Assembly (NCBI GenBank): GCA_000165425.1
Contig: CT868042.1
Span: 186,001-235,572, forward strand
Direction: 5' to 3'
Length of the DNA stretch: 49,572 nucleotides
Source of the DNA: Paramecium tetraurelia
Lineage: Eukaryota
How positions within the stretch are numbered: the stretch's first letter is position 1; every line of letters starts with the position of its first letter. The translations under genes were made by a program, and so were the position numbers. This document shows positions 1 to 49,572 of this stretch, piece after piece. The notes under the pieces were generated by a model. That model searched no databases. It saw nothing but the letters and a program-made list of their open reading frames with translations, and was not told the origin of the DNA.

Positions 1-852
1 TTTGGGGAATTCTTTGGCTGTCTCTGACATCAGTTTTCCCAAGCCTATGTAGAGAATGACCTCTGATATTGTGCTATCGTTATTTAGTTTCTCCAATAGT
101 TAATTGTAAATCATTGGTGGAATCTATTTTTTGTTGCATTACTTGGATTGTATCAAATATCGTATTGCTGAGTCATACTATTTGTTGGCCTCCTGCAGAA
201 GGCTGAGACTTTCCAGTTATTCCTGATTTCCCTTTTGAGTTTTGAAATGTTCATAGAGCTTTTTATATCCAAAAGCTTGGGCCTAAAGGTGGAACACGTA
301 ATCATTACATAACTATTCAACATGTAGATGTGAACGACTGAGAGATCTGAGTGTTGCTAGACAATTTTAGAATTAATAAAGGGCAAGACTTCTTACAGTC
401 TTTGATAACTCCAAAGCATGTTTCTAGTTTTGGTTAATGAAATTTTGATTTGTTGTTCATTCTGGGCCTGATGGTAATACAGGATGCCTAAGTTGTATAA
501 TTGACATGCATATTCATAATGCCATTAATTTGATTAAGTGAATTTGTTCTAAAAATATGTCTATCTGACTTACAGGTTCGTACGAATCATTCCAACAGAA
601 GGTAATTTCATCTTGGAGAGGCTGTTTCAGAATTTCATCCAAAAGCGTCATATATTCGAGCAATTGCTTCTCCAACTGGGTGCAGGCCTCAAGATTTCCC
701 TTTAAACAATCTTATTGTTGAAAATTTAGCAATCTTTTGCGACAATCATCGATACTGAGCAGAGTTTGATTCTAATTTTACAAATTCTTTCATACATTCG
801 ATTGGGGGAATTTAGTTGGCTTGGTTTACTTGAAACGAAACCCAAAGTTCAT
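1..852 (-). CDS. BRO1-domain (ALIX/Bro1-like) protein; N-terminal part only, runs off the window edge
   Basis: The ciliate-code translation with tiny introns gives MNFGFRFKQTKPTKF...ITFCWNDSYEP|NKFTQSNQWHYEYACQLYNLGILYY...HSDLSVVHIYMLNSY|AQAFGY. This matches the BRO1 motifs F.W.D, E.ac.LyN.g.ly and DLS...L....AQA. Confidence 0.75.
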
Positions 853-930
853 GTGAATTAATTATATTATTTATTTTAATGACGAAGGTTTGATTTAAGA
901 TAGAATAAAAATTATCAAATATTTAATTTA

Positions 931-1456
931 ATGAAATAAAATAGAGTTTCTATATTGACCAAATAAAACATAAGATATGAAGGATCTGTTTATGCAATAG
1001 ACAAAATTCGAAAAACAGTCTTCCTCAAAGATGTGAGGTGTATGGGAACTGAGAACAGGGAAGCTGCGATATTCATCCCTCCATCAACAAAAATCACTCA
1101 AATGGCTGAGTTCACAAATGAGTAGATTTTGGAGATCAAAAAATTAGTAATGCTTTTTGTCTATTTGCAAGAACACCACTGACTTCCCAGAACATTTACC
1201 CGCTGCCACCAAAGAACATACTCAAAGTTCTCAAGATCAGAAATTGGCATCCAAAATTTTAAACCAAAGTTGCACCTACGAAGTCACCAGATCGCCTCTG
1301 CCCAAGATAACTATGAGAAAAAATAGACACTTCCTGTCTCAAAGTCCTGATCCGAGGAAGGTGGACTAGAAACCTGTTTATATTACAAATAATTATTTAT
1401 AATTGAAGAAAATGGAATAATTCAAAAAAATGCTTATGTTCAGACAACACAGATGA
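931..1456 (+). CDS. LSm14/Scd6-type N-terminal Sm-fold protein (short)
   Basis: MKQNRVSILTKQNIRYEGSVYAIDKIRKTVFLKDVRCMGTENREAAIFIPPS parallels LSm14 ISLISKAEIRYEGILYTID...VRSFGTEDR..IPP. One 25-nt intron at 1147-1171; TGA at 1454-1456. Confidence 0.8.
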
Positions 1457-1522
1457 GGTTGTATATTTTAATTCATGTGATATTTTGAAATTCTCAGAAT
1501 TATACATTATTTTTATTATCTT

Positions 1523-2654
1523 ATGGGGAATTGCCAATGTCAATCTGCTGAAATCCAAAAGACCGAAGAAATGCAGCCTCTCGAATTCAAATAGGAGAAC
1601 TATAATAGTTTCGAGGATCAACAATTACAGTTTTGCCAGGCTCAACAAATATTATAATAAGAGACCATTAAGTCCAATAATGAAACATCTGATGACACTC
1701 ATAGACCTAATCCGTAATTAGTGTGGCAAACACAGACGTAGTTCACCACTTATAATCTCATAGTTCAGGTAATCTTGTCTAAAAGTAAAATCTAAGAAAA
1801 TTATGGATGAATTGGGCCCATTCGAATTAAATGACCAGGAAGGCTATTTCTATGGAGTCTATGAGTAAAAAGATGGTTCGCTCTATAGAGGTTGTTGGCA
1901 TCAAGGCCAAAAATTTGGATATGGTACTTCAACACAATACCTATCACTTTAGGAAGCTTAATCTATCAAGATGGCTCCGTCTTTTAAGGGCAATGGAGAA
2001 AGGATAAGGCGAATGGCAAAGGAAGAATGATCTACACTGACGGAGACTGGTACGAAGGGGATTGGACTGATGATTTAAGTTATATTACTGTTATTTTTTA
2101 GAGCATGGCAATGGAAAATATGTACATTGCGATGGAACCATCTATGAAGGAGAATGGGAAAATGATTGCTAGAATGGGTAAGGATAAGAATAATTCATCG
2201 ACGGATCCACCTATAAGGGGTAGTTTAAAAATGGCAAGAAGAACGGATTTGGCCATTATGTTTGGGTTGATGGATAAAGTTATGAAGGACAGTTTGAATC
2301 CAATTACTTCTGTGGTTTTGGGTATTGAATTCAGTATTATGAATAAGAAAATATGTGTGGACTGATGGCAGATAATATGAGGGTTAATGGTTAAATGGAA
2401 GTATGAATGGGAATGGCATCATGAAATGGCCAGATGGAAGAAAGTATGAAGGATAATATTGTAATGACAAAAAGCATGGATAAGGAGTCATAGAATGGCG
2501 TAATTTGTGTATTTAATGTAAGGTAGCTGATGGTAGGAAATATTCAGGATAATGGGAATTGGGAAAACAACATGGAATTGGAGAATATTTTAATGGGTAA
2601 ATCAAAAAAAAAGGTTAATGGAACTATGGCAAGCGACTCAAATGGTTAGATTGA
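1523..2654 (+). CDS. MORN-repeat protein with N-terminal MGNCQC acylation-type motif
   Basis: Repeated Y.G.W......G.G units (YEGDWTDD, YEGEWEND, YKGQFKNGKKNGFG, YEGQWLNGSMNGNG) interrupted by about 6 tiny introns; ends KWLD*. Confidence 0.9.
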
Positions 2655-3821
2655 GACAATATAGATATTAATAATCTTTATTCGGTAATAAGATCCCTTA
2701 ATTCTTTTTGTTTTCTTCAATATACTAAATATAAAATTATCTTGTTTATAGATAATATAATTGATCAACCACTTTTGAGGTAGTAGGGTAATAATAAATG
2801 TTGATGTTAGATAAGTTATACTAAAAATATAATTTTATCCTTATATTCATTTTCATCCTATGAACTTTTGTCTAATTTTAATCTATGTGATCTTACTTGT
2901 TATTAGTATTTAAAGTATCTAGAGTAATGAAAACAATATGTTACCTATATTTATTAAGAATTTGATTATTGATTTAATTAATTTAGTAATAGAAATATTA
3001 ATAATAATTATTAAATGACATTATTAATTATTTACACTTAAGGATTTATTTTCAATTAGGATAACTTTATTAGTTTTTTAGGAAGATTAACACTTTTATT
3101 ATTATATTTGATGATATATTGAGTGTTTTATTGTTGAATTATATGTAAGGTTTTTGAAAATTATGATTTGATAAATCAAATAATTATATGTTACTATTTA
3201 AGATTATTTCTCAAAATAGTATTGAGGACTAATTAATGTAAAATTAATGTCAAAAATTCAATAAAAAAAATGTATATATATCAAAAGCAACTCAGTCGAT
3301 GAATCTTTCTTTCCATTAATAAAGTCTAAGATGTTTGCTTTTATTTATATTTACTAATAACTGTTGCAACTCCTTATTATTAACCAATACTCATAAATTA
3401 GTTTTATTATAAAATCTAAAAATTCATTAATGAGAATATCCTTTTGATAAATTACAATCCATTAATTAAGTTTAGAAGTGTTTAAGATGAGATATCAATA
3501 AATTAGAGTATGACCAAATCCAATAGGAGGTAAATTCTTATAGCAATGTATTTTTTTGCTCAAAAATATTCATGATCCAAGTATCACATTTATCAAATAA
3601 GAAAATGCTTTGCATTTGATGATATTAACAAAAAGATCAATAGATGTTCTCCTTTGACAATTTATTTCCTAAGATTAACTTAATTGAGCTCACATTACAA
3701 TTACTCAACTTAAAAGCATATATAAATCAAATCTAATTCTGAATTCCAACTTAAACGAGTAGCAAATCAATTTCAGAAGGGTAGTGATACTAATAATCTG
3801 TTTTATAATATTATTTATTTA

Positions 3822-4685
3822 ATGGATAAACTTGATAAAATAATTGCCTAATTAGATGAATTAGAAATTAGTCAAAAGCACAGAGAAGATTTGATTAAGC
3901 GCAATCAAAGTTCGTAAATACTAAAGTTACCAAAAGTATAATCGATTGAGTATTATAGGTGATTCTAATTCAAAGAATTTGTGGATTTTTGGATGATTAG
4001 GATCTATATAGATTTACAGCTACTTGTTCAACAATGAGAAAGATAATGTTTTGTCCTTTGGGATTTAAATTATTGACCTTGAGTCGAAATGCACAACATA
4101 TTGTTGGAGGAAACAAATAGCAATAATAACAACTCAAGAAAGAAAAATAAGAGATTGTCTCTAGCGGAAGTATTTCAGGGAATAACAGTGTATTTGATTC
4201 AGAAGAAGATGCATTGGCTCAATTGTAAGCCTTGAAATCCGTGAAGGAATTCTTAACCACTAAATTGCAATCATCATAAGCACAAATGCAAAACCTAGAG
4301 GATTTGATCACTGATTCCTCAGACACATTGAAATACGAGAAATCAGTAAATCTGAAATTGCAATCCAAAATCAATATTCTGCAAAACCAACTCTCCATCT
4401 CTGAATTGCAAAGACAAGATGTTAAGGAAAACTTATCCGAACTAAATTCTAAATACAATAAAATAGTAATTCTTATTTCTAACTTAGATTAGCCAAATGG
4501 AACAGGATAGGATGGTGATCCAAGATGAAAAAGACAAATTGTTAAGTCACAAGAAGGTACTTATCCAAGAAGTCTACCGATTGAGAGGATAGGTTTCGCA
4601 AATGGAAGAGGATCAAAACAACTACCAAGCAGCTCTAAAATAAGTTAAATCCTTTATGGATACAATTGAATTGAAACCAATTTGA
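3822..4685 (+). CDS. F-box domain plus coiled-coil protein
   Basis: After a 23-nt intron the sequence reads ILKLPK|VILIQRICGFLDDQDLYRFTATCSTMRKI, an F-box consensus. A heptad-rich C-terminus follows; TGA at 4683-4685. Confidence 0.7.
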
Positions 4686-4833
4686 TTAAGTAATTTATCA
4701 ATATGATTCTAATTCGTTTAATTTTTCGAAAATTACTAACTTAAAGTTGTAATTAGTTATATACTTATTTTATGCCCCTTATTGATAAAATTAGATTCAA
4801 GCAAATATTACATTAAAAGTATTTTTATTAATT

Positions 4834-6089
4834 ATGGATTACGAATTACCATCCTTATCCGAGCCTTTTACTTGGATCACATATGCCATTTTGGGAACAT
4901 TAGTTGGATTGGCTCAAGCAGGAGGAATAGGGGGAGGTCCCATTGTATCACCTGTAATGATGGTTTTGCTAGGCTGTTCGAGCAAGTAGGCCATCTGGAA
5001 CACCTACATTATGTTATTCGGAGGAAGCATAGGTAATTATGCAAGGTTGGGGAGAGAGAGAGTAAGTATAGATTTAATTTGGTAATTAGATTTCGAATGG
5101 GAGTAGTCCATTAATCAATTACCAATTAGTATAGATAACACTTCCATTACTTTTAGCAGGAGCCATTTTAGGGGTTGCAACTGGGAAATGGTTACCAAAA
5201 GTGGTTGTGGTGATATTTTTATTTGCCATTTTATTAAATGTGTTTCTAAAGACCAAGAAAGTTTATAAAAAGATTAGGGAAAAAGAATAGAGCGAACTCC
5301 TATAATAAGTAGAAATGAAGGAATTAATGTTAACCGACTACAGTGCAGTGCCATAAGATTTATAATAGATATTGGAGAATGAATCAAAGCTTTATCCTAC
5401 AGAAAATCTAAAAGAGATAGCCTTCTCAGTGATTATCGTAGTTGCATTAACTTTATTGAAGGGAGCTGCAACCATTCCTTCAATACTAGGTATAAGTTAC
5501 TGCGGAATGGAATTTCATTTTATCAATTTCATCATTTTTGGAATAGGATACTATAATGTGTAGAGATATAGGAAGTGGATTAAAAAAGATGAGGAGTTTA
5601 AATAGTCTTTAGGATACGATTTCTCTGGAGGGAAGATAAGTGAAGTGTTTGGAATAACTGTGAAATCAAGTATGAAAGCAGGCTTTTTAGGAGGGCTGGT
5701 TGGTTTAGGAGGAGGAGTGGTATTAACACCCATTTGGCTTGAAACTGGAATCCATCCTCCAAGGGCTGCTGCATCTGCTACTTTTACTGTGATGTTTACT
5801 TCATTTATATCTGTGTTCATTATTGCATTGTCTGGGGGGTATCATTTATCTCAATTTTTGATCTTGGCAGTAATAAATTCATTATAGTTATTAGAGTGTA
5901 TCTGGTTGCGGAAGTTATTTGATTGCAGGGATCTTAAAGAAATTAGTTAAGAAATATAAAAGAGAATCAATTATTATTCAAGTGTTACTAATTGTAATTG
6001 CCTTTGGATTGGTTGTTTTACCTCTCTAATCAATTAAAGATGTATACTATAATCCACTTTCATCTTTATAATTTGGTCGCTTGTGTTGA
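4834..6089 (+). CDS. TauE/SafE (sulfite exporter family) multi-pass membrane protein
   Basis: Duplicated Gly-rich motifs LAQAGGIGGGPIVSP and FLGGLVGLGGGVVLTP, plus AAASATFTVMFTS and many hydrophobic helices. Confidence 0.88.
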
Positions 6090-6147
6090 GAAGATTTTTG
6101 ATAAAATAAATGAAAATTTCAGAAATCTCATAATAAATATAATAAAG

Positions 6148-8072
6148 TCACAGTCTAACAGTGGAATCATACATTCTTCTTTAGTCGATTTGCTACTTCA
6201 GATGAGCATTCTCTTCAGTCAATACACTGATTTATGTATTGTAAGCTGCTTTCAAATTACTAATCTAATAGGAATTGGAGGCTTCCAATTTATTTTTCAG
6301 ATCTTCCAATTGTGTAAACTACAATATTATACTATGATTACCTTCTCTTTTTCTAAAGCCAACTATCTCTATTTAAATTGTTCGATATCATCTCTTGCTC
6401 TCCTTAAATCTTTGTCTAAAAGATTTCTTTGATTTGCTAGATTTTCATTATCCTATTCTTTGACTGAGAGAGCCTCTCTTAATCTTTTAATTTCTAGTAG
6501 CTATTGTTCTGAGGAGATATCACTTTATCTGAGCTTTTCTCTATATTGAATAGTCACTCTATCATTCTTTGATTAAAGGTCTTGGATTTCCTAATTCTTA
6601 GAACTTGTTATTGACAGTATTTCTTATTTCAAAGAATGAATCTCATCTTTCAATCTTCTGATGTCATCCTCTAATTATCTCTTATGCAAATTAAATTAAG
6701 CAATTAAAGATTCTTAATCTTTTGTTTTTTGTGATAACATTTCTTTAAGTCTTTCAATTTCACCTTCCAAAAATAGTATTTACAATTTCTATTAATCAAT
6801 ATTCTCATTCAGAAGAGCTGTTGATTTTTAGAATTGATCATCTAATTCATTGATTTCATTGTTCTTTTACTTTTCCTATTCAAAAGTAATCAATTTTTGA
6901 TTTTCAATCTCTCTTCTTAGATCAATAATTAGTTATTCAAGTTGTTGTCTTTGAATATTCTTCTCATCAATTTAGATTTATATCTATTGATTTTTGTGTT
7001 CAATGATTCCCTTCAAATCATTAATCTCTTTTTCCAAATTATTGATTTATGTTTAATAGTAAGTTTTCAATGTATCCTAATCTCTTTAATGCTGGTTCTA
7101 TTGATCTTTGAGAGAAGTCTCAAGAATCAACCTGGCTTATCTTTCTTAATCCAATAGTTTCTACTTTAAGATTTAGATCTCAGTTCTCAAATCATTAATT
7201 TAATCTTCAAACATTTACTTATTTTTAGCATTTTATCCAAGTAATGTTTCAATTTCAGCATTCTTAATCTCAAGCAATCCCTTAAGTTTATCAATTTCGC
7301 ATTGCTAAACGTCTGATTATCTAGCGAATTCATGTTTCAATAATTAAATCTATTGTTATGAGAAGTTGTTTAGATTATCATTCAAATGTTCTAACTCTCT
7401 CTGCTTTTCTGATTCTTGTTAGTGAATCTTTACTCTAAGTAGTTCATTTTCTTTCAACAATCTTTCAATTTAAATATCGTCTTCAGTTTTTTATCTCAAT
7501 ATCTTTTATTGAAGATCACTGATTTCATTGTTTTATTCTTCAATGTGATCTCTTAGTTTTCTAATCTGACTCTCACTTATTTCTGTTTGCAAATTAGCAG
7601 CCTTCTTGAGATTCTCGAAATCTTGATTGGATTAACTCTCGATCTATCCAGATATTCCAACTAATTGTCGTTGTCTTTCTGCTTCTGCCTGAGATAGGAC
7701 AGCCCCTAATTTTTGTAATTCAGCATTGAGTTGCTTGATTTCGAACTCATAATTGGACTTCATCTACAATATCTATTGCAATTGATTTTCGTATTTGGAT
7801 TTCCATAAGTCAGCATCGGTTTTTCTCTACCTTGATAACTTGATGAGTTTCTCATTTTCAGTCTACAACATATTGTTTTCTTTAATATAGGATTCCACGT
7901 TGGCATCATTCGTTACGATGTCATGGGCTCTTCTCTACAATTACTATTATTCTTCAAACAACAGTCTGTTCTCTGTTTCTAATTCTACACACTTGGCCTT
8001 TAAGAACTCAATTTCTTAGACAAAAGACCTTGTGTCATGTCTTTGTGGGGATTCTCTAATGGATGAATACAT
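6148..8072 (-). CDS. Long coiled-coil protein (about 630 aa), function unknown
   Basis: Open in the ciliate code from MYSSIRESPQRHDTRSFVQEIEFLKAKC to YDSTVRL*. It is E/K/Q/L heptad-rich, with one tiny intron near 6320-6340. Confidence 0.8.
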
Positions 8073-8601
8073 TAAATTATTAACGGATGAAAATTATTAT
8101 TAAAATTTAATTAGCATTTTGATGTTATAAATATATCACTCTAATTATTGAACAACTCACTTATCAGTAAGAATATTTAATCGAAATAACTTTATCGACT
8201 TTGATTACAATTTGCATCTCAATTGTAATTTAAAATTTCTTATTAACTGTAATGTTAGTAAATATGTATTTCAATGAAGATTAAATATCATTTTATACAA
8301 ACAAATTGTTTTATTGAACAACTGTTTAAAATCTACTACATGAACGTTATTAATTTACAAAAACCATATAAATACTAACTTTAATTTTTTTTAAACAATC
8401 AATGCTTCAGTGTCTTGCTAACATTTTTCAGTTGAATATTTTAGAAGAAATTCGAAATCGAATATAAATATTTAGATCAACGAAATTTAATTATTTACTT
8501 CAAATTGTTTAAATTGGTTGATATATAAGTAAGTTTTCTTATTATCATATTATTTAAATAACTAAAATTAAACAGAACTGCTGTTCGCCTTTTAATGATA
8601 A

Positions 8602-8670
8602 ATTATTATTAGAACTGGAATATATTTTTTATCTAGGAAATTCTTAAAATGTTCCAGTTATAATAATAAT
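8602..8670. repeat. Inverted repeat, 19-bp arms with 1 mismatch and about 31-nt spacer
   Basis: attattattagaactggaa (8602-8620) pairs with ttccagttataataataat (8652-8670). Confidence 0.7.
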
Positions 8671-9228
8671 ATATAAATTCTTTTATTCTGAAAATACATA
8701 AGGCAGTAAAAGTGTATAATTGATAATGAGGATAGACATATCATTTTATCCCCATTCAATACACTTTTAGTATGTATACATGTTGATATCATTCATATAT
8801 TCAAAAGAAAAGATCATTTTATTATATTGAACAGTTTTAATTACAATATTTTAAAAATTTATTCCATGTATTTATAATACAATTGGCTTATAAAGCAATA
8901 AATAGATCATAATTTTAATTAAAAATGCTTCAAAAATGTCAAACTATCCATGGTGGATTCCGAAAATTCAGGATCATTGAATTAAAATTAGAAATAATTT
9001 AATATACTTATAAAGTCCCTGTAATTCTCAAGCTTTCTTCTATTCTCAATAATTTTTATTTTATGATTAATTTATTTCATAGACTGGGAGTGGAAAACCT
9101 GAAATTACTTCAATAAACAAAAATTTAAGAAATATGATAACCAGTTTATTGTTAGTTTACAAAGCCTTATGGTGTATATAAATTCATACTTTATCTTGAA
9201 TTTTTGTATATATAAATAAATTAATCAA

Positions 9229-9477
9229 ATGCAAAAGCCTTAAGAAAATCAAAGCATAGAGCAGCAAATATATATCAAATCTAGGCTGATTCAAAATCTC
9301 TAAAACTACCTAGTGGACGATGAAAAAAAGAAGGAGAGTTTAATCAAAAGAAATCCCCAGTACACCAATTTATTCCTTAAAGAGCAATAAAAACTAAAAA
9401 TACATGGTCACTAAAACAAGCCGCTTGATTCCTTAGCTGCATTTATACAAAAATTAGATAAAAAATTGAATATCTGA
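9229..9477 (+). CDS. Hypothetical 82-aa protein
   Basis: Uninterrupted ciliate-code ORF MQKPQENQSIEQQIYIKSRLIQNLQNYLVDDEKKKESLIKRNPQYTNLFLKEQQ...LDKKLNI*, flanked by AT-only stretches. Confidence 0.55.
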
Positions 9478-10249
9478 TTACTATATATAGTATATTCTCA
9501 CTTAAAATTTTATAAATATTTAAAAAGAACAAAGTTCTCATATAAATTAATAATTTTATATATAAGTTAGATTTTCATAAATTGCCGGTAGATGATTCGA
9601 CCTAGTCAATTTAAATGCTCTTGAAAAAAATTACAAGGTTAAGTACGGGTACACGCTCACCATTATACTTTGTAAAGGAGGTTATCCAAAAGGATATTAT
9701 AATATAATATTATTTAAAATTCATTAAATTTCTTCATTAGTTATTTATTAAATATACTAGTATTCCATTTGGATAAACTCTGTTAAACCATCTTAAATAG
9801 CTAAATCTATTTAAGATACAACTAACAAAATGTTTATGCAAAAGTTACATCTCAAATTATTTTGAAATAATTATTTGGGTTCTTAGCTTCCTTGTCTCCA
9901 AATATTCAAGTTTATTTAATTTAGAATAAATATTGTTATTATGGAATCTCCAATTTTAGATATTTTACCTAAGTCTTAGGATTTCAAAATATGTATTAAC
10001 TATCATGTGCTTTCGATATTGCGACATTTGCTATTTTGTATTTCATTGACCTTTCATGATATAATCATAAAATCATTTTCCTATCCTTAAAATGTGTCAA
10101 TGCTCTCAATTTCAGTAGAATCTGAGGTTTGAAGGTTAAATTTATAAAGATTGTCTTTTATTAATTTGGTCTAAGCTCGATAGAGAGTAAAAATGGAAAT
10201 TTGTTTTTCATTTTAGTCCTTATAATAATAATCTAAAAAATAACAATCA

Positions 10250-10700
10250 AAATAGGAGCAACTGTAAATCAAGTATTCATTGAAGAATCAATTTATGTTG
10301 TTGAATTTGATATCTCTTTGAATAATCCAAAATATTAAATTATTAGAAGTATTCAATATTGTTTTATAAAATTTTAAGAGGATATGATTTTACTTAATGA
10401 TTTTGAATCATTTACCTAATCATCATAGAAAAATTGAGAAGTGACAGAGACATATTTATCCTCCATATGTTATTTAAGCAATAAACACGTCCCAGAATTT
10501 AAAAAAGACCAAGTCGAATCTTCTTTAATATTTTCTGTGATTCCAATCCATCAAAACCATTGATGTCTGCTGATTTTTGTAACATGCTGATGTCCTTTAT
10601 CAAATATTTATTTAATTTTGTATTGCTTTTAAGATATTTGTCTGTAAGATATAAATTTCAAACTTCCAGGTTGATATAATTGAGGATTTTGGAATAACCA
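10250..10700 (+). pseudogene. Decayed Ulp1/SENP (peptidase C48)-like gene remnant; boundaries approximate
   Basis: The frame reads IFSVIPIHQNH*CLLIFV, with TGA at 10561-10563 where SENPs have Trp (cf. LLVPIHLGVHWCLAVV). Further in-frame TGAs occur nearby. Confidence 0.45.
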
Positions 10701-11306
10701 CTTCAAATATTTAGATTACCCAAATTGAAGCAGTGCTTTAAGTTCAATTAGAGAATTGGAGGGAGAGAATATGGAATTCAAAACGATGAAAGTTATTAAG
10801 GTAAATTCATCTAAATTATATTACATTTTGTATTTCTTATCATCATATTTAACAACAAATTGGAAGTTTAAGAGATCTATGACTTTTGTATTGCATTTAG
10901 AAATAAATTAAGAGTTTATATTTATTAGTTATGAGACCTAAAATTTAAACATTCTCCTTTCATTTATTATTTAATAATCATCTTTCATTTATGAATTTGA
11001 TTCAAATTGAGTTACAGCATAGATAAATAAATGACATCCTTTTATTGCAATCTGAGATGTCTATTCTTTTATTCTAATTCTTATTGCTAAATTAATTTCT
11101 TAAGTAAAGTGATTGATTTAGGATTATACAAACTGATAATATTAAGCAAGGGACTTAAGATTATGGGATAGCTTACGTTAACTGTTTATTCAATTTTTAG
11201 TTGTTCTTCCTTCATTTGCTTAGATGTGTTTTAGCTTATTTTTTTGATGAGTCTGTAACCAAAAATAGCAGATCAACATAAATTAAAAAATAAAATAACT
11301 TTATAC

Positions 11307-14300
11307 TCAATCTTCATTATATTATTTTCGGCATTGTCTCAAGAAAACCTATTCCAGATTCGCCTATTTAATAGAAAATGATGCAATCAAATCTTCTTAA
11401 CATAAATTTTTCAGAATCCTAATTGTGGTAGGGACATCATAATCATTCCCCAATTTTATGACTATCAATAATCCTTCTTTTTGATGTTTTGGGAAAGCCA
11501 AGATTATTTAATCTAGAGCATCTTTATTTTTAGCTCGAATGGTTAGTAAGATCCCACTACCATATTATTCAATTAATTAGGCAGTGCTCTATTAAGGAAA
11601 GGGCTATGATCCATTGATGATGAAGCCTATGCTATCACTTAAATACTGAGCCTCATCCATATCATGAGTAGTCAGAATGATAGAACTATTTCGTTTTTGC
11701 ACATGGGCTTAGATCATGTTTTAGAGATTTCTTCTTGAAATAGGATCAAGACCATTGGATGGCTCGTCAAGAATGATTATACCACTATCTCCAATGAGAC
11801 TAATCGCCAAAGCAACCTTCCTCTTCTGACCCCCAGACATATTCACTATTTTACCCTTGATGGATAGGATCCTTAAGATCTATGAAACTTCATTTTTCAC
11901 ATTCCTAATACTCCCTTTAATCTTGGCATATAAATGCAGGATTTCCTCTGCTGTCAGATCTTCCCATAGACCTTCTGATTGTTGACAAGATGAAATAATT
12001 GTATTTTCGTTGTACATAATGCTACCCCAATTAGACTTGAGACAGTCAGTGATTAATTGAATGAGTGTGGTTTTGCCAGCTCCATTAGGACCGAGCAGTG
12101 TCAATATCTTTTAGGGAAACAATTACAGATCGATTTACTTCAATACTTGTTTATTTTGATTATATCCAAATTGAATGTTTTGAATCAACAACTTATTGTT
12201 CCTGTCCTATAAATCCTATCTATTTTCAAATAAAACAAAGTGTTTTTCTAAGGTTTAATAGATGAACATGTAAAAGATGAATTAGGCTATAAAATATACG
12301 GAATAATCTTGGCTAATATCCCTCAATGCCAAGTTCAAGGCATAGAGAGGGAACATGTAAGTAAATACTTCCCTAAGTTGATTTTGAAGTTGAAGATCTA
12401 TCATTGAAGGTAGGAGATAGCCAAATAAAAAGTTAATAACAGGGAATATCTTGATAGCACTTTGATTAGAACTGAACATGAAGGATGCTGCGTATGAGAA
12501 TGAAATCACTGATAATCCGAATAGGCCTAGGATAATCAACAACTATTCTGAACTAAGGAGCATCTCAACTTGGAGTGATAGAGCGTAGATGAATGTAATT
12601 ACAATCAATATAATAAGGTAATCTCCAAGGAATGTGCCAAAAATGTATGTAAATTGGGACATCCTCATTTGTTTTAATTGTTGTCTAATTTTGAGTTCTC
12701 TTTCAAGGATGGGTGTATTTATGAATATCGATGAATTAAGGCTGAATGATTGTGATATAAAAATAGAGACAAATACTTAAATCTAGGTTTCGCCTTACAA
12801 TAAATGATATCCAAAAAGATAAGCAAGTAACAAGATAAGCATGGGCAAGATCAACATCAATTACAACGTGAAGTTCCTTTTGAGAACATAATACTTCTTT
12901 TAGAGCAAGGCAGAAATTTGAAGTAATTACTTGGTTTTGATATCATGGGTAGATTTTATTGGGAATGAGTACTCCTTGATTATTTTATCATCCTCCAAGT
13001 GGTCTTTGTTTAATTTTAGATAGGCTGCTTCTAAGGTGTTCTAAACTAGCTAGATTTTAATATTTTAGGTTTTGCTCAATTCATACACTTTCTCTACAAT
13101 TGAAAACAGTTGATTTTAATTGAGTATGTATTTAATGTTGTCATATTCAAGTTAGGATCCACTTGAACATTCCAATTCGTAAAACAATTGTTTAATTTGT
13201 GATTGCTATTCTGAGGATTGAATGTTCCCAAAAGTCAAAGTGAATCCTACTTCCAATTCCTTTTTGATGTTTTCAGGAGATCCATAAATTTTGATTTAAC
13301 CTTGTTTCATGATGGCAATACGATCAGCCAATTCCTCAGCTTCATCTAAGAAATGAGTAGTCAAAATAAGAGTCTTATTGATTTGTTTGATATCCTTCAA
13401 TATCTACCAGATTTGTCTTCTGGACTCAGGATCAATGCTAGCAGTGGGTTCATCAAGAAATATAATTTAAGAGCCCCCCACCAAAGCCAAGGCAATTTGT
13501 AACTTGCGTTTATTCCCACCACTCAATTCATGTGTCTTGTAATTGGAGTACTGTTATAATTGCATCAGATTCAACCACCTCTCAATTTCAGAAGAGGAAT
13601 CTGTGCCTCTCATCATACATTAATATTGCAATGATTCATAGACAGTCAGTTGATCATACAGTAAGTTCTCTTAAGGACAGAAACCAATTAGTTTTTGAAT
13701 TTCATCTCTTTTCTTTTCAAAGGTCTTACCAAAATATAATATCTTGCCGCTAGTTTTCTCAAGCAATCCTGTCAGTATGTTAAGAGTAGTAGTTTTGCCA
13801 GCTCCATTCTATCCCAAAATACAAAGGATTTATTGAGAGTAGATCTTGAGATTCAAATTGTCAACTGCCACCACATCTCCATATTACTTAAACAATTTCA
13901 CAATTTCAACCGATGTAAAGGCTAATCCCTCCTCATCATATTATCTTCTCATCTTTATATATTCTACATAGTACCTCCATTTGATCCTCCAATTAGACAT
14001 AATCTGTTTTACTCCTTCTTGTCCAAAAGCATCTCCCTGCCTTCATGCATTATTCTTCCAAAAAATTAAACAAAAAATAATAGGCTACTAGATGTACTGA
14101 TAAACTCAGAATACAATAACTAGTGACACTCTCTACATTGCTGCCATTAAGCTTATTCATCAGGTAAAATGAAATGATTGATTATGGACAAATGTACACT
14201 AAGTATTCCATTTAATATAAAGGTGCAAAGTAGAATGTAGATAGGATTGTCTAAAAGAAGGATCCGAATTCCCCAGCCAATTGGGAGTTGCTGAAGAAAG

Positions 14301-14777
14301 TAGACAACAACAAGGTCTGTCCAACTTATGCCAAAATAAATAACATAAAGCAAAACACTATTTCAAGTGATTGTTGGAAATTCATTTTATACAGCAAAGT
14401 TAAGGGTATCATCAAGCCTATGATTACACTTTTAATTATATATGTAATAAACCAAGCTATCCTATAATTTTGCAACTTCATGCCCATAATCTAATTTCAA
14501 GAATTACACATACTTTATATAGATCTCTGTATTTATTCGTCTTCTCATGAACATATTCTACTAACAACTGTCTGCATAAGCCAACAAAGGAAGAGGGAAT
14601 GTAAACAGGCACCATGATAGTCAGAAACGATTTCCCTGTTCCTTAATCACCTTCCTGCACCATCAACAACACGAACACTGTTATTGAGGGGATGAAGAGC
14701 TCTTTGCCAAATTCTTTCATGTTGGTCATCTTCAGGTTTTTCCACAATATGGCCCATATTTAATTGTTAAAATGCAT
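11307..14777 (-). CDS. ABCA-subfamily full ABC transporter (TMD-NBD-TMD-NBD), about 1140 aa
   Basis: N-terminus AILWKN. NBD1: [27 protein letters not shown]2: [37 protein letters not shown]. The LEAAYL and LEQVFL regulatory-domain motifs are typical of ABCA. Confidence 0.93.
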
Positions 14778-14805
14778 TATTGATGATAATAGTTATATAT
14801 ATTAA

Positions 14806-17266
14806 TCATTTGATGTTTACTATGGAACTAATAGAAATTAAATTATTACACATACCTGATGATATGATTGTTCATGGTCAAATCGAATGTCTCAGAATTC
14901 ACATTTCTAGTCTTCCCAAGTAGATAGACTCCTTTCTACAAATTGTTTATGCTCTCAATCACCTTTCCTTTCCCTAAAAACACAATAAACAAAGTGAAAA
15001 TACTTTCTACATTATCTATAATTTCAATTATTGGTTCCAAATGAGTAGGCGGTATCCCTAACACAGTCACATCTACACAAAATGATTTTTCACTCGAATC
15101 TACTTGCACTTACTTCCATTCCTCCTCTGTATATTGATGATCCAAATAATCTCTCCTTAATTTCTCGTAGTAATTGCAATACAGTTCAGGAATATACACA
15201 TCATAGAAGTCCCTTTCCTCTCCTTCCTTGGCCAATATGATAGGATCATTCTAAATCACAGGCTGTTTCCCCAAGAGTGTCTTAAATATCTTAGAATCGT
15301 TCTCTTTGATATTTTCAATAATTGCCTTGGGATCCTTTGCTGTAATTGCCGTCCAATAGCAATCATCAAAGCGAAATTGAGCAAACTGGTTAAGCTTCTT
15401 AATTTCCCCTTGTTTACAAGCGTGTTCAAATTGGGACTAGAAGAGTAAAGTGACTATGGTTTTCTTGCTAAACTAATTGAGACCATTCACTTTCTCTTTC
15501 AATTATTCGATAAAACAATGGATCACATTAGAAAATATAAAGACGATATCCTTCCCATTCTAATTCTCTTGGGGCTAAGCATCAATCTTTTACCATCCAA
15601 CCTATTTTGCACTTAAATCACAATTGTAGATCTTCAAGTTGCAATTATAGTCATCACACAACTCATCCAACATCTCTTGATCTCCCTATTCCAATCGCTT
15701 AACATTTTTGATTCCCAATATAATCTAACAATTCATATAATGATCCAAGAAATCAATAATCTACGCTATATCATTCTTATCGTTACTATTTAAGAGTTCG
15801 ATAATGAACTTCAATTGATTTTATTCACTATAATCTGGTTGAATGACATAAGGAAAACAGTAATTAGTTGAACAATATGCATCAAAATCTGACTAGAATT
15901 GTCCTTCATCAAAATTGTTTAGAAAGAGGTACAACTTGGATTTCTCCTTATAATTGAAGAACTCCACAACTATCTTATCCTACAAAGTCTCAATCTTGTG
16001 ATTTTTGATAATCTTCAACTATTTCATATCCTACTGTTCCTCTTCTTCAGAGGACTGAGGGTCTAGCTATTGGAGGAGTTCTTGTTTCTCAATCTGCTAT
16101 TTGATTGGCAAGATCACTTTAGAATCACTATTTTGATTATTCTTGAAAGGCAAGATCTCTTAGGAATCCACCTACTCTATTATACTGATGTCTTGCTGTA
16201 TCAATTGACTGTCGATCTGTTTATCAACTTCACTATGATAATAACTATTAGTAAATCTAGATAATTGGTTATTCTCCTCATTCATCTACTTTTATCTACA
16301 ATAATGCCATAATGCTATCTCTGTAAATACGAAATCATTTTTCTATAGGTTATGCGTAATCCTCTTCAAGATCTCTGTTCCAAAACATTAATCCAATCGA
16401 TTGCCGATTTCTTCTATTTCCTCCATCTTCACTATTTTACAATCGATCCCATTTAATATATTGCTTTGCTCCTTTGATATCTAAAATAGAATCTTGTTCT
16501 TCAGATGATTCTCCAATGTTGACATTGCTTCCTAACATCCTAAATCAGATGATCCTTAAATCACCAACATAACATAACTCTGGTAATCTTTCAATGTAAA
16601 TGACACTTTGAAGTACTCCTCCATTCTCCTTATGTCAAATATCAAAAATATTTGAATTGCTTGCACATCGTTCATCTTCATTGAATAAAACTTTTTATAA
16701 ACATTTCTCACTGCCAAATCCCGAGCCCTGTAACTATAGTATGCTGTATTTTGAGGCGTAATCCCTTAATCGATATTGTTACGAATATTGTCAACCAAGT
16801 AATTTATGCTCTCAATCAACTAAGTTTTTTTGCTAGAAGGCAAGAAAATGATCACATAATTTAAGGGATATTGTCTTGAAAATTGACCCATATACCCGAA
16901 TTTTTCATTCAACTCTTGCTTAATTAGCATGAATTGCTTCTTAGTGAATATGATCAACCCATTATGCTCCTTTCGAATCGACTCATACTTCTGATTGGAT
17001 AACAAATCCATGTATGGCCCATAATTCTCGTCAGGATTATTTGATTGCATCAATAAATCATACATAAACTCACGCTTAGCCTTACTCATTGCATTCTAGA
17101 CTGCACACTAAACCCTATGCTAATCGGTCCCTTCTAAAAATGCCTTGCTCCCTCTGAATTTCACAAATGTATCATATTTTCTCTTTAAATCAATGAAGAA
17201 TCTGAGATGGTACATCCACATAATATGCTCAGCATCTAGATCTAATTCAATTTCGAAGCCCTTCAT
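14806..17266 (-). CDS. Uncharacterised protein of about 800 aa (paralog A), with putative GXXG-less KH-like units
   Basis: Long ciliate-code ORF starting MKGFEIELDLDAEHIMWMYHLRF, with introns at 14974-15003 and 14828-14855. It aligns by eye to the neighbouring gene at 17321-20136. Confidence 0.75.
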
Positions 17267-17320
17267 TTAATATATAAATTATCATTTTATTTTTATATTT
17301 TCCTGATAATATTTATATTA

Positions 17321-20136
17321 TCACTTTTTCTGGAAATAACCTCTACAATAATATAAATAGCAATCAAATACCTAGGAAGGATTTTGTTTTTTTAAATCAA
17401 TTCCTTTAAGCTCAATTTATCCTTCTCATTACGAATCCAGAGGGTGATAAATCTCCCAACGTGCTAATCAATTAGTTTCGGTACAACTATAGTCATAAGC
17501 TATTTTATTTTACATTTAAAATCCGATTCAAATAACAAGTTCTCAATATTATCAGGATCGCTGGGATTTAATTCTCTATCGCCCAACTCAATGGTTGCTT
17601 CATAATACATTGATAAATTCTAATTAGCTTAATATTCTTCTATATTCATTTAAATATCAATTATATCATTAAGTAATTCAGTATTAAACGCCTCCATCAT
17701 ACTGTAACAATACAGCTTTGAAGCTTCACAATGCTGATCATTCCTAATCTCCTTCATCCATTGATTCTTATTGTCCTGCCTCTTCTTTTGCACCTTAGCC
17801 TTAATATATACTGAATTCATCCTCCTAAATTCTACTTTCGCCTTCTCAAGCAGTTCTTCTATATCTTCGATCTACACAAAATAGAAGGCCATCTTGAAGT
17901 AATCCTTAAATTTTCTCAATTAACATGCCTCCAAACTTGGAAATTCTGTTTCTAAATATTTTAATTAATCCTCAGATATGATAATTACCTTCGTATTGTT
18001 TGCGCCTATTGAGATTGAAGAGTTCTCATTTAGAGACTATTTATTCATGTATTCATCAAACCTCCCCTTCAAGAATTGATGATGGCGATAGGAGTAATTG
18101 CTGACCTTTATTGCCACTTGCTAGCCATCATCAATCTACTGCAACTCTCTAAACTATTTTTCATTCAAAAATTCCGATAACTCCGTTTTCGTTAGGAAAT
18201 ATTCTACTTTGCAGTTCTGTTTCAAAATATCAATTAAATCCTGTGCCTGAGTTGAGTATTAGGTTACATAATGCATCTACTACAAAAAATAGTTATGGAA
18301 AATTTATTTGATTTGATTGATCTCATCTTATTATTTACATTTAATATTCATTTTTATACAGTCAGCAGAAAACTCTAACGTAATTTCATGTTGCAAATCA
18401 TAATATATATTTTGGAACTCCTCAAAGGAATTCTGTAATTCTTAGAAGTTAAATTTCTTACCATTTTATAGAATACTCTGAGTATAAATTATCTAATATT
18501 ACATTAGTTCTATTTTAATCACTTAGCATCTTATTGTCTTATTTAAATCTTCTACTTGTAACAGTTAAGAAGTATTCTCTTATTCTTAAGATAAGGTATA
18601 TTAGTATATAAAACTATTTTGAAGATTCTAAGATACTGATAAATGATCAAAATTCATAGAGATATCCTCATTTTGATTTATATATTTTTGTTGTTTTTCC
18701 TTCTATTACTTCTTGTTGTACTTTATATTTTTGGGCATTTGAGGAATATCCTGTATATTCTGATGTTTCCTATAAAATTTTAATTGTTAATCCTATTAAT
18801 TATTTGAATCTTCATTCTTTACAGTTTCCTCCCTATAATTATAATTGCTACTTTGTTAGTATGAGCTTTGTTAATATGAGCTTTGTTATTATGAGTTTTT
18901 TTTTTATGAGAGTTATTACTACTCAAACTAGGTTTAATCATAAAACTGAAACGGATTCTTCTAGCACTTTTATTGTTTCATCGATGGAAATCCTTTTTTT
19001 TGATTATTTTTATTTGGAATTGGCTTATTTGAACTCTCATTGTAATAGAATTATGAATGAAACCTAATGTCCTTATCTGCTCTAAGATTGTTCTTTGGTT
19101 TTCTGAGCGTTTAATTAATTATATCTGTTATTTCACCTTCCAGATACTGATCGGCGCAAACAAATATTTAATCGGAGCCTAAATCAATCCAATAAATATA
19201 TACTGTATCTCTGAATCAACACTCTATTCAAATTTATACTAAATTATTTATCCAATCTCTTCGATTCAATAAACACCTCCTCAGATGAATATATCTAAAC
19301 TCTTGATGAAGTTGAAACTTAATCATCTATGGTTTTTTCCAAATACAGGAGATCATTAGAACTCAACTTCATCTCCAAATTAGCTATAGGCCAGAACCTC
19401 TTGTTTGCCAGATGATTCTCCAGGATCCTGAATCCATCGTCAATAGAAGGCAAATTATTTGCATTGATAACCAAGAAAAATTGATTTGATGTTTGAGCAA
19501 GCTCTATAATTAGTTACAACTTATTCATGATTTCTTAGACATCCAAATTGAGATAGATGGATATTGCTTCCAAGGCTGTAATGTTATATTGTTAATGGAA
19601 TTTGAATTTGTCTTTCAAACTCTGCTAGTTATATAAATAACCAGTCTTTTAGAAGATCCATTCTTAAATTTAGAGCATATTTGTTCTTGGGAACCAAGTT
19701 ATAAAAAAATGCCTTGGTAGATCAGGACCACTAGGTTGATATCCTAATTTATTCATGTAAGAAATCTATTTATTGAGGGAGGATTTTGAATAAATCCAGA
19801 ACCCTGGGTTACTTTTGCATAACTCTCGATATTGGTCCTATTAAAATAATTAATGGAAAGCCTGGATCTCATTGTCATTCCGAAATTCCTCAACCTGCAT
19901 TATGAAATCTTCATCAACCAGTTGATAAATTCTTTAAGCGGCATTCTCACACTAAATTGCATCACCTTAGTAACATAGAAACAAATACCTTCCAAAATAA
20001 TCAAGTTTTAAGAGTAGAAGAACCTGATTCTATTCTCTTGGGCGATCCTCTCCAAAAACCCTAAATGATGAATCCATATTGTTTCCAATGATTCTAATTC
20101 AATCACCTTCTCTACATTTGACTTTTTAAAATTCAT
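17321..20136 (-). CDS. Uncharacterised protein of about 900 aa (paralog B), with putative KH-like units and a Q/S/N-rich linker
   Basis: Starts MNFKKSNVEKVIELESLETIWIHHLGF. The frame is continuous with 4 tiny introns (near 19980, near 19190, 17487-17513, 17343-17371); TGA at 17321-17323. Confidence 0.75.
18851..18895. repeat. Three copies of a 15-bp tandem repeat inside a CDS (encodes QQSSY-like units on the - strand)
   Basis: ctttgttagtatgag / ctttgttaatatgag / ctttgttattatgag. Confidence 0.85.
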
Positions 20137-20296
20137 TAAAATAAATATAATGAAAACACTTAAACAAATCGGTAAGCTCGTTTGATTGATTACTAAAGAG
20201 TGTTAAGATGCACTCCTCGCAATTATTTATACATACAAGAATGATCATCTATCAACATTATTTATTATACAGAATGTCATATATTATTATTATATA

Positions 20297-21379
20297 ATGA
20301 AAGTAGTATAATTTAACAATGGATTGTATTATGGATAACTTGATTACTTTTACAAAAAGATTGGCTTGGGGGTTTATGTTTATGATGACTCTACCCTTTA
20401 TTACGGATAATGGAAAAACGATCTTTATAATGGCGAAGGATTGATTGTGTTTCCTTATGGTGCAATTTTGAAGGCCACCTTTAAGAACCATTCCATAGAA
20501 GGAATAGGAATCCTGATAACCAACAATGAAGTCCTGATTGGAGAATATCAGAATTCGGTTTTAATGAATAAAGCATTGCTCTTTAATGGAAAATAATGGA
20601 AATTGAGATCATTTTTGAAAAATGGCCAATTCGAAGATGCGGATTGTCAACCTAGCAAAGAATAAAAACTATTCTCGGAATTCATTAAGCAATACCCCTC
20701 ACTCTATAAAAGCAAACTCTTGTTATCGTTGGTTGGGTTTACGATACATGAAAATCAAATGTACATTGGGGAGTTTAAGAACAACAAACTGGATGGTTTG
20801 GGTAGAATGTTAGACTTCGACAAAAGAGTATTGGAGGATGGTTATTACAAGAACGGATTGCTGCAGAAGGGATTTAGATATTACGTTGAAAACAACTCAT
20901 TCGAATAGGTTTAACTCGTATTTGAACAGGGATCATTCGATTATAAGATAATGATGAAAGGAGACGACTTTCCCATCGAATTGATTAAAAAACAAAGAGC
21001 ACTTATGCATCTCACATCTAAGTAATTCATTAGCAAATCCCAAGAAATTCATTACTTTCACAATAGATATCAAAAATGCAACCATCAACTCAAACCATTG
21101 CTAAAAATTACTTTAAATCAATTTATTATAGAAGAGGATGTGTCAAATGAGGGGGAGACAAATAAACCAATTGAACATGTCAGAAAAGCCTCCTTCCACA
21201 ATGAAAAGAATAAATAGTTGGATGAGCAGACAACCACCAGAACCACATCCTTCCATGAAAAGAGCAGATAATTTGAATTAGACATATGTAAAATTGAATT
21301 TGAGAATGCCTTGAGACCTTAGCATTCAAATGTAAGATAGCCATAAAGGAAGAGGATATTTGATAAATATAATTTTTGA
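20297..21379 (+). CDS. MORN-repeat protein (360 aa, apparently intronless)
   Basis: Units LYYGQLD..KIGLG, YYGQWKNDLYNGEG, YIGEFKNNKLDGLG. The 1083-nt span is in frame to a TGA. Confidence 0.85.
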
Positions 21380-22433
21380 CTCATAATACTAATTAATATA
21401 TACCATAATATGGAAAAGATGTTTAAAACATATGCATTTATTCAAATATTGATTATCCAAGTCAAGTCAATCTATTTGTTTACTTTACTTAAGGATTATT
21501 TCCAATTATTATAATAATTAGGATACAATATCAGATATATGATAATTTATTTGATGAGAGAGTTTAGTTATTCTTCAAGAATCTGATATATTAATTTGAG
21601 TGGTCTTAAAGGAGGAAGTTCAATTACAGCTAAGTTCGATTTTAGAGATGCTTAAATCTTTAATGGATTGAGGATTTATTTAATGATTTTGATACGGATA
21701 CAAATTATATAAAAATTTCAAAATCTCACATAGTTTGTAAATAAATGCTTTACTATTTTTGTAAACACTAAGTTTTATATATCTGTGTCTTTATAATTAT
21801 CAGCATTTCTAGATGAAAATTGCGACAACAGCCTAGTGATTTCTTGACTCAAATGCTGTAGTCTCACTCTCATTGTGAATCTTTATCGAAGCTTCTTAAA
21901 CCTTAAATACATAAGAATGGCGATTACTGTAATTATATAATTTAATGCATACCAATCACAATTAATGGAAACATCTTCTATAAATTTTGAGAAATCCATT
22001 TTAAATATTGTTACACAAGGAGTATGTAAGATCGTCTCATCTAATTTTTTTTTTCCAATCTATGTTGATAGTTCTTTAATCTCAACTAATAATCACATTG
22101 ATTCTGGAATTCTTGTTAGATGATTGTTTCTAACAGAACGTTCACCTTGAACTAATTTACGTAAATTTAAATCTATGCTCTGCAAACAGGACAAGTATTG
22201 AAATTTTGATAAAAGTTTTTGTTGCTTAAACAGGGTTTACAGAAGGAATGACCACATGTAAGAGTCAAGGGATGTAATAAAGTTTATAAGCATATAGGGC
22301 AATCAAATAGTTGTTACATATTTATTTATAAATAGATGCTTTCTTGAGAGTAAATTAAAATCAAAAAGAGTGATTAGAGATGAGGAGTATAATTGTATTA
22401 TGGGAATATCTAGAAATAAGGATATATAATAAA

Positions 22434-23059
22434 TCATGAAATATTTACACGTTTAATCTTACGTATTTTGGGTTTAATAAATTTACCCACCAATCCATCA
22501 GATTTCTTTTTGTGCAATGAACGCTACTGCCAAGAACTTTTGCTTAATTTCACAGGTCTATTTCCGACATACTTGCCATTCATCTCCTTGAACGCCTTCA
22601 AATAATCATTTGCATTTAAGAATGACACAAACCCATACCCTCTAGTTTTCATGGTGCGCTTGTCCCTAATGACACGCGATCTTGCGAAGGAAGGGTACTT
22701 TCTGAATGAGTTGGCCAACACTTCGTCACTGACTTCGTTGCCCAGATTTCCACAGAACAATCTATAATCTCCATCAGGCCAATCAGCCAGAGTAGGGTCT
22801 TCCCAAATATCGCCTGCACATTTCCTTAGTATGATCATCCTTCGCTTTCGCTTCTGTTGCTATTGTTGTTACTATTGCTGTTATTGGGGTTACTATTCAG
22901 TTTGCTTCTACTATGGCTACTCAACTAGGATTATGGAGAGGAGACACAATTACCTTTCATTTGTTCTTCTGTTTTTCGAATTTGATCCTGATTGATCTCA
23001 TTCTTCTTTTGCTCATACAATTTGTTGAGTTTGGAGAGTGCATTTAAGAGATTGGACAT
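22434..23059 (-). CDS. RBM42: RNA-binding protein 42 (RRM; tri-snRNP-associated)
   Basis: AGDIWEDPTLADWPDGDYRLFCGNLGNEVSDEVLANSFRKYPSF...RDKRTMKTRGYGFVSF...EMNGKYVGNRPVKLSKSSW is the RBM42 signature. It has a poly-Q linker and one tiny intron. Confidence 0.93.
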
Positions 23060-23079
23060 TTTTATAATTAATTTTAATA

Positions 23080-25357
23080 ATGCAAGTTCACACCGACAAA
23101 AGTCCTGCTATTCGAACAACCAAGTCTCGAGTGACGGTTTCCCCCAATTCCATCAAGTCTATTCCCATAACGCATAAGGTGATTAATCGCATCATGGTTC
23201 CCATTTACTTGAGAGAGTAACAGTAGCAACAATAGCAATAACCTCAAAATCCAGATGTGATCAGATTGTAACAGGAATTGGAAATGTGGATCCAGCGATA
23301 TCGAGAATTGGAACAACTCTACTAAGGACACAAGAACCACCTAGTTATTGTATATAAAATGATTATGGCAAGATCACGTAATACCAGGAACGCATCGATA
23401 TGTTGGTTCAGGAGAATCATCAGATGTCTCTGATTTTGGAGGCACGCATCCAAGAAGTGCAATAGTGGGAGAGAAGTTACTATGAGTTGCAATAACAATT
23501 GCAGTACACTCAAACGAATAGAGAATCCGAATTTCAAATTCAAATTAATTAATACTCCAATGTGATTGCAAGTTACGAAAAGAATATTAATGAATTGAAA
23601 TCCACTCTGCAATTGAACCAATAAGAAGCCTTGCAATGGAGAGAGCGTTGCGATTATTTGTAGAAGGAACAAGAGAATTTGAGATAGTACTATGAGAATC
23701 AACGATAGCAAGATGCTGAAATACTCATTCAGAGTGCAGATCAACAACGTCAACAAAACGAGAGTGAGGTTTATAAGTTGAGGAATCAATTGGACATGAG
23801 AATGAAAGAACTTGAATAATTTAAGTAATAAAATCACCAATTAGAACAGACTCTCATTGAGGTGGGATCTAGTCAATAGAATTATGAAACCAAATTGTTG
23901 CTATTGACTCAAGAGATTGAAAATAGCAATGATGTATTCTAGAAGAAGGCCTAGCAATTTGAAATAACAAAAAAGAGGAATTAGGAATTGGAATAAGAAA
24001 ATTAGATATTGAGAGAACAATATGATCAGTTTGCTTAATAGTTAGATTTCTATAGACAGAAGTACGAGCAGGAAGTCTTGAACCAAAGGAAACAGGAGAG
24101 TTCCAAATTGGACAGAGAACGAACATTGTCAGAGGAAATGAAAAGAATCCAATTACAAATTGAGGAGAGAGACAGGCGAATCAAACAATTGGAAGTCTAG
24201 ATCCAAGCCAATTCCTAATATTAGTCATAATTGATTTAATTGGAAGACTAGTGCTAACTCTTTTAGCAGGAGATTGAGAGATTGAATGGTTAGGTCAGAT
24301 AGAAGGAATAATAGATACAATAAATGCAATTGCATAATGAGTAAACTTAATAGAAGCATTACAAAAATGAAAATACTTTGATCAAAATTCAAAACGAGTA
24401 TTAATAGTTAATCATCTAATAAACAACCTATCAAAACAATATAGAATAGATGCAACGAGTCAAAATGCAATTGGAAGAGAGAATCATTTTATTGGGAAGT
24501 GAAATTGAGAGATTAAATGATATTTAAAGATAATTGATGAACGAACTTGATCAGAATGTTAGGACTAGAAGAAATGAAAATGAAACAATCAATACAGAGA
24601 GGTAGAAATACTCAATCATTATTGAATAACAATCTAGGGAATTATCAGAATACAAACTAAAACTTAATTAAATTGAGTTGATTAGAAGTCAGTCAGATCA
24701 ATTGAAGTCAGATAATGATAGATTGAATCAATTATTAAGACATTTGTAGAATGAGAATGAATAATGGAGATAAAATTATAATAAATTGGAAGAACAATTA
24801 TAATAGGATTACGAGACTAAAATCATTATGTTATCATAGGAAATCGAAAGGCTGTCTATTTTGATCAATGAGAGAAGTACTGAGATGGAAACCAATAGAA
24901 GGAAGGTCACTATTTTAGAAGAAGAGTTGAGTAAGAAAAGATATAGTTAAGAGGAAAAATTGGCTATGCTTACTAGTGAAATTGAGAGACTTAACCTATT
25001 AAATCTATCCTACTCTGAACAAATTGAAATGCTCAAGACTAAGTTGATAAAGCAGGATTCCTCAGATCTTCTATTATTGAGAGAGAAGAACTTGTATCTG
25101 AATCAGGAGATTGAACGCTTATAAAATTTAGTTGAAGATCTCAATAAGGAATTGGAAATCTATAGGTATTTGGCATTAAATCTATAATTAGACTCAAATA
25201 TGCTGACCAATTTGGAGTCGGATCCAAGTATGAAGAATTGCTTCTCTATTTATCGTTGTATAAAGTAGAAATCGAGAGTTTGCGTGCATAATTGACTGAT
25301 AAAGAAAAGGAAGTCAATGATATGCGTAGATCGTAATTAGCTCCTTATAGAAGGTGA
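23080..25357 (+). CDS. Coiled-coil protein with repeated L..EIERLN motifs (cortical cytoskeleton-type)
   Basis: About 6 copies: YETKLLLLTQEIENSN, LFQQEIERLN, LEERIILLGSEIERLN, YETKIIMLSQEIERLS, EEKLAMLTSEIERLN, LNQEIERLQ. Confidence 0.82.
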
Positions 25358-25408
25358 TATTATTTGAATGTGATTTTAAATAATTAATTTTAACAATAAA
25401 GATTATTA

Positions 25409-25871
25409 TCACTAATGATGAATTTCATGACTTTTATATTATTGTAATACACTCCATAATTTATCTCTGGATACAACATCTTATTCCTCACTTCCAATTT
25501 GATTGATCATGATATCTATGTCCTTATCACTAAATCCCATCCCTATCTATATCCATCACATTAATACCCAGAATATCACATTATTTTTTTAATTCCTACT
25601 TGCTTATCTTTTTTGAATTGCTTGTGTCCATGATCTGGAATAGCATCTCAAAGTTATCAAAATCACTGGAATCATAATGGAAACTCTCCGCAAATTAATT
25701 CAAATTCAAATTCTCATTTCTTTTCTTATGTAATTTCTTATATAACAATTAACAGCTTCTGTCCATTCCAGATTCTTAGAGTAATTCCAAAAACTCTTTC
25801 ACATTCAATAAATTCGTCTACGCAGACTTAAATTCGTTGAACATATCGACTACTTCCCGAGGATGTTGCAT
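25409..25871 (-). CDS. Divergent calmodulin/centrin-like EF-hand protein
   Basis: MQHPREVVDMFNEF...LNVKEFLELL...FEMLFQIMDTSNSKKISKQELKKQCDILG|MGFSDKDIDIMINQI shows a four-hand layout with one 25-nt intron. Confidence 0.75.
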
Positions 25872-25903
25872 TTATTTTTGTTATATAAAATAATAATATT
25901 TAT

Positions 25904-28306
25904 TCATTGAATACTGCATCCATCTTCATTCTTTCTACGCTCAGCATCTTAAACCTGTTTTCTCAAAACTTGGATCTCTTATTTATTTTCAGCGCACTTC
26001 TTCTTCAGCTCGAACATCTGAGCTTCACTTGGACCTTATTAAGATTATCGATCATCAGGTGCAACCGACTCTCTTTCAAGTTTGATCTACTCTTACAAAT
26101 CCTGAATTTCCTTAATCAACAGATTCCTTTTCTTCTCCATAAAAGATACCTACTCTTGCTTCTTTTTCAATTCATCTTCCTTAGTGGATACCTGCATCTT
26201 TGATTATTGCAAATTGTATTATTGTTCCTCACTTGTATTCGCTAATATCTTTTGATATTTAGAAAATAGATCTTCTATGAATTTCTTATAATTGCGTTGT
26301 AAGAACTCTGCATATGTAGAACATTGCTAAAATTGGTACTTTTGCTTTTATAATTGGTCTAGAATATTGTTGAAAGATGAAGAGAACGAATCGATGTCCT
26401 TGAAATTTATTTTACTGATGTTCTTGTTCAAAAACGAGTCATTTTCACATTAACTTGTGTAGAGACAAAATTATAATGCTTATTTCTCTTTGGCAACAAG
26501 GATTTCCTGCAATTTCTTTTTGTATTGCTAATATGATCGATTCTTGCTATTCAAAAAACAATATGGGAATATCTGTTGCAATGAGACATCTTTGAAATCT
26601 CTGAACTATTTGTATATCTCAATTTCATCAACTTTCTGATTGTCTTTCATCCAACTATCGACTTATTAGACGAATGAATTCAGACTCTAATTGTAGATGG
26701 CTTTCGTGTAATCCTCACAAATTGATAACCATAATTAATCCAATTACAAAGAAATTGGTTTATTGAGCAGATCAACAATATATTCCATGTACAAATACAT
26801 TAGAGGTCCATTCAGATTGTAACTGTTGACTTGTTTGCAAACACTGCCCAAAATAATCCTGTCTTTCAATTGTGTAATCGTGTTCTAATACTCCGAAGTG
26901 CTTTATGGGGCAATATAGGCCACATCACGTTACTTAATTAGATTCTCAAATTATTAACCCTTATTGGCTTTGACAAGGAATTCTTGCAAGTCACTTATTG
27001 GACGAGCTTATAGTGCATCGCGTTAAACCCATATAAAATTGGGTAACAATTGCATTATTGCATATTCATTGATCAATAATCTGAAAATGGTGTCAAGCAC
27101 AGGGAAACACTGGATACTGTTGTCATCCAATTTGAGAGTGTTGTATAATAATGTCGAGCAACTTAGCATAACAAATGCATAAAGCAATTGATTATCAGTG
27201 CCTTAGCAATCTACAAAGTAATAGCTTTTCTGTTCTATGACAAGTGGTTTGGATAACATCCAAATACCATTGTTTCCAAATTTCTATTTATTTGATGTAT
27301 GAGCAATTTCATTAAGCAAAGTGCTTTTACCTGATTTGTTCTATCCAATAACTCCAACCAAGACTATGGAATTGCGATCATGACTTAGGATGTTATTTAG
27401 ATCCTAATGCAGTTTAATTGCTCCCTTTTAAATGCTCACAATCTCGCAAATGTCTTAACCAGAGTAATTTTGAGTGGATAATTTGGATGCAAATAGATCT
27501 AGATTTAAGAGTTATTGTTTAGCATTGGCAATCAACTATTATTTGTCCTTTTCTGTTAAAGCAGGAACCTTGGATTCCCTCATTATAGCAGACTATGAAT
27601 TGAGACTCGGCTTTTTTTCTACTGGAGTGATAGAGTTAGTTAATTTTCTTTCTTTCGGTAAATCTTCAACCGATTGTTATTTGTATGAAGATTTTAATTG
27701 GTCTTGATTTTAAAGTACCTCCTCAACATCGTAATCTGAATATTAGTCTTTAAAGTTCTTGTCTCTTTGTTGTGTATCATAATTGTTTAGAGGAGGCCTT
27801 TCGGTTGGTTTTATTATTGATTGTGTAACTCTTGGTTGATGTTCGATGATGGATTGCTATAACAGGGTAGTGCTAGATTTAGGTTATGGTTATTATTGTT
27901 ATGTGCGTTAAATAAGACTGGGATCGTATTTTCTAGGGACTGAAACGGTGGGATCATAGGTAGGTCTTTATGATTGTTACGCATAAGGTTTGTGTTCTGG
28001 TTGGTTGGAATGGTTTATTTAGGAGTATATTCTTGAGTTGACAGTTGAGGAATTGATTTGGGGTCTGTTAATGTAAGATGATGTTGGGTTGGGTGAATTT
28101 TGACTTGTCAGATAGAGAGCATTTGATTTGTTAAGCCTAAAAGTAGGGAGAAAGAGAATTACGCTTGCTGATATTCATCAAGTGGTTCCACTACGATGAT
28201 ATCTTGACTCTCATCTGAATTATGGGAGGAGCCGTGAAAGTTATCCTCGAATCCGTATTTGTTTTAATCTAATGGTTTGGATTATATAATTACAGCTTGA
28301 ATACAT
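25904..28306 (-). CDS. Guanylate-binding protein (GBP/atlastin family)-like, with low-complexity N-terminus, coiled coil and C-terminal CaaX
   Basis: G-domain motifs VGVIGQNKSGKSTLLN, NGIWMLSKP, FVDCQG, FIWVQRD, followed by a helical region; ends DGCSIQ*. Confidence 0.85.
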
Positions 28307-28328
28307 CGAATACGTTTTTATTTTATAA

Positions 28329-29384
28329 ATGAAATATTATAGAGAAGGGCAATTGCTTCGATATATTGGTACGTGGATTCCATTGGGAATTCTCGTACTA
28401 ATAGTGCTATACTTTTATGTAGTGTATATGGAGGTATGTGGTGCATATTCATGTTCAAGACTTATTTGATGCCACTCATAAAATCAGAGTATGTTTCCAG
28501 ACCAATAGTGGAAATCAATACATACTTGATTCAATTAGTACACATCAATGACTATGTTTTCAGCAACAAAACCATCGGAATTACGATAACATTACATATC
28601 ATTCTAATATTATTCACAATCACCTTAATCCGAGTTGTAATGACAATTCCTGGACATGTGCCAGTTGAATGGCTGAATAAAATAGAGAATGAAATTCGTC
28701 AGATGATTGAGAACGAAGAAAACATGATAAATCACAATAAGAAAGGATCGCAGACATCAACTTCCTTTTCATCTGAGATAGACGATGAGTAGCGATTACA
28801 CTTGAATGTGAAAGTCAAAAACGAGTTAATTGATAAATAAGGTAGAAGACATTGTAAAAATTGCAGCACTTTTAAACCAAAACGTTGTCATCATTGCAGA
28901 CAATGCAAGACCTGCTGGTTGAAGATGGATCACCATTGTTAATGGTTGAATAATTGTATTGGTTATGGCAATTACAAATTGTTCATTAATTTACTTTGCT
29001 ATGCATGTAATCACAATTGATCTCCAACATTAGGGTCTTTAATTAGTTTCATCCTGATCACCTACAGTCGTTGCTATTATGACACCATGAACTCCTATTC
29101 GAGTGATGCCAAACTATTCCTAGTATCCTTTACATTTCTATATTGCTGTTTCCTGTGGATTCTACTAACAGCATTCACCCTCTTCCATCTGTGGTATCCT
29201 CATCAATAATACTGAGATTGTTAGGGCAATCAAATCCAACATCACAACCCTTGAGTATTGCGAGAACAAGCCAAGAGAACCCCTTTAAAAGGGTGTTTGG
29301 AACAATATCTTCGAAGTCTTTGGCAAAAACCCCTTGGTATGGTTCTTACCCATTCAGCCAGATACCAAACCAATATTGGATTGA
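28329..29384 (+). CDS. DHHC palmitoyltransferase
   Basis: [44 protein letters not shown], a TIPG motif, TTLEY, and 4 TM helices. Confidence 0.95.
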
Positions 29385-29404
29385 TATGAATATTATTAAT
29401 ATAA

Positions 29405-31114
29405 ATGTTCAATAAAGATTATTTATCCAACTTACTATACTTCCAACGATTAAAAAATATCACCTCTGAAAAAGATTACGAACCCATACTGCAGAGTTTT
29501 CTCCAATAAGCCAAAATTCACTATTTGCCTAAAGATAGATTTGTGTTCAAATACAAACTCAAAATTGATTACTTCCTCATTCTACTTAAAGGCAGATGTC
29601 TCAAATTAATACCAAAATCTCATGATTAACTTACATAGGAGATCAAAGAATTAGAATTGAGATTTCCAGGTATTCAGAGATTGCCTTAAAATTTCCATCT
29701 AAATCCTACTACCAAAACACTCTCTTTCAGAGGCAAAGAAAATTATCCAAAAGAAAATCTAGTTATCTTATAAGATTAGTTAAATCAATTAAACATCCAA
29801 TCCTTCCAGATGTTGAGTCTAATGGCACATCTCATTGAAGGACATGTGGTTCGATTTCAAAGTGCCCATATCATCAGTGAGGATGATGCTCTTATAGAAT
29901 CCATTACTAAAAATGCTCAATGCACCATCATTACCTTGGATAACTGTGAGTTCCTACAATTGTAGGTCTAACAATATTTGGAAATCATTGAGACCTCCAA
30001 AAGAAGGAAGAATGAGAAAATCGAATTTCTGATGTGCCGAGCATTTCAAGATGGGATCAAGTATCCTGATTTCAAACGAGTTCTCCAGGAACTGATCAAT
30101 TCTTCAGAAAGAGTCAAGTTATGCAATCACCAAAATCTCTATTCCTTCGAGATGCAATCTCATTATGTGTATTTGATCTTAAAAGGAGAATTCTACGTTT
30201 CCTACAGCAGTCATAACAATAACTTTGAAGTTCAATGTTGTGGTAGTGATACTCAATATGATAGATTCAGGAAAACTCTGAGACACGATCAAAAACAAGT
30301 CAAACAGTTAGTTCGCTATCCAATTCAAATCAATGAAAGCACATTCGAACTCCTTAAGTAGGCAAACAAATTTTCTACTAGAGAGTACATTCTATTGAAA
30401 TTGGGACCTGGATAATTGTTAGGCGAAGAAGATTTCAATCACGATTGTTTCAATAACGTCTATCATTCATTTAATTGTTCATGTGTTAGTGCCAAGGGAA
30501 GTGTTCTAGCCATTAAGAAGGTCGACATCTATCGTATTTGTATTGTTAATGATTGGTTTGCCAAGCTTTTTCATAAGAGATGCGAAATGAAGCGAAAATG
30601 GCTCTAGGAAAGATTTGAAAATCATTTGAACAAAAACATATAGAATGAAATTATGAAAAAAACTATCCAACCTGAAAAAACTCAAAGAGTAGATGATTCC
30701 TTATTCCTAAGACTCAAATTCCTTGATGAAGAAGCCACCAAACACAAAAGCACCAAAATCTAGAAATCTCAAATCTCTCCAGAAAGAGATCTTACAACTC
30801 GTTGTAATTAAAGAAAATTGGCACTAAAAAAACTCATTGAACACAATAGAAAATCTAATCCTAACAATGATCCAAACTGTATTGGAATGATTTAATATCT
30901 AATTAAACTTGATCGGCATAAATAAATGCTCCTTCAACATTCAATACGATTAGCAATAGGATCATAAATGAATAAGCAAAGAAATTCCTCCCAACACACT
31001 TAAGCTAATGACTAATCGATTAGTAAATCGAGAATATCACCTCAACGCACATATTCTTTTAGATTAGGAAGAAGTAATTCAATGATTAGTAGTGTTATTA
31101 ATTATAAAAAATGA
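29405..31114 (+). CDS. Cyclic-nucleotide-binding (CAP_ED) domain protein, 569 aa
   Basis: Two cNMP-type folds: FVFKY...YFLILLKGRC...CTIITLDNCEFLQL and HYVYLILKGEF...LGPGQLLGEED..HSFNCSCVS. It is a single frame to TGA at 31112-31114. Confidence 0.8.
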
Positions 31115-33341
31115 ACTATTAAATATTCTTGAGAATTCGAAATTATGATTATGTCAACCCTATTTTCAAAGCAGAAGAATGCCAAATCACCTTAAAAGTA
31201 TGAAATCCTTTATTCCAATTAGACTCCTGGATCCAAAGAAACAGAAAAATTTATCTTTGATTATATATTTCAAGATGCAACAACAGATGATATTATGAAA
31301 GAGATTGGCTTTAAATAATTAAATAAGGTAATTTTGGTTTACGGATAAAGTGGAAGTGGGAAGTCATATACATTGTTTGGGGATTTTGATAACCCTGGAA
31401 TCATGCCTGTGATAATCAAAAAATTACTAGCTGCAAAACATAAACTTACAATTAACTATTAGGTGGTTGGATTAGATTATTAGAGCAATTATGTGACAGA
31501 GGATATGACATAAATTAGCATCTTTGACATGGAAACTGTCTGGGAATACTAAGCAGCATTTTCTAAATAAAAGCGTAAGGAGCATTTAATTGTCACTTTG
31601 ATCATTGATGAAAAGGATCAAATTAAATTTGTGGATTTAGCAGGACCCGAAAGACAAGCCAAAGAAATATCAGAACCATACAAATATTAAGAGGCTATTT
31701 GGGCTTCCTAATAATTTCAAGTGTTGGCGAAATGTCTAAATGCCTTTTCAAAAGGAAAAATATAATCATTAGAAGATTCAAAACTCACTCAACAATTGCG
31801 ATTTGATCTAAGCACACAAGTTACTTTGATAGGAACTGTTTATCCTACCAATACAAATTACGATCAAACTCTTTCCACATTGCAATTCATAGATAGAACT
31901 AGAAATGCCGTTACATTACCTAGAAAAGAATCTTTAAGAACACTTGAAATCACCAAAACCTAAACTTAGGAAAAGTAGATTAAATTGTTGGAGTATGAAA
32001 ATAAAGATTTAAAGGATTAAATCTCAAAACTCTAATAAGAACAGAAAAATAAGTTAAAAGCGCTGAAAGACATATTATGTATTGACTTTGATTTGGATAA
32101 CCTGACAAGTATAAGCTTCAAGGAAATTCAACAATATAAGAAATAGAAAGAGGCTTTGATTGCTAATTAAAACTTGCAAATATAATTAAATGAATAACAG
32201 ACTTACATTAATTAATTAAAATAAGAAATCTCTTAATTAAAATAAGAAATAAAGGAAAAGCAAGATAAATGGTAATTTCAATTGGTCGAATAAAAATATA
32301 AAAATTTTAAAATAAATGAATAATTTGTTACTCAAAAAACATAAATGAGCGAAATGATGAGACAGATGCAATTGGAGAAAGAATCTTGCATAAAAACTGT
32401 GATTGAAAACTCAAACCATGTAATAGAAGAAAAAACAAACAAACTATTTTAATTGCCTGTCACAGCCAATCAAAAGCAATTAGATAATAATAAAATACAA
32501 GATATTAAGAAATAAATTAAAACAGAAATGGAATAAGATTTGACGAAGCAGTTGACTCAAATGAAGTCAGATAATGAAAATAATCTTCAATAATTGAAAT
32601 TAATGTATGACAATATGCTAAAAGAAAAAAATAATGAAATTGATTAGTTCATTTCTTAGTACAAAATATATAGAGAGAAGAAGAAGAATGTAATAAAGGA
32701 AATGAAGGAAGAAATGCTCTAAATGTATGAGATCCTGAATAAATAGTAATTATTAATTGATAAAATTGAAAATGGAACCTACAGTAATGGAAATAAGGTT
32801 TTGGCCATCCCTAGAAAAGATAAGCCGGTTCCACCTAATCAATCCTAGTTTAAACAGTAATGATATCTGAAAACATATATTTTAGTCTGCATCATTTTCT
32901 TGAAAGAAAGAAATCAATTGAGATTCAAAATAAAAAATCATCAAGTGCTGAAAAATCCTTTCTTTTAACGCCTATTAACAGAGTTGAAAGATCACAAACT
33001 ACGTTTTAAGAAAAAGCAGTCATTGTTGATCCTAATGACGTTGAACTATTTAATATAAATGAGATGGACATTCCGAAATTGAAATCATTTATAATAAAAC
33101 TGAAGGAAATGCTGAAAAAAGAATAGAATGAAAATAAAATTAAATCAGAGAAATTTAAATAAGAATTAGCCGAATTTAAAAAAGGTATTATATTTAATAT
33201 ATTTAAGATAAGGAGGAAATGCAAATTAAATATAATGTTGAAAGCAAAAAATACAATCAATAAAGAGTAACGATTGAATCTTAAAACAGACTTCTTACTA
33301 AATTAAGACCAACTAGTTCACTCTTAAGAAAATAATCTTGA
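31111..33341 (+). CDS. Kinesin-like protein with degenerate motor domain and coiled-coil tail
   Basis: MNYQIFLRIR...FIFDYIF...VYGQSGSGKSYTLFG...PGIMP...FVDLAGPER...DSKLTQQL...QTLSTLQF, with several tiny introns. Confidence 0.85.
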
Positions 33342-33582
33342 TAATTTATCAATTGTATTATTTTATATGCTTTTAATTGTTTTAAATAAATGATTAGGAG
33401 TAATTAGAAATTTTTATAAAGTGTAGTTATAATATTAATCATCTCTTTAAAAGCTCTAATATATTTCGATTAAAAATATGTCATCATTATAGGATAAATT
33501 GCTTTAGGATTTGCCATATTAAAATGATGAATATAAATGGATAATTTGTTTAGTTATGACAATATATTATAAATATCATTCA

Positions 33583-34047
33583 TCATTTGTTAAGTTGATC
33601 TCTGCAGGTTGGACATTCTGCTTTGAGTTATAGCCATTGTTTGATACATTCTTAATGGAAAAAGTGATTACATTTTAGTATTTTGATAACATTTTTTTCA
33701 TTTAGTTCTAATAGACAAATTGCGCAAGTTCTACAAACTAGTGAACAATTCATTACTCTATCTATTCAAACTCTTCAACTCCGACTAAAATTGGAATATC
33801 ATCAAACCAAGTTCTCAATTTTCTAGGTTTGATAAACTTCAATTATTATTAGAAACCTGGAGGCATGTAAATAAAATTGAAATTTAAGGAAATATTGTAC
33901 ATTAACCTGAAAAAGTATTAATTTGAATTTTTACATATGATGCCAAAGGAATGAAGGGAATTAAGTCTAGGACTTATAAATCCTCTTTTTAATTTCTAAA
34001 ATCCTTTCATATGCATTATGAATATGTTCATTCTTTCTTCTATTCAT
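33583..34047 (-). CDS. RING-H2 finger E3 ligase-like protein
   Basis: CAICLLELNEKNVIKILKCNHFFHQECIKQWLQLKAECPTCR; two tiny introns. The start position is less certain. Confidence 0.85.
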
Positions 34048-34318
34048 TTGATTATTTATTTCTCATTTTTTTAGTTGAATTCAAACTAGATTTATAGAAA
34101 AAATAAAATCTTTTTATTTCAGATACATTTTTTCTCTTTATAAATCAAAATAACAATTATAAATTATAATTACTTATTAAATATAAATAATGTTAAGAAA
34201 TACTTAAGCAATTGAATTTGTTCAATTTAATGATAAGAATTTAATTAAAATTCTTTTGCACTAACCCGTTTAAAGGGTTTTTTGAAGCCATGATAATTAA
34301 AACTTATAAATTTATTTA

Positions 34319-34807
34319 TCAGAGTTATTTTTGAATTTCATTTGCTAAATCAATTAATTTTGAGAGTAACAAAATTTTTTGGTTATCCATATTTTGTGCT
34401 GCCACTGATTTGTATTATGAAATCTCTTATTGTAGTTACTCTATAGTAGCATCTTTTTTTCTCAAGAGCTTCTAATTGTGAATTAATTCTTTTTGGTAAT
34501 TCTTTTTAATTTTCATTAATTCCTTTTCTTTTTGCTTATGAAATTTTTAGATAGTGGCACCGAAATCCTGAACATCTTCCTCAGTTTTTTGTACCTTGGA
34601 TTCCTCATTCTGAATAGATCTATTTTTAAGATCTGAATAAATATTGTCCTTAACTTCTATCTCTTTTTATAAGATATCAATTCTTTACGATAGGAGGTCT
34701 ATCTTATTAAATTAGCATCAATTGAATACCTTTTACTCGTACTTCAATTAAAGAAGTTTCATTTCTTCTTTGTGTTCTTATTCAAATTGTTTGATATCTG
34801 AAAGCAT
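34319..34807 (-). CDS. Small coiled-coil hypothetical protein
   Basis: MLSDIKQFEQEHKEEMKLLQLKYEQK|IDLLSQRIDILQKEIEVKD...ANEIQKQL*, with one 27-nt intron. Confidence 0.7.
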
Positions 34808-34872
34808 TTTTCAAAATAAAACAACAATTATAACTTCACAATAAAAATATTCAAAATTGAATCAAATATAAC

Positions 34873-35726
34873 TCATGTTTTAGCAAGCATTCCAATCATG
34901 AAGCTCAAAATAACAGTTATGATTGCATATCCAATATGCAAAGTATTGAGTGACTTTGGTTTTGGAGTTTCAACGATTTGTTGTTATTTTAATTTTTATC
35001 TTTGAAGCTTGTTTTTCAATTCACTTAATTTGAATAGCTCTTTTTCCTATTCATCAGTCAATATCAAGTACTACTCATATTCCTATTTGTATTATGGCTA
35101 CGTCTCGATTAGAATGTTTGAAGTATTAATTTAACTTTTTTATTGGTACATGCTCAAAAATTCGCTTTTCTGTCTCTCTACTATGTTATCGAATTTGACA
35201 TTAGAAGAGAGAAATTTTTAAGCATCCCCAAACTTTGAAGTTTGATTTATGAATTTCGATTCAGCAATCTAATCTAATTATCTATCTAGTAAACTTTGAG
35301 ATTCCACCAACTTTTGATCATTGGCTTATTGAGTTGTTTTATTACTCAGCACTCTAACTGTCAATGTAATTTCTTAGATATTTGGAGGCTCTCCAGATCC
35401 TGAAGCCGATTAAGGTACACTATCTTCATAATCATAGGCCTCAATTTTGATTTTATCCTTATCGTTGTCTCTTTTCTTAGCACTGTTAGCTTTGATCAAG
35501 AGCACTCCCTTTTGATTGAGTTCGGTAAATACTATGGGCTTGCCTACAACTTGAAATACGTCTGGATCAGTTGTTTTGACTTTAACTTTAATTCTTCTTT
35601 CTTGTTTTGCAATGCACTATAATTTAATTTCCTTGCTTAGATTAGTGAGTTAAAATACACACTATTTTTATTTTCTTCGAATTCGATCTCTGAATTGTCA
35701 ATCCCTATTAATTTGATAAAAGACAT
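34873..35726 (-). CDS. VAP-like tail-anchored protein (divergent MSP domain, coiled coil, C-terminal TM)
   Basis: IKVKVKTTDPDVFQV resembles VAP FKVKTT.P, and DKIKIE is also present. The C-terminus is hydrophobic: IGYAIITVILSFMIGMLAKT*. Confidence 0.65.
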
Positions 35727-35749
35727 TAAATTAATTAAAGATTTAAATA

Positions 35750-36321
35750 ATGAGTAATCACGAAGATGATTTAGAAGTACAAGAGCCAGTCGATCAATAA
35801 AAAGAAGACGAGTCATAAAAGAAAGGAGGTAAATCCTACAATAAATCTAAGTAGGCACTGACAATAAACATTAACTCAAAGATATTGATTTATCATCAAT
35901 TTTTGTGAGAAATTTGGATGAAAACACCACAGAGGATGATCTTAAAGAATATTTCAAAGATTGTGGAACCATAGTTAAAGTACCTAAAATGATGTAATAT
36001 TAGGTGACTTTAAGAAGTGATAAAAATACTGGCACACTTTATTCATATGTTCAATTTCAAGAATAAGGCTCTGTTGAAGATGCTTTAGTCTTAAGCGAAG
36101 GCATCATAAGAGGAAAGAAAATACTTGTATTCAAATAATGTTATATTTTAAGGTGTTCCAAAAGAGAACAAACTTAAGAAATAGAGGTAGAGGAAACAGG
36201 GGAGCAAGAGGATAACGTACTTACAAATTCCTATATAATAGCATTTTAATATATTACAAGAGGAAGATATTTGTATGCAGAACCAATTAGAGGAAGAGGA
36301 GCTTATCGTGGTGGCAAATGA
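35750..36321 (+). CDS. PABPN1: Nuclear poly(A)-binding protein-like (single RRM, RG-rich tail)
   Basis: Acidic N-terminus, then DLSSIFVRNLDENTTEDDLKEYFKDCGTIVK|VTLRSDKNTG..SYVQF...IRGKKIL|VFQKRTN and an RGRG tail; 4 tiny introns. Confidence 0.75.
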
Positions 36322-36636
36322 GATATTTTCATAGCCACCATTGTATATTATTACAAATAAATAAAAAAAATACAAAAAAAATAACAAAAAAAGATATTCC
36401 TTCTTTTTAAAAAATCATAAAAAAATATATTTCAAAAATATTCATATCTAAATTCGTAATTAATTCTACTACTCCATTGATTTCGATATATTTTTGGTTC
36501 TTACTTGAAATATTAAAATATATTTAATAATATTAAACTAATGTATAAATTATTGATTCTCTTATTATCGTATAGATAAATTGAAATTCGGATTTTATAG
36601 TGGGATGCAATTCTAATCATATGAATTCTAGGCAAT

Positions 36637-37023
36637 TCAAAATAGGCTAATTTTTCTATGGATATAACCATTAAACTATAATTAAACGTAATAATTAAAT
36701 TAAAAATTGAATTAGTAAAACAGATTAGCTTAGCAGAACCTGAAATAAATTCTTAATTTAAGATTCTTTATATCTTCTTGTTTGATTTGTTAACCCATTT
36801 TTATAAATTTTTGTATTTATTTTTTAACTTAGTTTTGGGTATTTAGAAAAATTCTTCATGATTGGCTATTTCTAAATATATAGATTGCATTTAAGTGTTG
36901 TTTTCTAACATATTGTAAAGTGTATTTTATTACCTAACTTAAGGAGTGTTTTAATAGATTCATGAGATTACTAATATTATCACCAGCGAAAAACATAAGA
37001 GGTTGCTAACAACCTATATCCAT
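36637..37023 (-). CDS. Possible small hypothetical protein
   Basis: MDIGCQQPLMFFAGDNISNLMNLLKHSLSQ, a 29-nt GTA..TAG intron, then an open frame to TGA. No recognisable motif. Confidence 0.3.
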
Positions 37024-37249
37024 AATATTCAAATTAAATTAGAATATCTCTTATTCCATATTAATTCAATACACGAGATGTTTTAATACTACTATTTGAT
37101 TATCACCCTTCAAACTATAATTTTAAGGTTTTGAATTTAAAGAATTTTATCTCATCATATTCTCTAAAAACTGCTTGACCTTATTCTGCTTTAACAAAAT
37201 GATGGATATCTGAATTTCATGTAATTATTCTCATATATAATTATTATTA

Positions 37250-38394
37250 ATGTAATTATTTTAGAGGTGCCTAGTGGCTAGATTTTCATTAGCCATCCCT
37301 AAATTCAAGCATAAAGAATAGCCTTATGTTAAAGATATTCCCATGCCTAAAAGACCTAAACTTGACCCTAAAGACCCCTATGAGAAATATGAACTGGTGA
37401 AACCTCGTGAATATGAATTCAGACAGGCTTTAGGTATGACCCAATGTCAAATCAAATAGATGAAAGACATACTAAAAATTTCTATCCAGGCACTACTTAT
37501 GTTGCAGTCCATAAAGGTGGAATCACTTATCACTTGTTTGATGCATCAAGATTTCCCTATGGCAAGATGTGTTCAAAAATTGCCTACCATTTGAGTGGAA
37601 AACATAAACCCACCTTTCGTAATAATGAACCTGGCAAAGTCACAGATAAATTTATTATTGTCAATGGTTGTAACATGTATTTGACAGGCAAAAAAATCAA
37701 TTATAAAGTCCTTACTTATCATACAGGCTATGTCGGACATTTAAGATAAATAAAATTCAGAGACCTAATCCTTCAAAAACCAGAATAATTAGTAATTTAG
37801 TCTTTGAATGTAGGTTGCTTGGACTGTTTCCAAAATGTTACCAAATAATGTTTACAGAATGGATAAACTAGATCATATCCATCTTTTTAGAGGCAGATTT
37901 CATACCTTTGATGATATTTTGCCCCAAATCTTACCTCACCATACTGATTTTGAATATCGAGGAAGCATTTTATAAGATATGAAAGAAGGTGATGATAGAA
38001 CTCTTCTATTCACCAGCAAACCTGTCTCATAGGAGTAGAGTACATTATTAAGTTATTCATAGTCAAATAGGATCTCGGGGATATTAAGTAGCAAATCATG
38101 GACCCAAGCGAATTGGATAATGACCTAATATTCACACCTTTTGTTGAAAGACCATAGAAGATTAAACTTAATATGACTTAACATGAATATGATAAACTAA
38201 ATAGAAGAAGAAAGCGATTGATGTAGAGATACAGAAAATATATGCCTATTCCTTACAGAAATACCATAGAAAAAGCAGATTTTACGAAGAGTTATGTTGT
38301 TAAATCGGAGAAATAATTAAATAGATTGGGACTATAGAAAATTAAGCCATTAGACGACGATCCAGAATTAGAAGACGAAACAACTAAATTCTGA
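37250..38394 (+). CDS. MRPL13: Mitochondrial ribosomal protein uL13m with N- and C-terminal extensions
   Basis: Presequence-like MQLFQRCLVARFS, then the L13 core HLFDASRFPYGKMCSKIAYHLSGKHKPTF...DKFIIVN...LTGKK...YHTGYVGHLR...KMLPNN. Confidence 0.88.
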
Positions 38395-38799
38395 GAGTAT
38401 TTTAATAAAAAATAAGTTATTTATAACAATTTTATTCAATAATTTAAATTTAATTCCAAAATCTACAGTACGAACATAATGCAATATCTATTATATTGCT
38501 ATTTTTATTATGGTTCTCGTCCGATTTTCTACTTAAATTAATTTCATTTTCTTTAAATTACTTTCTTTTTTCGTTTTATTCTTATTGTAAAGATATTTTT
38601 AACCTACTTAATAAGGGCTAATGTTAATTTTATAAAAAACATATGTTTCAGCTTTTCCATTCTTCATCTTTGTTTATTGTAGACAATTGTCTTGAATTTC
38701 ATTTAAGAACTCTTTCAATTACTTACTGAAAATACATTTTATCAAATATTTAAAGAAATCCCCCTTTATAAAAATTGATTACCTATAAATTCAAATAAA

Positions 38800-39700
38800 A
38801 GTAAATGTCTAAGAATACTTAAGTTGAAGTTGAAGGAAAAGTTTTACCTTCAGATATCCATTTTCTGGTTAATAGCTTGCTAATATCTCTGCATGAATGG
38901 TTTATGGCTAGAGTTTTGAAATTGGCTATTAAAATAGCAGCTTGAAATATCTATTTAGGCTTCATGATCTTAAATCCACTAATGAAACAGCTCAAGGATA
39001 ATGAACAAGGTCCGGTTATTAAAAAGGATTTTAACATGATTTTACCCGTGATTCTACATATTTTATTGAGTTTATGTAGGACACGCCTACATAAGTAGAC
39101 CTTTAGATAAAAAATAAACGACAGGATTACACAGAGATTTAAAGATATTTAGATATTGATAATCATGATAACATAGAAATACTTAGAGAGGATTATTTAT
39201 AGAAACATTCAATATATGATAAAGAATTTCAAAATCTTTCTGAATGAATTAGACTTCAAATATTTGTACATCTTACTAAACCATGAATTGTAAATATAAA
39301 TCATAGACGAAAATTAATGGATAATTCTAATACATCTTCGAAAGTCATCAAAAAGAATAAGTTAAACTCAGGGAGGATAATAAATAAATTATCTAGAAAC
39401 ACCTGTTCTTTTGAAATCTTAAAATTAAAATATTTGGAGGTGAAGATGAAAAGAGTGTGTTTATAAGTGTAACTTTGGGAGAAATGAAATTTGGCGAATT
39501 AATTAGTTGATTCAGAAATTTGGTAATAGTAACAGTAACAGTAACTTTTACAGATAAATTCAAGTCGCTACTTTCAAGATATCGTAATATCATAAATTCT
39601 TAAATTTTAAAATATTAAGAGGTCAACAAAAGATAAAGCAATTTCACTTTAGGAGATGAAGAATTTTCAAAGATTGCTTTGGTAAACAAGAAAGAACAAG
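38800..39700 (+). pseudogene. Decayed coding remnant, possibly protein-kinase-like; boundaries approximate
   Basis: Coding-like fragments (VEVEGK, LAIKI, RIIYRNIQ) in shifting frames with several TGA stops; no intact ORF. Confidence 0.25.
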
Positions 39701-40360
39701 AATTAAATTTGTAAGATTAAAAATCAAAAATAATAATTGTTGAAAGAATCTTCAAGTATAAAATTATCCAATTTAGCTTCTAATTGTAAAAAAGTCTCAA
39801 GAGATATTCCTCAAAATAATGATATTTATTAGAAGGAAGATTGTAAACAAAATCTGACACATTTCTAAATAACACATTTATTTTCAAAATTTTCAACAAA
39901 TTATGATTTTGTTTAAGAACATTCATTTCTTAAGAGTTTATTAATCGGAGAAAGTAATTTTTTCAAATTTAAACACACTGATATAATAATCAAAATATTG
40001 TAATTACATAAAATTCAGATTCATTTTAGAATAAAATATCAATTATAAATTAATTATTCTAAATCATTTATAATTGATTAATCAAAAAATTGTATAATTC
40101 TTGTTAACCATAACATAAATTATAACAAATTACAGCAATTCTAATCTTTCTGTCTTAAACAAATTTAAGAAATATTCATTGAATATATCCATTCGATTAT
40201 ACTTTTGACTCATAAACCTTATTTTTATTCCTTATGCTCAACCATTCAAATACCAAAAATAATAAAATTTGAAATAATTTATCATAACCAATATATAATA
40301 GAATATTTTTTTGTATAAAAATAGGCTTCCCTATATTGTTTTTATTTATTTTAACTACAT

Positions 40361-40756
40361 ATGTTAGTTTATAGTGTACCAAAAGGAGGACTCAATAAGG
40401 GAGTAATAATACCATTAATATTCTAATGTCCTTAAGAATGTGTATGTAAATCTTCTAAACCAACTCAAGCTTGGTATCATAAAAAATGTGGAGACCCTTC
40501 TTTCATAACCGAAAATGGTGACATTCTATGTAAAAATCACTTAAAGGACTGTTCAGGATATTTTATTCAAGATGCCTTTTTTTAATGCAATAAGGCACGC
40601 CAATCTAACACCTGGTATTAGCATAAATCAAGATCGTAACTTTTAATGGCATTATCATTTGCTTTAAATGCAGCTGAGCATAATCTTGATTAAAATGCCC
40701 TTAATTAATTTACGAAAAACATCCTTGATTCGGTGCAAAAAAGATTCCATAATTGA
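40361..40756 (+). CDS. 131-aa Cys/His-rich putative metal-binding protein
   Basis: Intronless: ...FQCPQECVCKSSKPTQAWYHKKCGDPSFITENGDILCKNHLKDCSGYFIQDAFFQCNK... followed by an amphipathic helical C-terminus. Confidence 0.8.
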
Positions 40757-41981
40757 CTTTTGGAAATTATATAATTGTTAGATCATTTAATAATCATTTT
40801 TTTTATTAAAAGATGAAGTATCTAAATTTCAATTTAATACGTATATCAGTTGATAACCTGTTTTATTTCAATAATTGTGCTATTTTTAAATAATTTACGT
40901 TAATAAAGCCAATTATTTCTCACTCTCTCTATATCTTCATCTATCATGACCAAAGAGGAAAATGATAAAGAATTTGTAAATATTGAGGAGATGTAATCAA
41001 TTTAACTGAAAATTGTGTTGTTAAAAAATTTTTTTGATTTAATTTACCACTCGCAAATTTTTGAAATTGTCTTCAATAATATTAAAACTAAAAATTTGAA
41101 TAATTTACGAGTAATCATAATTACTTTTTTGAAAATTGATGAGAATTCTAAATCATACTATCAGAAATTTTTCACAATCATTTAAAATATAAAGTTTGTT
41201 CTTCAATATAAAAATTGTTTCACTTTCATATTGAATTCTGATTAATTTCAAAACTGCAAACTTGATAATATTGGGAAATTTTAGCCAAAATTTTATATTT
41301 TTCAAAATTCAATTTAGAAAATATACACTACCCAAATAACAGTCTATCTGTGGTAAAGGACTTCTAAATATTGTAATATTTATAATGCTCAAAATACTCT
41401 TAGCTTTTAATATTAAAATGTAAATGATGAGCCATTTTTCAAAAAAAATTGACTTCCAATATATTAATTTTACCTATTTACTGATACAATTATATTAATC
41501 TTTAATTCGGAAGATCAGAACCCTCTAGAATTTATTGAAATATTCCTACCTATTTTTGTATTTCAGTAGTATATCTTAATTATTTGTAGTCTTTTTACCT
41601 TTTATTCATCTTATTTCATTAATATCAAAAAAATAAAAATCACATTAACCACCTTCAAACCATTTTTTATTTTCTTTATAAAATCCAATTATTCATTTTC
41701 CAACAGTCTCAAAAATAGTATTTTCTTCTATATATTCAAATTTTTTTAATTCTTTAAGATTTTTATTATAGATGATTTGGACTAAAATTAATCTTTATTA
41801 TTAAAGATTTTAATATCATCATAACTATTCACCTTATTATTAATATTTTTAACTTTTCTATATAATATTTTTGAAACAGTTGCCTTAGTAATTAATGGGA
41901 GACAATTATTTTAAAGGAAACAAAAGTACACTCATTATTATGATTTTATTAAAATAAAAAAGAGATATATTTATAAAAATT

Positions 41982-44900
41982 ATGATAATACTTTTCATTA
42001 TAATCTCTACAACTCATCAAACTGTGATTTATGAGTTTAATGCAAATTCGAACATTATAGATAGTGGTAATCATATAATTTATATTTATATTTTAGTATG
42101 GCAAAATAATTATAATTATGCTCAAATCCAGATTTGTGGAGGGATTCATTATTATGGGGCATCTAGTTATAGTTACATTAGCAGGATCTTTTTAGATCTA
42201 GAATCTCACTCTCATTTTATTATGGATGCTCAATTTCTAAGGTATTTATTATTCCTTAATTACAAAAGTATTGATTCAAACTATCAAACCTTTATTTAAT
42301 TAGACTCTTGGACATAATATTCAGAACCTTTGATATCACCTTAAGGTTCAATATGTAGCGGCCCCAGCATTGAAAATATCAGAAGTTATTCTATAACTTA
42401 TAAACACAACAGAGGAAGCTTTTGGATTTATTTTCGATCGTATAGTGGAGGATTAATGTCATTAAAATTAACCATGATTAAATGTTAGTATGAATCAGCT
42501 GCATGCATAGACAATTATCATATAATTGGTTTAAAATGGAAAGCTCATTAATATTCATTAAATGAGAAAGATGTAACACAATAAGAAGGATGGACTTTTT
42601 AATTAAATTATTGGAATAACTTTTATTGTGGAAATTGCAAATTTTTGAAATTTTTGAAAGTTAAATATTAAACTGAACTACCTCCTCATCAAGATGTATT
42701 AATAAGGTTTTTAAAAAGTGAATATCTGACTACAGTAGAAGTAGATTACTAATATGATAAAGAAACTTTTAGTAATTGTTACTACATACAAATATTAATA
42801 AGAAACCATCATAATCCTATATTGAAGCTGATTCTTCAATCCCCAATAGAATTAGAATATAATCAAATAAGAGATTTTGAAGTATTTTATACTGAGCAAG
42901 AAATAAAATTTAAGAATTTGAATGAAGGTTGTTTAGAATAAATAGATGATAATTGTTTGATTTGCCAAGAAGGTTGGACTTAAGAAGAATTTCTAGAAAA
43001 ATGTCACCCAATTTGTGGAGATGGAATAATTCAAGGTTAAGAAGAATGTGATAATCTAATATCTAATCATTCTTGTTACCAATGTAAATATTCCTGCATT
43101 GAAAATTGTTAAATTTGTTAATTTGGAACTTGTCTATCATGCGTAGAGGGATTTGTAATCAATGCAAATTTTAATTGTGATCCTTTGTGCGGGGATGGAA
43201 ATTTGACTCCTTATACAGTTGAACAATGTGAGCTGGCTGTTAATGGTGTATGGGATGGTTGTTAGGAATGCAGATCTCTTCCAATTGCTAATTGTAAAAC
43301 CAATCACTTATCATTTTGCTTAGAATGCGAATTAGGATTTTAAATGTTAGAAAACGCTTGTTCTCCTTATTGTGGAGACAAATTAATTCTATAATAATAT
43401 GAGGAGTGTGATGACGGAAATTTTCAACCTTATGATGGTTGTTATTAATGTAAGTTTCAATGCATTGAAGATTGCAATATATGTGATCAAGGATAATGCA
43501 TTTTAAAGTGCGAGGATGGATACAAGTTTGTAAATAACAAGTGTCTCTCAGTTTGCGGAGATTCAATTGTCACAAAAGAAGAAGAGTGTGATGATGGCAA
43601 TACGATTAAATTTGATGGTTGTTTTCAATGCGAGTATTCTTGCCCAGAAAATTGTTATGTTTGTTATCAAGGTACTTGTTTAGAGTGCAATGATCAATAC
43701 TAATTACTAAATTCAAATTAATGTTAAAAATAATTGCATTGTGGAGATGGATTTATTTAGGAATAAGAGGAATGTGATGATGGTAATTCTTTTGCAATTG
43801 ATGGATGCAATGATTGTTTAATTGAATAGAATTGGGTTTGTATCACAATGGAAAAAAATTCCCCTAGTTAATGCACATTTCTCAAAGCTCCAAGCTTTTT
43901 TATTAATTATTTAAATATGACATCAAATAAATAATATGTAAGCATCCAATTTAATTAATAAGTAAAAATATACACTGCTAATCCATTATCAGAAACGTTA
44001 AATTTTGAATTATTAGATATAGACAAGAAATAATGGAATAGCAGCTTATTTATAATATAGGATGTTGGATCGTATTCGAGTTTTGGAGAATATATAGTTG
44101 AAATAGAAGTTTACCAATTACTCAAATTTCGACCCGTCTTGAAAATTTTAGTAAATCAGAAAGTAGCTAACGCAGATAATGCTGTTTTGGATGATTTTGA
44201 AAAATAAATTACATTGTAATATCCAAATTATCTCAATGATATGCAGAAGGATTATTCTTATAGTTTGAAAAGTCTTAATCAATATTTAATTTATATTTTA
44301 TCAGGAATTACTATTATGAGTTTGTTATTAGGAAGTGCGGAACTATTTGTTGAGATTTTGGCAATCCTTTAATTTTAGCAATACTTAAGATACATCAATT
44401 TATAATTCCCTGAAAATTTAGATATTTATTTTTCTATGAATAATCTGATAACTGTTTAACCTCTTTTGGAATTTATGTATTTTCCAAAATTTTTATAGTT
44501 GATTGATATTGAGTCGAATTAAGAATATTCTGATGGAAAATTTATTTTTTACAAACAAAACTCAAGCTTGATCATCAATCTTTCGTGCTAAATATTTTAA
44601 AGTATAATATTTTTATTTCTTATTTTGTTGCATCATTGGATTAAAAGATTGCTGTATAAATGGATATTTTGTCCTAGGTACTTTTATTACACGTCCTCAC
44701 TATCATTATATTTAAATCGAAAAATTATTTTTAAAATTAGTTAAATCTGTTATAATTTTTGCCTGGATTTACTAAATTTGGAGAAATTTCTGTCTTTTTA
44801 AGGACTGTAAAAAGTATTACTCCTCAATGGTTGGGATATGATATTTAAAACATTATTGTATACACGAAGCTTCTAAACGAAAAATTACCTAGATATTTTA

Positions 44901-45404
44901 CAGCTCTTTATGGTAAGTATAATACTACTTCTCTACTTTAATATCTTACTAAATTTTTTCAAATGTAATTCTATAATATCAAAAGTGACAAAAAATCAAA
45001 GGTTCGAAATTCTAAGCTTTGGCAGATAATTTTTCTTTCTAATATTTTTGATCTATATTTAACACTCACCAATCCTTTAGTTAGGATTACTATTCTTAAC
45101 AAGCTTATTATAAACTATATTTCTTTATAATTATCGTCGTACTTTTAATAAAAAGAATTATATTGTATCTATGGTGGTTGAGATATCAGTAATTACTTTT
45201 ATGCTTAGTTCATTTTTGTACATCTAGGAGTTTAATGAATATTTTTATTAAGAGAAAAAGATTGTATTGGGATGGATTCAAGCAGTCATACTATCTGCAG
45301 GCATAATTATAGAATTAATTTCAATCCTTATAGGTTTAAAATCAAAATTTAAATTAATGTTCAAAGAAAAACAACCAGTTGCTAAGAATCCATTATTTAT
45401 TTGA
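41982..45404 (+). CDS. Surface membrane protein with signal peptide, 5 Myxococcus-type Cys-rich repeats (DUF4215-like) and multi-TM C-terminus
   Basis: Signal peptide MIILFIIISTTHQ. Repeats CGDG..QEECD, CGDGNL..EQCE, CGDK..EECDDGNFQPYDGC, CGDS..EECDDGN..FDGC and CGDG..EECDDGN..IDGC. Then LQFQQYLRYINLQFPENL and several TM helices; two 5' introns. Confidence 0.88.
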
Positions 45405-47189
45405 ATAATATGAAATGATGAATTAAATCAAAATTGAAAGAATTTAAAAGATATTAATATTTCATCAGAATCTGATTATAAATAATTGAAATTAAATATA
45501 GAATTTAAGTTTACACCTAATTAAAATACAATAAATATAAAGAAATAGATTTAATTTTTAACTCCTTTTAAATTATAGGTTCTTCTGTTAATTTTAGTTC
45601 TGTAATGAGGAACTAATATTGGAATATTCCCATAAATAAATGTGAAGAGATCCAAGTATTTTTGAATTATTTTTTGTAAGCTTAACTGTATTAGCCTTAA
45701 ACTATTATAGTGGTTGTTTCTATTAGATAATTTAAAAAAGATATTATAAAAAAAACGTTAAAAATTATTACCAGTAAAAATAAAGTATACTTCTTTTCTA
45801 ATATAGTTCTTTTTAAAGAAAATAAGTACAAAATTTCTATCTCAAAGACTTTAACACTAAAAAATGTGAAATATCTATTTTACATAAATAGCAAAAATAA
45901 AGTTAGAAAAAAAGAGATTTATTTAATCTGAAGAAAGATATCGGATAACAATTAGCATAATTTGAATAAGTGAGCTTAGAGATGAAGATGAGAAGTTTAT
46001 TTTCATACTTTAATAGTAAATAGATTTTTCTAATTATAAATAAAAACGACTCTAGGTTTGTAAAATTTTCGTTTTGTGTCAACAAAATTCATAAATTTTT
46101 TTCATTATAGTTAATCTCTTTATCTGGTGTTAAAGTTATGTTTATGAATTAAATTTCAAACATTATTTTAGTCAAGCTTTCAATTCCATAAAGGAAATAT
46201 TGTTTTGATAATCAAATGTGAGCCTTTATATGCCTGAATCCCATTCAGTCATGACAGCATCAATATCTTTGAGTCAAGTAAGCTTTGGTCATTATTAATT
46301 TATAAAGTTTTTATTTAATTTTGATCGAAGTATTCTACCGATCAAGAAGAAGGATCTTGGCAAAATTTGTTCTCGATCATTTATTTTCACCTTTTTGACT
46401 TTCTTTATTACATGAATCTAAATCAAGTTCTTGAACCTGCTGAAATTCAATTAACTCTCATTTTAGAACTACAATAGCTTGACTTGCTTTAAATCCTGAT
46501 TTAAAATATTTATTTTTTGGTTACAATATCATTAATAATTAATAATCAGTAACTAAACTTTAGCGAAATGTTAAATATTAATAAAGGCTTAATTGGTTTG
46601 TTTAAGGACATAAATGAATTAAAAAGTTATTGTGCACAGCACTTTCACTAAAAATGCTGTTGTTTTCTTTAAAGGTTACACAAGTTGCGACTTAAAAGAT
46701 ATTTAAATACTTTTTAGAAAATTAAGAAAATTTGAAAATTTAAAAAAAATTAACACCATTTTTTTTGAGCCATAATCGTAAGAGTTTGATTCTAATCCAC
46801 AAATCAATCATTCGTATCAAATTCTATTTATTACTAGTCTCTCACTATTGATACATCCAAAGATTTATATCCATGTGTACATTTATTTGGTACATGTAAA
46901 GTAGAGATATTGAATTAAGTGTTCAAATGAACATTTTTTGGTGAAAATCTATAAATATTTATTTCAGTTTAATATCATTATTAGTAATTTTTTAATATCA
47001 TGTTCTACCAATTAGTATTCTTTCGATATATAGTATCCAATTTAAAATATTATATATTTATTAAAAAAAGGAAAATATATCCCATTTGAGAATTAATTTT
47101 GTAATTTATCCTTGTTTGTAATTAGGCTAAAGTAATTCTTTTCTGACAAAATTTGGAAATTCTATTCTCAAACTTATAATAAATTTATA

Positions 47190-47689
47190 TTAAGATATTG
47201 CTCTCGTATGCAATCTAAGTCGAGAATAATTATCATTTGGAACTTGTATTTAATATTAGTTCTTATGAGATATTATTAGCTATGTACAAAATGATTAAAG
47301 CAATCAAAGCCTTCAGTATGTATAATCCTTCATTCCGAACTTTGCTAATACTTAACTTAAATATGGTCATTTGCGAAGTCCTAATTAATTATCAGATTTA
47401 TAAGCCGATCATATTACTATATAAAGCTGTAGATGGATGCATCTCAATTAGAAATGCAAATTTGAATGCTCGGCTAAATCAACTGACGATTATACGATGG
47501 CTAATACACCTGTAATACTTGAAATCCTTTTATGAGGATGAAAACTTAAGCATATGTACATTATGTTATAAAAGCAAACTGGATGTATTCATCAAATGAT
47601 GTGCACATAGACATGATAAAATTCTTCCTATTCCCTATAGAGCATAGCCTGCTTATTGCATTCTACCCTAAAATCATTACTTACTTTGT
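47190..47689 (+). pseudogene. Possible decayed Cys-rich surface-protein remnant next to the assembly gap
   Basis: Fragments such as FYEDENLSICTLCYKS and LSFGTCI occur in broken frames. Confidence 0.3.
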
Positions 47690-47839
47690 NNNNNNNNNNN
47701 NNNNNNNNNNNNNNNNNNNNNNNNNNNNNNNNNNNNNNNNNNNNNNNNNNNNNNNNNNNNNNNNNNNNNNNNNNNNNNNNNNNNNNNNNNNNNNNNNNNN
47801 NNNNNNNNNNNNNNNNNNNNNNNNNNNNNNNNNNNNNNN
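47690..47839. other. Assembly gap (150 N)
   Basis: Run of N. Confidence 1.
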
Positions 47840-48639
47840 GATGGCTTACCAATGGATTTAAGGAAAGATATTTATAGTATTTATTACAGTAAGTGAAAAA
47901 ATATACTTCAGCACTAGGTGCTTTAATCTTGAATCCAGGTATTTATTAATTATCAAATTTGGAATGAATATTCTAAAAATGAGAGTTTTCAGCTACTTAA
48001 GAGGTTTTGAAGTTGTCTTTTTTGCTTTATTTAAATTTATACTGCCTTTGTGGCTCAGTGATATAAACTAATCGTTAAGAATAATCCAAATTAAATTCAT
48101 TTTATGATGATCTAAAGATCCACAAATAATAAGATATGGATTGAATCTCGATTGGCTAAATAATGGTTAAAAATAGAACTGAGGGAGGATAAATTTATCA
48201 AATTGGGTTTAATTATTAAATTACTACTCTGGATTTTGACAATGAACACTGGATGCAATAAGATAGTCTCATTTATTTTACTATAACTAGTTTAATTGAT
48301 TTAATTCTCTTAAAGGGAATCTTGTGCTTTGAGTTTGAAATTGTTAATAATTTTTATATCTAATGTTTAGAGCTAATTGATCAAACTGATATTATTTTTC
48401 TTACTCTTAACTCTGAATTGAAGCAATTTTAAAAGCCACTAGTGAATTCTAATATTTTAAGAAAGGCGGAAATTTAATTTTAGCTTTTTTTGTTCCTTTT
48501 AAGTTGTAATCTCATCCTAATGGAAAGTGATGAATCTTATGAAATAATCATTGTATTTAATCTAGAGCTCTATAAATAAGTGATCAAAATTGATTCTGAA
48601 AGAAAGAAATAATAATAATGTTTGATGATAAATCATGTG

Positions 48640-49346
48640 TCATTGTTGACGGCCTCTGCGTATGGCAAGGTCAACACTTGCTATGCTGAAGTGTTTGAAT
48701 ATCTCTTATTTGTCCCAGATCTTGGCACATAAGGGGCAGATCGTTTTCTCCTCGTAGGATAATCTCATTAATCCGTGGATCTAAATAATTTTATTTAGGT
48801 GTTTTAGTATCATCTTTATTTCCTCCAATGGTTCTTTAGTTACTCTGAAGTATCTCTCAATATCTTTATCCTTCAATATTCTAAGCTCTATCACTCTGTT
48901 ATTTATCGGGTTTTTATAAGGCACGTACATTATTATGTTGGGTTCGTAGTATGCTACATTTAAATACCCCAAGCATTCCTTAGTTACATTTCTGATCTAT
49001 TCGTTACTCTCTGCCTTTATGAATTCCAGTTCTCCCATTATCAATTGTTTCGCTTTATTAAACTCATTTCTTCTGCTCACCGTAAAGTCCTCCGCAAGTC
49101 TCAAGTTAGATTACAAGTGTTCAAAGTTAAGTTTCAAGAACAGTTTAAGGTACTCGCAAACTTGACAAGCCCATCAGGGAATACCTCCCTCGGAAGAATT
49201 AGTTCATCTCTATCCTCTCCTAGACTTTCGGCAAGGTTAATCACTTCCTCAATTATCTTAATATCCTTGAGGAGCTCCTCTTTGTGTTAGCCTTAGGACC
49301 ACACCTGAGACTCGACATTACTACTTCTTTTTTCCTCATATATCAT
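48640..49346 (-). CDS. Hypothetical protein with C-terminal CxxC...H motif; frame discontinuity near 49155
   Basis: The 5' part reads MIYEEKRSSNVESQ...LVKFA. The 3' part EYLKLFLKLNFEHL...TICPLCAKIWDKQEIFKHF...RGRQQ* is in a different frame. Confidence 0.55.
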
Positions 49347-49572
49347 GATCTAATATTTTGCTATTTATCATCCAAAAATATTCAAATATTATTATCCTAA
49401 ATCATAATTTGATCCACCACTATATTTTAAATTATAAATTAATACATCGTTTTAAATCTGTTTGTTCCATTCTTGAGAAAATAAATATCCCATCTGCTTC
49501 ATTTTTATACCTGCTTTATAAAGATGGACGCGACTAGGCTGCATTCACAACTATCGATGGCTTATAGGTATG

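What the first reader, a model, noticed from the sequence alone, without database searches (positions are those of the whole stretch)
14806..20136. Anciently duplicated tandem pair of uncharacterised large proteins with repeated KH-like units
Seen: two adjacent co-oriented genes with no obvious DNA similarity align at the protein level. Examples: ELDLDAEHIMWMYHLRF/IELESLETIWIHHLGF; FLEG..RVQCA/ILEG..QCENA; QKYESIRKEHNGLIIFTK/DQYRELCKSNPGFWIYSK; EKFGY/NKLGY; and VQAIQIFLIFDI...LVIQGSSDLGCQEAMSTLENHLKNK/LEAISIYLNLDV...LVINANNLPSIDDGFRILENHLANK. Their 3' gene structure is conserved: the last two introns are in phases 1 then 2, the penultimate exons are 118 and 115 nt, and both terminal coding exons are exactly 22 nt. 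Inference: each N-terminal half carries at least two helix-strand-strand-G-helix units resembling type-I KH folds that lack GXXG, like the KH-like arrays of PARP14/DTX3L/N4BP1. This could be an undescribed ciliate nucleic-acid-binding or scaffold family, possibly a heterodimer sharing one locus.
Basis: partly seen in the sequence, partly recalled or inferred. Interest (0 to 1): 0.72.

Follow-up and report, generated by a model that had tools for sequence, protein, structure and literature searches.

The report
Paramecium KH-repeat proteins with PARP-like tail
Two neighbouring Paramecium genes encode distantly related, uncharacterised proteins built from strings of RNA-binding-type (KH) folds that have lost the usual RNA-gripping loop and may end in a shrunken, inactive copy of a PARP enzyme domain, a layout resembling animal antiviral PARP proteins.

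Summary
Genes B (20136-17321) and A (17266-14806), minus strand, 54 nt apart, are separately transcribed, and their N-halves are homologous (20% identity, z 13.6). They belong to a four-lineage family in P. tetraurelia (six intact genes, one remnant). The tandem pair is kept in five Paramecium species.

Best reading: non-catalytic KH-array adaptors with a miniaturised pseudo-ART domain, architecturally like PARP9/10/14 but not members. A and B are not simple sisters: the C-halves pair A with a C17 gene and B with C39/C4 genes. The heterodimer idea is untested.

The parts
17321..20136 (-). Gene B, 903 aa, 5 exons; KH-like array, Q/N-rich linker, C-half, ART-like tail by family alignment
   Evidence: model; NCBI P0008 (912 aa, keeps the 27-nt intron); transcript contig 17301-20127
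14806..17266 (-). Gene A, 800 aa, 3 exons
   Evidence: NCBI P0003; transcript contig 14778-17265
17267..17320 (.). 54-nt intergenic spacer between B stop and A start; no contig bridges it
17069..17257 (-). A unit 1 (aa 4-66): type I KH fold, no GxxG
16769..17068 (-). A unit 2 (aa 67-166): KH-like unit with a helical insert (109-123); holds the family's most conserved residues (Y94, G103, G124-Y125, P143)
16490..16699 (-). A unit 3 (aa 190-259): type I KH fold, no GxxG
16226..16495 (-). A unit 4 (aa 258-347): alpha/beta unit with two-helix insert and long exit helix; KH-like by secondary structure only
   Evidence: not tested alone
16007..16261 (-). A disordered linker (aa 336-420); longer and Q/N-rich in B and D, absent in C
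   Evidence: pLDDT < 50; alignment
15266..16030 (-). A C-half alpha/beta units (aa 413-512, 513-596, 602-667); the last ends in a long helix leading to the tail domain. KH identity not shown
14806..15247 (-). A C-terminal domain (aa 674-800): candidate miniaturised, catalytically dead ADP-ribosyltransferase (PARP-like) fold
19382..20103 (-). B aa 12-244, the stretch directly alignable to A aa 8-264 (units 1-3)
17321..17780 (-). B C-terminal domain (approximate), equivalent of A 674-800 by family alignment
19966..19988 (-). B intron 1, 23 nt, phase 1; same position in B' and D, and an intron there in D'
19179..19203 (-). B intron 2, 25 nt, phase 1; same position in B' and C; retained in the one RNA-like contig, where an in-frame TGA would end the protein after the N-half
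17487..17513 (-). B intron 3, 27 nt, phase 1 (missed by the NCBI model)
17343..17371 (-). B intron 4, 29 nt, phase 2
14974..15003 (-). A intron 1, 30 nt, phase 1
14828..14855 (-). A intron 2, 28 nt, phase 2

Best explanation
A and B are two lineages of a small, old Paramecium family of non-enzymatic adaptor proteins. Each is a string of type I KH-like units (four in the N-half; three less certain alpha/beta units after a disordered linker) capped by a shrunken PARP-type ADP-ribosyltransferase fold that has lost its NAD-binding residues. Shown: homology, gene structure, expression. Predicted: KH fold of units 1 and 3, no GxxG loop. Inferred: the tail is a pseudo-ART derived from a PARP10/14-like ancestor. 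Inferred: the GxxG-less, neutral-to-acidic KH units mainly make protein-protein contacts (self, paralogs, possibly the intact macrodomain-PARP pair on C19/C28). The family would then scaffold or tune a mono-ADP-ribosylation or RNA-surveillance complex, as PARP9/DTX3L do for PARP14, rather than catalyse anything.
For: KH fold: with weak independent leads from the ESM Atlas (KH arrays in 9 of 10 structure rows at TM 0.17-0.24; KH_1/RBM43/Mug60 features at 0.77-0.79). No GxxG between the KH helices in 14 stored proteins plus 4 gene models. A is acidic (net -22, pI 5.3) and B mildly so. Tail: 111 of 127 residues superpose on PARP10 across its catalytic domain. The modelled strand and helix order fits the ART core by eye, and a long helix leads into it, as described for the KH unit before the ART in PARP9/10/14 (PMC10450202 passage). 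For paralog C the unguided block search against the local macrodomain-PARPs recovered 5 of 7 by-eye blocks, though not significantly (14 of 200 shuffles). The tail is as conserved as the KH units (56-74% between orthologs or ohnologs). GxxG-less KH-like domains of DTX3L/PARP9/PARP14 mediate protein contacts, and the KHNYN diKH shows no RNA binding (passages). A potential active partner exists in the genome.
Confidence: 0.45

Rival explanations
1. KH-only array of the vigilin/Bicaudal-C/Mug60 type: a diverged RNA-binding or ribosome-associated platform. The tail is some other small alpha/beta fold and the PARP10 match is chance.
For: Top ESM structure rows are vigilin, KH_BICC1 and Mug60/KHD4 clusters; many vigilin repeats and 3n89 among structural hits. 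The KH_1 search of the genome gave only 10 matches at 6 places, none a long array (a lower bound), so a vigilin-like role may be vacant. All sequence tests for ART were negative.
Against: No GxxG in any unit; TM scores 0.17-0.24 are not diagnostic; 111 of 127 tail residues superpose on PARP10.
Confidence: 0.27
2. A and B are obligate partners: a pseudo-symmetric KH-KH heterodimer whose genes are kept together for co-regulation, with C and D a second pair.
For: Tandem arrangement kept in five species by neighbouring accessions on one contig. Both genes are transcribed in 3 of 3 raw-read runs. KH units 3-4 group A with B and C with D (support 97; AU p 0.011 against A+C). DTX3L and PARP9 are neighbours and bind through KH-like domains (passages).
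Against: Gene order is generally conserved among these species, so adjacency says little (inference). After genome duplication B' was kept while A' decayed, and in one P. sonneborni locus A is intact while B is in pieces, which argues against strict stoichiometry. C and D lie on different contigs. Long branches could cause the tree signal.
Confidence: 0.22
3. Structural lattice or cortex proteins: degenerate KH units used as polymer-building blocks, like the KH-like subunits of the oocyte cytoplasmic lattice.
Against: These hits tie with ordinary KH domains. Read depth is low (about 0.3-19 per bin in 1.1-1.3 billion letters), unlike a bulk structural protein (inference).
Confidence: 0.08
4. 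The tail is an active but atypical transferase with a migrated active site.
For: ART-like fold hit; paralog C keeps a Glu at the by-eye catalytic position.
Against: No His-Gly or Gly-x-Tyr-Phe motif at the matching strands in any of 18 aligned tails, and no invariant polar residue across lineages; the domain is about 60 residues shorter than the PARP10 chain it matches (127 vs 191).
Confidence: 0.04

Closest known systems
PARP9 / PARP10 / PARP14 (clade 3 PARPs with type I KH arrays)
   Same: Several GxxG-less type I KH units upstream of a C-terminal ART(-like) domain, reached by a long helix; inactive ART as in PARP9 (passages of PMC10450202, PMC11080071, PMC2964712).
   Different: No RRM, macrodomain, WWE or UIM detected; no sequence similarity detectable; the ART-like domain is only about 127 aa; no split KH with inserted macrodomains seen.
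DTX3L
   Same: Array of KH-like domains without GxxG used for homo- and hetero-oligomerisation; neighbouring partner gene; two Deltex-type ligase clusters among the ESM structure rows.
   Different: No RING or DTC domain; genes are tandem, not head-to-head.
N4BP1 / KHNYN diKH
   Different: No NYN nuclease or ubiquitin-binding domain detected; more units.
TASOR, PARP13/ZAP, LRRC9 pseudo-ART domains
   Same: Precedent for degenerate ART domains that are functional without catalysis (passages).
   Different: Other flanking domains; no direct match to these was seen in the fold searches; this tail appears further shrunken.
Vigilin, Bicaudal-C, Mug60/KHD4 KH arrays (3n89 is GLD-3 by recall; its title says only 'KH domains')
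   Same: Long type I KH arrays, some units degenerate.
   Different: Those carry Pfam KH_1 in most members; this family has none, and has a central disordered linker and a distinct tail domain.
P. tetraurelia macrodomain-PARP pair (G000 C19 and C28; L052, L051)
   Same: Same genome; Q/N-rich stretch, long alpha/beta region, C-terminal ART. A clade 3 macro+PARP protein of this species is mentioned in PMC4245714 (passage).
   Different: About 1600 aa, has a Macro domain and keeps the His and Tyr motifs; no significant sequence similarity to the family; its KH-like and WWE-like parts are by-eye labels only.

Membership tests
Type I KH fold | beta-alpha-alpha-beta-beta-alpha topology superposing on solved type I KH domains | tested here: met
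Type I KH fold | Same fold for units 2, 4 and the C-half units | tested here: inconclusive
Canonical RNA-binding KH proteins (Pfam KH_1) | GxxG loop between helices 1 and 2 | tested here: not met
   Helices joined by 2 residues in units 1 and 3; no shared GxxG in 14 proteins plus 4 models except G124 of three A/C sequences, in an insert loop
Canonical RNA-binding KH proteins (Pfam KH_1) | Pfam KH match | tested here: not met
   0 of 14 rows at E <= 1
Canonical RNA-binding KH proteins (Pfam KH_1) | Binds single-stranded nucleic acid | not testable with these tools
   needs CLIP or EMSA
PARP/ARTD superfamily | ART fold | tested here: inconclusive
PARP/ARTD superfamily | Sequence match to PF00644 or to local PARP profiles | tested here: not met
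Active PARPs / mono-ARTs | H-Y-E or H-Y-aliphatic triad | tested here: not met
   No His-Gly motif in 18 of 18 aligned tails; by-eye register gives Val/Ile for His and Asp/Glu for Gly; Tyr register ambiguous; Glu only in C
PARP9/14/15 macro-PARPs | Macrodomain(s) upstream of ART | tested here: not met
   No Macro hit in 14 rows, whereas the same scan finds it in L051 and L052
PARP10 | N-terminal RRMs and UIMs | tested here: not met
   Protein starts with a KH unit; no Pfam RRM or UIM
DTX3L / Deltex | C-terminal RING and DTC | tested here: not met
   No RING or DTC Pfam match; no conserved Cys/His set in the tail
PARP9/DTX3L-like heterodimer | KH-mediated binding of the two neighbours | not tested
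   No complex prediction was obtained; open

The most novel reading that the evidence does not exclude
Paramecium has a PARP14/PARP9-like module of its own: an intact macrodomain-PARP (C19/C28) plus four lineages of KH-array pseudo-PARPs carrying a minimal ART fold, which pair through KH units 3-4 and regulate the enzyme. This would put the KH-array-plus-ART design, dated to about 700 million years ago in a 2026 review (PMC13224862 section 9), or a convergent copy of it, in a ciliate, as a candidate cell-autonomous defence or RNA-surveillance system.
Probability: 0.18. Interest if true: 0.85.

Novelty: new variant of a known kind. Interest (0 to 1): 0.62.

Why it matters
KH-array PARPs are known as animal interferon-induced antiviral proteins, and the role of their GxxG-less KH units (RNA track or protein scaffold) is open. 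A ciliate family with the same layout and a stripped-down dead ART would show that KH-array pseudo-PARPs arose earlier or twice. It would define a minimal ART scaffold and give an RNAi-tractable single-celled system for testing what such arrays and pseudo-ART domains do. If the tail is not an ART, it is still an undescribed lineage-restricted KH-like family of moderate interest.

Tried and rejected
AlphaFold on the 5-row alignment A1: pLDDT 33, unusable; the 37-row alignment gave pLDDT 73, pTM 0.32, so domain packing is not known.
Foldseek on PDB: no match at E <= 0.001. On viral models: 1 match at E 3e-4, prob 0.21, not interpretable; a viral PARP at rank 28 (E 0.15) is not counted as evidence.
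PDB sequence searches with profiles A2 and A3: 0 and 2 chance hits. Pfam: nothing at cut-off. ESM features for P0003: no usable hit.
Internal-repeat test by hhalign over 45 unit pairs: only units 1 and 3 stand out (E 0.0017, probability 16%).
A by-eye RRM reading of the last 75 residues was dropped: the model has no second RRM helix and the PARP10 hit spans a larger domain; an RRM is not formally excluded.
All four sequence tests of the ART reading were negative; the local PARP profile was thin (2-14 rows).
Fused A-B transcript: two separate contigs, none bridging.
Metagenome scans: 501 and 67 pattern matches, none confirmed.
No run on record as RNA holds the stretch in the index; this is no evidence either way. 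X3 is only guessed to be RNA, though its contigs lack introns.
No complex prediction was obtained, so A-B binding is neither supported nor opposed.
Literature searches found no paper on this family (open-access library only, gene identifiers not searched, supplements not read).
Earlier findings of the scan: none in 4 look-ups.
Tree rows left out: P0039, P0043, P0044, P0028 (close relatives of kept rows), short fragments other than P0015/19/22/23/34, and the broken P0017/P0018; the AU tests used 11 rows.
Full report
Setting. The window is G000:C59:186001-235572 of a 72.1-Mb, 697-contig assembly. Proteins matching both genes at 100% carry NCBI names 'unnamed protein product [Paramecium tetraurelia]'. 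All translation uses NCBI table 6.

Observation. Two co-oriented minus-strand genes lie 54 nt apart: B (20136-17321, 903 aa, introns of 23, 25, 27, 29 nt in phases 1, 1, 1, 2) and A (17266-14806, 800 aa, introns of 30 and 28 nt in phases 1, 2). Penultimate exons are 115 and 118 nt, and both last exons are 22 nt. BLASTP aligns A 8-264 with B 12-244 at 20% identity, E 1e-6; blastn shows nothing. Against 500 local shuffles the N-halves give z 13.6 (0 of 500). The C-halves give z 0.3 (160 of 500). Stranded reads of 3 of 3 raw-read runs show minus-strand transcription of both genes at low depth, A about twice B. Contigs of X3 give two separate pieces with 5 of 6 introns removed, which also shows that the NCBI model of B wrongly keeps the 27-nt intron. 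B intron 2 is retained in that contig; its position is shared with B' and C, so it is a real intron with an unknown retention rate.

Family. Searches of the genome found four more intact genes: C (C17, 723 aa, no linker), D (C39, 941 aa), D' (C4, 82% to D in the N-half) and B' (C458, 53%). After B' lies a decayed remnant of A in a segment collinear with the window. The C-halves are linked through these paralogs (A-C z 20, B-D z 21, B-C z 7, A-D z 5), and intron positions are shared across lineages. A and B orthologs have neighbouring accessions on the same contig in P. octaurelia, primaurelia, pentaurelia and sonneborni; a second sonneborni locus has A intact and B in pieces. A profile search of 1.84 billion representatives gave 16 hits. 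Two were already named Paramecium; of 10 looked up, 3 were Paramecium and 7 had no organism; 4 were not looked up. Several unnamed fragments are only 17-33% identical to A, so the family is probably older than the aurelia group, but no named non-Paramecium member was found.

History. The C-half tree splits A+C from B+D (100/100; A+B rejected, AU p 0.0036). The N-half tree splits A+B from C+D (A+C rejected, p 0.015). That signal sits in units 3-4 (p 0.011) and not in units 1-2 (p 0.33), and intron 1 is shared by B and D. A and B are therefore not simple sisters. The likeliest story (inference) is an old two-gene pair, duplicated once more, with exchange or co-evolution of units 3-4 between neighbours; the tool warns that long branches meet here.

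A possible partner. PF00644 has 30 matches in the genome. Two genes of about 1600 aa (C19, C28) carry a Pfam Macro domain and an ART with His and Tyr motifs but no Glu, in line with a clade 3 macro+PARP protein of this species noted in PMC4245714 (passage). PMC2964712 had found no clade 3 PARP in Paramecium (passage). Their middle region looks like alpha/beta repeats by eye only, and family profiles do not recognise it.

Mechanism. Best reading (0.45): non-catalytic KH-array adaptors with a pseudo-ART cap that act through protein contacts and scaffold or tune an ADP-ribosylation or RNA-surveillance complex. Precedents: GxxG-less KH-like domains of PARP9, PARP14 and DTX3L mediate their binding and DTX3L dimerisation (PMC11080071 passages); the KHNYN diKH binds no RNA (PMC11997328 passages); in PARP9/10/14 a KH unit with a long helix leads to the ART (PMC10450202 passages); TASOR and LRRC9 carry degenerate ART domains (passages). 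Against: PARP14 KH1-2 binds RNA in vitro, C and D are not acidic, and no link to the local PARPs is shown. Rivals: vigilin/Bicaudal-C-like RNA platform (0.27), obligate A-B heterodimer (0.22, compatible with the best reading, untested), lattice protein (0.08), atypical active enzyme (0.04).

Comparison and novelty. The proteins work like KH-array pseudo-PARPs if the tail is confirmed. They are not members of PARP9/10/14 or Deltex, since macrodomain, RRM, RING and catalytic triad were tested and not met. No paper on the family was found in searches of the open-access library. Papers were seen as passages only (plus section 9 of PMC13224862; passages); no supplements were read, and expression or proteomic tables there could bear on function. 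Verdict: real, undescribed as far as searched, new variant of a known kind; interest 0.62.

Noticed in passing
G000 C19:~99490-104500 (L052) and C28:~99530-104575 (L051), + strand: Pair of about 1600-aa genes with a Q/N-rich start, a long alpha/beta region, a Pfam Macro domain and a mono-ART-type PARP domain (His and Tyr motifs kept, no Glu). PARP14-like layout in a ciliate; KH-like and WWE-like parts are by-eye only.
   Followed up: partly
window 19179-19203: B intron 2 is retained in the only transcript-like contig; retention brings an in-frame TGA and would give an N-half-only protein of about 310 aa.
   Followed up: partly
L011:226-780 (G000 C458): Decayed, internally deleted remnant of gene A directly after the intact B' ohnolog; start and 3' end still recognisable.
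   Followed up: yes
window 11310-14729, minus: ABC transporter gene (ABC_tran, ABC2_membrane_3) starting about 75 nt after the stop of A; also present after the A' remnant on C458.
   Followed up: no
window ~20295-21379, plus: MORN-repeat gene divergent from B, about 160 nt from its start codon, transcribed on the opposite strand; possible shared promoter.
   Followed up: no
window 21873-22433, minus: Small C3HC4 RING-finger gene about 1.8 kb upstream of B on the same strand; no evidence of a functional link.
   Followed up: no
L010:2075-4381, minus (G000 C458): Gene with three MIF4G stretches (UPF2-like by recall) near B'; no DNA match in the window's collinear segment.
   Followed up: no
L004:7373-7415, minus (G000 C17): Gene C has a TGA in the short N-terminal extension that relatives P0016 and P0030 keep open, so it starts 13 codons later here.
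   Followed up: no
window 14176 and 14476: Single-letter differences in a few RNA reads inside the ABC transporter gene (4 of 4 reads in X23; 3 of 3 in X21), each near loose ends and possibly splice-junction artefacts or strain alleles.
   Followed up: no
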